From an uncultured Actinomycetes bacterium (lineage in GTDB: Bacteria; Actinomycetota; Thermoleophilia; Solirubrobacterales; Solirubrobacteraceae): a stretch of 64,000 bases of DNA. Within the stretch, counting starts at the first letter, position 1. Every line of letters starts with the position of its first letter. Position numbers and translations under genes: made by a program. This document shows positions 1 to 64,000 of the stretch, in pieces. Where the stretch lies: the NCBI GenBank assembly GCA_963840185.1, contig CAWIXY010000001.1, forward strand, positions 388,808 to 452,807, given 5' to 3'. Below the pieces are notes generated by a model that saw only the letters and a list, made by a program, of their open reading frames with translations, was not told where the DNA came from and did no database searches.

Positions 1-28
1 TTTCTCTGTCGTCGTCCCCCTCCCCCAT

Positions 29-658
29 ATGCCAACTGCTTTCAAGGAATGGGCGGTCACCGTCCGCGCGCTCGCCGAAGGCGAGCAGCTCGTCACCCTT
101 CGCAAGGGCGGCATCCGTGAAGAGAACAAGCACTTCGAGCTCGACCACGAGCGCTTCTTCCTCTACCCCACGTTCGAGCACCAGCGCAACGACGTCATCC
201 GCGCCTCACATCAGCCCGAGCTGCGCCGTGCGCTCGAGGAGGGGGTCTGGCCGGATGCCGAGCCGCCGGTCGGCGCGCTGACGCGCGACGGCGGGATCCC
301 GCAGCCCGACCGCGTCCGGATCCGCGCCTGGGCCGAGGTGGCCGACCACTGGACGATCACCGACCCGCGCATCGTGGACGCGCTGTCGCCGTATTACGTC
401 TGGTCGACGGACTACGCCGAGAAGCGCCTGTCCTGGAAGCGCCGCCATCCGCTGCACGTGCTGCTGCTGCGCACGTACCGCATCCCGCGCCCGGTGACGG
501 TCAAGGTGCGTGAGGACTTCCACGGCTGCAAGTCGTGGCTGCAGATCACGCGCGACCTGCCCTTCGAGGGCACGCCGGTCCTGTCCGACGACGAGTTCGG
601 TCGCGTGTCCGAGCAGATCCAGTCGATCTGCCTCGGCGGCGTGCCCGCGCTGGTCTAG
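29..658 (+). CDS. DUF1802 family protein
   Basis: Track ORF of 209 aa with an ATG start and strong GC3 bias. The N-terminus MPTAFKEWAVTVRALAEGEQLVTLRKGGI...FFLYPTFEH matches my recollection of the DUF1802 family. It sits immediately upstream of a DUF1152 gene, its usual partner. Confidence 0.8.
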   Translation: MPTAFKEWAVTVRALAEGEQLVTLRKGGIREENKHFELDHERFFLYPTFEHQRNDVIRASHQPELRRALEEGVWPDAEPPVGALTRDGGIPQPDRVRIRAWAEVADHWTITDPRIVDALSPYYVWSTDYAEKRLSWKRRHPLHVLLLRTYRIPRPVTVKVREDFHGCKSWLQITRDLPFEGTPVLSDDEFGRVSEQIQSICLGGVPALV

Positions 659-664
659 CCCGCG

Positions 665-1621
665 CTGCCCCTCTCCGCCGCCGAAGCCCTGCTGCGGGAC
701 GCCCGGCGCGTCCTCGCCCTGGGGATCGGTGGTGGCGGGGACGTCGTCGGCGCCCTCGCCGTCCGCGGCCTGGCCGCGGCGCACGGGACCCCGACGGTCC
801 TCGGCGGCCTCACCTGGGAGCGCCGCCCGATCGACCCGCTGCCCGGGCCCCGCTCGCTCGGCGAGTTGAGCGGCGCCGAGCCGCTGGCACCGGCCGCCGC
901 GCTCGCCGGGCCGGCCACGACGGGCCCGGGCGGCTTCCGCTTCGCCGAGGCGCGGGTCGCCGAGCTGCTCGGCGAGCCGACGATCCTCGTCGACCCGACC
1001 GGCGGCCCCGCCGCCGTCGCCGACGGGATCGTCGCCGCGGCCCGGCACGGCGACTGCGACGTCGTCGTCCTGCTGGACGTCGGCGGCGACGTGCTCGCCC
1101 ACGGCGACGAGCCGGGGCTGGCGAGCCCGCTGGCCGACGCCGTCCTGCTCGCCGCGGCGCCCGGCGTCGAGGAGGCGGGCCTGCGCGCCGTGGGCGCCGT
1201 GTTCGGCGCCGGCTGCGACGGCGAGCTCACCCCCGCCGAGGTCGCCGAGCGCCTCGACGAGGTCTCCGCCGCCGGCGGCGCGCTCGGCGTGCTGGAGCCC
1301 GACGAGCCCACGCTCGAGCTGCTGGGCGCCGGCGTCGCCGCCGTCCCCACCGAGGCCAGCGCGATGGCCCTGCGCTGCGCGCGCGGCGAGACCGGCGTCA
1401 CGACGATCCGCGAGGGCCGGCGCACGGTGCAGCTGACGCCGCAGGGCGGGCAGGTCGCCTGCTACGAGCCCGGCGCGGCGCTCGCGTCGGCCGCGCGCCT
1501 GGCCTTCGCCGTGCGCGACGCCGCCGACCTGCTGGAGGCCGACGCGATCCTGGCCGGCCTGGGCGTGCGCACGGAGCTGGCCTACGAGCGCGACGCGAGC
1601 CGCTCCGCGCAGCGCGGCTGA
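665..1621 (+). CDS. DUF1152 domain protein (start codon unresolved)
   Basis: The track ORF 866..1621 starts at a TTG. The same frame is open back to the TAG at 656-658. That upstream stretch encodes the family N-terminal motifs: LALGIGGGGDVVGAL and TWERRPIDPLPGPR. No ATG, GTG or TTG lies upstream of these motifs. CTG at 665 is the first conceivable start. Confidence 0.65.
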   Translation: MPLSAAEALLRDARRVLALGIGGGGDVVGALAVRGLAAAHGTPTVLGGLTWERRPIDPLPGPRSLGELSGAEPLAPAAALAGPATTGPGGFRFAEARVAELLGEPTILVDPTGGPAAVADGIVAAARHGDCDVVVLLDVGGDVLAHGDEPGLASPLADAVLLAAAPGVEEAGLRAVGAVFGAGCDGELTPAEVAERLDEVSAAGGALGVLEPDEPTLELLGAGVAAVPTEASAMALRCARGETGVTTIREGRRTVQLTPQGGQVACYEPGAALASAARLAFAVRDAADLLEADAILAGLGVRTELAYERDASRSAQRG

Positions 1622-1685
1622 GACCGTGCGACGCCGGTCGCGCAGCGGGTTCTGACCGAGGCGGACCTCGGAGCGCCCACGCGGG

Positions 1686-2630
1686 TCAGTCGTCGCCGTC
1701 CCGGTCGTCGTCGTCGTCGTGCCGGCCGCGGGCCGCGTCGTCGAACCAGTTCAGCACGCGCCGCCAGGCCTCCGCCGCGGCGTGCGGATCGAAGCGCGCT
1801 CCGGTGTCGTTGAAGAAGGCGTGGTCGGCCTCGCTGAAGGTGAGGAGCTCGTACGTGAGGTCGGCGGCCTCGAGCGCCGCCTTCGCCGCGGGCCGTGACG
1901 CGTTGACCCGGTCGTCGAGACCGCCGTAGACGCCGAGCACGGCCGCGCGCGAGCCGTCGAGGCGGCCTCCTTCGGGGAACGGGCCGTAGAACGGGGCCGC
2001 GGCGGCGAGCCGCCGCTCGCCGGAGGCGAGCAGGCGCCAGACCATGCCGCCTCCGAAGCAGAAGCCGATCGCGGCGATCGGCTTCCCGCGTCCAGTGCGG
2101 CGGCGGACCTCCCGGACGCCGGCCTTCATGTCGGCGACGAAGCGCTCGGGCGGGGTCCGGCTGAGCGCTGCCGCGACCTCGGCCTCCCCGGGGAACGCTC
2201 CCGTGCCGCCCTCCTCGGAGAGCAGGTCGACGGCGAGCGCCGACCACCCGCTGGCGGCGAAGCGGCCGGCCACCGTGCGGATGTGCTCGGTGAGGCCGCG
2301 GTTCTCGTGGATCACGAGGACACCGCCGCGCGGCTCGGTCGCCGCCGCCCAGGCGCCCATCAACGTCCCCGCGCCGCGCGGGCCGGCGAACGTGATCGAC
2401 TCCGGCGCGACCGGCGCCCAGACGGTCTCGGCAGCCGCGTCGTCGTCAGCGCTGCGCGCACCTGCCGACGCACCCGCCGGGGCGCTCGCGAAGCGCGCCA
2501 GCAGCGCCGACGCGGCCGCCGTGCCCAGCCCGAGGAGGCCCAGGCGCCGCATCGCCTCCCGGCGCGTGATGATGCCGTCGGCGAGGTCCTCCGCGACCTC
2601 CTCGGCCAGGTACTTCTGGATCTCGGTCAT
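1686..2630 (-). CDS. Dienelactone hydrolase family protein with a Tat-type signal
   Basis: Intact 314-aa ORF. It has an RREAMRRLGLLGLG twin-arginine-like leader. It also has an alpha/beta-hydrolase core (VLVIHENRGL, nucleophile elbow IGFCFGG, C-terminal ADHAFF). Confidence 0.85.
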   Translation of the reverse strand: MTEIQKYLAEEVAEDLADGIITRREAMRRLGLLGLGTAAASALLARFASAPAGASAGARSADDDAAAETVWAPVAPESITFAGPRGAGTLMGAWAAATEPRGGVLVIHENRGLTEHIRTVAGRFAASGWSALAVDLLSEEGGTGAFPGEAEVAAALSRTPPERFVADMKAGVREVRRRTGRGKPIAAIGFCFGGGMVWRLLASGERRLAAAAPFYGPFPEGGRLDGSRAAVLGVYGGLDDRVNASRPAAKAALEAADLTYELLTFSEADHAFFNDTGARFDPHAAAEAWRRVLNWFDDAARGRHDDDDDRDGDD

Positions 2631-2720
2631 CGCGGTGCTCCTCCCGGGACGCTGGCTGGACAGGAGCCATCGTCTCAGAGCGCAGAGGCCCCGAGTCGCG
2701 GTTGCCGGAGGACGCGTTCG

Positions 2721-3208
2721 CTAGGCGATCAGCTCGGTCCCCACCCAGGCCACGACGGCGACCAGCGCGCAGACGGCCAGCAGGCCCGCGAGCAGCCGGC
2801 CCGGGCGCTCGCCGCCTCCGGTCTGGTCGTCGAGCAGGTCGGCCTGGAGCAGGACCTCGCGCGCGGCGGCCGCGCCCGAGACGGGCACGAGCACGTCGCG
2901 CGGGCCGGCGGCGAGCATGTCGGGCACGTCGAAGCCGCGCGTGCGGCGCAGCATGCTCGGGACGCCCTCCTCGAGCAGGAGGCCCTGGATCAGCTCGGCC
3001 TCGGCCTGGTTGCGCGCCGCCGGCGACCGTCACGAGCGCGCCCTCGCGTGTACTGCGGGCTTGATCTTGCGCGCGCGCTCGCGGGCGGCCGTCACCGGCT
3101 CGCTCGACGCCGCTGCGGTCGGCGTGCACGAGCGGCATCCCGCAGGCCGGGCAGAAGCGCTCGTCCCCGGCGCCGCCCGGTGCGCCGCAGCCCGGGCAGA
3201 CGAGCGCC

Positions 3209-3216
<8 letters not shown>
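2721..3216 (-). pseudogene. Zinc-ribbon plus DUF2007-like small protein, frame broken at least once
   Basis: ATG at 3216 gives MPEALVCPGCGAPGGAGDERFCPACGMPL...GALVTVAG. The sequence then continues in the -1 frame as ARNQAEAELIQGLLLEEGVPSMLRRTRGFDVPDMLAAGPRDVLVP...TELIA (track ORF 2721..2954). The break is near 3010. Confidence 0.55.
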
Positions 3217-4812
<1,596 letters not shown>

Positions 4813-4823
4813 GAGGCTGCAGG

Positions 4824-5105
4824 CTACCGCGCGCCGCCGGCCATGGCCGGCAGGATGACGAGCGTGTCGCGCTCGCCGACCGGCGTGTCGAGGCCGTCGA
4901 GGACGCGGACGTCCTCGTCGTTGAGGTAGACGTTGACGTAGCGGTTGAGGTCGCCGTCGTCGCCGAAGAGCTGGCCCTGCGTCGTCGGGGTGGGCGTCGG
5001 CGAGCGCGCGCAGGACGTCGCCGACGCTCGTCGCCGTCGGCGGTCGACCTCGCGCTCGCCGCCGACGGACGGGCGCAGGACCGGCGGGATCCGGATCGTG
5101 GCCAT
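4824..5105 (-). pseudogene. cysO: ThiS/MoaD-like sulfur carrier protein (CysO-like), about 3 frame breaks that cancel out
   Basis: MATIRIPPVLRPSVGGEREVD and TTQGQLFGDDGDLNRYVNVYLNDEDVRVLDGLDTPVGERDTLVILPAMAGGAR* are in one frame. The expected middle helix ATSVGDVLRALADAHP is in another frame. The fold is beta-grasp with a C-terminal GG followed by AR. Confidence 0.75.
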
Positions 5106-5120
5106 CGGCGTCGAGCCAGG

Positions 5121-6307
5121 CTAGCCCGCTGCGGCGCAGAACGCCTCGTAGTCGGGGAAGACGCCCATCTCGTCGTCGGCGATCTCGTCGGGCTCGCGCG
5201 AGCAGATCGGGCACTCGGGGTCGCGGCGGACCTTGAGCTCGGTCGTCGTCGCGCCCAGCGCGTCGTACATGCAGCAGGCGGCCGATGAGCGGCTCGCCGG
5301 CGCCGATGATCAGCTTGATGACCTCGGTCGCCTGCAGCAGGCCCATCGTCCCGGGCAGCACGCCGAGCACGCCGTTGGCGCCGCAGGACGGCGCGAGCTC
5401 GGCCGGCGGCGGCTCGCGGAAGAGGCAGCGGTAGCACGGGCCCTCGTAGGGCGCGAAGACGCTGAGCTGGCCCTCGAAGCCGAGGATCGCGGCGCTGACG
5501 ACCGGGATCCGCAGCCGCACCGACGCGTCGTTGAGCAGGTAGCGCGTCGGGAAGTTGTCGACGCCGTCGACGATGATGTCGTAGCCCTCGATGATCTCCA
5601 TGATGTTCGAGGCGTCCAGGCGCGTCTGGTACTTGACGACCTTGACGTCGGGGTTGAGCGCGTTGATCGCCTGCTCGGCCGAGTCGACCTTCGGGACGCC
5701 GACGCGGTCGGTCGTGTGGATGACCTGGCGCTGGAGGTTGGAGACGTCGACGACGTCGTCGTCGACGATGCCGAGCGTGCCGACGCCGGCGGCGGCGAGG
5801 TAGAGCGCGGTCGGCGAGCCGAGGCCGCCGGCGCCGAGCAGCAGCACCTTGGCGTCGAGCAGCTTCTGCTGGCCCTCCGTCGCCGATCTCGGGCAGCAGG
5901 AAGTGGCGCGAGTAGCGCTCGCGCTGCTCGGGGGTGAACGTGCGCGGGACCTCGACCTCGTAGCCGCGGTCCTTCCACAGCGTGTAGCCGCCGGTCATCG
6001 ACTCGACGTGCTCGTAGCCGAGCTCGTGCTCGAGCGTGTGGGCGGCGAGCGCGGAGCGGTTGCCCGAGGCGCAGTAGAGGATGACGCGCTGCGAGCGATC
6101 GGGCACGGCGCCCTCGATGCGCGACTCGAGGTAGCCGCGCGGCACGTGCTTGGCGCCGGGCAGGTGGCCCGCGGCGAACTCCTCGGTCTCGCGGACGTCG
6201 ATGATCGCGACGCCCTCGTCGAGCGAGCTCGTGGACCTCGGACGGGATCGACCTCGTCGACCTGGCTCTTGATCTGCCGGATGTACTCGGCTTCCTGAGG
6301 GAGTCAT
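5121..6307 (-). pseudogene. Rhodanese-ThiF/MoeB fusion (MoeZ-like sulfur-carrier adenylyltransferase/sulfurtransferase), 5 frame breaks
   Basis: The N-terminal rhodanese domain reads LDEGVAIIDVRETEEF...ILYCASGNRS. The ThiF domain follows: RYSRHFLLPEIGD / EGQQKLLDAKVLLLGAGGLGSP...CYRC...GRLL / MYDAL...DPECPICS...AAAG*. Three frame steps fall within the first 40 codons (MTPS / QEAEYIRQIKSQVDEVDP / SEVHEL / LDEGV). Confidence 0.85.
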
Positions 6308-6316
6308 GCTTCAAAA

Positions 6317-6322
6317 AGTATA
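6317..6322 (-). promoter_or_regulatory. Candidate -10 box (TATACT) for a leaderless or very short-leader moeZ-like transcript
   Basis: This is the only AT-rich patch in the region. The minus strand reads TATACT-ttttgaagc-ATG, so the box is 9 nt from the start codon. No Shine-Dalgarno sequence lies between them. Confidence 0.3.
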
Positions 6323-6394
6323 GCGAGGCCCGATCCGTCCAGAACGTGGCCGCCGGCTGGATCGCGGGACGCCGAACGCCGATCGGACGATGGC

Positions 6395-7392
6395 ATGTTC
6401 CGCACCCCCGCGTCGCGTCTGGCCAAGCCGCCGTTGCTCACGCAGGTCCTCGCCGTCAACGCGGCGCTCATCTGCGCGACCGTGCTGGCCTCGTCGGTCG
6501 CCTGGGGGTTCGACGCCCGCCCGGGCGGCGTCGACCGCGAGCGCTTCCTGGTGCTCGTGGCCGCCGTCCTGGCCACCGTGCTCGTCAACGCGATGGTCCT
6601 GCGCCGGCGCTTCCGCCCGCTGGAGCGAGCTCATCGACGCCATGGAGGCCGTCGACTTCCTGCCCGGCTCCGCGCGGCCCACGATGCCCGAGCCCGACAG
6701 CGCCGAGGTCGCGCGCCTGCACTCGGCCTTCGACCGCATGCTCCGCCGCCTCGAGGCCGAGCGCTCGCGCACGGCGAGCGCCGTCCTGCAGCGCCCAGGA
6801 GGCCGAGCGCGCCCGCCTGGCGCGCGACCTGCACGACGAGGCCAACCAGGCGCTGACCGGCGTGCTGCTGCGCCTGGAGGCCACGACGCAGGACGCCCCG
6901 CCCAGGCTGCACGAGGAGCTGCGCGAGACCCAGGCGGTCGCCACGCAGGCGATGAGCGAGCTGCTGCGCCTGTCGCGCGAGCTGCGCCCCGCCGCGCTCG
7001 ACGACCTCGGCCTGGCCGCGGCCCTGCGCACGAAGGCCGACGAGTTCGCCCGGGGCACGCAGATCCGCACCGACCTCGACGTCGGCGCCGGCTCGGTCGA
7101 CGAGCTCGACGGCGACGAGCAGCTCGTCGTCTACCGCGTCGTGCAGGAGGGGCTGTCGAACGTCGCCCAGCACGCGCGCGCGGCGCGCGTCGCCGTCACG
7201 CTGCACCGCGACGGCGCGGCGACCGTTCTGCGGATCGCCGACGACGGGCGCGGCTTCGACCCGCAGCGCCCGGCGCCCGGCCTCGGCCTCACCGGCATGC
7301 GCGAGCGCGCCGGCCTGGCGGGCGGCGGGCTGACCGTCGCGTCCGCGCCGGGGAAGGGCACGACCGTCGAGCTGCGGCTGGGCGAGGGATGA
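6395..7392 (+). pseudogene. Sensor histidine kinase (HisKA_3, NarL-partner type), 2 frame breaks
   Basis: The product runs through frames f2, f3 and f1. It has two N-terminal TM segments. The linker is [14 protein letters not shown]...[15 protein letters not shown]. The H-box is [19 protein letters not shown]. The HATPase region is [29 protein letters not shown]. The breaks are near 6628 and 6793. Confidence 0.85.
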
Positions 7393-8029
7393 GCGTGCGC
7401 GTCCTCATCGCCGACGACCACGGCATCGTCCGCGGCGGCCTGCGGCTGCTGCTCGACCGCCAGCCCGACATGGAGGTCGTCGCCGAGGCGGCCGACGGGG
7501 CGCGAGGCCGTGGCCGCCGCTCTGCGCCTTGCGTCCCGACCTGGCCATCCTCGACGTCTCGATGCCGCGCCTCACCGGCCTGCAGGCGGCCCGCTCGATC
7601 CGCATGCAGGCGCCCGAGGTCACCGTGCTCATGCTCTCGATGCACGACGACGAGCGCTACCTCTTCGAGGCGCTGAAGGCCGGCGCCGCGGGCTACGTGC
7701 TCAAGCACGAGGCCGACCAGGAGCTCGTCGACGCCGTCCGTGCCGTCCTGCGCGGCGAGTCGTTCCTGACCAGCGCAGCGCAGCGCTCGCTGGTGCGCGC
7801 CTGGCTGACCGACGGCTCGGCCGGCCCGCGCGAGCCGCTCAGCCCGCGCGAGCAGGAGGTCCTCAAGCTGATCGCCGAGGCGCACACCAACCGCGAGATC
7901 GGCGCGCTGCTCGGGCTGGCGGAGAAGACGGTCGAGTCCCACCGCGGCAACATCCTGCGCAAGCTCGGCATGCGCGACCGCGTCGAGCTCGTGCGCTACG
8001 CGATCCGCCGCGGGCTGGTCGAGGCCTAG
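7389..8029 (+). pseudogene. NarL/FixJ-family response regulator, 2 frame breaks
   Basis: The start overlaps the kinase stop as ATGA. The segments are [37 protein letters not shown], then [10 protein letters not shown], then [16 protein letters not shown]...LSPREQEVLKLIAEAHTNREIGALLGLAEKTVESHRGNILRKLG (LuxR HTH). The breaks are near 7499 and 7527. Confidence 0.85.
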
Positions 8030-8057
8030 GGCGGCCTGACGACCTACCCTGGAGGCG

Positions 8058-8717
8058 ATGGCGCCTCGCCTTCGCCTCGCCCTGATGGTCGCCGGCACGC
8101 TGGTGCTGGCCGGCGCGCTGGGCGTGGTGCTGCTCACGCGCCCCGACGACGGGCCCGCCGGGCAGGGGGGCGGCTTCGCCGGCTCGCTGCGCCCCGCGAT
8201 CCCGCCGCAGGACTTCACCCTGCGCGACGAGGCCGGGCGCCGGGTGTCGCTGGCCGACTTTCGCGGGCAGGTGACGGTGCTGACCTTCCTCTACACGACG
8301 TGCGAGGACACCTGCCCGGTGACCGCGACGACGATCCGCGGCGCGCTTGACGACCTCGGTCATGACGTCCCCGCGCTTGCCGTGAGCGTCGACCCAGCCA
8401 ACGACACTGAGCGCTCCGCGCAGCGCTTCCTCTCCGAGCGGCGCCTGTCGGGTGGGCGCATGCGCTTCCTGCTCGGCGCCCGGGCGCAGCTGGCGCCGGT
8501 GTGGAAGGCCTACGGCATCAGGCCGCAGGGCGAGCACTTCGAGCACTCCGCCTACGTGCTGCTCATCGACCGCGCCGGGCGCCAGCGCGTCAGCTTTCCC
8601 GTCGCCAGGCTGACCTCGGAGGGCCTGGTGCACGACATCCGCGCGCTGGAGGCCGAAGGCGAGGCGGAGTCGACTACTGCGCTGAGGCCGACAGCAGCCA
8701 CAGCCCGAGGCTCGTGA
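8058..8717 (+). CDS. SCO1/SenC family copper chaperone / thiol-disulfide oxidoreductase
   Basis: Intact 219-aa ORF with a GGAGG box 8 nt upstream. It has an N-terminal TM anchor, the CxxxC motif FLYTTCEDTCP, and a downstream conserved His (EHFEHSAYVLLID). Confidence 0.85.
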   Translation: MAPRLRLALMVAGTLVLAGALGVVLLTRPDDGPAGQGGGFAGSLRPAIPPQDFTLRDEAGRRVSLADFRGQVTVLTFLYTTCEDTCPVTATTIRGALDDLGHDVPALAVSVDPANDTERSAQRFLSERRLSGGRMRFLLGARAQLAPVWKAYGIRPQGEHFEHSAYVLLIDRAGRQRVSFPVARLTSEGLVHDIRALEAEGEAESTTALRPTAATARGS

Positions 8718-10104
8718 AGCCGACCATCACGCCGAGCATCCAGTACTGCGAGCGCGTGGCGTCGCGCATCCGGTCGTAGACCACCAGCGCACGGTCGTGG
8801 GCGAGCGTCAGGCCGGCCACGTGGCCGATCACCAGCGCCGCCACCTGGACGTACCAGATGCCCGTCGCGCTGATGACCCCGTAGTCGACCGTGCGCGTGG
8901 CGGTGCCGAGCAGGTCGCTGCCGTCGCCGAGCGGGTCGGAGGCCAGGTAGGCCATGGCCTGGCCCTGGTAGATCAGCAGCGAGAAGTAGTGGGCCACGAC
9001 GTAGGCCAGCGCGATCGGCACGAGCGAGTGCACGAAGCGCCGCGACAGCTCGGTCGCGTCGTGGCCGGCGGCGACGGTCCGCATCCCCTGCACGCCGATC
9101 CGGTAGAGCCCCGCGACGACGAGCACCATGACCAGCAGGCCGATCGTGAAGGCGATCTCGAGCGCGGTCTGCTGGCTGAAGCCCAGGTCGACGAGCGAGC
9201 GCTGCATGCGCACGGCCAGCCCGTCCGGCCCGGTCCACAGCTCACCCTGCGACAGGCCGTCGAAGCTCGTCGACCCGATCATCACGCACAGCAGGGCGAC
9301 GGTCCCCGGGACGGGGTCCAGGCGGGTCAGGCCGCTGAGCGGGCGGCGCACGGCCAGCGTGCGGTCGTGCCAGTGCAGCGCCGAGAGCTTGGCGAAGAGC
9401 GAGAAGTACACACCGAACGCGTCGGCGCGGCGCGACCAGGTCTCGATCCCGTACAGGCTCATGCCGACGAGCTGCACCGCCGCGTAGACGAGGGCCAGGA
9501 TGGCCAGCGTGCTCGGGTCGTCGCGGCTGGCGGAGACGAGCTCGACCCAGGTGAAGACGAGGATGCCCGCCGCGGCCGGCCAGCGGCCCAGCCACGCGGG
9601 GTACGACAGCGGCTCGGGCAGCGTGCCGCCGCGGACGCGCCCCGCGGCCCAGCGCGCCGCGCGGGCGACCGCCAGCCAGGGGTTGAGCGCGCGGAAGACG
9701 TCGCCCAGCAGCAGGCTGAGGATCGGGATCCCGACCCAGAAGATGACGTAGATCGTCGTCGGGGCGAGGTTGGCGGTGGCCGTCTGCGTGCCGGCCAGGC
9801 CCGCCCACACGACCACGACGAACGCGGCGATGCCCAGGACGCCGGCGAGCACGTCCAGCGCCGGGGGCACGCGCAGCACGCGGCGCTCGCCGGCGCCCTC
9901 GAGCCGCGGCTCGCGCCACAGCACGGCGAGGGCGACGAACGACGCCACCAGCACGACCGCGGCCCCCCACGCGAACAGCCAGCGCGGGATCGGCAGGTCC
10001 TGGCGCCCGACGAGGCCGTGCGCCTGCGCCGCGGCGGGAATCGCGAGCGCGACAGACCCCGCGACCGCGGCGGCGCACGCGGTCAGGCGGGCCCGGCGGC
10101 TCAC
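8674..10104 (-). CDS. Polytopic integral membrane protein, function unknown
   Basis: Intact 476-aa ORF with a signal-like N-terminus (AIPAAAQAHG) and about 10-12 hydrophobic segments. Its start overlaps the stop of the upstream cupredoxin-like gene as GTGA. Confidence 0.75.
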   Translation of the reverse strand: MSRRARLTACAAAVAGSVALAIPAAAQAHGLVGRQDLPIPRWLFAWGAAVVLVASFVALAVLWREPRLEGAGERRVLRVPPALDVLAGVLGIAAFVVVVWAGLAGTQTATANLAPTTIYVIFWVGIPILSLLLGDVFRALNPWLAVARAARWAAGRVRGGTLPEPLSYPAWLGRWPAAAGILVFTWVELVSASRDDPSTLAILALVYAAVQLVGMSLYGIETWSRRADAFGVYFSLFAKLSALHWHDRTLAVRRPLSGLTRLDPVPGTVALLCVMIGSTSFDGLSQGELWTGPDGLAVRMQRSLVDLGFSQQTALEIAFTIGLLVMVLVVAGLYRIGVQGMRTVAAGHDATELSRRFVHSLVPIALAYVVAHYFSLLIYQGQAMAYLASDPLGDGSDLLGTATRTVDYGVISATGIWYVQVAALVIGHVAGLTLAHDRALVVYDRMRDATRSQYWMLGVMVGFTSLGLWLLSASAQ

Positions 10105-10622
10105 GTCTTCGGGCGGACCTCGAGCGTGGCGATCTGCGTGCCGCTGCCGTGCAGCTCGACCTCGAAGCGCCCCTCGATGTCAGCCTTGATGTTGAAGCGC
10201 GCCGGCTTGCCGGGCCCGACCGGCTTCTCGACGTCGAACCCGTGCACGTGGACCTCGTCGGGCGCGTCGGCGGTCACGCGCAGGCGGATCTGATCACCGC
10301 GGCGGTAGGACAGCGTGCGGACCTCCCCGACCGGCCCGCCGCCGCGCACGCGGACGGTGCGCACGGGGTTGGCCTCGGGCTTGCGCGGCATCGGATCCTC
10401 GTACTCCGGATCGGGATCGGTCGTCGCCGGTGCCTCCTGGCCGCCGGACGGCGGCTGCGTGGCCTCGGGCGCCGTCTGCGCCGCGGGTGGCGGATCGTCG
10501 TCCTCGCCGCCGCCGCGCGCGACGAAGAAGGCGGCGACGAGCACCGCGACGGTCACGGCGACAAGCGCCACCCGTGCCGTCGTGGAGAGCCCGCCGCGGG
10601 GCGGGTCGTCGCTGCCTGCCAT
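10101..10622 (-). CDS. Membrane-anchored cupredoxin-like domain protein
   Basis: I chose the internal ATG at 10622, in frame with track ORF 10101..11066. The product has a TM anchor (VALVAVTVAVLVAAFFV), a Pro/acidic linker, and a cupredoxin-like beta domain (DEVHVHGFDVEKPVGPGKPARFNIKADIEGRFEVELHGSG). Confidence 0.65.
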   Translation of the reverse strand: MAGSDDPPRGGLSTTARVALVAVTVAVLVAAFFVARGGGEDDDPPPAAQTAPEATQPPSGGQEAPATTDPDPEYEDPMPRKPEANPVRTVRVRGGGPVGEVRTLSYRRGDQIRLRVTADAPDEVHVHGFDVEKPVGPGKPARFNIKADIEGRFEVELHGSGTQIATLEVRPKT

Positions 10623-10672
10623 CCCCGACAGGGTAGGAGAACGCCCGCGGCGGAGGCGCGGCCCAGCGCCGC

Positions 10673-11308
10673 TCAGGCGCGGTCGTTGAGGCGCTCGACG
10701 CCGTCGAGCAGCTCCCAGTTCGCGCGCAGGACGCCCTCGGCCTCGGCGAGCAGCGCGTCGGCGTCGGCCCCGTCGAGGCGGGGCTCGATCAGCGCGCGCT
10801 CGGCGGCCGCGTGCTCGACGTCGAGCTCGGCGTGCAGGTCGAAGTAGGCGGTCGCCGGGCCGGCGGCGACGCCGTAGTGCTCGGCGAGCCCGGCCCGCTT
10901 GGTCTGCGCGATCGCCGGCTGGCCGGACTCGATCGCGTACAGCGCGACCAGCGAGGCCAGCAGCGGGCGCTCGCCGTCGCCGGCCCACGCTCGCGCGCAC
11001 GCCGCCGTCTCGGGAGCGGCCGGCGCGTCCGTGGCCCCGCCCATCGCGCGCGCGAAGTCGTCCCACAGCTCGACGTGCGAGGCCTCCTCGCCGGCGTGCA
11101 GCTCGAGCTCGGCGCGCAGCTCGGGCTCCGCCGCGCGCGCGGCGCCGGCGGCCGCGTCGGCGAGGGCGGTCACGGCGTGGCGGTACTGGCCCGCGTACAC
11201 CGCGAGCTCGTCGCGCGTCAGCTCGCCGGCCGACCAGCGCTGGTAGAAGGGGTGCTCGAGCACGTTCCAGCGCTCGCGGGTGGCCTCGAGGCGATCGAAG
11301 AAGGTCAT
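10673..11308 (-). CDS. TenA/PqqC-like (heme-oxygenase-like fold) iron-containing redox enzyme family protein
   Basis: Internal ATG at 11308. The sequence MTFFDRLEATRERWNVLEHPFYQRWSAGELTRDELAVYAGQYRH...HAGEEASHVELWDDF...LYAIESGQPAI is typical of this helical family. Confidence 0.7.
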   Translation of the reverse strand: MTFFDRLEATRERWNVLEHPFYQRWSAGELTRDELAVYAGQYRHAVTALADAAAGAARAAEPELRAELELHAGEEASHVELWDDFARAMGGATDAPAAPETAACARAWAGDGERPLLASLVALYAIESGQPAIAQTKRAGLAEHYGVAAGPATAYFDLHAELDVEHAAAERALIEPRLDGADADALLAEAEGVLRANWELLDGVERLNDRA

Positions 11309-11340
11309 GGCCGCGATGCTACCGTCCGCGCTCCCTCGCA

Positions 11341-12085
11341 ATGCGGCCCCCGGTCGACAGCATCCCGGCGCCGCCCTTCCCGCGCGACCTCGCATGGGTC
11401 AACGTCGCGCCCCTGCGCATGGACAAGCAGCGCGGGCGCCCGGTCCTCGTCGAGTTCTGGGACTTCTGCCGGCCCAGCTCGCTGCGCACGCTGCCCTACG
11501 TCGCCGCCTGGCACGAGCGCTACGCGTCCGCCGGGCTGCGCGTGATCGGCGTGCACTCGCCGGGCTTCCCGCCGTCCTTCGACGAGGACGCCGTCCGCGC
11601 GGCCGTCGCGCGCCTGGGGATCGAGCACCCGGTGTGCCTGGACTCGCGCCTTGAGGTGTGGAACTGGTACCGCAACCTCGGCTGGCCCGCCCGCTACCTG
11701 TGGAACGGCGAGGGGCACCTCGACTACTACCACTACGGCGAGGGGGCCTACGCCGAGACGGAGCTCGCCGTGCAGGAGCTCCTCGGGCGTGGAGCGCGAG
11801 CCGCTCGCGCCCGTGCGCCCGGAGGACGACCCGGACGCCCGCATCGTCGTGCAGACCGAGGACCAGCCCGGTGCGTACAGCGGGCCCTACGAGGCCGGTG
11901 CGGTGTGGGCGGTGCTCGAGGGCGAGGGCGAGATCGTCGTCGACGGCGCGCCGGTCACGGTCCGCGGTCCCGGCGCGCACCTGGTCGTCGAGCACCCCCA
12001 CAGCGTCGCCGCCGTGCTCGACCTGCGCGTCGGCGAGGGCGTGACCTGCCACGCGACGTGCTTCTCGCCGGGGGTTGCGCCCTAG
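11341..12085 (+). pseudogene. Thioredoxin-like protein with a DipZ C-terminal-type domain, 1 frame break
   Basis: The sequence is VLVEFWDFCRPSSLRTLPYVAAWHERYASAGLRVIGVHSPGFPPSF...AVQELLG, then VEREPLAPVRPEDDPDARIVVQTE...HATCFSPGVAP*. The frame changes from f1 to f2 near 11788. The redox motif is CxxS rather than CxxC. Confidence 0.7.
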
Positions 12086-12183
12086 CGTTGCGGCCCCGGA
12101 TGGCAGCTGTCCTGCCCAGTGGTTGCTATGCGCCCCCTGGTCAGGACGGTCGGACCGAGCCACGCGTGGCGGCCCCTGCTCCC

Positions 12184-13119
12184 TCACCTGCCGCCGTTTG
12201 ATCCCGCCGCCGGCCACTCGAGCTGCTCCGCCCGCGGCATGCCCGTCCGCGCGCCGCGCGCGCCGACCGCGTGCCCGGCGGCCGTCATCGCGTACCCGAC
12301 CGCGTCGAGCGTCGCCTCGCCACGCGCCAGCGCGACGGCCAGCGCGCCGTTGAACGCGTCGCCCGCGCCGGTCGTGTCGACCACGGCGGGTGCGGCGACC
12401 GCCGGCAGGCGGACCGTCTGCGCTCCCGGCGCGGCGACGACCACCCCGTCGCCGCCGAGCGTCAGCGCCACCGGCGCGCCGGTCGCGCCGCTGAGCGTCT
12501 CGGCGGCGCGGACCGGATCGTCGGTGCCGGCCAGGGCGGCCGCCTCGCCGGCGTTGGGGGTCAGCAGGGGCTTCAGCGCAGCGACGCCGTCGAGCAGGCC
12601 GTCGAGCACGGGGGCCGGATTCAGGACGACGGGCACGCCGGCCGCGCTGCACAGCTCGGCGGCCCGCAGCACGCCGTCCAGCGGGATCTCGCAGCCCAGC
12701 AGCGCCAGGTCCGCGCCTGTCAGCGCACGCGCAGCGTGCTGGCCGACCATCTGCGCGCCGACCGCCCGGTTGGCGCCCGGTGCGACGGTGATCTGGTTCT
12801 CCCCGCCGGCGTCGACCACGATCAGCGCCGCGCCGGTCGGCGCGCCGTCGTCATGCGCGACCTCGCGCGTGTCGACGCCCTCCGCGTCCAGCTCGGCGAG
12901 CGCCGCGGCACCGAGGTCGTCGCGGCCGACCGCGGCCACGAGCCGCACCTCGGCGCCCAGGCGCGCGGCGGCCACCGCGGCGTTGGCGCCCTTCCCGCCG
13001 CCGTGTCGCTCGAGGTCGGAGCCAAGGACGGTCTCCCCCGGCCGCGGCAGCCGCGGGGCGCGCACCACCAGGTCGACGTTGACCGACCCGACGACGACGA
13101 CGACGGGCCGGCCGGCCAT
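12184..13119 (-). CDS. rbsK: Ribokinase
   Basis: ATG at 13119, in frame with the long track ORF. Motifs are VVVVGSVNVDLV, GGKGANAAVAAARLG and the anion hole DTTGAGDAFNGAL. The start overlaps the upstream stop as ATGA. Confidence 0.85.
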   Translation of the reverse strand: MAGRPVVVVVGSVNVDLVVRAPRLPRPGETVLGSDLERHGGGKGANAAVAAARLGAEVRLVAAVGRDDLGAAALAELDAEGVDTREVAHDDGAPTGAALIVVDAGGENQITVAPGANRAVGAQMVGQHAARALTGADLALLGCEIPLDGVLRAAELCSAAGVPVVLNPAPVLDGLLDGVAALKPLLTPNAGEAAALAGTDDPVRAAETLSGATGAPVALTLGGDGVVVAAPGAQTVRLPAVAAPAVVDTTGAGDAFNGALAVALARGEATLDAVGYAMTAAGHAVGARGARTGMPRAEQLEWPAAGSNGGR

Positions 13120-14195
13120 CAGGGCCGCAGCCGCTCGCGCGGCACGCCGTCGAGCAGGCGCACGTGGCGCGGCGGACCGCCGTCGGTGAGCTCCACCGCG
13201 CCGCCCGGCCAGTACGGGCCGCCCCACGTGCGCCCGAGGTACATCTCCTCGAACACCCAGGAGCCGCTGTTGAGCACGCCGGACCACTCGCCCGGGTCGT
13301 CGGCCGGCAGCGGGCCGGCGCGGTGGGTGTGGCCGAAGATGACGTGGCGGGCGCCGATGCCCAGGTGGGCGACGACCTCGCGCAGCGCGCGCAGGCCCGC
13401 GCGGCGCAGCTCCTCGCCCGACAGGTCGGCCCGCACGGGGCCGATGCCCGCGGCGTTGAGCGCGCCGATGCCCAGCGGGAAGGCGCCCGCCATCAGCCGC
13501 GCGCGCCAGGGCCGCCGGCCGTCGCTGGACAGCGCGCGCCACGCGCGCGCCGAGGCGCTGGTCGGCACCGAGGAGCCACCGTTCGTGCCCCGGGCCGCGA
13601 GCGCGTCGAGCCCCGCGTACAGCGGCGCCAGCACGAGCTCGTAGTCGTCGGGCGTGGCCGCCTGGCCGGGCGGGGTGCCCAGCGCCCGGGCGATCGCGCC
13701 CGCGGCGAGCCGCTCGAAGCTCGGCACCGTGACGTGGCGATCGAGGTAGTGGCCATGGGTCGCGTAGACACCGTCGGCCAGCCACAGTCCTGGGTAGGCG
13801 ACCGTCAGCGAGGCCGGCGCCAGGATCCGGGCCAGGCGCTCGGTGTGGACCGTCGCGTCGGGACCGGCGCGCTCGTCGACGCCCAGGGGCGGCGGCGGGC
13901 CATCGTGGCCGCGGGCCTCGAGCCATGGCGCGACGAGGCGATGGTCGTGATTGCCGGCGACGAGGACGACCTCCGCGTCGCCGAGCCGCTCGCCGATGGC
14001 GCTGAGCACCGGCTCGGCGGCGGCCATCGCGTCGCGCAGGGGACCGTGGCGCAGCTCGAGCACGTCGCCGAGCAGCACGAGGCGATCGACGCCCTCGACG
14101 CGCTGGAGCAGCGCGTCCAGGGCAACCGGCCGGCGCAGCACGTCGACCCGGCTGCGCGAGCCGAGATGCAGGTCGGAGACCACGAGGGTGCGCAC
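13119..14195 (-). CDS. Metallophosphoesterase family protein
   Basis: Motifs are VVSDLHLG, LLGDVLE, AGNHDH, THGHYLD and FGHTHR. I prefer the GTG start at 14195. The alternative ATG at 14222 would overlap the divergent CoA-transferase start. Confidence 0.8.
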   Translation of the reverse strand: MRTLVVSDLHLGSRSRVDVLRRPVALDALLQRVEGVDRLVLLGDVLELRHGPLRDAMAAAEPVLSAIGERLGDAEVVLVAGNHDHRLVAPWLEARGHDGPPPPLGVDERAGPDATVHTERLARILAPASLTVAYPGLWLADGVYATHGHYLDRHVTVPSFERLAAGAIARALGTPPGQAATPDDYELVLAPLYAGLDALAARGTNGGSSVPTSASARAWRALSSDGRRPWRARLMAGAFPLGIGALNAAGIGPVRADLSGEELRRAGLRALREVVAHLGIGARHVIFGHTHRAGPLPADDPGEWSGVLNSGSWVFEEMYLGRTWGGPYWPGGAVELTDGGPPRHVRLLDGVPRERLRP

Positions 14196-14220
14196 GGAGA
14201 CGGACGGTAGCCTGCCGCCC

Positions 14221-15381
14221 ATGCCGCCCGGCGCCCTCGACGGCCTGCTCGTGGCCGATCTCTCGCGGGTGCTGGCCGGCCCGCTGTGCACGATGACGCT
14301 CGGCGACCTCGGCGCCGACGTCGTGAAGGTCGAGCGCCCCGACGGCGGCGACGACACGCGCGCCTGGGGGCCTCCGTTCACGCCGGAGGGCTCGGCCTAC
14401 TACCTGGGGCTCAACCGCAACAAGCGCTCGCTGACGCTCGACCTCAAGGCCCCGGCGGACCTCGCGCTCGCCCGGCGCCTGTGTGCGCGCGCGGACGTCG
14501 TCGTCGAGTCCTTCCGGCCGGGGACGGCCGACCGCCTGGGGCTCGGCTATGACGAGATCAGCCGGGGCAACCCGGGCGTGGTCTTCTGCTCGATCAGCGC
14601 CTTCGGCTCGAGCGAGCGGGCCGCCGCCCTTCCCGGCTACGACCTGCTGCTGCAGGCCATGGGCGGCCTCATGTCGGTCACCGGCGAGGCGGGCGACGAG
14701 GGGCGGCCCCTGAAGGTGGGCGCCGCGCTGATCGACATGGTCTGCGGCCTCTACGCGACCACCGCCATCGTCGCCGCCCTGCGGGCGCGCGAGGGCAGCG
14801 GTCGCGGCCAGCGCGTCGAGGTGTCGCTGATGGACAGCGCGCTGGCCGGCCTGCTCAACCAGGGATCGGCGTACCTGCTGGCGGGCGTCGTCGCGGGCCG
14901 GCTCGGCAACCGCCATCCGAGCATCGCGCCCTACGAGACGTTCCGCGCCGCCGACCGCGAGCTGGCCGTCGCCGTGGGCAACGACGCCCTGTTCGCCCGC
15001 CTGTGCACGGCGCTCGGCCGCCCCGAGCTGGCGGGCGACGAGCGCTTCGCCACCAACGAGCGGCGCCTGGCCCACCGCGACGAGCTGGGCGCGGCGCTGG
15101 AGGCGGCCCTCGCGGCCGCGCCGGCCGTCGACTGGGTGGCGCGGCTGCGCGAGGCGGGTGTCCCTGCGGGTGAGATCAACGACGTGGCCCAGGCGTTCGC
15201 CCTGGCTGAGGAGCTCGGCCTGGAGCCCGTCGACGAGACCGCGGGGGTGCGCACCGTGCGCTCACCGATGCGCCTGGCCGGCACGCCGGCCACCGTGCGA
15301 ACCCGCCCGCCGCGACTGGGCGAGCACGACGCCGAGCTGCGGGCGTGGCTTGCGGCGGACGACGCATCCTCCGACCGGTGA
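14221..15381 (+). CDS. CaiB/BaiF family III CoA-transferase
   Basis: ATG at 14221. The family signatures LLVADLSRVLAGPLCTMTLGDLGADVVKVERP, YYLGLNRNKRS and VESFRPG are present. The ORF is intact. Confidence 0.9.
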   Translation: MPPGALDGLLVADLSRVLAGPLCTMTLGDLGADVVKVERPDGGDDTRAWGPPFTPEGSAYYLGLNRNKRSLTLDLKAPADLALARRLCARADVVVESFRPGTADRLGLGYDEISRGNPGVVFCSISAFGSSERAAALPGYDLLLQAMGGLMSVTGEAGDEGRPLKVGAALIDMVCGLYATTAIVAALRAREGSGRGQRVEVSLMDSALAGLLNQGSAYLLAGVVAGRLGNRHPSIAPYETFRAADRELAVAVGNDALFARLCTALGRPELAGDERFATNERRLAHRDELGAALEAALAAAPAVDWVARLREAGVPAGEINDVAQAFALAEELGLEPVDETAGVRTVRSPMRLAGTPATVRTRPPRLGEHDAELRAWLAADDASSDR

Positions 15382-15476
15382 GCGAGGCGCTCGTGAACGG
15401 CGGCTGGTGAGCAACAGGGTCAGCTACCTACCCCGTCGAGCCGGCACAAGGGGACCTCGAGCGGAGCGCCGGAAGC

Positions 15477-16634
15477 TCAGCGAACGCGCAGCCACGCCCG
15501 CCCCGGGCGCAGCTGCTGCTTGGTCGCCTGGACCTGGACCCGGCCGCGCGGCTGGGCGCCGACGGTGAGCGCCGCGATCCCGTTCGTGCCGGTGATGCCC
15601 GTGCCGCCGCCGCCGGCCACCGTCGCGTTGGCGACAGGCCGGCGCCGGCCGGCGAACCGCATCGTCACCTTCGCCGCGACGGTCGTCCTGACGCCCGCCG
15701 CGATGCGCTTGGGGTACATCCGCACGCGCAGCTTGGCGCTGGCCTCCGGGACGAACGACACGAGCGCGCTGCGCCCGCCGCCGTAGGTCGGCGGACGCCC
15801 GCCGGGACCGAAGGGAGAGATGAGCCAGTGCAGGACCCCCGACCCGTCGGCGATGACGTCGACCCCCTCGGCCTCGCCGTTGATCGGCAGCTCCAGCTCC
15901 AGGCGCGACGGCGACCCGCCGTCGACGTCGACCGACCACACCTGCAGCGGGTTCAGCCCGTTCTGGCCCGGGATGAGCAGGCGTCCGCGGTGGAAGGCGC
16001 CACCGGTGACGCCGCTGGGCGGCACGCCGCCGGCGATGCGCCGCACGGGGCGGATCGCCGTGCCCGTGGTCGCGTTCTGCGTGGAGATGTCCGCCGTGCG
16101 GTAGGCGAGCAGGTCTGCGCGGGAGGACGTCCACCACAGCGCGCCGTCGGGCGAGACCTCGCCCCACATCGCCTTGGGGATGTCGGCCGGGTCGAGCCGG
16201 ACCAGGTGGCGGAAGGCCAGCGTCGCGGGGTCGGCGATGCCGATGGCGCCGCGCCCGCAGGTGTTGCCGCCGTTGGGCCCGCCGGGCACGTAGCACTCCA
16301 GCGGCAGCAGGACGCGGCCGCCCTCGCCTGCGTCCCACGTGATGTCGCCCACGTGGTTGAACCCCTGGGCGGCCACCGCCGGCGGCAGCACAGGCGTGCG
16401 GCGGGCCTGCTCGGACAGCCCGAGGTCGGTGCGGTAGAGCCCGTCGAAGAGCCCGGAGAAGAAGCGCGAGCCGTCGGGCGCGTGCGTCAGGCCCTGGAAG
16501 TACTCGAGCGGGACCGCGCGGACGTCGCTCAGGCGCCAGCGACCCGGGTCGGCGGCCGAGGCGGAGGCGACCGGAAGCGCGACGGCGGCGCCGACGGCGA
16601 GGGCGCACCGCAGGGCGCGCCCGCGCGTGATCAC
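15477..16634 (-). CDS. Secreted hypothetical protein (beta-rich, with a C-terminal Ig-like region)
   Basis: Intact 385-aa ORF with a signal peptide ([14 protein letters not shown]). Its GTG start overlaps the ispH stop as GTGA. It carries no motif I recognise. Confidence 0.7.
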
Positions 16635-17596
16635 GCCTGCGCGGCGACGGCCTGCCGGATGACCTTGGGGAGCATGAACCGCACGTCCTCCTTCACGACC
16701 TCGAACTCTGCCACGTCGGCCGTGCCGCGTGTGCGGAAGAAATCCACCACGCGCTGGACGAGCTCCTCGGGCGCGCTGGCGCCGGAGCTGATGCCCACGG
16801 TGCGCACGCCCTCCAGCCAGTCGTCCTGGATCTGCGCCGCGTTGTCGATCAGGTACGACGCGGCGCCGTGCTCGCGGGCGACCTCGACCAGGCGGTTGGA
16901 GTTCGACGAGTTGCGCGAGCCGATGACCAGCACGAGCTCGCAGTGGGGCGCCATCTGCTTGACCGCCGCCTGGCGGTTGGTGGTCGCGTAGCAGATGTCG
17001 TCGGTGCGCGGCCCGGTGATGGCGGGGAAGCGCTCGCGCAGGCGGTTGATGATCGCGCGGGTCTCGTCGACCGACAGCGTCGTCTGCGAGATGTAGGCGA
17101 GCTTCTCGGGATCGGGCACCTCGAGGCGGTCGACGTCCGCCTCGGTCTCGACGAGCACGATCGCCTCGGGCGCCTCGCCCATCGTCCCCTCGACCTCCTC
17201 ATGGCCGCCGTGCCCGATGAGCACGATGGTGTAGCCGTCGGCGGCGAACTTGAGGGCCTCGCGGTGCACCTTGGTGACCAGCGGGCAGGTCGCGTCGATC
17301 GTCTGCAGGCCGCGGCGCTCTGCCTCGGCGTGCACCGCCGGCGAGACGCCGTGGGCGGAGAACACGGTGACGGCGCCCTCGGGGATCGTGTCGTCCAGCT
17401 CCTCGACGAAGATCGCGCCACGCTCGCGCAGCTGCTCCACGACGTGCTTGTTGTGCACGATCTCCTTGCGCACGTAGACCGGCGCGCCGTAGAGCGTCAG
17501 GGCGCGCTCGACGGTCTGCACCGCGCGGTCGACGCCGGCGCAGTACCCGCGCGGGGCGGCGAGGAGCAGCTTCTCGGGGGCGGCCATGCCCCCCAT
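16631..17596 (-). CDS. ispH: 4-hydroxy-3-methylbut-2-enyl diphosphate reductase
   Basis: (MGG)[23 protein letters not shown]...TCPLVTKVH...[10 protein letters not shown]...ICYATTNRQ...SSNSNRL. All three cluster cysteines are present. The start is either 17596 or 17587. Confidence 0.92.
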
Positions 17597-17619
17597 GGTA
17601 CGACCCGCCACCCACCCGC

Positions 17620-18519
17620 TCAGGGGCGGCGCAGCTCGCGCACGAGCTCGAGCACGGTCTTCCCCACGGCGTCGAGGCTGTCCGGCGAGATCTGGTCCAG
17701 GCGGTCGCGCAGCGTGTTCTTGGCGCCGTAGTCCCAGTCGATCAGGTCGATCGCGCGCACGCCGGCGCGCAGGAACGGCCAGTGGTCGTCGGTGATCGAT
17801 CTCCCCGTCCCCGCGGGGAAGACCGCGCTCGTCCCCACGCGCTGCGACGCCGCGCGCAGCCGGTCCCACAGCGCCCGCGTCGACGTCCCCTCGCGCGGCA
17901 GGCGCACGCCGTCGTTGGCGATGTAGTCCAGGAGGATCATGTCGCCGATCTCGCGCGCGTGGGCGCGCGCGTAGGCCTTGGAGCCGCGCAGGGCGTCGGC
18001 CTCGAAGTTGGCGGAGCCCGTCTTGTCCACGGGCAGCTCCTCCCCGTCGAACAGCACGAAGCGCACCTCGCGGCCACCGGCGACGCGCGGGTCGGCGCGC
18101 AGGACCCGGGCCAGCTCGACGACGGCCGCGGTGCCCGCGGCGCCGTCGTTGGCGCCGACGAACCCGCGCGGGACCGGTTGCGTGTCGTAGTGGGCGGCCA
18201 CGAGGACCGCCGGCTGCCGGCCGCGCAAGACGCCGACGACGTTGCGCAGGCCCGGATGGCCGCGCACCGCTTCGAAGCGCCCGTTCGGCAGGCGGTCGCG
18301 CAGGCGCACCGCGAGACGCCGCAGGGCGCGGGAGCCCGCCGGCCGCGGGCCGACGCGCACCTGCGCGCGCAGCAGCGTCATGGCCCGCTCCGCGTCGAAG
18401 TCGTCCCCCGCGCGCGCGGCGGGCGCCGCCTCGCCGTCGCCCCCGCCGCACGAGCCGGCCGCGACGAGCAGCAGGGCGCCGACGACCAGCGTCACGACGA
18501 CACGCGCGGGCACGGGCAC
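17620..18519 (-). CDS. M28 family metallopeptidase (lipoprotein-type signal)
   Basis: Intact 299 aa. It has a lipobox-like LVAAGSCGG and the M28 metal-ligand blocks [14 protein letters not shown] and FVLFDGEE. Confidence 0.85.
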
Positions 18520-18528
18520 GCCGGGCTC

Positions 18529-19830
18529 TCAGTCGTTGGCCGTGACGGCGTCGAGCAGGCCTGCGAAGCGCCGCCGTGCCTCCTCGCGCCGCGTCGGGAC
18601 GTGCTCGCTCGGAACACCGCCGGGCGGAGGCGCGTAGTCGCGCAGGATGCGCCGGGCGACGGACTGGCGATGCACCTCGTCGGGACCGTCGTAGAAGCGC
18701 GCGCCCCGCGCGAAGCGGTACATCTGCTCGAGCGGGAGGTCGGTCGAGTAGCCCAGCGAGCCGTGCACCTGCAGCGCGCGGTCCACGACGTCGTGCAGCA
18801 CGCCCGCGCCGAAGACCTTGATCATCGAGATGTCCGTGCGCGCCGCGCCCGCGCCGTGCGTGTCCATCTTCCAGGCGGCGTGCAGCGTCATCAGGCGCGC
18901 GGCCTGCATCTGGGCGGCGGAGTCGGCCACCCAGTTCTGCACCGTCTGCTTGTCGGCCAGCGGCCCGCCGTGGGCCACGCGCGAGACCGCCCGCTCGCAG
19001 AGCATGTCGAACGCGCGCGCGGACACGCCCAGCCAGCGCATGCAGTGGTGGATGCGCCCCGGCCCGAGGCGGTGCTGGGCGATGAGGAAGCCCTCGCCCT
19101 CGCCGCCGAGGCGGTTCTCGACCGGCACGCGCACGCCCTCGTAGCGGATCTCGGCATGCCCGCCGAGCTTGCCGAACTCCTCGGCTGGGTGCTCCATGGT
19201 CGCCACGTCGCGCAGGATCCGCACCCCGGGCGTGTCCGCCGGGACGATGAGCATCGACGCCCGCTGGTGGGGGCGCGCGTCGGGGTCGGTGACGGCCATG
19301 ACGATCAGGAAGTCCGCGATCGAGCCGTTGGACGAGAACCACTTGTGGCCGTCGATCACGTACTCGTCGCCCTCGCGGACGGCCCGCGTGCGCAGCAGCG
19401 TGGGGTCCGAGCCCGCGGTGTCGGGCTCGGTCATCGAGAACGCGGAGCGCAGGTCGCCGGCCAGCAGCGGGTGCAGCCAGCGCTCCTTCTGCTCGGGCGT
19501 GCCGGCGAGCGCGAGGATCTCGCTGTTGCCCGAGTCGGGCGCCTGGTTGCCGAAGGCGTTGGGCGCGAACGGCGAGGTCCCGAGGATCTCGTGCATCAGG
19601 CCGAGCTTGACCTGGCCGAAGCCCTGCCCGCCCAGCTCGGGCGGGAGGTGCGCCGCCCACAGCCCGCGCGCCCGGACCTCGGCCTGCAACGGCGCGTAGA
19701 TACGATCGAGGTCGTCCTGGGAGAGCTCGCCGACGAGCGTCTCGAGCGGCCAGATCTCCTCGCGCACGAAGGCGCGCATCCAGTCGAGCTTGGCCTGGAA
19801 CTCCGGTTCTGTCGAGAACTCCCATGCCAT
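18529..19830 (-). CDS. Acyl-CoA dehydrogenase family protein
   Basis: Intact 433 aa. Typical ACAD blocks are present ([44 protein letters not shown]). Confidence 0.9.
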
Positions 19831-19896
19831 CGCGCCTACCTCCGTGCGGTCGGGACACCCCGATTATCGCGCGTCCGCGCTGGGCAGCCCCCGGTG

Positions 19897-20952
19897 ATGC
19901 GCGTCATCGTCACCGGAGCAACCGGCAACGCCGGCAGCGCGCTCGTGCGCCGCCTGGCGGCCGAGCCGCGCGTCGACGAGATCGTCGGCATCGCCCGGCG
20001 CCTGCCGGCATGGAGCATCGAGAAGACCTCGTGGCGGGTGGCCGACATCAGCCGCGACCGGCTCGAGCCGCTGCTCGACGGCGCCGACGCCGTCGTCCAC
20101 CTCGCCTGGCTGATCCAGCCCTCGCGCGACGAGGCGACGACCTGGGCCACCAACGTCGAGGGCAGCCGCCGCGTGTTCGCCGCCGTCGCCGCCGCGCGCG
20201 TGGGCGCGCTGATCTACGCCTCCTCCGTCGGCGCGTACGCGCCCGGCCCCAAGGATCGCCCGGTCGACGAGTCCCATCCGGTGACGGGCATCCCGGCGTC
20301 GTTCTACTCGCGCCACAAGGCGATCGTCGAAGCCGAGATCATGACCCTCCAGGACGCCCACCCCGAGCTGCGCGTCGCCTGGCTGCGTCCGGGCCTGATC
20401 TTCCAGCGCGACGCCGCCTCGGGCATCCGCCGCCTGTTCGCCGGCCCGCTGCTGCCCTCGCCGCTCGTGCGCCGCGGGCTGGTGCCCGTCGTCCCCCGTC
20501 ATCCGCGCCTGCGCGTCCAGGGCGTGCACGCCGACGACGTGGCCGACGCCTACCGCCGCGCGATCCTCGACGACACCGCGCGCGGGCCCTACAACGTCGC
20601 GGCCGAGCCGGTGCTCGACGGACCGACGCTGGCCCGCCTGCTCGGCGCGCGCACCGCGCCGGTCCCGGGCGCCGTGCTCCGCGGCGCGGCGGCGCTGACC
20701 TGGCGCGCCCGGCTGCAGCCGACCCCGCCGGGCTGGGTCGACCTGGCGCTCGGCGCGCCGATCATGGACTGCGGGCGGGCCCGGCGCGAGCTGGGCTGGA
20801 CGCCGGCGCGCAGCGCGACGGAGGCCTTCCTCGAGCTGTTCGACGGGATGCGCGACCGGGCGGGCCTGCCGACTCCGCCGCTCGACCCGTCGACCGGCGG
20901 TCCGGCGCGCGTGCGCGAGGTCCTCTCCGGGGTGGGCGGACAGAGCCGCTGA
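19897..20952 (+). CDS. NAD-dependent epimerase/dehydratase family protein
   Basis: ATG at 19897, in frame with the long track ORF. It has the Rossmann motif [10 protein letters not shown] and the catalytic YSRHK. The ORF is intact. Confidence 0.85.
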
Positions 20953-20989
20953 CGGATAGTCTCGGGTCTCGCCTGCACAGGGAGAGACC

Positions 20990-22471
20990 ATGGCCCAGGA
21001 CCACTTCGACCGACTCACCGCGATCGACGCGTCGTTCCTCCACCAGGAGGGCCCGGCGTCGCACATGCACGTCGGCGCGGTCACGATCTTCGAGGGGCCG
21101 CCGCCGAACTTCGAGGAGTTCCTCGACTCGCTGCGCATGCGCCTGCACCTCGTGCCGCGCTACCGCCAGCGGCTGTCGGTCCCGCCGCTGGAGAGCGGCC
21201 GGCCGCTGTGGGTCGACGACCACACGTTCGACATCGAGTACCACGTGCGCCACAGCGCGCTGCCCAGCCCCGGGTCCGAGGAACAGCTGCTGCTGCTCGC
21301 CGGCCGGATCTTCTCCCAGCAGCTCGACCGCTCGCGGCCGCTGTGGGAGCTGTGGATGATCGAAGGGCTCGAGGGCAGTCGCTTCGCGCTGATCTCCAAG
21401 AGCCACCACGCGATGATCGACGGGATCTCCGGCGTCGACCTCGCGCAGGTGATGTTCGACGTCTCGCCGGTGCCGGCGGAGATCCCCCACCCCGACGCGG
21501 CCTGGCAGGCCGCGCCCGAGCCGAGCCCCGTCGAGCTGCTCGCCGCCGGCGCCCTGGGCGCCCTGCGCACGGGCGTGTCGACCGCGGTGCGCGCGGCGAC
21601 GACGGTCACGAGGCCGGCGCAGACGCTGGCCGCCGCCCGCGAGGCGGCCGAGGGCCTCGGCGAGGTCGTCTGGGCCGGGCTCAACCCCGCGCCCGACACG
21701 CCGCTGAACGTCGAGATCGGCCCGCACCGGCGCTTCGCGGTCGTCCGCAGCGAGCTGCGCGACTTCAAGCGCATCAAGGACGCCTTCGGAGGCACGGTCA
21801 ACGACGTCGTGCTGGCGGTGGTCACCGGCGCCCTGCGCGGCTGGCTGCGCAAGCGGGGCATCCGCGTCGAGGGCCTCGAGCTGCGTGCGCTCGTGCCCGT
21901 GTCGATCCGCGGCGAGTCCGATCGCGGCTCGCTGGGCAACCGCATCGCCGCGATGCGCGGGCCGCTGCCGGTCTACGTCGAGGACCCCATCGCGCGGCTG
22001 CAGACCGTCAAGCAGGGCATGGGCAGCCTGAAGGAGTCCAAGCAGGCGGTCGGCGCCGAGGTGCTGGCCAGCGTCCAGAACTTCGCCCCGCCGACGATCC
22101 TGGCCCAGGCCTCGCGGCTGAACTTCTCCACCCGCCTGTTCAACCTGATCGTGACCAACGTGCCGGGACCGCAGTTCCCGCTGTACGTGCGCGGGCGCGA
22201 GCTGCAGGACGTCTTCCCCGTCGCGTTCCTGCCCAAGAACCACGCGCTGGCCGTGGCGATCATGTCCTACAACGGCAAGATGAACTTCGGCCTGCTCGGC
22301 GACTACGACGCGATGGGCGACCTCGGCACCGTGGCTGACGGGATCGAGGCGTCGCTGGCCGAGCTGCTGGCGCTGGCCCGCAAGGAGTCCCAGCGCAAGG
22401 CCCGGGCGGCCGAGCGCGCCGCGGGCAACGGCGCCCCGACCGACGAGACGCCGGCGCTCACGCCACGCTGA
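20990..22471 (+). CDS. Wax ester synthase / diacylglycerol acyltransferase (WS/DGAT)
   Basis: Intact 493 aa with the active-site motif HHAMIDGISG, the N-terminal block LHQEGPASHMHVG, and the C-terminal block NVPGPQFPLY. Confidence 0.9.
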   Translation: MAQDHFDRLTAIDASFLHQEGPASHMHVGAVTIFEGPPPNFEEFLDSLRMRLHLVPRYRQRLSVPPLESGRPLWVDDHTFDIEYHVRHSALPSPGSEEQLLLLAGRIFSQQLDRSRPLWELWMIEGLEGSRFALISKSHHAMIDGISGVDLAQVMFDVSPVPAEIPHPDAAWQAAPEPSPVELLAAGALGALRTGVSTAVRAATTVTRPAQTLAAAREAAEGLGEVVWAGLNPAPDTPLNVEIGPHRRFAVVRSELRDFKRIKDAFGGTVNDVVLAVVTGALRGWLRKRGIRVEGLELRALVPVSIRGESDRGSLGNRIAAMRGPLPVYVEDPIARLQTVKQGMGSLKESKQAVGAEVLASVQNFAPPTILAQASRLNFSTRLFNLIVTNVPGPQFPLYVRGRELQDVFPVAFLPKNHALAVAIMSYNGKMNFGLLGDYDAMGDLGTVADGIEASLAELLALARKESQRKARAAERAAGNGAPTDETPALTPR

Positions 22472-24088
22472 TCGTCTCGTCCGCCCGGCGCGGCAGCCGC
22501 TCGCGGTTGCCCGCGCGGTCGACGGCGACGCTCGTGAACGCGTAGCGCCGGCCGGGCCGCACGACGAAGCGCCTGCTCGTCCGGCCCGTGGTCAGCACGC
22601 GCCGCCGCGGCCCGCCGTCGACCGCGAGGTACAGCAGGTAGCGCGCCACGCCGGCGCGGCGCACGCCGCGCGGCGCGCGGTCGGCGCCGTCCCAGCGCAC
22701 CGTCACCCGCCGATCGCTCGTGCGTGCCGGCAGGCCCTCCACCTGCGAGCGCGGCGCGCGGCGGTCCATGCTCCGCGCGAGCTCGACCGCGGCGCCCGCG
22801 TCGAGGATGCCCCAGCCGAGCTCGGGCCCCCAGCCGGTCCCCGGCAGCCGGCGCGCGCTCTCCTTGAGCAGGCGGACGATGTCGGGCGCGCGCAGATCGG
22901 GGTTGAGGCCGTGCACGAGCGCGGCCGCCCCGGAGACCATGGCCGTCGCCATCGACGTGCCCTCGAGGTAGGCGTAGCGCGCGTCGGCGCCGAACGTCGT
23001 CCGGCACGCGCACGGCGGGCGCGGCGGGCTGCCCGCGCCGCCGCGCTCGAGCTCGTTGGGGGCCGAGGTGAAGGCGCCGAAGATGCCCGCCGGGCCGGTG
23101 CCCTGCTCGACGGCGTAGGAGCCGTAGGCGGCCATCGAGACCTGCGGGCCGAAGCCCGCGAAGCTCGCGCGCACGTCGGCGTGCGTGGCAGCGGTCACCG
23201 ACAGGCCCCGGTTCTCGGTCAGATCGGGCGCGGTGCCCGCCGGCTGCACGAGGTTGGCGGGATGGCCCTGATCCTCGATCGGATCGTCGGCCGCGGCGGC
23301 GACGAGCACCGCGCCGCGCTGCGCTGCGTAGGTGACCGCACGGCGCACGGCGCTGGAGGGCTGCGAGCCCGGCGGGCTGCCGAAGCTGAGGTTGATCGCG
23401 TCGGCGCCGCGGTCGGCGGCCCACACGATCGCGGCGGCGACGCTCGAGTCGCTGAAGCTCGTCTTGATGGCCAGCAGCCGGCAGCGCAGGCCGGCGCCCG
23501 CCAGACCGACGGCGTTGTTGCCCGCCCCGCAGGCGATCGAGGCGACGTGCGTGCCGTGGCCCACCTCGTCGACGGCGGCCGCCGGCCGCTGGGGGTCGAA
23601 GCTCGCGGCGCCGGCGATGCGGTCGGCCAGCTCAGGATGGGTCGCGTCGACGCCGGTGTCGATGACGGCGACCAGCGTGTTCTCGCCGCGCGCGTGATCC
23701 CAGGCCCGCTCGAAGCCGCTGCGCGCCGCCCACCACTGCACCGGGGTACCGGGCACGGTGCCCGGCGCGGCCTCGACGGCGCGCAGCGCAGGGTCGTCGG
23801 GCAGGAAGCGCGGGTGCGCGCGGCGCTCGGGCTCGACGGTGGCCACGCGCGGGTCGGCGCGCAGGCGGCGTGCGAGCGCCGCGGCGCTCGCGCCGGCGCG
23901 CGGACGCACCGTGACCAGGCCGATCTGCGGGACGCGGTAGCCACCCGGCCGCGCTCCGAGCTGCGCCGCGGTCGCCGGCAGCGCGCAGCGTCACCACGAG
24001 GCTGCCCGTGGTGGTCGAGGGCCGTGCCCAGGCCGCGGCGGGCACGAGCGAGGGGCACGACGACGGCGAGAGCGAGGAGCCGTCGCAT
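22458..24088 (-). pseudogene. S8 subtilisin-family serine peptidase with signal and propeptide, 2 frame breaks in the N-terminal region
   Basis: The catalytic triad blocks are VIDTGVDATHPEL, GHGTHVASI and GTSMATAMVSGAAAL. The signal peptide MRRLLALAVVVPLA (ATG 24088) and the propeptide are split over three successive frames. The breaks are near 23990 and 23950. Confidence 0.85.
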
Positions 24089-24142
24089 CTGTGGCGAGCC
24101 TAGCCCGCTCGCGCGGGGTTCGCCGCAGTCAGGCGACGGGTG

Positions 24143-24439
24143 TCAGTAGCCCAACGCGAACTTCGCGTCTTCGCTCATGCGCTCCGGCGTCCACGGGGGC
24201 TGGAACGTCATCGCGGACGTCACGTCCCCGACGCCCTCCAGGTCGCCGACGAACTCCTCGATCTGCTCGGAGACCTGGGGGCCGATCGGGCATCCGGGCG
24301 AGGTCAGCGTGAACGTGACGTGCACGTCGCCGCCGTTGACCTCGACCCCGTAGATCAGCCCGAGCTCGACGAAATCGAGGCCCAGCTCGGGGTCGATCAC
24401 GTTGCTGAGGGCGTCCTCCACCTCTTCCACGGACGGCAT
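24143..24439 (-). CDS. DUF59 (MIP18/SufT-like) metal-sulfur cluster assembly factor
   Basis: ATG at 24439. The sequence MPSVEEVEDALSNVIDPELGLDFVELGLIYGVEV...TLTSPGCPIG is the canonical DUF59 signature. Confidence 0.85.
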   Translation of the reverse strand: MPSVEEVEDALSNVIDPELGLDFVELGLIYGVEVNGGDVHVTFTLTSPGCPIGPQVSEQIEEFVGDLEGVGDVTSAMTFQPPWTPERMSEDAKFALGY

Positions 24440-24574
24440 GGGTTGAGTGTAGCCGCGGCGTTTCGGTAGGTTGCCCCGATCGTTCGCTTCACGCCCCAGC
24501 CCGCGACCCTGTGCTGCTCCGGCGACGAGGACTTCGCCACGCAGGGCTGTCGGCGCAGCGCGCTCTCGCGCGCG

Positions 24575-24799
24575 TTGACCGTGCAGCGCGACCTCCACGT
24601 CGACCTGCGCGACCTGCACTTCGCCGACGCGTCGCTCATGGTCGACCTCGTCATGGTCGCCGGGCGCCTGCGCAAGAGCGGGCACCACATGGTGCTCCAT
24701 GGGCCGCAGCCGCAGATCTGGCGGCTCATCGAGCTCGTCGGGCTGCACCGGCTGCCGGGGGTCACCGTGCAGACGGCCGGCTCGCCCGCGCTCGCCTAG
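24575..24799 (+). CDS. STAS-domain-like fragment (possible orphan anti-sigma antagonist, N-terminus unresolved)
   Basis: The track ORF has a TTG start. DLHVDLRDLHFADASLMVDLVMVAGRLRKSGHHMVLHGPQPQIWRLIELVGL resembles the STAS core. Coding-looking sequence (LCCSGDEDFAT) continues upstream to about 24470 with no start codon. Confidence 0.35.
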   Translation: MTVQRDLHVDLRDLHFADASLMVDLVMVAGRLRKSGHHMVLHGPQPQIWRLIELVGLHRLPGVTVQTAGSPALA

Positions 24800-24856
24800 C
24801 GTTCGCTTCGGTTCCGCCCGCCTCGGCGCGCGCAGGAGGTCGTACCCTGGAGGGCG

Positions 24857-25342
24857 ATGCTCGCGCCGCTCGTCCTGCTCTTCATCCTGGTGCCGATCCT
24901 GGAGCTGTACGTGATCATCCAGGTGGGCCAGGAGATCGGCGCGCTGTGGACGATCGCCATCCTCGTGGCCGACTCGATCCTGGGTTCGCTGCTGCTGCGC
25001 GCGCAGGGCCGCAGCGTCTGGCAGCGCTTCAACGCGGCACTCAGCGCGGGGCGCCCGCCCGCCCGTGAGGTGCTCGACGGCGTGCTCATCGTCCTCGGCG
25101 GCGCGCTGCTGCTGACGCCCGGCTTCACCACCGACGTCGTCGGCCTGCTGCTGCTGGTCCCGCCCACGCGTGCGGTGATCCGCCGTGTGCTCGTGCGGCG
25201 GCTGGCCAAGCGCATGGTCGTCGCGGTTCCCGGCGGCGGTCGCGTGCCCCCGCCCGGCGGCGGGCGGCGGCCCGGCGCTCCGGGCCCTGGCGACGACATC
25301 GAGGGCACGGCGACCGAGGTCGACCCGCGGGCGCTGCGGTGA
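24857..25342 (+). CDS. fxsA: FxsA family membrane protein
   Basis: Intact 161 aa. The sequence LVLLFILVPILELYVIIQVG...LLTPGFTTDVVGLLLLVPPTR is the FxsA signature. Confidence 0.85.
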   Translation: MLAPLVLLFILVPILELYVIIQVGQEIGALWTIAILVADSILGSLLLRAQGRSVWQRFNAALSAGRPPAREVLDGVLIVLGGALLLTPGFTTDVVGLLLLVPPTRAVIRRVLVRRLAKRMVVAVPGGGRVPPPGGGRRPGAPGPGDDIEGTATEVDPRALR

Positions 25343-26276
25343 GCGTCACCGCGGCCGACGAGGCCCCGCGCCCGCCGTCGGGCGAGGGCTTCAGCGATGC
25401 CGTGACCGTCGCCTTCGGCGACGAGCGCGCCGACCTCTACGGCGTCGTGCGCCTCGGCCTGGCCGGCGGCACGGCCAGCGGCCTGGCGATGCTGTTCCAC
25501 GGCGGCGAGCCGGTCACGGTCGTCGCCGAGGGCGCCGTCGCGGTCGACGGCCAGCCCGCGTCCTGGGACACCGTCTCGGCGGCCGGCATCGACACCTCGG
25601 TCGTCGACCCGCTGCGGACCTGGACGCTGCAGTTCGCGGGCGACGACGCGAGCCTCGACCTGTCGCTCTCCGCCGTCGGCGCGGTCGCCGAGCTTCCCCC
25701 GGACCACCCCGCGGCGCGCGCCGGCGGGATGGCCGGCTACGAGCAGCTCGTGCGCGTCGAGGGCACGGCGACCGTCGGCGCCCGGCGCCTGGACGTCCGC
25801 GCGCTGGGCCAGCGCGGCCACTCGTGGGGCGCGCCCGACTGGGACCGCATCGCCGTCGCGCGCACGCTGTCGGCCTGGCTGGGCGAGGACCTCGCGCTGT
25901 CAGCGGTCGCCATCCGCCCCGCACGCGCGTCCGACCACGCCGGCGAGCACCTGGCCGCGACACTGCTCGAGCAGCCCGAGGACGGCGACCCTGTGGCGCT
26001 CGCCGTCGACGACCCGCGCCTCTCGACGACCTACGACGGCGAGGGCCACCAGCGCCACGCGGGCCTGGAGCTGTGGATGGGACGAGGACGACCCCGTGCC
26101 CCGCCACATCGCAGGCGAGGCGCTGTGCGGCACGTCGCTGGACCTCGGCCGGCTGCGCCTGGACTGCGCGTTCTTCCGCTGGCGGATGCGCGGGCGGGAG
26201 GGCGTGGGGCGGTACGACGTGGTGCGGCGGGCGGCGTCGGCGGCGGGGGTTGAGCGGCCTAGTGCCGCGCCCTTAG
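25339..26276 (+). pseudogene. Hypothetical protein, at least 1 frame break, 3' end uncertain
   Basis: The GTG start overlaps the fxsA stop. The frame changes from f1 to f2 at about 26083 (LELWM / DEDDPVPRHIAGEALCGTSLDLGRLRLDCAFFRWRMRGREGVGRYDVV). The f2 frame then runs implausibly through the next gene. A stop at 26274-26276 needs one more shift. Confidence 0.45.
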
Positions 26277-26728
26277 TTGTCGCAGCCCAGGCGGTCCCAG
26301 AGGTACAGATCGACGCACTCTTGCGCGAGTTGCACCGCGCGTTCAGGCGAGAGGAACGGCAGCACGGTCTCCAGCGCTTGCTCCTCGGCCACGCCGTTGT
26401 CGAAGGCCTCGTCTCCGCGGAAGCCCGCGGCAATCTTCAGCGCTTCGCGGCGGTTCTCGCCCAGCGAGCCGAAGGCATTGACGAGGAACTCGCGATTGGC
26501 GATCGGCTGGCCGACCTCTAGCGAGGCGTGCCAGGCGGCGAGCATCGACAGATCGTGCTCGTCTAGATCAGCGACGGCCTTGACGTAGTGCGAAAGCAGC
26601 TCGCCGTCGGGGATCTCGTCGACCCAGGCACGGACGAGCTCGCCGAGGAGCTGACGCCGAGCCTCGCGGCCGACGGACTCGGAGATGACGCGGATCGCGT
26701 CCTTGGGTTCGATGAAGCAGAGGGCCAT
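26273..26728 (-). CDS. Hypothetical acidic helical protein (151 aa)
   Basis: ATG at 26728, in frame with track ORF 26273..27298. The product begins MALCFIEPKDAIRVISESVGREARRQLL... It has no signal peptide, and I recognise no motif. A strong hairpin separates it from the upstream gene. Confidence 0.6.
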   Translation of the reverse strand: MALCFIEPKDAIRVISESVGREARRQLLGELVRAWVDEIPDGELLSHYVKAVADLDEHDLSMLAAWHASLEVGQPIANREFLVNAFGSLGENRREALKIAAGFRGDEAFDNGVAEEQALETVLPFLSPERAVQLAQECVDLYLWDRLGCDN

Positions 26729-26824
26729 TTCCGTGCGGCGCTCCCTCGAGCTCGGAGACGACGGGACTTGACGGGCAAGGTAGGGGCCCCGTCGGACGGA
26801 GTGAAGCCCAACCGCGCGCGCGTG

Positions 26825-26858
26825 GCCGACCCCGACCGCCCACGCGGTCGGGGTCGGC
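26825..26858 (-). terminator. Perfect 15-bp GC-rich hairpin, 16 nt after the stop of the large secreted protein gene
   Basis: The sequence is gccgaccccgaccgc-ccac-gcggtcggggtcggc. There is no U tract on the minus strand, which is common in high-GC actinobacteria. Confidence 0.6.
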
Positions 26859-26874
26859 GTTTCAGGCTCGGCGC

Positions 26875-28708
26875 TCAGCGCACCCGAACACGCGCAGGGC
26901 GCGAGGTGCCCATGTCGAACGGGTAGTCGTCCGACGCGCGGGCGCGGACCCGCAGCTCGTAGGTCACCGGGCCACCGCGGCGGAACGTGTACTTCGAGGC
27001 GAACGCGCCGCCCTGCCGCGCACGAACGGTCGCGAACGTGACCCAGGCGGTCCCGGGCGTACGAGCCTGAAGCTCGAGCACCTTCCCCACTCGCGGCACC
27101 GGCCGCCCCAGGAGCCGGCCTGTGAGCCGGATGGTCTTTCCGCGACTGGCCACCCGCGGGGTCACGGACAGCCGGAGCCCGGCACGCACCTTGAGCCGAA
27201 GGGTTCGCGTCGCGGCCGGCGTCACGTCGTTGGCGTGGCTGCGATAGCGGAAGCGGAGCAGCCGGGATGAGACGTCGACGGGGAGGATCAGCGTCCAAGT
27301 TCCGTCCGGCCGCGTGCGCGCGCCGCCCTTGTCGAGCGACTCCTTGGCCCCCTTCGCGGCGGGCGTCGCCGCGAGCTCAACCCGTGCGTTGCGGATCCCC
27401 TTGCCGTTGCGATCGGTCAGCTTGCCGCGAATGACGTGGCGGACGCCGTAGCGCGACCGCAATACCGTGCCGCGGTTGCTCGCCCACCACGCAGTGAGAC
27501 GCGCCTCGTCGGTCGCGTTGATGCCGTTCGGCGCTCCGCGATCCACCGGCTGCGTTGCGCCAGGCGTGGTCGATGTCGTGGTGTTGATCACCGTCGTGGT
27601 CGAACCAGAGCCGCTCCCGCTGGAGCCCGAGCCGTCGGTCCCCTGGCCGCCCGTCAACGGGTCGGGGACGTTGTCCACGACGACGTTGCGATTCGACAGC
27701 GTCGCGGAGTTCCCCGCGGCGTCCTCAAGCAGGATCTTCAGGTTGTGCGTGCCTTCGGGCAGCTGGCGTGTGTCGAACGCAGTATGTCCCGCCCGCTGAC
27801 AGCCGGCACGGCACCGGGTGCGCGAACTCGTACGGATCGGAGTTCGCCGCGTTCACGTCCGACGCACTTCCCCGCATTCCCGTCGATTGTCCGAGACATC
27901 GCCGGCACGTTGTCGACGAGCAGCTGCACTCGATAGAGGCCCGAGCCGGTGTCGGTGGCGTTCACCGTCAGGTCTTGCTCCCCGCGAACGACCGCCTCGG
28001 TCATCAATGGCCCACTCGCGGCACCCGAGATCTGCGGATTCGTCTCGTCACGAAGCGTCAGCTTGCCTCCGTAGATGCGAAGGTACACGTCTCCCGCCAC
28101 GTTGCAGGTCCACGTCGAATCCGGCAAAGAGCAGCTAAGTGTCGCGCTCACACCGCTAGCCAACGGATTAGCAAAATTGACGCGATTACTCGCTGCCCAC
28201 GGGTTAGACGGGTTGCCCAGGGCCCCACACCAGTCACAAAGATCAGCTGCAGGCAGCCCGTAGATGTAGTCCCACGGCACCGCTATGGATGGCAAAGGAC
28301 ATGTGATTTGCCCAGGCTCGGGTATCGCCGGCGCGATACAGCTCGGCTCGAGTCAAGCTGAGGTTCGGTGGTGTAGAGAATGTGAGTGCACTGGCGCCTT
28401 CGCCCGAGACGTTGGTCGTGAATGGCACGCCGACCGCAAGCAAGACTCCTCGATCCCGCTGACATTTGCCCCGGGCCGCACTTCGCATCTCCCGGCGCAG
28501 GCCCAAGCGATCGCTGGATGTTCGACGTGAAGCCCGACGGTACGACTCCGTCAACAGCGACCACGCCCGTCCCGGTGTCGGGATTTGCGCACACTATCTG
28601 GGTGTACGTACCGTCGGCTGCCAACGCCGGCGCGGCCGGGCAAGCTACTGCGACGAGCACCAAACACATCACCAGCACTCGAAATTGACGCGAGCGTCGA
28701 GTCGTCAT
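26875..28708 (-). pseudogene. Large secreted protein (about 610 aa) with a Ser/Gly/Thr linker and a C-terminal Ig/carboxypeptidase-regulatory-like beta domain, 4 frame breaks
   Basis: A strong AAGGAGAG box lies before the ATG at 28708. The signal peptide is RVLVMCLVLVAVACPAAPALAADG. The product can be followed through 5 successive frames (track ORFs 28283-28813, 28243-28554, 27738-28295, an unlisted segment DVNAANSDPYEFAHPVPCRLSAGGTY, and 26875-27678). GC content is visibly lower than in the flanks. Confidence 0.7.
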
Positions 28709-28730
28709 CGGGTTTCTCTCCTTTTGTTGT

Positions 28731-30023
28731 TCAAGGGTTCTCGAACCCGAATTCCGAGGACGGCGTTCGGGTGGGGGGTGCAGGGCTTGCCGGCTGGGGC
28801 TTTGCGAGCGCACGGGCCGGGCGCGCGACGGCGGGCGCCGGGGCGGGCGTCGTCCGGCTCTCGACGGGATCGACGAGCGGCTCGCTGGCCGGCCGCGACG
28901 CGGCGGGCGACGGCTGCGAGGTCACCGGCGGCACGCTCGTTCGCTGTCGGACATGCGGCGTGGGTGCGCTCCGGGCGGAGCCGCGCGTCGCACGAGGGAT
29001 CGCGCGCGAAGGGCGTATGACGGAGGCGGGCCCGCGAGGCGTGCTGCGCTCGGCGACGGCGCGCGCCGGCTCGGGCAGGCGCCTCGCCTCTTCGACAGCG
29101 AGCCCGCCTCCCGCCACCGCGACGGCCGACGCGGCGATGGCTGCCGCCTTGTGGGCCGTCGCGGTCTCGACGGCCGAGTGGATGCGCAGGACGGTCGAGG
29201 CCGTGCGCTCGTGGATCGTCATCGAGACGGCCTCGTACAGGCGGGTGAGGAACCCTCCGGCGTGCTCGAGGTCGGCGGCGCCGAGCGCGAGCGTCGCCGG
29301 CGGGAAGAGCGCTCCGAGCGGGGTGCCGGTCGTGTGGAGCGCGCGCAGCGTCGCCCGGCACGACCCGCAGTTGCGCAGGTGCGGGCGAAGCTCGACGAGC
29401 TGGTCGCCGGTCGCCTCGCCGTCGACCATCGCCGAGAGGACCGGCTGCCACCGCGCGCACTCCTCCCCCGCCTCGATGCCCGCGTAGCGCTCGAGGAAGC
29501 TGCGGCGCCCCTCGGTCAGGCAGCGGTTGACCTTCGTGTACGTCCAGCCGGTGACCTCGCAGATGTCGCGGTAGCTGTGCCCCGCGGCCTTCAGCCACAG
29601 CGCGCGGACCTCCTGGGGCTTGAGGCGCTTGAGCGCCTCGGCCGAGCGCATCGTGTGCTCGAACTGCAGGGCGCGCTCCTCGGGAGACGACGTCGTGCTC
29701 GCCTCGAGGGCGTCGAGGTCCATCTCGTCCATCCCGACGAGGCGCGACCGCGACCGCCGGACGGCCATCGCCTCGTGCTTGACGACGGTGTGCAGCCACG
29801 ACCCTGCGCGCTCGGGATCGAGGCGGTGGGCGTGACGCAGGAGGATCTCCAGGGCGCGCTGGTAGGCGTCCTGGGCATCGTCGGCGCACAGCGAGTGGCG
29901 CCGGGCCGTGCGCAGGACGGCGTCGGCGTGGCGCGTGATCACGGCGATCACGAGCTCTTCGGCCTGCTGGGCGTTCAGGGGGCGGCGCGCGGCGGGTGCC
30001 GCGGCCGCGAGGGTCTCATCCAT
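28731..30023 (-). CDS. ECF sigma factor fused to a zf-HC2 anti-sigma domain, a TM segment and a Pro-rich tail (ECF52-like one-component sigma)
   Basis: Intact 430 aa with the following parts:
- Sigma region 2: DAQDAYQRALEILLRHAHRLDPERAGSWLHTVVKHEAMAVRR.
- Sigma region 4: LKPQEVRALWLKAAGHSYRDICEVTGWTYTKVNRCLTEGRRS.
- An anti-sigma zinc motif: ECARWQ...LRPHLRNCGSCRATL.
- An Ala-rich hydrophobic segment: AAAIAASAVAVAGGGLAV.
- A P/S/A-rich tail of about 130 aa. Confidence 0.85.
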   Translation of the reverse strand: MDETLAAAAPAARRPLNAQQAEELVIAVITRHADAVLRTARRHSLCADDAQDAYQRALEILLRHAHRLDPERAGSWLHTVVKHEAMAVRRSRSRLVGMDEMDLDALEASTTSSPEERALQFEHTMRSAEALKRLKPQEVRALWLKAAGHSYRDICEVTGWTYTKVNRCLTEGRRSFLERYAGIEAGEECARWQPVLSAMVDGEATGDQLVELRPHLRNCGSCRATLRALHTTGTPLGALFPPATLALGAADLEHAGGFLTRLYEAVSMTIHERTASTVLRIHSAVETATAHKAAAIAASAVAVAGGGLAVEEARRLPEPARAVAERSTPRGPASVIRPSRAIPRATRGSARSAPTPHVRQRTSVPPVTSQPSPAASRPASEPLVDPVESRTTPAPAPAVARPARALAKPQPASPAPPTRTPSSEFGFENP

Positions 30024-30292
30024 GAGGGTCTCGGCTGCGTCGGGCGGTGGGACGTCGTGTCCCCAGCCCTAGTCGGCAAGCGCGCCAGCTTCGCCCCTGC
30101 CGCGATACGCCGGATTTCCGCTCTTAGCGGTCGTTTCGTGGGTCTACTTGGACGAACGACCGAGGTTGGAGCTCACTCGAAAGGGGCAGGTGCGGGGTGG
30201 CTGGCTGACGGCCGGCAGTGCGCCGATCGAGGTCAGCACGGATCCAGCGCGCCACCGCCGCGCCCGTGGAGCGTGGGCTACGGTTGGCCCGG

Positions 30293-31465
30293 ATGCTGAT
30301 CGATCTGCACGCGCATTATCCGATGCGGGTGATCGGCGATGTCTTCCCGGACACCGCCTATCGGCAGCTGCGGCGCGCACGCGGCCGACCGACCGTTCGC
30401 GACCGGCTCCGCGCGGTCGTCCTGCGCATCGCGAGCACGTTCTTCAGCCATCGCAACGCGTTCTCGGACTACCGCATCACGGTGCCGGGCCTGCGGGAGG
30501 GCGACGTCGGCGTGGCCGTCTCCGTCCTCACCCGGCCCTTCGACGAGGTGGCCCTCGGCAAGCCGTACCCCTCGCCGCCCTCGTCGGACTACTTCGCGGG
30601 CCTCCTGGACGACTGGCAGCAGGTCGAGGACGAGGTGGCGAGCCACGACCCCGCTGTCATCCGGCTGGTCCACGACCGCCAGGAGCTCGACCGGGCGCTC
30701 GCCGACGGCGCCACCGCGCTCGTGCACGGCGTCGAGGGCGGGTTCAGCCTCGGCGACGGCGTCGAGGAGATCAAGCGCAACGTCGCCGAGCTGCGGCGTC
30801 GCGGCGTCGTGTACGTCACGCTCGCGCACCTGCTCTACCGCCACGTGGCGACGAACTGCTCGGCGCTGCCGTTCCTGAGCGACGCGCGGTACGACAAGGT
30901 GTTCCCGCAGCCGCCGGGCCTCGGCCTCACCGAGCGCGGCGTCGCCGCCCTCGGCGCGATGGTCGAGCACCGGGTCCTCCTCGACGTCTCGCACATGCGC
31001 CGGGAGGCGCTCGACCACACGTTCACGCTGCTCGACGGCGACCTCGACCCGGACTGCGAGTTCCCCGTGCTGGCCACGCACGCGGGGTACCGCTTCGGCG
31101 AGCAGCAGTACATGCTCGACAAGCCCACCATCCTGCAGATCAAGCGGCGCAAGGGCGTGGTGGGGCTGATCCTGGCCCAGCACCAGCTCAACGACGGGCT
31201 CCGTGACGAGCCGACCAGGACCTTCGACGACTCGCTGGAGGTCCTCTTTCGCCACATCGACAAGATCGCCGAGATCACCGGCAGCCACGAGTACGTGGCG
31301 ATCGGAACCGACTTCGACGGCTTCATCAAGCCCACGCTCAGCGGGCTGGAGCGCATGGCGGATCTGCCGGCGCTCGAGCGAGCGCTGCGGGACGAGTACA
31401 AGCAGGACGCCGAGCTGATGCTGTCAGCCAACGCGCTGCGCGTCCTGCACCGGGCCTGGCCCTAG
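30293..31465 (+). CDS. Membrane dipeptidase (peptidase M19) family protein
   Basis: I prefer the start at ATG 30293 (MLIDLHAHYP). The sequence has GVEGGFSLG, VVYVTLAHLLYRH, LLDVSHM and IGTDFDGF. The ORF is intact. Confidence 0.8.
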   Translation: MLIDLHAHYPMRVIGDVFPDTAYRQLRRARGRPTVRDRLRAVVLRIASTFFSHRNAFSDYRITVPGLREGDVGVAVSVLTRPFDEVALGKPYPSPPSSDYFAGLLDDWQQVEDEVASHDPAVIRLVHDRQELDRALADGATALVHGVEGGFSLGDGVEEIKRNVAELRRRGVVYVTLAHLLYRHVATNCSALPFLSDARYDKVFPQPPGLGLTERGVAALGAMVEHRVLLDVSHMRREALDHTFTLLDGDLDPDCEFPVLATHAGYRFGEQQYMLDKPTILQIKRRKGVVGLILAQHQLNDGLRDEPTRTFDDSLEVLFRHIDKIAEITGSHEYVAIGTDFDGFIKPTLSGLERMADLPALERALRDEYKQDAELMLSANALRVLHRAWP

Positions 31466-31478
31466 GCGCGGGGCGCGC

Positions 31479-33581
31479 TCACTCCCGGCGCCAGTTGGCG
31501 TTGCCGAAGATCGTCCGCATCGGCTCGCGCCACAGCGACTGCAGCGTCGGCGTGGCCGGCCCGCGCTGGTCCCTGCCGAGCGCTTGCCCCTTGCGGAAGT
31601 TCTCCAGCGTGGTGCGGCTGTACGGGGCCCAGTGGCCGAGGAAGCTCATGGGCGGGGTCTCGGACGTGACCAGCAGATGGTCGGCGGGCGTCCACGACCA
31701 CTTCGAGTCGGTCCGGTCGCGGATGTTCGAGGCGTAGCTCACCAGCGTCAGCGTGTCGGCCGGAACCCCGGCGCACTTGCCCCAGTCCGGCGCGCGCCGG
31801 TCCTCGGCGACGCGGTAGTTGGCCTGCGACCCCTCCGCGACGGCGACCAGCGGGCGAAGCCGGGGTCGCCTGGTGTTCGCGACGCGCACGTCGTGCCACT
31901 CCGACCACGTGCCGCCGCAGTGCTCGGAGTACGCCACGAACACCGGGCCGGCATCGTCCAGGCCGATCGTCACGGCTTCCCAGTCCGCCTCGTGGCGCTG
32001 CTTGAACTGGCCGCCCAGGACCGGGGCCACCCACTCGTCGTAGGGGTAGAAGTACCAGTACTGCACCAGGAACCTCGTCCTGCGCCCGTAGGGGCCGACG
32101 TCGTCGAACGGGTTCGGCGAGCCGGCGTCGAAGCGCGTCCGCCGCTCCCGCTCATCGCGTCGCTCCACGCGCACGTACACCGCCTCGTCCTGCCGAGCCT
32201 CCCCGACCGTCGCGTCCCTGCCCATCGCGCAGTCGTCGGATGCGCTCTCGCACTCGATGGTCAGGCTGTAGCACGGCTTGGGCACGATGCCCGGGCACTC
32301 GCGCGGCAGCTTGTCGACCGCCGGGGCGGCGTACACCCTCCCCTCCCAGTCCTTGATCTTGGCGGCCGCGAGGTAGGCGTCGACCTTGACGGGAGACCAC
32401 CGCTGGTCCTCGGTGAACACCAGCACCGGCGAGTACATCCGCGCGAGCTCCAGGTCGTCGGCCACCTGGCCCGGCGCCCGCGCCGGCGTGTCGGGCCTGA
32501 TCGGCTCCAGCGTCGCCTCGTCGAACTGCTCCTTGGCGCCGCCCGCGGTCGTCGCCGCGACGACCGCGAGCAGCAGGGCGAGGGCTGCCAGGGCCGAGGC
32601 GACAAGCCCGTACGCGCCGAGCCGGTCCGTGATCGACCTCCTGACGACCGGCGTTTCGAGCTGAACCGCCACACGCGTCCGCCACCCGGAGACGCTCCCC
32701 TCGGCCGCATCGCGACCGAGCACCGCGGTCGTGGCGACCTCGGCCAGCGCCACGACGATGAGGGAGACGCCCGCGACCAGGAGCAGGAGGTCCGCGGTCA
32801 GCCAGGGCACGGCGTCCGCCAGGGTGTCGTGACCGGGGAACAGCCCTGCCTCCATCCCGAGCCTGGCCAGCGCCAGGGCCAGCGCGACCGTCACGACCGC
32901 CCGCAGCCGCGAGCTCGCGTACCCGATCAGGCGCAGGACCACGGCGAAGGCCAGCAGCAGGACCGCGAGGACGAACAGCACCGTCGAGATCTGGCTGGTC
33001 TGCTCCAGGACGTCCAGCAGCGGGATGGCCGCGAACACGAGCGCCGCGGCCAGGACGACCGGCAGCAGCGCGACCTGCGCGACCTGTGCCAGTCCCTGTC
33101 GCAGCGACTGTGCCGCCGTCGCGTCCTGGTCGCGCAGTGGGTTGTCGGGGGCGTCCCACTCGCGCTCGATCAGCCCGTACCACCCGACGAGCAGGCCTGC
33201 CAGGCCGACCGCCAGCTGCAGCAGGGGCGGCGACTGCACGGTGCCCGCGGCGATCAGGACCAGGACGGCGAGCCCGAGCGGGCACGCGGCCCGGCCGAGC
33301 GCCGCGATCGGCCTGAGCGCGGTTTGCGCGCTCGCGACACCCGCCACCACGAGGACACCGACGATCCCGCCGAGCAGCAGGATGCCCCCGGCGGAGCGGA
33401 ACAGCCAGGCCACGCCGACCAGGGCGAGGATGGAGGCGGCGGTCAGCGCGATCATGCGCGGGCTGCCCGGAGGCGGCAGACGGCGCCCGATGATGGGCAG
33501 CCGCGTGAACAGGTCCGCCCCCGCGCCCTCGCCCAGCCGCGGCGGTGTGATGCGTTCCGGCTCGGCCGGTCCCCGGGTCAC
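31479..33581 (-). CDS. Large membrane protein with a C-terminal Vps62-like (DUF946-type) soluble domain
   Basis: Intact 700 aa with a GTG start. The N-terminal half has about 9-10 TM segments. The C-terminal domain contains FLVQYWYFYPYDEW...HEADWEAVTIGLD...AYSEHCGGTW, which is characteristic of the Vps62 family as I recall it. Confidence 0.7.
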   Translation of the reverse strand: MTRGPAEPERITPPRLGEGAGADLFTRLPIIGRRLPPPGSPRMIALTAASILALVGVAWLFRSAGGILLLGGIVGVLVVAGVASAQTALRPIAALGRAACPLGLAVLVLIAAGTVQSPPLLQLAVGLAGLLVGWYGLIEREWDAPDNPLRDQDATAAQSLRQGLAQVAQVALLPVVLAAALVFAAIPLLDVLEQTSQISTVLFVLAVLLLAFAVVLRLIGYASSRLRAVVTVALALALARLGMEAGLFPGHDTLADAVPWLTADLLLLVAGVSLIVVALAEVATTAVLGRDAAEGSVSGWRTRVAVQLETPVVRRSITDRLGAYGLVASALAALALLLAVVAATTAGGAKEQFDEATLEPIRPDTPARAPGQVADDLELARMYSPVLVFTEDQRWSPVKVDAYLAAAKIKDWEGRVYAAPAVDKLPRECPGIVPKPCYSLTIECESASDDCAMGRDATVGEARQDEAVYVRVERRDERERRTRFDAGSPNPFDDVGPYGRRTRFLVQYWYFYPYDEWVAPVLGGQFKQRHEADWEAVTIGLDDAGPVFVAYSEHCGGTWSEWHDVRVANTRRPRLRPLVAVAEGSQANYRVAEDRRAPDWGKCAGVPADTLTLVSYASNIRDRTDSKWSWTPADHLLVTSETPPMSFLGHWAPYSRTTLENFRKGQALGRDQRGPATPTLQSLWREPMRTIFGNANWRRE

Positions 33582-33639
33582 CTCACCACGATGCAGCCCC
33601 CCGGGGCACGGGTCAACCTGGCTGCGCCGCCCGAGCGCC

Positions 33640-34648
33640 TCAGTCCGCCGGAGCGACCTGCGGCTCGCCGACGCCCAGCAGCGCGGCGATCGAGGCGCGG
33701 CGCGCCGGGTCGGCCGCGACGGTCGCGGCCGCGGTGATGCGGTCCTCTGGCAGGCGGGCCCAGTTCACGAGCGCCAGGTCGAGCGCCTCGATCGGGATGC
33801 CGGCCGCGGCCGCCAGCTCGGCCGAGCGGCGGCGCAGGTTGATGCACGTCGCCGATGCCGAAGACGCGCTTGGCCGCGCCCGTCGTGGGATCCAGCGCGT
33901 CGCCGACGTGCAGGGAGGTCGGGCGCAGGTCGGCCGCGCCGAGGTGGCCGAGCAGCACGAGCAGCTCGTAGCGCGGGCCGCGCCCGAACCCCGGGAGGGC
34001 CAGGCGCTCGAAGGCGCGCTCGAAGCGGCGCTCGGGGCCCCATGAGGCGTCGGCGGTCAGCGCCGCGGACTGCGAGCCGGCGCGCTGCGCCCAGGCGCGG
34101 TAGGCCTCGAGCGTGCGCGTGCCGCGCCCCGCCGCGTGGGCGCTGCGCGGACCCGGGGACGCGGCGTCCGCGTCGGGCAGCTCGCCGCCGGCCCACGAGG
34201 TGCGCACCGCCGCGATCGACGCGAACGGGTCGTCGGTGCCCTCCAGCGGCGACAGGTAGGCGATCTGGAAGGCCAGCCAGACGGCCTCCTCCGGATCGGC
34301 GGTGGAGGCGACCTCGGCGTAGAGGCCCGGCGGCGACGACCCCAGCTCGTCGAGCCGCGCGGCCGAGAACGCGAGCTCGTCCGCCAGGCGAGCGGCGTCG
34401 GCGCTGGCCCGCAGGCCGGGGACGAGGTCGTGCTCGTAGCCGTCGTCGGCGGCCCGCTCCACGCGGCTCACGCGCAGGTTGCTGGCGCCGCGCGCGGCGC
34501 GCCGGCGCGCGGCGACCGACGGCGAGGACCCCGGAGCGGGCGAGGCACGGCGCGCCGGCTTGCGCGGCGGCGCGAGGCGCTGCTCGAGGCCCTTGGAGCA
34601 GATCGGGCAGTTGGCCTCGAGGCGGCCGTGACGGCAGAAGGAGGGCAC
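33640..34648 (-). pseudogene. Hypothetical protein with an N-terminal CxxxxxxxCxxC zinc-ribbon-like motif, 1 frame break
   Basis: I prefer the GTG start at 34648, because the TTG at 34672 lies inside a hairpin. The N-terminus reads SFCRHGRLEANCPICSK. The break is at about 33844 (KRVFGIGDV / INLRRRSAELAAAAGIPIEALDLALVNW...VAPAD*). The corrected stop is at 33640-33642. Confidence 0.6.
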
Positions 34649-34668
34649 GAGGCGACACTCTAGGACGA

Positions 34669-34696
34669 CCAAGGCCGCCCCGGGGGGCGGCCTTGG
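34669..34696 (-). terminator. GC-rich hairpin between the secreted-protein gene and the zinc-ribbon gene
   Basis: The sequence is ccaaggccgcc-ccgggg-ggcggccttgg, with an 11-bp stem that can extend into the loop. Confidence 0.55.
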
Positions 34697-34739
34697 CCAA
34701 CGATGCGAGACGCGGGCGATCCCGCGAGGCGGACGGCGC

Positions 34740-35660
34740 TCAGCAGTTGCGCGCGCGCTTGCGCTGCACCACCGAGTAGCCGGGGCGCTTCTGCGTCCCG
34801 TCGGCGCTCACCAGGCCGGCGTCGAACGGGGCCGCGGGCACGTCGCCGTTGAACTGGTAGACGTACAGGCGCTTCACGCGCTTGTTGTCGCGCGCGATGT
34901 CGAACATGCAGCCCAGGGCGCGCGCGGCACGCGCCTCGTTGCGCGGGAACGCCCGGCCGAGCTTGACGATGCCGCCGGTCTCGGTCAGCCACATGTCGCC
35001 GCGCCAGGCGCGCAGCACGCGCTTCGTGCGCGTCTGGGACTGGCGGTTGGTGTCGGAGTAGTTGTGGAAGCCGAGGACCTTCGGGCGTGGCTTCGCGAAG
35101 CGCAGGAACTTGCGCAGGAAGGAGATCGTCTTGTTGACGTTCTGCTCGTCGAGCAGGTCGAGGCCCACGATCGTCGCCCGCGGGAACACGCGCCGTGACG
35201 CGGAGTAGTACTCGGCCAGGCGCTTCTGCTTGCCGCAGGTCGGCTGGCCGGCGACGCGCGTGCGCGACTGGCAGCGGTTGACCTCGTTCCAGGGAGAGAA
35301 CTCGCGGATGAACGGGAACGCGCGCTTGATCTTGCGCAGCTCGCGCGTGTACTCGGCGACCGACGGCAGCCGGCGTTCGCGCCCGGGGCGCCGGGAGCGC
35401 TCCAGGGAGAGCAGGATCCTCTGGTTCGCGCGGCGCGCGCCGGCCATCCAGGCGCGCAGGCGCGCCTCGTCCTCGGGCGAGCTCATCGCGTCGTAGGGGG
35501 CGATGTAGCGCGCGGCGCGGAACTTCAGCGGCTTGAAGAGCGGGTTGTCGAACGTGCCCGCCTGCTGGTCGCTCACGCCGAGCGTGAACGCTGCGGAAGC
35601 GGAGGAGGGCACGGCGAGCAGGGCAAGCACGAGGGCGAGCGGGAGCAGCAGTCGTCGCAT
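34740..35660 (-). CDS. Secreted hypothetical protein (possibly a glycoside-hydrolase-like TIM barrel)
   Basis: ATG at 35660 with the signal peptide MRRLLLPLALVLALLAVPSSASA. Intact 306 aa. Its composition is Lys/Arg/Phe/Asn-rich and its GC is lower than that of its neighbours. The family assignment is tentative. Confidence 0.65.
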   Translation of the reverse strand: MRRLLLPLALVLALLAVPSSASAAFTLGVSDQQAGTFDNPLFKPLKFRAARYIAPYDAMSSPEDEARLRAWMAGARRANQRILLSLERSRRPGRERRLPSVAEYTRELRKIKRAFPFIREFSPWNEVNRCQSRTRVAGQPTCGKQKRLAEYYSASRRVFPRATIVGLDLLDEQNVNKTISFLRKFLRFAKPRPKVLGFHNYSDTNRQSQTRTKRVLRAWRGDMWLTETGGIVKLGRAFPRNEARAARALGCMFDIARDNKRVKRLYVYQFNGDVPAAPFDAGLVSADGTQKRPGYSVVQRKRARNC

Positions 35661-35774
35661 GAAGGGGGTCGTTCCTTTCGCAGGGTTCGTTCGGGGAACG
35701 CGAGCGGCGCGCGGAGGTGATGCGGCGCGTCGGAGTCCCAACAGGCTAGCCACCCCCGAGTTGCGGCGTTGCAA

Positions 35775-35793
35775 GGCGCCGTTCGGCGGCGCC
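35775..35793 (-). terminator. Short hairpin 2 nt after the corrected TetR stop
   Basis: The sequence is ggcgccg-ttcgg-cggcgcc, with a 7-bp stem. Confidence 0.4.
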
Positions 35794-35795
35794 GT

Positions 35796-36409
35796 TCAGC
35801 CGCCCAGGCGGGCGAGCCCGCCGATGAACAGGCTCGTGACGAACCGCACGGCGGCCTCGACGTCGCCATCGCCCTCGACCATCTTGCACGCCGACCTCGA
35901 TGCCCGTGCCGACCATCGCCGCGGCCATCAGCTCGGTGTCGTGCGGCGGGATCGCCCCCGCGGCGACGCCCGCGTCGCAGGTCGGCGCGCAGCTCGTCGA
36001 TGCCGGCGCCGAGCGCGGGTTCGTCGAACATCGCGCGGATCGTGCCCGCGTTGCGGCGCATGAGCGCGAACGTGACCGGATCCTCGACGATGAAGGCGAA
36101 GTAGGCGCGGAAGCCCTCTTCGACGAACTCCTGCAGCGAGGTCGCGTCCTGCCGGGCCGCGCGCACGCGCCGGCGCGCCTCGACGGCGACGGCGTCGACG
36201 AGGGCGCGGAGCACCGACTCCTTGTCGGGGAAGTAGTTGTAGAAGGTTCCGGTGGCCAGGTCGGTGCGCCGGACGATGTCGCGCACGCTGGCAGCGCCGT
36301 AGCCGATCTCGCCGAAGACCTCCTGCGCCGCGGCGAGGATCGCCGCGCGGTTGGCCTGCTTCGTGGCCTCGCGCCGGCCGCCGTCGGCGGCGGAGGGGGC
36401 GACGGTCAC
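35796..36409 (-). pseudogene. TetR/AcrR family transcriptional regulator, 2 frame breaks in the C-terminal half
   Basis: The GTG start overlaps the FMO stop as GTGA. The HTH is ILAAAQEVFGEIGYGAASVRDIVRRTDLATGTFYNYFPDKE. The C-terminus is read as GIDELRADLRRG / VAAGAIPPHDTELMAAAMVGTGIEVGV / KMVEGDGDVEAAVRFVTSLFIGGLARLGG*. Confidence 0.85.
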
Positions 36410-37776
36410 GCGGGCACCTCCGGCGCCGCGGAGCCGGCGCGGCCGGACACGGGCAGGCGGAAGCCGCGTGCCCGGGCGCGCTGCGCGCCGGCGCGGCGCT
36501 CGCGCTGCAGCGCGTGCAGGTAGTCGTCGAAGTCGACCTGGATCGTGTGACGCTTGGAGGCCACGTAGCGCTTGCGCATCGCGGTCTGGTCGCGGCGGAT
36601 GTCCTCGCGCAGCTCGGCGGGCGCCGGCAGCGCGTACTCGCCCTTGAGGTAGTCGGCCACCCACTGCCCCTGCGCCTCGGACAGCGGCATGATCGCGCCC
36701 AGTGGCTGCAGCAGCCCGACGAAGAAGACGTCGTCGAGCTCGGGGTGGAAGACGCGGCGGAACAGCTCGATGTGGTTGTCGGGCGCGGAGATGAGGCCCT
36801 CGTCGAAGAACGGGAACGTGATCTTGTACCCGGTGCAGTACACGACCACGTCGACGTGCTCGCGACTGCCGTCGTCGAACTCCACGAACTCGCCGTCGAG
36901 GCGCGCGATGTTCGGCTTGGGCGTGATCGTGCCGTGCTGGATGCGGTCCAGCAGGCGCCCGGAGACCGTCGGGTGGGCCTCGCCGAAGCGGTGGTCGGGC
37001 TCCGGCAGCCCGTACCGCGTGAGGTCGCCGACGTTCAGCCTGATGATGCTGTGGATGATCCGCTGGCGGATCTTGAACGGCACGCGCGGGTCCTGCGGGA
37101 GCTGGTCGGTGGGCTTGCCGAAGACGTACTTGGGGATGATCCAGGCCCCGCGCCGCGCCGCGAGGAAGGTGCGGTCGGCGACGTAGGAGGCCTCGACCGC
37201 GATGTCGACCGCGCTGTTGCCGATGCCCAGCACGAGCGCGTCGCGGCCCCTGAACAGCTCGTTGTCGACGTAGCTGTGCGCGTGCAGCTGCTCGCCGGCG
37301 AACGTGTCGGAGCCCGGGAACGCGGGCTCGGGCCAGCGCGGGTTCCAGTGGTGGCCGTTGGCCACCAGCAGCGCGTCGAAGCGCTCGACCGAGCCGTCGT
37401 GCAGCGTCAGCGTCCAGCCGCCCTGCGGGCCGCGCTCGGCGCGCTCGACGCTCGTCTGGAAGCGGATGCGGTCGCGGAGGCCGAAGTGGTCGACGTAGCT
37501 GTCGAAGTAGGCCGCGATCTGCGTGTGGTGCGGGTAGTCGGGATAGGACTTCGGCATCGGGAAGTCCGAGTACTCCATGCGGTCGCGCGAGGTGTTGATG
37601 TGCAGGTCGCGGTAGGCGGCCGACATCCCGTTGCGGTTGCCGAACACCCAGTTGCCGCCGACGCGGTCGGAGGCCTCGAAGCAGGTGAACGCGATGCCGC
37701 GCTCGTGCAGGGCCTTGGCGGCGGCGATCCCGGAGGAGCCCGCGCCGATGATCGCAGCGGTGGGGGAAGCCGGCAT
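36406..37776 (-). CDS. Flavin-containing monooxygenase (class B FMO/BVMO-like)
   Basis: The ORF is intact. Motifs are the FAD-binding IIGAGSSGIAAA, the FMO motif FAGEQLHAHSY and the NADPH-binding LGIGNSAVD. I prefer the ATG at 37776. The track start is the TTG at 37812. Confidence 0.85.
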   Translation of the reverse strand: MPASPTAAIIGAGSSGIAAAKALHERGIAFTCFEASDRVGGNWVFGNRNGMSAAYRDLHINTSRDRMEYSDFPMPKSYPDYPHHTQIAAYFDSYVDHFGLRDRIRFQTSVERAERGPQGGWTLTLHDGSVERFDALLVANGHHWNPRWPEPAFPGSDTFAGEQLHAHSYVDNELFRGRDALVLGIGNSAVDIAVEASYVADRTFLAARRGAWIIPKYVFGKPTDQLPQDPRVPFKIRQRIIHSIIRLNVGDLTRYGLPEPDHRFGEAHPTVSGRLLDRIQHGTITPKPNIARLDGEFVEFDDGSREHVDVVVYCTGYKITFPFFDEGLISAPDNHIELFRRVFHPELDDVFFVGLLQPLGAIMPLSEAQGQWVADYLKGEYALPAPAELREDIRRDQTAMRKRYVASKRHTIQVDFDDYLHALQRERRAGAQRARARGFRLPVSGRAGSAAPEVPA

Positions 37777-37873
37777 GCCCGGCACGCTAGATGAAGGTGA
37801 CGCCTGCGTCAACTTCGCACCCGGACGACACCGTGGTCACGTGAACGGCGGCGTGCGGATAGGGTCGCCGGCC

Positions 37874-40356
37874 ATGTCCCGCACGCTGCTCCGCGCCGCG
37901 CCGCTCGCCGCGCTCACCCTCGCCCTCGTCGCCCCGGGGGCCCCGGCCGCTCGCGACGACGCCGACGTCGCCCTGAACATCGTCCCCTCCGGGCAGTACG
38001 GGACGGTGCCCGTGCCGGTGGGCGCGGACACGCAGGCACAGATGTACGACGGGCTGACGCCGCTGTTCGACAAGGTCAGCGACGCGGACCTTCGCCGCTA
38101 CTTCAAGAGCGAGCGCTTCGGCACGGCCGGCGAGTGCCCGTGCCGCACCGAGCGGGTCCCGCGCCGCGGCGTGCGCCTCGTGCGCGACAAGTACGGCGTG
38201 CCGCACATCACGGCGCAGACGCGCGACGCCCTGACCTTCGCCACCGGCTGGGTCATCGCGACCGACCGCGGCCTGCTGCTCCAGCAGGCGCGCTACAACT
38301 CGCGCGTCGCCGCGATCGACGCACCGGGCATCTCCGCCATCGGGCTGACGAGCAGCCTTGGCAACTTCCGCCCGACCGCGGCCACCGAGCGGGAGGTCGC
38401 CAAGCAGACGGGCGTGCTGCGTGCGCGCTGGGGTCAAGGGCCGCAGGCTGCTGCACGACATCGACGTCTACGTGCAGGGCATCAACGCCAAGCTGCGCGC
38501 CGAGGACAGCGAGAACGCCCCGTGGACGCGCAACGACGTCTACGCGCTCAACGCGCTGAAGGGCCAGTTCCTCGGGTCAGGGCGGCGGCGACGAGGTGCG
38601 CCGCTCGCAGTTGCTCGCCTCGCTCACGCAGCGCCTGGGCACGACGCGCGGCTTCTCGGTGTTCGACGACCTGCGCCAGCGCGACCCGGCCGGCCACCCG
38701 GCGACGATCGAGGGGCGCTTCCCCTACGCCCAGGTGCCCCGCAGCCGGGCGGGCAACGTGCTCGTCGACCCGGGGTCGCTGGAGCGCGTCGTCTACGGCC
38801 CGCCCGCCTCGGGCGCCACGGCGGCCGCGGCCACCGCCGCTCCGGCCGGCTCCCCCGCGGCCTCGAACATCCTGATCCTGGACGGAGAGCGCTCGCAGAC
38901 CGGGCGCCCGCTGTTCGTCGGCGGCCCGCAGATCGGCTACTTCTACCCGGGCCTGACGCTCGAGATGGACCTCCACGCCCCGGGCGTCGACACGCGCGGC
39001 GTCACCTCCGCGCCGTTCCCCGGCTACATGCTCATCGGCCGCGGGCCGGACTTCGCTTGGACGCTGACGTCGGCGGGCGCCGACAACATCGACCAGTACG
39101 TCGAGGAGCTGTGCGAGGGCAGCGACATCCGCTACCGCTACAAGGGGCGCTGCCGGTCCATGTCGACGTTCGTGGCCGGCACGATCGCGGCGTCGGCGAC
39201 GCAGCCCGAGCAGCTCGTCGTCTTCCGCCGCACCAAGCACGGGCCGGTCATCGGCTACGCGACGGTCGACGGCCGGCGCGTGGCGATCTCCCAGAAGCGC
39301 GCGAGCTACGGGCGCGACACGCTCGACCAGCTCCCGTTCCAGGACCTGACGCTCGGCAAGGTGGACAGCGCCCGCTCGTTCGTGCGCTCGTTCCTGCAGT
39401 CGCCCCAGACGTTCAACGCCTTCTACGCCGACGACCGCGACATCGCCATGGTCACCACGGGCCGGCTGCCGCTGCGCGCCCGCGACGTCGACCCCGGACT
39501 GCCGACGCGAGGCGACGGCGAGCACGAGTGGCGCGGCTGGCTGTCGGACGCGGGGCACCCCCAGCAGATCAACCCGCGCAGCGGGACGCTGATCAACTGG
39601 AACAACAAGACGGCGCGCGGCTTCGAGGCCGCCGACGACGCCTGGAACTACGGCACGATCCACCGCGTCGACCTGCTCACCACCGAGCTGGCCAAGCGCC
39701 GCCGGCACGACCTGGCCTCGGTGACCGCCGCGATGAACGCGGCCGCCACCCAGGACCTGCGCTCGGTGAGGCTGACGCCGACCCTGGCCCGCGTGCTGCG
39801 CGGCGGGCCCGCGCCCAGCCCACGGGCGGCGCGGATGCTCGAGCTGCTGGAGGGCTGGACGCGCGCGGGCTCCTCGCGGCTGGACCGCGACCTCGACGGC
39901 AGGATCGACTCGCCCGGGGCGGCGGTCATGGACGCCGCCTGGCCGCGCCTGGCCGAGGCGGCGCTCTCCCCCGTGCTCGGCCCGGACCTGGAGCAGCTCA
40001 CCGAGCTGGGCATGCGCTACGACCTGCCGCCGCGCGGCCAGTCCGGCGGGTGGCACTCCTACCTGGACCGCGACCTGCGCCGCCTGCTGGGCGACCGCGT
40101 CCCCGACCCGTTCGCCAACCGCTACTGCGGCGGCGGCGACCTGGCGGCGTGCCGGACCGCGCTGTGGGAGGCGCTGGACGCCGCGGGCGTCGCGCTGGAG
40201 GCGGCCCAGGGCGCCGACCCCGCGGCCTGGCGGTCCGACGCGGTGCGCGAGCGCATCCCGTTCGTGCCGGGCCTGCTGCCCTACACGATGCGCTACACCA
40301 ACCGCCCGAGCGGGATCCAGCAGGTCATCTCGTTCGACGGGCACCGGCCGCGCTGA
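37874..40356 (+). pseudogene. Penicillin acylase family (Ntn hydrolase, peptidase S45) protein, 2 frame breaks
   Basis: Signal peptide from ATG 37874. The frames run f2, f3, f1, with breaks near 38425 and 38580. The beta-subunit N-terminal nucleophile context is AASNILILDGERSQTGRPLFVGGPQIGYFYPG. Confidence 0.85.
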
Positions 40357-40375
40357 CGCCGGCCACACGTCGTGC

Positions 40376-40423
40376 GTGCCGGCCGGCCCGGCGGCCCCCC
40401 AAGAGTCGCCGGGCCGGCGGCAC
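40376..40423 (+). terminator. Long GC-rich hairpin 20 nt after the acylase stop
   Basis: The sequence is gtgccggccggcccggc-(15-nt loop)-gccgggccggcggcac. It pairs about 16 bp with one bulge. Confidence 0.6.
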
Positions 40424-40599
40424 ATTCCGCCGTCGAGGGCAGACGGTAGTCGTCCCCGCGGGGGCGGCCGGTACGGCTAGCCGAACCGCGCGGGGGTGGC
40501 GGGCTCCCCACTGGCCTTGGACGGGCCGGCCGACGTCGCGGCTGAAGTTGGGCCGCCGCGGCGTGTTCCGGCCCTGCACGCGAGGGGTAGCTCGGCGCC

Positions 40600-42151
40600 A
40601 TGAGACGCCTTCTGCTGTTCGCGCTGGCGGCGGCCGCCGCGTTCCCCGCCGCAGCGTCTGCCGCCGACAAGCCCGCGCCCCTGCCCGAGGGCGCGGCCAT
40701 CTCCGACAGCCTCGAGTACCGGGGGCGGGTGGAGAGCCCCGGCCTCGTCGAGGGCAAGTTCGACAGGGTCTTGGGCCGCAGCATCCTCATCACGACCGGC
40801 CGGTTCGGCTTTCGCACCTACGACGTGAGCGACCCGGACGAGCCGAGGCTGCTCGACACCTTCCAGCCGCCCGAGATCCTCGGGGAGAACGGCTACTGGC
40901 AGGACGAGGACATGGACATCGACACGCGCCGCAAGCTGATCATCGGCGCGCTCGACCCGCGCCACGACGACGTCCGCCAGGACCTGTGCCCCGGGATCGG
41001 CAACGATCTGCCCGGCGATCCGCCCGTGAGCAAGACGCGCCCGGAGGGCTGCAGGAGCGGCTTCTACGTCATCTCCTACGCCAACCCGCGCAACCTGAGG
41101 CAGGTCGGTGACCTCGTCGAGCTGCCCGCCGGTCACACGGCGACGTGCATCGATCGCTGCAACTTCGTGTGGACGGGCGGGCCCGCCCGGCGCGACGACC
41201 TCGCCTTTCTCGGACCGTTCACGCCGGGAGGCCGCGGCGACGGGCGGCCGATCTGGGTAACCGACCTGCGCAACCCGTCGAAGCCGAAGGTCTTCGGCAA
41301 CCCCATCGACCTGTGGCGCAACGACCAGGTGACGGATTACTCGCACGACGTCCAGGTCGACGACGAGGGCATCGCGTGGGTCAGCGGCCGTGGCGGCATC
41401 CGTGGCTACACGACGGAGGGCCGCCACCGCGATCCGTTCACGAACCTGGTGCGCGACGCGCACCCGTGGGACCCGATCCTCGTCGCCGGCGGCGGCGTGA
41501 GCGGCGTGAACCATCCCGAGACGATGTTCATGCACAACTCGTGGCGGCCCACGGACGGCAGCGTCCGGGCGGAGGGCGTGTCGACGGGCAACATCCTGAT
41601 CGGCACCGAGGAGGACTTCGACGGCACCTGCGATCAGATGGGGCGCCTCGTGCTGTCCGACACCACGGACTCGGCGGGCGGCGAGCCGGCGGTGAACTCC
41701 ACGCCGGCGGCGCCGTACCGCATGAAGGCGCTGGACACCTTCCATCCGGCGCAGGACACGCCGGAGACGGCGGTGGACGAGCACGGAGTGCTCCGCGCAC
41801 TACTTCGAGCTGCGCAAGTCGACGCTGGCTCAGGCCTGGTACGCACAGGGCCTGCGCGTGATCGACGTGTCGGACGCGCGCGACGTGCGCCAGGTCGGCT
41901 ACTTCCGTGTCGCCACCGGCAGCGCCGAGAGCGACTCGCTCTCCTGGGACGTCGCGTGGCGCGGCAACCGCATCTACCTGTTCGACATGAACAGGGGGAT
42001 CGAGATCCTGCGGCTCAAGCGCGGGGCGCACGCGTCGGCGCGCATGCGGTCGGTCGCGGCGCCGAGGCTGCGCAAGGCCGCCGACTACAGGGCGGTGTCC
42101 AGCCTCGAGTCCCGCGACCTGGTGTGCCCGCTGTTCGAGCGCCCCTCCTGA
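40600..42151 (+). pseudogene. Secreted LVIVD-repeat beta-propeller protein, 1 frame break
   Basis: It has a signal peptide and repeats of the type FRTYDVSDPDEPRLL and GLRVIDVSDARDVRQVGYF. The break is at 41787. Removing the 'a' in cacgg[a]gtgctcc restores DEHGCSAHYFELRKSTLAQAWYAQGLRVIDVSD. Confidence 0.75.
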
Positions 42152-42176
42152 TCGGATCCAGGCTCCGGCGCGCGCC

Positions 42177-43028
42177 TCACTCGGGGCGCGCGCCGGAGCC
42201 CTCGGCGCGGGCGATCGCGGCGCGCACGTGCCGGTCGCCCAGCAGCCGGCGGTCGAAGGCGGGTGACAGCCCGCGCAGGGCCAGCACCGGCACCACCCAC
42301 CCCGGCACGACGACCCGCGCCCTGCGGCCCTCGATCCCGCGCACGATCGCCTCGCCGGCGCGGCCCACGGGCACGGGCCGGCGCAGCGCCTCGGGCAGCG
42401 AGGGCATGAGCTCCTGGATGACCGGTCGCGCGAAGGCCTCGCGCACCATCGCGGTGTCGATGAAGCCGAAGTAGGCGACGCCGGCGCTGGCGCCGTGAGG
42501 GGCGAGCTCGACGCGCAGCGCCCGGCCCAGCGCCTCGACGGCGGCCTTGCTCACCGCGTAGGGCGCGGCCAGGACGCCGTTGACGGCGGCGTACACCGAG
42601 GCCACGAGGAGCACGTGCCCGCGACGGGCCACGACGTGCGGCAGTGCGGCCTTCGTCGTGTGCCAGACGCCCGCGAGGTTGATGGCCAGCACCCGGTCGA
42701 ACTCCTCCGGCGCCATCGCCAGCAGCGTCTGCGACGGCGGCGACACGCCCGCGTTGGCCACCACCACGTCGAGCCCGCCCAGGCGCTCCGCAGCCTCGGC
42801 GACGACCGCCTCCGTCGCCGCCCGGTCAGCGACGTCCGCGCCCAGCGCCAACGCGCGCGGGCCGAGCGCGGCGGCCTCGTGGGCGGCGAGCTCGCGGTCG
42901 CGATCGACCAGGGCGACCGCGCAGCCGCGGGCTGCCAGCCGCCGCGCGGTGTCCAGCCCGATCCCGCGGGCCGCGCCGGTCACGAGCGCCGTGCGGCCGG
43001 GAAGCTCGAGCTTCGCGCGCCGTGGCAC
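42177..43028 (-). CDS. Short-chain dehydrogenase/reductase (SDR)
   Basis: Intact 283 aa with TGAARGIG, NAG and the catalytic YAVSKAA. Confidence 0.9.
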   Translation of the reverse strand: MPRRAKLELPGRTALVTGAARGIGLDTARRLAARGCAVALVDRDRELAAHEAAALGPRALALGADVADRAATEAVVAEAAERLGGLDVVVANAGVSPPSQTLLAMAPEEFDRVLAINLAGVWHTTKAALPHVVARRGHVLLVASVYAAVNGVLAAPYAVSKAAVEALGRALRVELAPHGASAGVAYFGFIDTAMVREAFARPVIQELMPSLPEALRRPVPVGRAGEAIVRGIEGRRARVVVPGWVVPVLALRGLSPAFDRRLLGDRHVRAAIARAEGSGARPE

Positions 43029-43031
43029 CGG

Positions 43032-43631
43032 TCAGGCCGCGCGCCGCGTCGCGTGCTCGGCGTCCTGCGCGTGGCGGCGCATGAGCGGGCCGTGGTGGGC
43101 GTAGGTCGCCCGGACACCGCACAGCCGCGCGACCGGCGCAAGCACCGCGATCACCGCGCGCTGCACCCAACGCGGGGGTGAGCTGAACAGCACGACGTCG
43201 TCGAACTCGCGGGCCAGCACGGCGAGCTGCAGCAGGGAGGGCAGCCCGCGCGCGGAGACGCGGCCCTCCTGGGCAAGGCCGAAGAGCGTGACCATCATCT
43301 CCTCGAAGCGGGCCGCGGGCCACACCTCGACGAGCACGTGGGCCTCCTCGTCGCCCGGGTTCCAGTAGTCGTGGACGGTCCCGGGCGGGACGTCGACGAC
43401 CTCGCCGGGGCGCGCGTCGCGCTCGACGCCGTCGACCCTGACGCGGACCCACCCCTCGAGCACGGTCACGCGCTCGCGGACGTGGGGATGGACGTGCTCG
43501 TTGGCGATGGCGTGCGGGCCCACCCAGGTGTCGACCGCCAGGTAGCGCCCGCTGGTGTCCTCGCCCCCGACGCGGACGAGCACGCGCTCGCGGGTGACCG
43601 CGTTCTCGAAGAGATCGCCTGCGCGCGTCAT
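43032..43631 (-). CDS. Cupin domain protein
   Basis: ATG at 43631, in frame with the track ORF. It has the cupin motifs HVHPHVRERVTVLEG and VPPGTVHDYWN. Confidence 0.8.
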   Translation of the reverse strand: MTRAGDLFENAVTRERVLVRVGGEDTSGRYLAVDTWVGPHAIANEHVHPHVRERVTVLEGWVRVRVDGVERDARPGEVVDVPPGTVHDYWNPGDEEAHVLVEVWPAARFEEMMVTLFGLAQEGRVSARGLPSLLQLAVLAREFDDVVLFSSPPRWVQRAVIAVLAPVARLCGVRATYAHHGPLMRRHAQDAEHATRRAA

Positions 43632-43764
43632 GGCCGGCACGCTACGTCCGCACGCGGTCGGAGCGGGTGCGGCTACCCGGTCGGCGGGTGTAGTGTCGGC
43701 ACGACCCACCACTTCGCGGTCAAATGGGTTCGAGGTCCTCGACCGCAACGAAGGAGGGAGCAGC

Positions 43765-44245
43765 ATGCTCAGGAAGCTCATGGTCGGCGTCCTGGCCACC
43801 GTGCTCGTCGCGACCGGCGCCTCGATGGCCGTCGCCGGCTCCGGTGACGACGGCGACGACGACGGCGGCCAGACGATCCGCCTGGTGGCAAGGTAGCGTC
43901 CGGAGGCGGAGCTCGACCTCGGCGAGACCGGCTTCGGCGTCGGCGATCGCTTCGTCTTCTCCGACGACCTGTACCGGGACGACGAGAAGGTCGGCGAGGA
44001 CGGCGGCGAGTGCACGATCACGCGCGTCGTCGGCGAGACGTCGCGACGGCGCAACTGCGTCGCCACGCTCGTCGCTGCCCGGCGGTCAGATCACGGTGCA
44101 GGGCCTCGTCGACGTTCACCGACGAGAGCGAGCCGTTCACCGTCGCGGTCACCGGCGGGACGGGCCGTTACGCGAGGCCGACGGCGAGATGACCATCGAG
44201 ACCATCTCCGACACGGAGGACCGCTTCACGATCCGCCTGCGCTGA
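43765..44245 (+). pseudogene. Small secreted protein (dirigent/AOC-barrel-like family), one in-frame TAG plus at least 3 frame breaks
   Basis: A GAAGGAGGGAG box lies before ATG 43765. After the signal peptide the product reads ...QTIRLVAR*RPEAELDLGETGFGVGDRFVFSDDLYRDDEKVGEDGGECTI..CVATLV / LPGGQITVQGLVD / [20 protein letters not shown] / [22 protein letters not shown]. Confidence 0.55.
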
Positions 44246-44267
44246 CCCCTGACGACCGGCGGGGGAG

Positions 44268-45813
<1,546 letters not shown>

Positions 45814-48800
45814 CTACTCCCCGTCCCCGGTGCGCACGTGGGGCTCGCCGACGACATCGGCCGCCTCGCCGGCGAACTCGTCGGCGCGCGGGGCGTCGCC
45901 GTTGGCCGAGGGGGCGTTGGCGGCCTCCTGAGCCTCGAGCTCGGCCAGCACGCGCTTGTAGTCGGTCGGGAAGACCTTGACGAAGCTGCCCTCGAGCTCC
46001 TCCCAGTCCTCGAGCACGCGACGCGCCACCGGCGAGCCGGTCAGGCGCTCGTGCTCTGCCACGAGCTCGCGCACCTCGATCGCGTCGGCCTCGTCGAGCG
46101 GCTCGAGCTGGTCGAGCATCGCCGGGTTCACGCGCGCGCGGAAGGTGCCGGCCTCGTCGAGCACGAAGGCCAGCCCGCCGCTCATGCCCGCGGCGAAGTT
46201 GCGCCCGGTGGGGCCCAGCACGACGACGCGCCCGCCGGTCATGTACTCGCAGCCGTGGTCGCCGACGCCCTCGACGACCGCGTTCGCGCCCGAGTTGCGC
46301 ACGCCGAAGCGCTCGCCGGCCAGCCCACGGAAGAACGCCTTGCCGCTGGTGGCGCCGTAGAGCACCGTGTTGCCGACGATCACGTTGTGCTCGGCCGCGT
46401 AGGTGACGCCGTCGGGCGGCAGGGCCGCCAGCACGCCGCCGCTGAGCCCCTTGCCCGTGTAGTCGTTGGCGTCGCCGTGCAGGCGGAAGCTCACGCCCGG
46501 AGCCAGCCAGCCGCCGAAGCTCTGCCCCGCCGAGCCGGTCAGCTCCACGTGGATCGAGCCCTCGGGCAGGCCGTCGGCGCCCCGCTCGCGCGCGATGTGG
46601 CTGGAGAGCAGGCCGCCGACGCAACGGTTGACGTTGCGCACCTCGGTCTTGATCTCGACGCGCTCGCCGCGCTGGAGCGCGGGCTCGGCGCTGCGGATGA
46701 GCTCCCAGTCCAGCGCGTCCTCGAGCACCGCGGGCGGCGGGCCGAGGCGCCGCAGCGGCGTCCCCTCCGGCAGCTCCGGGCGGTGCAGGACGTGGGTCAG
46801 GTCGACGCCGCGCGCCTTCCAGTGCTCGACGGCGCGGTCGGCGACCAGCAGGTCGCTGCGCCCGATGAGCTCGTCGACCGTGCGCACGCCGAGCGAGGCC
46901 ATGATCCCGCGCAGCTCCTCGGCCACGAAGAAGAAGAAGTTCACGACGTGTTCCGGCTGGCCCTGGAAGCGCTTGCGCAGCTCGGGGTCCTGCGTCGCGA
47001 TGCCCACCGGGCACGTGTTGAGGTGGCAGGCGCGCATCATGATGCAGCCTGTCGCGATCAGCGGGGCGGTCGAGAAGCCGAACTCGTCGGCGCCGAGCAT
47101 CGCCGCGATCGCCACGTCGCGGCCCGTCTTGAGCTGGCCGTCGGTCTGCACGACGATGCGCGAGCGCAGGTCGTTGAGCAGCAGCGTCTGCTGGGTCTCG
47201 GCCAGGCCGATCTCCCACGGAACGCCCGCGCACTGGATGGAGCTCAGCGGCGACGCGCCGGTGCCGCCGTCGTGCCCTGAGATGAGCACGTGGTCGGCGT
47301 TGGCCTTGGCCACGCCGGCGGCCACGGTCCCCACCCCCACCTCGGCGACGAGCTTCACCGACACCTGCGCGCGCGGGTTGGCGCAGCGCAGGTCGTAGAT
47401 GAGCTGCTTGAGGTCCTCGATCGAGTAGATGTCGTGGTGCGGCGGCGGCGAGATCAGGCCGACGCCGGGGGTCGTGTGGCGCACCCAGCCGATGTACTTG
47501 TCGACCTTGTGGCCGGGGAGCTGGCCGCCCTCGCCGGGCTTGGCCCCCTGGGCCATCTTGATCTGCAGCTGGTCGGCGTTGACCAGGTAGTCGATCGTCA
47601 CCCCGAAGCGCCCTGAGGCCACCTGCTTGATGGCCGAGCGGCGGCTGTCGCCGTTGGGGTCGGGCGTGAAGCGCCGCGGGTCCTCCCCGCCCTCGCCCGT
47701 GTTCGAGCGCCCGCCGACGCGGTTCATGGCCACCGCGAGCGTCTCGTGGGCCTCGGTCGAGAGCGAGCCCAGCGACATCGCGCCGGTGGCGAACCTGCGC
47801 ACGATCTCCTTCGCCGGCTCCACCTCGTCGAGCGCCACGGGCTCGACGTCCTCGCGGAAGTCCAGCAGCCCGCGCAGCGTGGCCCGCCGCGCGGAGTCCT
47901 CGTTGACCATGCGCGCGTACTCGGCGTACTTCTCCTCGGCGCCCCCGTTCTGCGAGCGCACCGCGTGCTGCAGCAGCGCGATCGTCTCGGGGTTCCACAT
48001 GTGGTGCTCGCCGTCGCGGCGCCAGGCGTACACGCCGCCGACGGGCAGCAGGTCGTCGTGGGCGCCGGGCCAGGCCTGGGCGTGGCGGTCGAGCGTCTCG
48101 CGGCCCAGCACGTCGAGCCCGATGCCGCCGATCCGCGAGGCCGTGCCGGTGAAGTGGCGGTCGACGAGCTGCTGCTCGAGGCCGACGGCCTCGAAGATCT
48201 GCGCGCCGCAGTAGGACTGCACCGTCGAGATCCCCATCTTGGAGATCGTCTTGAGCAGGCCCTTGCCCAGCGCCTTGACGACCTTGCGCTCGGCCTCGTC
48301 AGGGTCGGCGCCGTCGCCCAGGCGACCCTCGCCCGCCAGCTCGGCGACGGTGTCGAGCATCAGGTAGGGGTTCACGGCGCTGGCGCCGTAGCCGATGAGC
48401 GTCGCGAAGTGGTGCACCTCGCGCGGCTCGCCCGACTCGAGGACGAGGCCGGCGCGCAGCCGCGTGCCCTCGCGCACGAGGTGGTGATGGACGGCCGCGA
48501 CGGCCAGCAGCGAGGGGATCGGCGCCCGCTCGGGGCCGGTGCGCCGGTCGGACAGGATGAGGATGTTGACGCCCGCGGCCAGCGCGTCGTGGGCCTGGTC
48601 GCAGACCGAGGCCAGGCGCGCCTGGAGCCCCTCGGGGCCGTCGGCCACGGGCCAGGTGGTGTCGATCGTGTGCGAGCGGAAGATGTCCGTGGAGACCTTG
48701 CGCAGGGTCTCCAGCTCGCCGTTGCGCAGGACCGGCTGGGACATCACGAGCTGGTGGGCGTGCTGGGGCGTCTCGGCCAGCAGGTTGCCCTCGGCCCCCA

Positions 48801-50418
48801 CGCCCGTGCCCAGCGACATCACCAGCGACTCGCGGATGGGGTCGATCGGCGGGTTGGTGACCTGCGCGAACAGCTGCTTGAAGTAGCTGAACAGCGGGGG
48901 CCGGCGGTCGGAGAAGACGGCGAGCGCCGCGTCGTTGCCCATGGAGCCGATCGGCTCCTCGCCGCGCTGGGCCATGGGCGCCATGAGCACGCGCAGGTCC
49001 TCCTGCGTGTAGCCGAAGGCGAGCTGGCGCCGGCGCGTGGGCAGGATGCCGGTCAGCGTCAGCTCGGCGCGCTCGAGGTCGTCGAAGTGCACGACGTGCT
49101 CGCGGTACCAGGCGTCGTAGGGCCGCCGGGTGGCGACCTCGCGCTTGATCTCGGCGTCGTCGACGATGCGGCCCTGCTCGAGGTCGACGAGGAACAGCTT
49201 GCCCGGGGCCAGCCGGCCGAGGCGCAGGACGTTGTCGGGCCGGATGCCGAGCATCCCCGCCTCGGAGCCGAGGATGACGTGGCCGTCCTTGGTCTCGACC
49301 CAGCGGCCCGGCCGCAGGCCGTTGCGGTCCAGCGTGGCGCCGACGACGCGCCCGTTGGTGAAGCACACCGCCGCGGGGCCGTCCCACGGCTCCATCAGGC
49401 ACGAGTGGAAGGCGTAGAAGCCCTTGAGCTCGTCGGAGAGGTCGTCGCGGTCCTGGTAGGCCTCCGGGATCATCATCATCACCGCGTGGGGCAGCGACCG
49501 CCCGGCGAGCATCAGCAGCTCGAGCACGTTGTCGAAGGTCGCGGAGTCCGACCCGCCCGGGCGCACGATCGGCATGACCTTCTGGAGGTCCAGGCCGAAG
49601 AGCTCGGAGGCGAGCTGGCTCTCGCGGGCGCGCATCCAGTTGACGTTGCCCATCAGCGTGTTGATCTCGCCGTTGTGGGCGATCACGCGGTAGGGGTGGG
49701 CCAGCTCCCAGCTCGGGAAGGTGTTGGTCGAGAAGCGCGAGTGCACGACGGCCATCGCGCTGGCGAAGCGCTCGTCCTGCAGGTCGGGGTAGAAGCCGCG
49801 CAGCTGGTGGGCGATCAGCATCCCCTTGTACACGCACGTGCGCGAGGAGAAGCTCGGCGCGTAGAAGTCGGGGCCCGCGGCCAGCTCGACGATGCGCCGG
49901 ATGACGTAGAGCTTGCGCTCGAAGGCGTCCTGGTCGTCCGCGAAGCCCGGGCCGGCCTCCACGAACAGCTGCCTGACGCAGGGGCGCGTGCGGTTGGCCG
50001 TGTCCCCGACGTGGGCCTCGGCGACGGGGACGTCGCGCCAGCCCAGGACGTGCTGGCCCTCGACGCGGACGTTCAGCTCGAGGAGCGCCTCGAGCTTGGC
50101 CCGCAGGACGGGGTCCTGGGGCAGGAAGCACACGCCCACGCCGTAGCGGCCCGGCTCGGGGAGCTCGAAGTCGACCGCGCCCTTCAGAAACACGTGGGGC
50201 AGCTGGACGAGGATGCCGGCGCCGTCGCCGGTGCGCACGTCGGCGCCCTCGGCGCCACGGTGCTCGAGATGCTCGACGGCCTCCAGCGCGCGGTCGACCA
50301 CCTCGTGCGTGGGCCGGTTGTCCAGACGCGCGACCATCGCGACGCCGCAGGCGTCGTGCTCGAATCGAGGGTCGTAGAGGCCCTCTGCCCGGGGAGGCTG
50401 GATCGCGTTCGTCGTCAT
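45814..50418 (-). CDS. gltB: Glutamate synthase large subunit
   Basis: ATG at 50418 ([26 protein letters not shown], with the Ntn Cys). The ORF is intact and about 1534 aa. It contains the amidotransferase, central, FMN/3Fe-4S ([22 protein letters not shown]) and GXGXG domains. Confidence 0.95.
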
Positions 50419-50548
50419 GTGGGCCCCGTTCGTCGGCGCGGGCAACCGGAGGTGGACGCGAAGCGTAGCGGACCCGGACGCGGATTCCGGCCCCACCCGC
50501 CACCTGACCGCCCTCGGTGAACGCCGCGTTTCTGGAAGTCTGCCCCTC

Positions 50549-51526
50549 ATGCGCGCCGCCCGAGAGGTCCTCGTCCTGGCCACGGGCGGCACGATCGCGA
50601 TGTCCGGCTCGCGGGCCGTGCCGGCCCTGGACGCCGATGCGCTCGTGGCCGCGGTCCCCGGCCTGGGCGAGGTGCCCGGCCTGCGCGCCCGTGAGCTCGG
50701 CGCGTCGCCCGGCGCCCACCTGACCCTCGACGCGGTCCTGCACATCGCCCGCGAGGCGGCCGCGGCGGCCCGGGAAGGCGTGGGCGTGGTCATCACGCAC
50801 GGCACCGACACGCTCGAGGAGACGGCGATGCTCTGCGACCTCGTGCTCGACGCCGAGGCGCCCGTGGTCCTCACCGGCGCGATCCGCCCGGGCTCGGCGG
50901 CCGGCGCGGACGGGCCGGCGAACCTGCTGGACGCCGTCGCGGTGGCCGCCGCGCCGGAGGCCGCGGGCTTCGGCGCGCTGGTGGTGTTCGGCGGCGAGGT
51001 CCACGCCGCGCGCCACGCGCGCAAGGTCGACTCGACGAGCCCCGTCGCCTTCGGCTCGCCCGCCGCCGGGCCGGTGGGGCGGGTGATCGAGGGCCGCCCC
51101 GCGCTCGAGCTGCGTCCCGTGCGCGGGCGCGAGGCGCTCGACGTGCGCCGCCTGGACTTCCGCGTGCCGATCCTGGCCACCGCGCTGGGCGACGACGGCT
51201 TGCCCCTCGACGCGGCGGTGCGCGACGGCGCCGACGGCGTCGTGCTGGCGACGCTCGGCGGGGGTCACGTCTCCCCGATGGTGCTCGCTCGCGTGCGTGC
51301 CGCCGTCGAGCGGGTGCCCGTCGTGCTCGCCGTGCGCCCGCAGCGCGGGGCGTTCCTGGCCGGCACGTACGGCTTCGAGGGCAACGAGGAGGATCTGCGG
51401 GCGACCGGCGCCCTGCCGGCCGGCGTGCTGTCCGCACAGGCCGCCCGCATGAAGCTCCTGGCCTGCCTCGGCGCAGGTCTGGAGGGCGCGCGACTGGCCG
51501 CCGCGTTCGGCGGCGACGCGCCGTGA
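50549..51526 (+). CDS. ansA: L-asparaginase (type I-like)
   Basis: ATG at 50549. It has [10 protein letters not shown] and [12 protein letters not shown]. The ORF is intact. Confidence 0.88.
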
Positions 51527-51624
51527 TGCGCGCCGAGGCGATCCGCCGGGGACCGCGCGACTGAACAGCCCCCTCATCGGGCACAATGGCGCCGGGCCTT
51601 CCCCCACCGACCCGGGAGGGCCGC

Positions 51625-52068
51625 ATGTCCACACCGTTGGAGCACCGCGAGCCCGATCTCCTGCTGTCCCTGCCCGCACGAGCGGAGAACGTCGCGGTGG
51701 TCCGCCACGCCTTCGGTGGCCTGGGCGACGTCCTCGAGCTGCCCGAGCAGACGCTGTCGGACATCAAGCTGGCCGTCACCGAGGCCTGCACCAACGTGGT
51801 CGTGCACGCCTACCCCGACCGCGACGACGGGCCGCTCGGGGTGCAGGCGACCCTCGACGAGCGCACCCTGACGATCGTCGTGACAGACGAGGGCCGCGGC
51901 GTGCTCCCGCGGGCCGACAGCCCCGGCCTGGGCCTCGGCCTGCCCCTGATCGCGACGCTGGCCGAGTCGCTCGAGCTGGGCACGGGCGACAACCACCAGA
52001 CCGAGGTGCGCATGACCTTCGACCTCGACGGGGCCGCCGACCCCGGCGGCGAGTTCTCGGGACACTGA
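51625..52068 (+). CDS. Anti-sigma regulatory factor, RsbW/SpoIIAB-type Ser/Thr kinase
   Basis: A GGGAGGG box lies 4 nt before ATG 51625. An alternative ATG is at 51586. The N-box is LAVTEACTNVVVHAY and the G-box region is VTDEGRGV...GLGLGLPLI. Confidence 0.8.
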   Translation: MSTPLEHREPDLLLSLPARAENVAVVRHAFGGLGDVLELPEQTLSDIKLAVTEACTNVVVHAYPDRDDGPLGVQATLDERTLTIVVTDEGRGVLPRADSPGLGLGLPLIATLAESLELGTGDNHQTEVRMTFDLDGAADPGGEFSGH

Positions 52069-52457
52069 TGATGGCCGCGACCGCAAGCGCGACGATGGTC
52101 AGGGTCCGCAGCGGACCGCTGGCCGGCGCCGTCCTCGGTCGTGTCGTCGGGATGCTCGCCGCCCGGGCGCAGTGCCCGATCGACCGCCTCGACGACGCGC
52201 TGCTGGTCACCGACGCCGTCGCCGCGCATGCCCCTGCGCACAGCCGCGACCAGCACGTGCTGGTGATCGTCGAGGCCCAGGAGAGCGAGCTGGAGCTGCG
52301 CGTCCAGGGGCTGCGGCCCGACGGCGCCCAGGCGATGATCAGCGACGCCGAGCTGCCCGGCGTCGGCAACGTCTTCGAGCGGGTCGCCGACGAGGTCCGC
52401 CCGGACGCCGACGACGACGGCGACGAGCTGGTGCTGCGCCTGCGCTTCGCGGCGTGA
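52068..52457 (+). CDS. RsbW-like paralog lacking the ATP-binding Asn (putative pseudokinase)
   Basis: The ATG overlaps the upstream stop as ATGA. DRLDDALLVTDAVAAHAPAHSRDQHVLVIVEAQESELELRVQG aligns by eye with LSDIKLAVTEACTNVVVHAYPDRDDGPLGVQATLDERTLTIVVTD of the upstream kinase. TN is replaced by DA, and no DxGxG follows. Confidence 0.5.
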   Translation: MMAATASATMVRVRSGPLAGAVLGRVVGMLAARAQCPIDRLDDALLVTDAVAAHAPAHSRDQHVLVIVEAQESELELRVQGLRPDGAQAMISDAELPGVGNVFERVADEVRPDADDDGDELVLRLRFAA

Positions 52458-52912
52458 GCGACGCCGCGACCCAGGCCCTCACCTCGGGCTTCTCCGAGCT
52501 CACCCTCCAGGTCCGCGACCTCGAGGCGCTCGAGCGCTTCTACCGCGGGTCGTTCGGGCTGGAGGTGCTGGCCCGCGAGGACGATCGCGTGTGGCTGGCG
52601 GCGGGCGAGCGGGCGCGCCTGGGCCTGTGGCTGCCCGGCGAGAAGGAGTTCGGCGACGAGGGCGGTGCCCACGTGCACTTCGCGCTGGCGGCCACCCCGG
52701 GCCGCCTCGACAGGGTGTGCGAGCGCCTGGACAGACGCGGCGTCGGCTACCGCGGGCCGCTCGAGCACGACGGGGGCGATCGCTCGATCTACGTCGAGGA
52801 CCCCGAGGGCAACGTGGTCGAGGTGTGGGACTTCTTCGAGCGCGGCGATGGCCGCGCGCAGGGCGTGGACGCGCTGTCTGACGACGCCTCGGGCTCAACT
52901 GCGTCAAGCTAA
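52454..52912 (+). CDS. VOC (glyoxalase/bleomycin-resistance/dioxygenase) family protein
   Basis: The GTG overlaps the upstream stop as GTGA. It reads LTLQVRDLEALERFYRGSFGLEVL...GGAHVHFAL...DRSIYVEDPEGNVVEVW. Confidence 0.8.
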   Translation: MSDAATQALTSGFSELTLQVRDLEALERFYRGSFGLEVLAREDDRVWLAAGERARLGLWLPGEKEFGDEGGAHVHFALAATPGRLDRVCERLDRRGVGYRGPLEHDGGDRSIYVEDPEGNVVEVWDFFERGDGRAQGVDALSDDASGSTASS

Positions 52913-52919
52913 CGCCACG

Positions 52920-53288
52920 ATGCCTCCGCAGTTCTCGCTCCACGAGGAACACCTCGACGACCAGCGCCACGTCATCGCCGTGGCCGGAGAGATCGACCTC
53001 TTCACAGCCCCCGAGCTCAAGTCGGCCCTCGGCGCGGCGGTCGAGGGCGGCCGCACGCGGATCGTCGTCGACCTCACCGAGACCTCGTTCCTGGACTCGA
53101 CCGCCCTCGGCGTGCTGATCGGAGCGGTCAAGCGCCTGCGTACGCGCGACGGCGTCCTGACGATCGTCAACACCGACCGCAACATCGCCAAGACCTTCGA
53201 GATCACCGGGCTGGACCAGATCTTCACGATCCGCCCGACCCGCGGCGAGGCCATCGAGGCCCTCGACGCGGACGAGGCCACGGCCTAG
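52920..53288 (+). CDS. STAS-domain anti-sigma factor antagonist (RsbV/SpoIIAA-like)
   Basis: ATG at 52920. It reads VIAVAGEIDLFTAPELKSAL...RIVVDLTETSFLDSTALGVLIGAVKRL, with the phosphorylatable Ser in the DST context. Confidence 0.85.
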   Translation: MPPQFSLHEEHLDDQRHVIAVAGEIDLFTAPELKSALGAAVEGGRTRIVVDLTETSFLDSTALGVLIGAVKRLRTRDGVLTIVNTDRNIAKTFEITGLDQIFTIRPTRGEAIEALDADEATA

Positions 53289-54325
53289 CGGTCCAGCAGG
53301 TCCAGCAACGCCTGCTCGACGGGCCCCTGGATCGCCGTGGCCTCGTCGCCGTCGCCGCCGGCGGCCACCAGCCGCGCGTCGATCGTCTCGCCGTCGGCGA
53401 AGCGGTCGAACACCCGCGGGTCGATGTACGAGGCGCGCGCGACGGCCGGGGTGTTGCCGAGGTAGTACGCGACCTCCTTGACGGCCCGCGTGATCGCGCG
53501 CTTGCGGCCCGTCTTGGTCTCGGGCGCGCGACCCGACACGCCGAGCGCGACCGCGGCCAGGACCGTGGCGCCCCACGTGCGGAAGTCCTTGGCCGAGATC
53601 TCGAGGCCGGTCGCCTCCTTGAGGAAGTCGTTGATGTCGGTGGAGCGGATGTCGACCCAGCGCCGCCCGTCCATGTGGGCCAGCAGCTCGTCCTTGCCCC
53701 CGCGCCGCTTCTTGAGGCGCTCGACGACCTCGGCCACCTCGGGGTCGATGAGCTGCTGCATGCGGCGCTTGCCGTGCTTGGCCGGGTAGTCGAAGTACAG
53801 GACGCCGTCCTGCAGGCGCACGTGGCGCTTCTTCATCGTGGCCAGGCCGTAGGTCTCGTTGCGCACCGCGTAGTCCTCGCTGCCGATGCGGAAGAAGCCC
53901 CGGTCGAGCAGCCGCACCGCCGCGGCCAGGACGTGCTCGCGCGAGAGGTCCCCGCGCCGCAGCTGCTCGTCGACGTGCTCGCGCAGCGCGGGCAGTGCGC
54001 GGGCGAACTCGATCATGTCGTCGAACTTCTCGAGGTCGCGCCGCTGGCGCCAGCGCGAGTGGTACAGGTACTGCTTGCGCCCGGCCGCGTCGATGCCGGT
54101 GGCCTGGATGTGGCCGCCGGGGTACGGGCAGATCCACACGTCCTGCCAGGCCGGCGGGATGACCAGCTCGTGGATGCGCGCCAGCACCTCCGCGTCGGTC
54201 ACGGGCTCGCCGTCGGGCATGAGGTAGCGAAAGCCCCGGCCGTGCTTGACGCGGCGCAGGCCGGGCTCAGCCAGGTCGGAGCGTCTCAGGCGCGGACGGC
54301 GGGTCTTCTCGACGGTCGCGGGCAT
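53285..54325 (-). CDS. DNA topoisomerase IB (poxvirus-like bacterial TopIB)
   Basis: Intact 346 aa. It reads FRYLMPDGEPV...PPAWQDVWICP...IQATGIDAAGRKQYLYH...AKDFRTWGATV...NTPAVARASYIDP, with the catalytic Tyr context. Confidence 0.88.
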   Translation of the reverse strand: MPATVEKTRRPRLRRSDLAEPGLRRVKHGRGFRYLMPDGEPVTDAEVLARIHELVIPPAWQDVWICPYPGGHIQATGIDAAGRKQYLYHSRWRQRRDLEKFDDMIEFARALPALREHVDEQLRRGDLSREHVLAAAVRLLDRGFFRIGSEDYAVRNETYGLATMKKRHVRLQDGVLYFDYPAKHGKRRMQQLIDPEVAEVVERLKKRRGGKDELLAHMDGRRWVDIRSTDINDFLKEATGLEISAKDFRTWGATVLAAVALGVSGRAPETKTGRKRAITRAVKEVAYYLGNTPAVARASYIDPRVFDRFADGETIDARLVAAGGDGDEATAIQGPVEQALLDLLDR

Positions 54326-54375
54326 GACCGGGAGGGCCTACCCCGAAAGCCCGTCGAGCGCGCGGCGCGGCGCGG

Positions 54376-55338
54376 CTACTTCTTCGCCTTGGCGCGCGAG
54401 GGCGACTTCGCGCCCGAGGAGGACTTCGCCGACGACGAGGACTTCGCGGATGAGGAGGACTTCGCGCGGGATGACGACTTGGCGCGCGACGCCGGCTTCT
54501 TGGCCTGGCCGGAGCCGTTGCCCTTGGCCGGCGCGGCGTCCGAGCCGCCGCCGTCCTTACGCACGGCGTCGAGGCTGGCCTTCAGCGCGCTCATGAGGTC
54601 GGGCACAGGCGCCTCCTCCTCCTCCGGCGGCGCCTGGACGGAGATCTCCTCGCCCGCCGCCTTGCGCTCGATGAGGGAGAGGACCTCCTCGCGATAGGAG
54701 TCGTGGTACTTGTCCGGCTCGAAGTCGCCCGCCAGCGACTCGACGAGCTGCTTGGCGATGTCCAGCTCCCGGTCGGTCGCCCTGACCTCGTCGGGATCGG
54801 GCATGTCGTCGATGCGGTCGGGGTCGACGACCTCGTCGGCGAAGATCATCGTCGTCATCCCCAGCACGTCGCCCATCGGCCGGATCGCGACGAGGTTCTC
54901 CTTGGAGCGGATGACGACGCGCGCGATCGCCACCTTGTTCGTCTCGCGCATGGCCTCGAGCAGCAGCCGATAGGGCTTGGCGCCCCCCGGGCCCGGGGCC
55001 AGGTAGTACGGGTGGTCGTAGAAGATCGGGTCGATGTCGTCGAGGTCGACGAAGTCCTCGATGTCGATGGTCCGCGTCTTCTTGGGGTCCAGCGCCTCGA
55101 GCTCGTCGGGCTTGACGATCACGTAGCGGTCCGGCGCGATCTCGTAGCCCTTGACGATCTCGTCGTAGGGCACCTCCTCGCCGGTCTGCGGGTCCACGCG
55201 CTTCTGCTGGATGCGGGCGCCGGTGCTCTCGTGCAGCTGGTGGAAGCGCACCGTCTTGCGGCTGACGGCGCTGTAGAGCTTCACCGGCACGGTGACGAGG
55301 CCGAAGCTGATGGTGCCGGTCCAGATGGGTCGGGCCAT
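54376..55338 (-). CDS. ku: Non-homologous end joining protein Ku
   Basis: ATG at 55338. The Ku core is MARPIWTGTISFGLVTVPVKLYSA...YYLAP. It is intact and has a Ser/Lys-rich repetitive C-terminal tail. Confidence 0.93.
   Translation of the reverse strand: MARPIWTGTISFGLVTVPVKLYSAVSRKTVRFHQLHESTGARIQQKRVDPQTGEEVPYDEIVKGYEIAPDRYVIVKPDELEALDPKKTRTIDIEDFVDLDDIDPIFYDHPYYLAPGPGGAKPYRLLLEAMRETNKVAIARVVIRSKENLVAIRPMGDVLGMTTMIFADEVVDPDRIDDMPDPDEVRATDRELDIAKQLVESLAGDFEPDKYHDSYREEVLSLIERKAAGEEISVQAPPEEEEAPVPDLMSALKASLDAVRKDGGGSDAAPAKGNGSGQAKKPASRAKSSSRAKSSSSAKSSSSAKSSSGAKSPSRAKAKK
54399..54488. repeat. Five tandem 18-nt units inside the ku 3' end
   Basis: The plus-strand units are gagggcgacttcgcgccc, gaggaggacttcgccgac, gacgaggacttcgcggat, gaggaggacttcgcgcgg and gatgacgacttggcgcgc. 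They encode the (S/R)AKSSS hexapeptide repeats of the Ku tail. Confidence 0.6.
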
Positions 55339-55412
55339 GCCTCCAGTATGTAGCACCCGCCGCGCCCCGACCCCCGGCGCAGGCCGAATTGCGCCTCGCG
55401 CGATGGTTTGCG

Positions 55413-55434
55413 GCACGCTCCCCGGGTAGCGTGC
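55413..55434 (+). promoter_or_regulatory. Inverted repeat in the ku / ferritin-like divergent intergenic region
   Basis: The sequence is gcacgct-ccccgggt-agcgtgc. It has 7-bp arms and lies 33 nt upstream of the ferritin-like ATG. It could be an operator or a 5'-UTR hairpin. Its function is unknown. Confidence 0.3.
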
Positions 55435-55467
55435 ACCGTGTCCACCGACCCGATCCCGAGGAGCGAG

Positions 55468-55980
55468 ATGGCCACCGTACGCAGCGCGGCCCAGGGCATC
55501 CTGGCCGACGAGAACACCGAGCGGCGCGAGCAGATCGTCGAGCTGCTGAAGAAGGCCTACTGGATGGAGATCGAGACGGTGATGAGCTACATCGCCAACT
55601 CGATCAACCCGGACGGCGTGCGCGCCCAGGAGATCGTGGAGTCCCTCCAGGAGGACATCCAGGAGGAGCTCGGCCACGCCCAGCAGTTCGCGGCCCGCAT
55701 CAAGGAGCTCTACGGCGTCGTGCCCGGGTCGCTCGAGTTCACGGCCGAGCAGTCCTACCTGCAGCCGCCCGCGCACCAGACCGACATCGTGCACGTCATC
55801 AAGGGCGTCATCGAGGCCGAGACGGGCGCCATCGAGCACTACAACCGGATCATCAACGAGACCGACCAGATCGATCCGGTCACCAACGACATGGTCATCG
55901 CCATCCTGCGCGACGAGGAGGGCCACCGCCGGCTGTTCGAGGGCTACCTGCGCGAGTACGAGGCCGAGGGCCTGGCCTAG
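55468..55980 (+). CDS. Ferritin-like domain protein (diiron four-helix bundle)
   Basis: I prefer ATG 55468. The track start is 55408. The ExxH pairs are QEELGHAQ and EAETGAIEHY. The ORF is intact. Confidence 0.8.
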   Translation: MATVRSAAQGILADENTERREQIVELLKKAYWMEIETVMSYIANSINPDGVRAQEIVESLQEDIQEELGHAQQFAARIKELYGVVPGSLEFTAEQSYLQPPAHQTDIVHVIKGVIEAETGAIEHYNRIINETDQIDPVTNDMVIAILRDEEGHRRLFEGYLREYEAEGLA

Positions 55981-55993
55981 GTCGGATAGGCCC

Positions 55994-56668
55994 TCAGCCC
56001 TCCACGCCCGTCGCCGAGTGCGGCGCGCCGACCGGCTTCGACTCCGGGGAACCGCGCTGGCGCAGGTAGATCGAGAAGACCACCATCGAGCCGACGGCCA
56101 GGAACTCCGACTGCCAGTTCTGCAGCGTCGACTCCCAGAAGCGGGCCGAGCCGAGGTAGCCGGCCCAGCCGACGACCGGCTCGTCGTGGGCGCGCTGGTC
56201 GTCGTTGTACTCGGTCCAGCCGGTGACCGACTGCCCGAACCACGACGCGAGCCAGATCGTGGCCATCAAGAGCACGAGCGAGTTGGCGTACAGCCAGAGC
56301 CGCAGCCCGCGGGCCCGCGCCCACGCCGGCGAGTCCGCGCGGGCATGGGCTCCGACCTGCTGCGCGGCGTCGGACTCCGTGCCCTCCTCGCCGGGCTGCT
56401 TGGACTCCGGCGAGCCGCGCTGCACCAGCCACACGGTCAGCAGGATGTAGAGCGTGAACTGCAGGTACTCCGACTGCCAGTTCTCGAGGACGGCGTTGCC
56501 GAAGCTCGACGACACGAGGTAGCGGCCCAGCGAGATCGTCGCCTCGTCGTGGGCGGAGGCCTCGTTGTTGAAGTCCTGCCAGCCGGCGACGGCCTGGCCG
56601 GCGATGGCGAGCACGAAGAAGGCGAGGAACACAAGCGACAGCGCGCTCGCACCGAGGGCTCGCCGCAT
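55994..56668 (-). CDS. DUF6766-like membrane protein with an internal duplication
   Basis: Intact 224 aa. Its two halves both carry W-x-(D/E)-(F/Y)-N...H-D-E...NWQSE(Y/F)L...QRGSPESK. Confidence 0.8.
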   Translation of the reverse strand: MRRALGASALSLVFLAFFVLAIAGQAVAGWQDFNNEASAHDEATISLGRYLVSSSFGNAVLENWQSEYLQFTLYILLTVWLVQRGSPESKQPGEEGTESDAAQQVGAHARADSPAWARARGLRLWLYANSLVLLMATIWLASWFGQSVTGWTEYNDDQRAHDEPVVGWAGYLGSARFWESTLQNWQSEFLAVGSMVVFSIYLRQRGSPESKPVGAPHSATGVEG

Positions 56669-56751
56669 CAGTGGTGGGCCAGCCCGATCGCGGTGTAGAG
56701 CACCAGGCCCGTCGCGATGACGAGCAGGTAGGCGACGAAGACGGCCCGCAT
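56668..56751 (-). CDS. Candidate 27-aa hydrophobic micro-protein
   Basis: It is not in the track because it is under 60 aa. The product is MRAVFVAYLLVIATGLVLYTAIGLAHH*. G/C at codon position 3 is 100%. Its TGA overlaps the DUF6766 ATG as ATGA. It has no clear Shine-Dalgarno sequence. Confidence 0.4.
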   Translation of the reverse strand: MRAVFVAYLLVIATGLVLYTAIGLAHH

Positions 56752-56764
56752 GCAGGCGGGTCTA

Positions 56765-56795
56765 CCGGCCCGGCCGGATGGACCGGCCGGGCCGG
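56765..56795 (-). terminator. Perfect 13-bp GC hairpin, 10 nt after the csbD stop
   Basis: The sequence is ccggcccggccgg-atgga-ccggccgggccgg. Confidence 0.7.
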
Positions 56796-56805
56796 CGGGA
56801 GTCCG

Positions 56806-56997
56806 CTAGGAGGTCTTGCGCTCGAGGTCCGCGACCTCGTCGGCCTTGTGCTCGGCCTTCTCCTGCGCGTTGGACAGCTGGTCCTTGGCCTCGCCCTTGC
56901 GCTCCTCGTTCTTCCCCTCGCGGCGAAGCGAGGCGTCGTCGGCGAGGTCGCCTGCGGCCTGCTTGACGCGGCCTGTGATCTTGTCGGTGATTCCCAT
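56806..56997 (-). CDS. csbD: CsbD family general stress protein
   Basis: Intact 63 aa. MGITDKITGRVKQAAGDLADDASLRREGKNEERKGEAKD is the CsbD signature. Confidence 0.88.
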   Translation of the reverse strand: MGITDKITGRVKQAAGDLADDASLRREGKNEERKGEAKDQLSNAQEKAEHKADEVADLERKTS

Positions 56998-57006
56998 CCC
57001 CGTCGC

Positions 57007-57667
57007 CTACCCCAGCGCCGTGGAGCGCAAGCGCTCGCGCAGCTCGGTGATCGTGGCGAAGACGGACAGGGCGCCGGCGTCGAACAGCTCCTGCGCCGAG
57101 AAGCCGCCGGTGAGCACCGCGAGTGTCTCGATGCCGGCCCTGCGCGCGGCCTGGCAGTCCCAGGTGGAGTCGCCCACCATGACCGCGCGGTCGCCGTCGA
57201 GCCGCTCGAGGGCTGCGTGGATCAGGTCGGGCTCGGGCTTGGTGTGCTCGACGTCGCCCGACGTGGTCCAGCCGTCGGCCAGCTCACGGGCGTCGAGCAG
57301 GTCCAGGTAGTGCTCGACCTCCTGGGGCTTGGCCGAGCTGGCCAGGACGTACCTGGCGGCCGTCGCGCTTGAGGTCCTCGATCAGCTCCCGCGCCCCCTC
57401 CAGCGGGCGGACCTCCTCGATGAGCTCGGCGTAGCGCTCCGTCTCGGCGGCGCGGATGTCGTCGCCGCGCTCGCGCTCGACCTCCTCGCCGGCCACCGCG
57501 GCCACGAGCTGGTCGCCTCCCATGCCGATGTGGCGGTGGATCCGCCACACCGGGAGCACCACGTCGTGTTGGCGAAAGGCTCGGTACCAGGCGATCGCGT
57601 GGTGGTAGTTGGAGTCCACCAGCGTGCCGTCGATGTCGAGGATGGCTGCCGGCTCGCGCGTGCTCAT
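57007..57667 (-). pseudogene. HAD-superfamily hydrolase, 1 frame break
   Basis: Motif I is AILDIDGTLVDS. The break is at about 57350. Removing the extra A in CAGGT[A]CGTCC restores DGRQVVLASSAKPQEVEHYL...VMVGDSTWDCQAA...*. Confidence 0.8.
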
Positions 57668-58167
57668 CCGCCGGAGCTGCCCTGCACGCGGCGCAGCACA
57701 CCGAGGCCGAACCACAGCCAGGCGAACAGCGACCCCACGACGACCACGGTGACGACCAGCGTGCTCCCCTTGAAGATGAGGTCCGTGACGAGCGCGACGG
57801 CGCCGTTCATGGCCAGCGCCAGGGCGACCAGCCCGATGAGGAACTGGCGGTTGCCGACGTGGATCACGCTCTTCTTCTGGTTCTGCTCGAAGTTGATGCG
57901 GTGGAACGCGGCGGGCGCGATGAAGAACGCGGTGGCCGCGGCGGCCGCCAGCAGCGTGCCGAAGTAGATCATCCGCTGGCTGGACGTGATCGTGTCGAAG
58001 CCCTGCTGAAAGGGAACTGCCAGGAGGAAGCCGAAGAGCACCTGCACGCCGGGCATGGCGACGCGCACCTCCTGGAGCAGCTCCTCGAGCTGGCGGTCGA
58101 GCCGGTGCTGCTCCTCCTCGGTGCGCTGCTCCCGGCGATCGGGAGCCTGTTCGACGTCGACGGCCAC
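57664..58167 (-). CDS. DUF6328-like membrane protein
   Basis: GTG at 58167. The stop overlaps the HAD start as ATGA. It reads ELLQEVRVAMPGVQVLFGFLLAVPFQQGF and has 3-4 TM segments. Confidence 0.72.
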   Translation of the reverse strand: MAVDVEQAPDRREQRTEEEQHRLDRQLEELLQEVRVAMPGVQVLFGFLLAVPFQQGFDTITSSQRMIYFGTLLAAAAATAFFIAPAAFHRINFEQNQKKSVIHVGNRQFLIGLVALALAMNGAVALVTDLIFKGSTLVVTVVVVGSLFAWLWFGLGVLRRVQGSSGG

Positions 58168-58208
58168 GGGGTTCTGCTTCCCGGTGTGGCAGTCGCGTGA
58201 ACGCCGTG

Positions 58209-59015
58209 TTAGGGGATCGGGTTGTCCGTGCGCGCCACGGTGCGCAGCCGCCCGAGCGACTGGCGGATGATGCGCGAGACCTGCATCTGCGACACGCCGA
58301 TGCGCTCGCCGATCTCCGCCTGCGTGAGATCCTCCTCGAAGCGCAGGCGGAGCACCTCGCGCTCGCGCGGTGTGACGGCGCGCAGCAGGGCGGCGAGCGT
58401 GGCCCGGTCCTCCGCGAGGGCGAAGCCGCGCTCGTCGGTGCCCACCGTGTCGCCGAGGGTGTCGCCCGCGTCGTCGTCGGCGCCGCGCGGGGACTCGAGT
58501 GACGTGGCGCGGTAGGCGCCCGATGCCTCGAGGGCCTCCAGCACGTCCTCCTGGGGTGCCTCGACGGCCCTGGCGATCTCCTGCACTGACGGCTGGCGGT
58601 GCAGGTCGACGGACAGCTGGCCGACGGCGCGGTCGACCTTCAGGGCGAGCTCCTGCAGGTCGCGCGGGACGCGCACCGACCACGTCCGGTCGCGGAAGTA
58701 GCGCTTGATCTCGCCCAGGATCGTCGGCACCGCGTAGCTCGAGAAGGCCACCTCGCGCTCGAGGTCGAACCGGTCGATCGCCTTCACGAGGCCCAGCGAG
58801 GCGACCTGCAGCAGGTCGTCGAAGGGCTCCTCCGGGCGCTGGTAGCGCCGCGCGAGCTGGCGGGCGAGCGGCAGGAAGCGCTCCACGAGCGCCTCGCGAT
58901 CCACAGGATCGCGGCGGTCGAGATAGCGCTCGAACAGCGCGCGATCCTCCTGGGCGCGGCTCGAAGCGCGACCGGGCCGGTCGTCCGAGGAGTCGTGAGG
59001 AATGGTCAGGGTCAC
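58209..59015 (-). CDS. RNA polymerase sigma factor, SigB/SigF-type (group 3)
   Basis: Region 2 is FDDLLQVASLGLVKAIDRFD...FSSYAVPTILGEIKRYFRD. Region 3 is present. Region 4.2 is LTQAEIGERIGVSQMQVSRIIRQSL. I prefer the GTG start at 59015, which gives 268 aa. The track ATG is at 59135. Confidence 0.88.
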   Translation of the reverse strand: MTLTIPHDSSDDRPGRASSRAQEDRALFERYLDRRDPVDREALVERFLPLARQLARRYQRPEEPFDDLLQVASLGLVKAIDRFDLEREVAFSSYAVPTILGEIKRYFRDRTWSVRVPRDLQELALKVDRAVGQLSVDLHRQPSVQEIARAVEAPQEDVLEALEASGAYRATSLESPRGADDDAGDTLGDTVGTDERGFALAEDRATLAALLRAVTPREREVLRLRFEEDLTQAEIGERIGVSQMQVSRIIRQSLGRLRTVARTDNPIP

Positions 59016-59149
59016 AGCGCGCAGCCAGCTTTGCGGCGCGCCGGGGGGCTGGGGCGCAGCGGAGTCCGGCGGACCGGCTTTACGGTCTCCGCCCCGCGAT
59101 ACTACTCGCTGGAAGCGGTGAAACCAGGACGGCACGAAGGAGCGTTTCG

Positions 59150-59758
59150 GTGGTCGCCGAAGGCGAACTGACCGGCCTGAGGGTCCTCGCGGCTGACGAG
59201 GACGAGCGCGCGCTGCGCGAGACCACGGAGCTGCTGCGCGAGCTCGGGCACGAGGTGACCGACATCGCGGTCGACGTGGCGACCGCCGTGGATCGCATCG
59301 CCGAAGACGAGCCGGACCTCGCCGTCGTCGTGGTCCACGAGGACGACGAGCACGCCCTCGCGCTCATCGAGGAGCTCAACGAGTACGCCAGCGGTCCGGT
59401 CATCGCCCTGCTCCATGGCGAGGACCCGGCCTTCGTCGCGCGCGCTGCCGAGCGCGGGATCTCCGCCTACGCACGACAGCCGACGGCCGCGTCGGTGCAG
59501 GGGGCGATCGAGGTCGCCATGGCCCGCCACGCCGAGCTGCGCGACCTCCACGACCAGGTGCAGCGCCTCGAGGGCGCGATCGAACGTCGCGCCGTGATCG
59601 AGCGGGCCAAGGGCATCGTGATGGAGCGCCACGGGGTCGGGGAGCGCGAGGCCTTCGAGATGCTGCGCGCGTACGCCCGCGCACACAATCGCCGCGTCGT
59701 GGCCGTGGCCGGATCGGTCATCGAGGGGGGTACGTTCCTCCCCGAGGGACGGGATTAG
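59150..59758 (+). CDS. ANTAR-domain RNA-binding regulator with a degenerate (pseudo-)receiver domain
   Basis: A GAAGGAG box lies 7 nt before GTG 59150. The ANTAR core is IERRAVIERAKGIVMERHGVGEREAFEMLRAYARAHNRRV. The N-terminal domain is REC-like, but the phospho-acceptor position reads PDLAVVVV. Confidence 0.88.
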   Translation: MVAEGELTGLRVLAADEDERALRETTELLRELGHEVTDIAVDVATAVDRIAEDEPDLAVVVVHEDDEHALALIEELNEYASGPVIALLHGEDPAFVARAAERGISAYARQPTAASVQGAIEVAMARHAELRDLHDQVQRLEGAIERRAVIERAKGIVMERHGVGEREAFEMLRAYARAHNRRVVAVAGSVIEGGTFLPEGRD

Positions 59759-59819
59759 CGGGGCCGCTGGACGGGGATCACGCCAGCAGGCATCAAGCCA
59801 CCCCGAGGAGAGGGAACTC

Positions 59820-59984
59820 ATGATCAGTGTGCTCATCGCGGTGCTGCTCGCCGCACTCGTCTACGCGCTCTGCCTTGCGCTCGGCCTGCCGGCCATCGTC
59901 GGCATCGTCGCCGCGATCCTCGTGCTGGTCAGCGGCATCGGGACCGGCGGATACGGCTTCGGGCGCCGCGGCGAGCGGTTGTAG
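59820..59984 (+). CDS. Candidate 54-aa two-TM small membrane protein
   Basis: It is not in the track because it is under 60 aa. A GGAGAGGGAA box lies before ATG 59820. The product is MISVLIAVLLAALVYALCLALGLPAIVGIVAAILVLVSGIGTGGYGFGRRGERL*. GC3 is high. Confidence 0.5.
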   Translation: MISVLIAVLLAALVYALCLALGLPAIVGIVAAILVLVSGIGTGGYGFGRRGERL

Positions 59985-59996
59985 GTTCGGGGGGAC

Positions 59997-60935
59997 GTGA
60001 GCAGCGTCCCCTCTGACGGCGCGTCGCTGCCCCGCGTCGCGCTCCGCGCGCTGAAGCTGTACCACGCGCAGGAGCTGACCGACCGGGCGGCGGCGCTCGT
60101 CTACTACGCGCTGATGTCGCTGTTCCCCGCGCTGCTGGCCAGCGTGTCGCTGCTCGGCCTGTTCGGGCAACAGGGGCTCGTCACCGAGGCGTCGGACTAC
60201 GTGCTCGAGCGGGGGGCCGACGACGCGACCGCCGACGCGCTGCAGGGCGCGCTCGAGCAGGTCGTCAAGGCGGACTCCAGCACCCTCGGCCTCACGCTGC
60301 TGCTCTCGGTCGCTCTGGCGCTCAACGGCGCGTCGGGGGCGTTCGCGGCCGCGGGGCGCGCGCTCAACGTGATCAACGCGGTCGACGACTCGCGCGGCTT
60401 CGTCCGGCGCAAGCTCGTGGACCTGGGCATCACGATCACCGTGCTGGTGCTCTTCCTCGTCGTCATCGTCGCGGTCTTCGTCGGCGGCGGGATCGTCGAG
60501 GACATCGCGGGCGCCATCGGTCTGGGCGACACCGGCGCACTGGTCTGGCGGATCGTCCGCTGGCCCTTGGCGCTGGCGGCGGCGATGCTCGCTTACGGGC
60601 TGATCTACGCCTACGCGCCCGCCGGCCGACCGGGCGCCAAGCGCTTTCGCTGGATCTCGCCCGGCGCCGCGTTCGGCGTCGTCCTGTGGCTGCTGGCCTC
60701 GGCCGGCTTCGCGCTCTACATCCAGAACTTCGGCAACTACGGTGCGGCCTACGGCACTGCCGGCGCGCTCATCGTGCTGCTGCTGTGGCTGTTCCTGTCG
60801 GCCAACGCGTTCCTGCTCGGCGCGCAATTCGACGCCGAGCTCGACCGCCAGACGGCCGCCGGCCGGGCGGCCCCGCCCTTCCCAACGCCCCCACCCTCGC
60901 CCGAGATGCCCGCGCCGCCGGCCCGCGCGCGCTGA
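59997..60935 (+). CDS. YihY/BrkB family membrane protein
   Basis: Intact 312 aa. It reads LTDRAAALVYYALMSLFPALL...ANAFLLGAQFDAEL. Confidence 0.88.
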   Translation: MSSVPSDGASLPRVALRALKLYHAQELTDRAAALVYYALMSLFPALLASVSLLGLFGQQGLVTEASDYVLERGADDATADALQGALEQVVKADSSTLGLTLLLSVALALNGASGAFAAAGRALNVINAVDDSRGFVRRKLVDLGITITVLVLFLVVIVAVFVGGGIVEDIAGAIGLGDTGALVWRIVRWPLALAAAMLAYGLIYAYAPAGRPGAKRFRWISPGAAFGVVLWLLASAGFALYIQNFGNYGAAYGTAGALIVLLLWLFLSANAFLLGAQFDAELDRQTAAGRAAPPFPTPPPSPEMPAPPARAR

Positions 60936-60995
60936 GGGTCATTCCGCAAGCGAGCGTCGGCGAGCGGGCCGCCCGATGCGGCGGCGGCGCGACAT

Positions 60996-63900
60996 CTAGG
61001 CCGGGTCGGCCGGCGCCGCCTCGACGACCTCGGGCGGAGGCCGGTCGGTCATCTCCGGCGGCCACGAGCAGAGTCCGTCGCGGCCGGGGCATGTCGCGCA
61101 CAGCGCGGCGTGCGGCGCGGCGGTGACCGGGTACTCGCCGGCCAGCAGCCCGGAGGCGCGCTCGGCGAGCTCGGCCTGCAGCGCGGCCGCGTCCGCGGCG
61201 ACGTAGCGGGCGCTGACCGCACCGGCGTCGCCGGCCTCGAGGAAGAGGTGCACGACCTCGACCGCGGGCGCGCCCGCGCGCAGGGCCGCAAGGGCGTAGA
61301 TGCGCCGCTGGACGCCGTAGGCGCGCTCGACCAGCTCCTCGAGATCCGCATCGCCGACGCGGTCGGTCTTGTGGTCCACCACGAGCATCGCGCCGGACGG
61401 CTCGCGGGCCAGCACGTCGACGACCCCGTTGAGCAGCGGGCCGGCCGGGTCGCCGGCGAGCAGCGGGAAGGCGAAGGCGTGCTCGCGCCGCACCCAGGCC
61501 GCGCGGCCGAGCCGCCTGCGGACCTCGCTCGCCGCGAAGGCCTCGACCAGCGTGCAGAGGTCGTCGACCTCCGGGCCGTCGAGCTCGATCCCGTGCGCCG
61601 CGGCCACCTCGACGACCTCGTCACGGCCCGGCGGCGCAGCCCCGGGCGCCAGGTCGACGTGCTCGAGCAGCTCGTGTGCGAGCGTCCCGCGCAGCCGCGC
61701 CTCGAGGCCGGGCGCATCGGCGACCAGCCCCGGCGGCGGCTCCTGCTCGGGCAGACCGAGGACCCGCTCGAGGTAGAAGCGGTAGGAGCACGCCGCGTGC
61801 TGGGAGAGGGATGAGTAGGAGAGCGCGCGGACGGGCCGCGGGCCGGCGGCGGGCGCGGCGCGGAGCGGGCGGCTCGGCCGGCGCGCCGCTCTCCCCCATC
61901 GCGGGCTCCCCGGCGGGCGGCTGCTCCATCGCGTCGCCGAGCGCGAGCGTGAGCTGCTCGCCCGCCGCGGGCGCCTCGCCAGGCGGTGTGGGCGCCTCGT
62001 TCGGCGCTGCGGGCGCCGCATCGGGCCGGGCGGGCGTCTCGCCGCCCGCGGCGACCTGCTCGGGCGGCGCGTGGTGCACGACCCGGACCGACTCCTGGGC
62101 GCTGACGCGAGGGCCGAGGTAGGCCAGCGGGCAGCCGCCCGGGCGCTCGGCCGGCCAGCCCTTCGCGGGATCGGTCGCGCCGCTGAGGATCAGGCGCTCG
62201 GACGCGCGCGTCATCGCCACGTGCAGGACGCGGCGCTCCTCCTCGGCCTCGGCGGCGCGCAGCTCGTCGCGCAGCCCGTCGTAGGCCAGCGCCGTCTCCT
62301 TCGTGCCGTCCAGCCCGACGAGCCGCACGCCCAGACGGCCGTCGCGCGACGAGCAGGTCGCCCGCGCGCTCCGCCCCCTGCCGCCCGAGCTCGGCCACGA
62401 CGACGACGCCGAACTCGAGGCCCTTCGCCGCGTGGATGGTCATGAGGCGCACGGCGTCCTGGTCGCCGAGGTCGACCGGCGCGTCGGCCTCGGTCGCCGC
62501 CGCGTCGAGCTCGGCCCGCGCGTGGTCGATGAAGCCGCGCAGGTCGCGGCCGTGCCCGGCCTCGAACGCGTCGGCCAGCCGCATGAGCTTGTGGACGTTG
62601 GCCAGCCGGCGGCGGCCGCTGGCGAGGCCGAGCACGTGGAGGTCGTAGCCGCTGCGCAGCACCGCGCGCTCGAGCAGCTCGCTGATCCCGCGGCGGGGGG
62701 CCTCGCGACGCTCGGCCGCGAACCACGGGCAGAACGCGGCGAGCCGCTCGCGGTCGGCGGGCGGGAGGCGAGCGGCCAGCGCCGACGCGGCGCGCCCCGC
62801 CCGACGCTGCGCCCCCGCCGCAGAACGCCGCCTCGGCCGCGGCCCACAGACCGCCCTCGCGCGTGCGCGCCATCGCCATCAGCGCCAGGCCGTCGGACGA
62901 CAGGCCGACCAGCGGCGAGGCGAGCAGGCCGAGCAGGGCGGCCTCGTCGCGTGGATTCGCGAGCGCGCCGAGGTGGGCGCTGAGGTCGAGCACCTCGCGC
63001 CGCCCCCACCACCCGCGGCTCGCGCTCGGCAGCGTCGCGAAGCCGGCGTCCTCGAGCGCCCGCTCGAAGACGGGCAGGTTCGCCACCGCGCGCAGCAGCA
63101 CGACGACGTCGCGGGCCTCGCACGCGCCCGCGTCGACGAGCTCCCGCACGCGCCCGGCCACGAGCCGCGCCTCGGCGGCCAGCGAGCTGCGCGCCGCGCC
63201 GAGGCCCTCGCGCGCGGCGACCGCGGTCGCGGCGTCGGGTTGCGCGTCCCAGGCCGGCGCGTCGGTGAGCAGCAGCTCCACGAGGGGCTCGTGCGCGGGC
63301 GGATCGTCGCGCCCGGCCACGAGGGGCACGTAGTCCGGACCGTGAGCCTCGCCGAAGGCGGCGTTGAGCGTGTGCAGGATCTCGGCGCGCGAGCGGAAGT
63401 TCGTGGCCAGCGCCGCCGCGGTGCCGGCCGCCTCGTGGGCCTTGCGGCGGCGCTGGAAGCCGCGCACGTCCGCGTGGCGGAAGCCGTAGATCGACTGCAG
63501 CTCGTCGCCGACCACGAACAGGGCGTCGCGGTCGAGACGGTCGATCAGGTCCAGCTGCAGCGGGTTCGTGTCCTGGAACTCGTCGACCATCACGCGCCGG
63601 AACTGCTCGGCGTAGCCCGCCGCCACCGCCGGCGCCGCGTCGAACAGGTCGCGCGCGCGCAGCTCGAGGTCGCTGAAGTCGACGGCCGAGCGCTCGCGCT
63701 TGGCCTCGGCGTAGGCCGCGGCGTAGAGGCCGAGGAGCTCGTCGAGCAGCGCCACGACCGGCAGCGCGCGGGCGTCGGCGCAGGCCCGCGCGAACCCGTC
63801 GCGCGCGCGGCGGTAGCGCTCGCAGGCCGCCGTCGCCAGCTCGTCGACCTGGCCCGGACGGAAGGCGAGCTCGCCCAGCGCCGCGGCGCCGGGCGGCTCG

Positions 63901-64000
63901 CCGCCCGCCGCGAGCAGCGCGAGGCAGCGGTCGACGGCGGCGCGCGCGCGATCGATGGAGGTCAGGGACCGGGCCGGGACGAGCTCCTCCCGGGCCGCCG
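60996..64000 (-). pseudogene. UvrD-family helicase with a C-terminal PD-(D/E)XK nuclease (AddA-like). The 5' end is outside the window. 3 frame breaks.
   Basis: The helicase motifs are VMVDEFQDTNPLQ, LATNFRS, MTIHAAKGLEF and HVAMTRA. The nuclease domain is LVVDHKTD...YGVQRRIYALA, with Cys ligands (AACSYRFY...CATCPGRDGLC). The product runs through four successive frames, with breaks near 62815, 62340 and 61850. Confidence 0.85.

Follow-up and report, generated by a model that had tools for sequence, protein, structure and literature searches.

Several groups of bacterial proteins join an ECF sigma factor and its anti-sigma domain in one polypeptide. Such fusions are widespread in Actinobacteria, and no actinobacterial group has an established activation mechanism. 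In ECF52, represented by SCO4117 of Streptomyces coelicolor, a single chain carries the sigma domain, a zf-HC2 domain, a membrane region and a Pro-rich extension; proteolytic release has been proposed, and the truncated sigma domain of SCO4117 is active alone (PMC5826349, PMC8999054). Similarly, actinobacterial ECF48 and ECF53 proteins have a C-terminal extension in which a ZAS-like zinc finger is combined with one or two membrane helices; regulated proteolysis is predicted for them, and no member has been characterised (PMC8999054). The sole fusion of its type with a demonstrated mechanism is IutY of Pseudomonas putida (ECF243), which likewise combines a sigma factor with a membrane anti-sigma factor, is activated by truncation of its extension and owes its release to Prc and RseP (PMC8999054). 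The statement in a preliminary description of the present locus that no activation mechanism has been shown experimentally therefore holds for ECF52 but not for fusions at large (PMC8999054). In contrast to these one-chain proteins, SigR-RsrA and the other class I ECF/ZAS pairs consist of two proteins, although they too have an ECF fold and a helical anti-sigma domain with an H-x3-C-x2-C motif and an upstream Cys ligand.

[quoted passage not shown] TIGR02937 (sigma70-ECF) spans residues 27-176 with 51 bits, over its cut-off of 42.9, while Sigma70_r4_2 (PF08281) stays under its own (20.8 against 25.7 bits). In the AlphaFold model, region 2 has a pLDDT of 96-97, region 4 corresponds to helices at 136-180, and the closest folds to the sigma part are ECF sigma factors (SigE, SigL, SigH, sigmaE and SigW in the PDB). 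A linker of about 6 residues leads to the anti-sigma part, where the zf-HC2 signature noted earlier is completed by an upstream ligand (C189-x25-H215-x3-C219-x2-C222); all four ligands are invariant in an alignment of 62 sequences. Since the motif and the upstream Cys fall within a modelled bundle of three helices (187-200, 206-218 and 220-232; pLDDT about 80), this part fits a class I (ZAS) anti-sigma domain.

Table 1. Features of the locus and of related sigma/secreted gene pairs
Feature	Position in window	Strand	Basis or remark
Non-coding leader/promoter region upstream of sigma gene	30024..30175	(-)	cross-genome conservation
Sigma/anti-sigma fusion gene, 430 aa	28731..30023, stop codon included	(-)	ORF and Pfam/TIGR02937 matches
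Sigma region 2 (residues 29-94)	29742..29939	(-)	PF04542 Sigma70_r2, E 6.5e-10, 39.1 bits
Sigma region 4 (residues 129-174)	29502..29639	(-)	PF08281 and TIGR02937
ZAS-type anti-sigma core (residues 189-223)	29355..29459	(-)	PF13490 zf-HC2, E 1.2e-6
Ala/Gly-rich hydrophobic segment (residues 293-311), probable single membrane span	29091..29147	(-)	Kyte-Doolittle
Disordered Pro/Ala/Arg/Ser tail (residues 313-430, 118 aa)	28734..29087	(-)	composition and model
EFGFENP motif at tail end	28734-28754	(-)	conserved; general form EFGFE-x-P
Ribosome-binding site AAGGAGAG of secreted-protein gene	28716..28723	(-)	direct sequence reading
Secreted multi-beta-sandwich protein gene, about 611 codons	26875..28708	(-)	five frame segments in this assembly
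Signal peptide and Cys-containing N-terminal domain	28016..28708	(-)	low GC3, deep divergence (mosaic)
15-bp perfect GC-rich hairpin, loop GTGG	26825..26858 (arms 26858-26844 / 26839-26825)	(-)	17 nt past stop codon
151-aa acidic cytoplasmic protein gene	26273..26728	(-)	behind hairpin; genus-wide downstream neighbour of sigma gene
f1 loci with pair: G000, L074, L076, G007		same as sigma gene	secreted gene downstream; profile-HMM matches
f2 loci with pair: G025, G030, G034, G038		same as sigma gene	secreted gene downstream; profile-HMM matches
f4 locus with pair: G040		same as sigma gene	secreted gene downstream; profile-HMM match
f5: six loci of G037/G033 with pair		same as sigma gene	secreted gene downstream; profile-HMM matches

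The union of sigma and ZAS parts in one chain is supported as genuine and is no artefact of merged ORFs. The fusion reads through without a break in all 24 of the 24 genomes of the genus, across most of the order and in JGI contigs of independent origin, so the separate ORFs that the preliminary description had named as its possible undoing are not what is found. Additionally, among the best 120 of more than 2,300 homologs, nearly all are 400-480 aa long and carry both PF04542 and PF13490.

Past residue 223 a Pfam search returned no match. The highest 19-residue Kyte-Doolittle window (residues 293-311) reaches a marginal 1.66, in keeping with the weak transmembrane segment seen earlier. Its residues A295, A298, A302, A304 and G305 are invariant among the 62 sequences, and fusions of other families carry an equivalent segment with values up to 1.9; it is probably a single membrane anchor. 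The model places a long low-confidence helix at 256-304 and leaves residues 305-430 unstructured, with a pLDDT below 50 in the tail. The tail (P 22%, A 18%, R 14%, S 12%; dN/dS 0.41) has the expected composition, and its extracytoplasmic location is presumptive. So much arginine is unusual for an outside segment and, like the marginal hydrophobicity, counts against a membrane topology. At the very end of the tail, E424 and F425 are invariant in the same alignment; proteins of families f1, f2 and f4 finish in a (G)EF[GTA]P-like sequence, and the motif is repeated inside f2 and f4 tails.

The second gene begins 22 nt after the sigma stop codon, at ATG 28708, and is preceded by a strong ribosome-binding site, both as first described. 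The same junction (stop, about 20 nt, AAGGAG or AAGGAA, ATG) occurs in L074, L076 and G007, three independent assemblies in which the ortholog is intact (612, 614 and 617 aa, respectively). The length of about 610 aa given previously fits these orthologs, although in the window the gene is not a continuous ORF and changes frame four times. An AlphaFold model of an intact ortholog (pLDDT 82.9) is all-beta and agrees with the C-terminal beta-sandwich that had been read from the sequence; the G/S/T linker noted earlier is present too, and fold matches are only generic (macroglobulin, Ig, S-layer). The modelled order is an N-terminal beta-domain, an Ig-like domain, the G/S/T linker and two C-terminal beta-sandwiches, and the protein is best explained as a secreted, non-enzymatic, disulfide-containing partner. 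The previously noted perfect hairpin was found behind the gene, and GC-rich hairpins also trail the orthologs in L074, L076 and G007. A T-run-based terminator scan does not call it; it is probably a terminator that lacks a T-run.

In four families of the order (Table 1), profile-HMM searches placed secreted-family genes directly downstream of the sigma gene and in its orientation, and G089, another f1 genus, also has the pair. The pair has been duplicated together, with four cassettes in G037, among which the secreted gene also occurs in tandem copies. The secreted family is restricted to the order: it is present in 11 of 11 genomes of f1, f3 and f4 and in 2 of 12 of f7, where the sigma fusion occurs mostly without it, and in 0 of 47 genomes of the class's other families. 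By this distribution, the secreted gene appears to be the ancestral operon partner of the sigma family in Solirubrobacterales. Within the genus, however, the pair is exceptional. In at least 13 congeners the sigma gene is followed directly by the gene for a 151-aa protein; most congeners have lost the secreted gene at this position and carry the 151-aa gene there instead. Therefore, no adjacent copy is needed for the sigma factor to work. The earlier claim that sigma factor and secreted target are hard-wired thus stands in part: adjacency in four families and co-duplication tie the fusion functionally to the secreted protein, but most congeners lack the adjacent gene.

The 151-aa gene, which the preliminary description had included in the region of the two-gene operon, is a separate gene. 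It lies 77-526 nt downstream of the sigma gene in 14 congener loci without an intervening gene, and farther away where one intervenes. Its product, detected in 21 related loci, is 82-88% identical there (dN/dS 0.03), and Pfam and NCBIfam searches returned no family for it.

Upstream of the sigma gene, the window, L074 and L076 share about 95% identity in the leader, even though flanking genes have a dS of 0.3-0.5. Short palindromes occur in it (e.g., CCGCTAAGAGCGG), as does a GGAAAT element at 30114-30119, which recurs upstream of the sigma gene in most, but not all, of the congener sequences compared by eye. An Rfam search of the leader gave no match and no sigma-70 consensus was found in it; nor could an ECF-type -35/-10 promoter, which had been suggested as a check, be assigned upstream of the genes.

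Together, these features are somewhat in favour of a self-contained membrane ECF switch with a co-transcribed secreted output, an intact partner gene and a mosaic N-terminal domain in the partner. By analogy with its relatives, the ZAS domain would silence the attached sigma domain in cis at the membrane. In response to an envelope signal, the tail would be trimmed and the Gly-rich span cut within the membrane by an M50-type protease. The released sigma domain may transcribe its own operon from the conserved leader, which would amount to autoregulation, and the secreted gene would be co-transcribed and supply at least the main output. The genome has three M50 loci and one S41 locus as protease candidates; because such proteases are near-universal, their presence says little.

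Alternatively, the secreted protein could be an input: it might dock on the EF[GTA]P motif or motifs of the tail and control tail cleavage, taking over in trans the role proposed for the fused carbohydrate-binding module of ECF52. A tail that lacks a folded domain and yet ends in an invariant motif, repeated within f2 and f4 tails, is consistent with docking, as are the duplication of the pair as a unit and the non-enzymatic, binding-type fold of a partner whose N-terminal domain diverges fast. However, the motif (as GEFGFEGP) is kept in those congeners that lack an adjacent partner gene, and most f7 genomes retain the fusion alone, so that this possibility is regarded as a tentative one. With the same reserve, it may be imagined that Solirubrobacterales use a two-gene 'split' ECF52 design, in which the outside part of a membrane-tethered fusion has shrunk to a disordered tail with EF[GTA]P docking motifs, the secreted protein is a detachable sensor that binds this tail and gates its proteolysis, and each cassette duplication opens a new signalling channel.

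Slightly less probable is a soluble redox switch, in which the fusion would have no membrane span and act as a cytoplasmic cis version of SigR-RsrA, with the secreted protein merely a co-transcribed target. The ligand spacing, which we take to be that of RsrA, would suit such a switch, as would the marginal hydrophobicity, the Arg-rich tail and the single long helix of the model. Against it, the families share the hydrophobic segment together with its pattern of small residues, and the steady pairing with an exported protein suggests envelope signalling. Additionally, the literature treats fused groups of this type as membrane-bound (PMC8999054).

The membrane-switch model includes a functional partner gene, and the four frame changes in that gene (minus strand, near 28454, 28275, 27863 and 27780, each +1) would be single-base insertion errors of an error-rich assembly. 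Relative to the intact L074 gene, the window copy has exactly four single extra bases. Across the assembly, 74 frame changes were counted in 35,413 aligned residues (about 0.70 per kb), affecting 46 of 98 genes tested, and 55 of 66 events share the direction of the four. The local density exceeds a homogeneous background, both in the 0.7-kb span (P 0.0014) and over the whole gene (P 0.04), and errors are clustered, with frame-break hotspots elsewhere in the window. In-frame stops are absent from the window copy, which retains 48 of 48 family-invariant residues and all 8 cysteines of the mature protein. Given these data and the intact orthologs, the gene is very probably intact in the source organism. 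That it is instead a truly decaying pseudogene with genuine frameshifts and AT-biased decay, as four changes in 0.7 kb (roughly six times as dense as across the genome), the loss in most congeners and a GC3 far under the genome range might suggest, is highly improbable and was rejected, since the disruptions match the assembly's errors in background and dominant direction, residues and frame are preserved, dN/dS is 0.05-0.12 and the intact L074 gene has the same low GC3. As a practical matter, with about half of the tested genes broken, claims of a 'pseudogene', 'fusion' or 'frameshift' from this genome call for comparison with relatives.

The reported GC dip is real: positions 27700-28700 have a GC of 0.632 (genome mean 0.739 +/- 0.030), and values at or below 0.63 occur in just 0.09% of 1-kb windows genome-wide. 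The N-terminal segment of the secreted gene has a GC3 of 0.60-0.72, compared with 0.92-0.97 in adjacent genes, and L074 shares the deficit (0.58-0.76). Relative to L074, the N-terminal domain has a dS of 1.68, far beyond that of the flanking genes (about 0.3). Relaxed constraint, one of two causes offered earlier, is not supported, dN/dS being 0.10 in this part. The other, foreign origin, does not apply to the operon as a whole, but the N-terminal domain by itself resembles an allele that was either imported or diverged long ago. From these sequence comparisons, the low GC is best explained by a mosaic, fast-diverging N-terminal domain under purifying selection.

In comparison to ECF52, the fusion shows a resemblance, judged from published feature descriptions rather than group HMMs. 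The zf-HC2 domain follows region 4 in the same chain with invariant ligands, and the extension is Pro-rich and disordered in the model; to this extent the likeness to ECF52 that was first noted is apt. For the one or more transmembrane helices of ECF52, the fusion offers a single conserved but marginal candidate span. The C-terminal carbohydrate-binding module of ECF52 is absent, as is any other folded outside domain: the Pfam search and the model agree on this. Instead, the tail closes with the EFGFE-x-P motif, and the operon has a conserved second gene for a secreted beta-sandwich protein. Unlike SigR-RsrA, sigma and anti-sigma parts are covalently joined and probably membrane-tethered. IutY differs in serving proteobacterial iron-starvation cell-surface signalling with a TonB-dependent receptor; it also lacks a ZAS motif, and its outside domain is unrelated. 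Being small and free of a bulky sensor domain, with an invariant C-terminal peptide motif and a conserved, co-duplicating secreted partner gene, the family offers a simple test system for the release of one-chain switches. Overall, the architecture is of the known ECF48/52/53 type; what is new is the pairing with a secreted protein and the motif at the end of the tail.

The window lies at G000:C1:388808-452807, and the names carried by close homologs put it in Solirubrobacterales/Solirubrobacteraceae, class Thermoleophilia. The 430-aa sigma protein joins sigma and anti-sigma parts in one open frame. Pfam places Sigma70_r2 at residues 29-94 (E 6.5e-10) and zf-HC2 at residues 189-223 (E 1.2e-6), with a Sigma70_r4_2 match at residues 129-174 (20.8 bits) that lies under its cut-off, and the NCBIfam model TIGR02937 (sigma70-ECF) spans residues 27-176 with a score over its cut-off. 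The structure model is confident for sigma region 2 (pLDDT 96-97) and continues with region 4, three helices of the anti-sigma part at residues 187-232 (pLDDT ~80), a long, low-confidence helix at residues 256-304 and a disordered tail; its closest solved folds are all ECF sigma factors (M. tuberculosis SigE, SigL and SigH, E. coli sigmaE, and SigW). The ZAS ligands form the full set C-x25-H-x3-C-x2-C, and when 62 homologs are aligned, C189, H215, C219 and C222 are invariant, as are A295, A298, A302, A304 and G305 of the hydrophobic segment and E424 and F425 of the terminal GEFGFE-x-P motif. This segment, residues 293-311, is only marginally hydrophobic (Kyte-Doolittle 1.66), and the tail is rich in Pro (22%), Ala (18%), Arg (14%) and Ser (12%). 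All 24 genomes of the genus, and most of the order, encode the fusion as a single open frame. Among the 120 best matches, out of over 2,300 homologs, nearly all are 400-480 aa long with both domains present, and independent JGI contigs encode proteins that are 89% and 77% identical. The one-chain arrangement proposed in the preliminary description therefore holds, and the fusion is no artefact. A 1,206-aa open frame in the congener genome G007, which seems to merge the sigma and secreted proteins, is a high-GC frame artefact; the G007 sigma factor has its own frame, ending AEFGFETP-stop. A 921-aa public metagenome protein (P0219) has Sigma70_r2 and Big_13 matches, with the secreted protein aligned over 56% of its length, and is either a gene call crossing the sigma/secreted junction or a true fusion.

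Features of the sigma locus and its surroundings (positions in the window)
Feature	Position	Strand	Remark
700-aa polytopic membrane protein gene	31479-33581	minus	upstream of sigma gene
M19 dipeptidase gene	30218-31465	plus	upstream of sigma gene
Conserved leader	30024-30175	minus	
Sigma gene	30023-28731	minus	
Secreted-protein gene	28708-26875	minus	
Hairpin	26858-26825	minus	
151-aa gene	26728-26273	minus	

The adjacent secreted protein was initially described as a single ORF of ~610 aa, but this is not continuous in the given sequence, where three-frame translation splits the gene over five frame segments. Four frame changes were mapped with the intact 617-aa ortholog of G007. Aligned with the intact 612-aa gene of the congener locus L074, to which it is 82% identical at the nucleotide level, the window copy shows single extra bases at exactly four points, near 28454, 28275, 27863 and 27780, along with two gaps, of 3 and 6 nt, that keep the frame. 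At a second congener locus, L076, the gene is likewise intact (614 aa) and its neighbours are arranged as they are in the window.

These breaks could reflect either a pseudogene or errors in the source assembly (4.43 Mb, 17 contigs). The error background was surveyed over 106 kb of conserved coding sequence, with ORFs of 200 aa or longer taken from the high-completeness congeners G020 and G015 as probes. Across 98 orthologous genes, 74 frame changes were found in 35,413 aligned residues (0.70 per kb), and they are present in 46 of the genes, including ones 93-98% identical to relatives. An extra base is the direction of 55 of the 66 unique events and of all four in the secreted-protein gene. 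At a homogeneous rate, the chance of four events would be P = 0.04 for this gene and P = 0.0014 for the 0.7-kb span, but the errors in the assembly are clearly clustered, unlike that assumption. Translated in the reference frame, the gene in the window is free of in-frame stops and is 86% identical to L074 in amino acids; it retains all 48 family-invariant residues and all 8 mature-protein cysteines, and its dN/dS is 0.05-0.12. The pseudogene reading is made unlikely by the error background, the direction bias, the absence of stops, the invariant residues and the low dN/dS, and from these comparisons the gene is very probably intact in the organism.

The error-rich background fits the frame-break hotspots marked elsewhere in the window at first reading, and the abundance of frame errors is probably the reason for the assembly's completeness rating of 61.8%. 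A single ~230-aa gene at G000:C1:668885-669581 in the same assembly has 4 frame changes. Within the window, a gltD-like gene at ~44344-45813 on the minus strand (G000:C1:433151-434620; 81% identical to the G020 and G015 orthologs) has three frame changes and four segments, and a conserved gene at ~3833-4784 on the minus strand (G000:C1:392640-393591; 74% identical to the G015 ortholog) has one. Orthologs of the 304-aa ORF at 25339-26253 on the plus strand align only to residues ~247-253 and the congener probe goes on in another frame; the assembly has probably introduced a frame error towards the 3' end of this ORF. Such an error rate undermines every pseudogene or frameshift claim drawn from this assembly.

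The lower-GC stretch previously noted here is real, with a GC of 0.632 across 27700-28700, and 1-kb windows at or below 0.63 make up 0.09% of the genome. The dip resides in third codon positions: GC3 is 0.60-0.72 over the first ~290 codons of the secreted-protein gene, relative to 0.92-0.97 in neighbouring genes and a minimum of 0.75 in 151 control segments. An equal deficit is seen in the intact L074 gene (0.58-0.76), with a milder one in L076 and G007 and none in other families. Nei-Gojobori comparison of the window with L074 gave a dS of 1.68 (dN/dS 0.10) for codons 1-230 of the secreted protein, 0.39-0.52 (0.05-0.12) for the remainder of the gene, 0.28 (0.08) for the sigma core and 0.31 (0.03) for the 151-aa gene. 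The pattern is similar between L074 and L076, with a dS of 1.93 for the N-terminal domain. Foreign origin or relaxed constraint had been suggested for the dip; the latter is rejected by the low dN/dS, and the former is supported for the N-terminal domain only. This domain, which combines high dS with low dN/dS, is under purifying selection but looks to carry a far older or imported allele, making the gene a mosaic.

Approximately 45 places around a sigma ortholog were scanned with profile HMMs from both alignments, plus motif inspection. A secreted-family gene begins directly behind the sigma stop codon, in the same orientation, in the window's genus (G000, L074, L076 and G007) and in another genus (G089) of its family, f1; in all four f2 genomes (G025, G030, G034 and G038); in G040 of f4; and at six loci of G037 and G033 in f5. 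Common to the proteins encoded there are a signal peptide, a mature N-terminus of the form 'AGTYxVxxC' and a C-terminal 'YRF...YP[FY]E.G.S' domain. Four such cassettes occur in G037, and in two of these the secreted gene is present in tandem copies. The cassettes are paralogous in both G037 (L046, L047, L050 and L051) and G033 (L048 and L049), which are small genomes (2.4 Mb); tandem secreted genes in some are ~960 aa, and the sigma tails vary at the end (..GQAP, ..ELAP, ..SLVP and ..EFTPEGR).

Inside the genus, however, the pair is exceptional, with at least 13 congeners having the 151-aa gene 77-526 nt past the sigma gene. The proposed sigma-secreted synteny is thus borne out at the f1, f2, f4 and f5 loci and not in most of the genus. 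The 613-662-aa open frames past the sigma gene in G015, G020, G021 and G004 were rejected as secreted family by the HMM; they lie in a ~2-2.7-kb stretch (L031, L033, L039 and L091, respectively), and the sigma C-termini of these congeners deviate (EFGVETP, EFEVERP and EFGFEGG). Dispersed secreted-family paralogs in congeners have no sigma gene within flanks of at most 1.5 kb. Additionally, the sigma fusion is more widespread than the secreted family; it also occurs in f7 genomes, where members of that family are mostly absent. The simplest history suggested by these loci is an ancestral operon of sigma and secreted-protein genes, with the latter lost from the locus in most of the genus.

The 151-aa gene is downstream of the sigma gene at every locus of detection, directly adjoining it in 14 congener loci. 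Its product is acidic, 82-88% identical across the 21 related loci with a detected copy (dN/dS 0.03), and conserved much more strongly than the sigma factor. This protein matches no known family, and may be a cytoplasmic partner or part of the regulon. On the other side, gene-order conservation ends at the sigma leader in the relatives examined, none of which has the M19 dipeptidase or 700-aa membrane protein gene in synteny with the sigma gene.

Over the ~150 nt before the sigma ATG, the window, L074 and L076 share ~95% identity, even though dS in the flanking genes is 0.3-0.5. The leader holds palindromes and a GGAAAT element (30114-30119) that recurs in most of the genus; both are promoter candidates picked out by eye. 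No sigma-70 consensus promoter was found in the upstream region, and paired 5-mer/N15-18/4-mer motifs across 31 upstream regions gave no gain over shuffles (11 vs up to 10). The leader matched no Rfam family, and a sub-threshold Rfam match to the DnaX element at 30361-30388 was judged to be chance. By analogy, we infer that the sigma gene may be autoregulated.

Homologs of the secreted protein are all annotated 'hypothetical protein' and come from Solirubrobacteraceae-type sources. Among sampled genomes, the family is present in 11 of 11 from f1, f3 and f4, in 2 of 12 from f7, and in none of 47 from the other families of the class; it is essentially limited to the order. For the L074 protein, AlphaFold (pLDDT 82.9) models a signal helix, a beta-domain in the N-terminal part (about 34-230), an Ig-like domain with an invariant DAAGN (about 240-346), a disordered G/S/T linker (350-388) and C-terminal beta-sandwiches (400-612). 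Pfam gave nothing above threshold (Big_13 and CarboxypepD_reg were sub-threshold). Foldseek found no enzyme fold, matching just generic beta-sandwich chains (macroglobulin/Ig/S-layer) at TM 0.13-0.19, and therefore no function is assigned. It is conceivable, though we consider it unlikely, that this neighbour is a detachable sensor binding the conserved tail motif of the sigma protein.

Fused ZAS-plus-membrane extensions occur in actinobacterial ECF48, ECF52 and ECF53, for which activation by regulated proteolysis is predicted; a mechanism has been demonstrated for a single fusion, IutY of Pseudomonas putida, which Prc and RseP release (PMC8999054). The source genome codes for three M50 proteases and one S41 protease, but such enzymes are near-universal, and their presence shows a proteolytic mechanism to be feasible at most. 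Whatever its ECF group, the sigma protein of the window is a member of this known class of sigma/anti-sigma fusions. It resembles ECF52 in having sigma, ZAS and Pro-rich parts and a candidate membrane segment. The sole ECF52 member studied, SCO4117, also bears a carbohydrate-binding module, and its sigma domain, when truncated, works on its own (PMC5826349); the window's sigma protein has no outside module.
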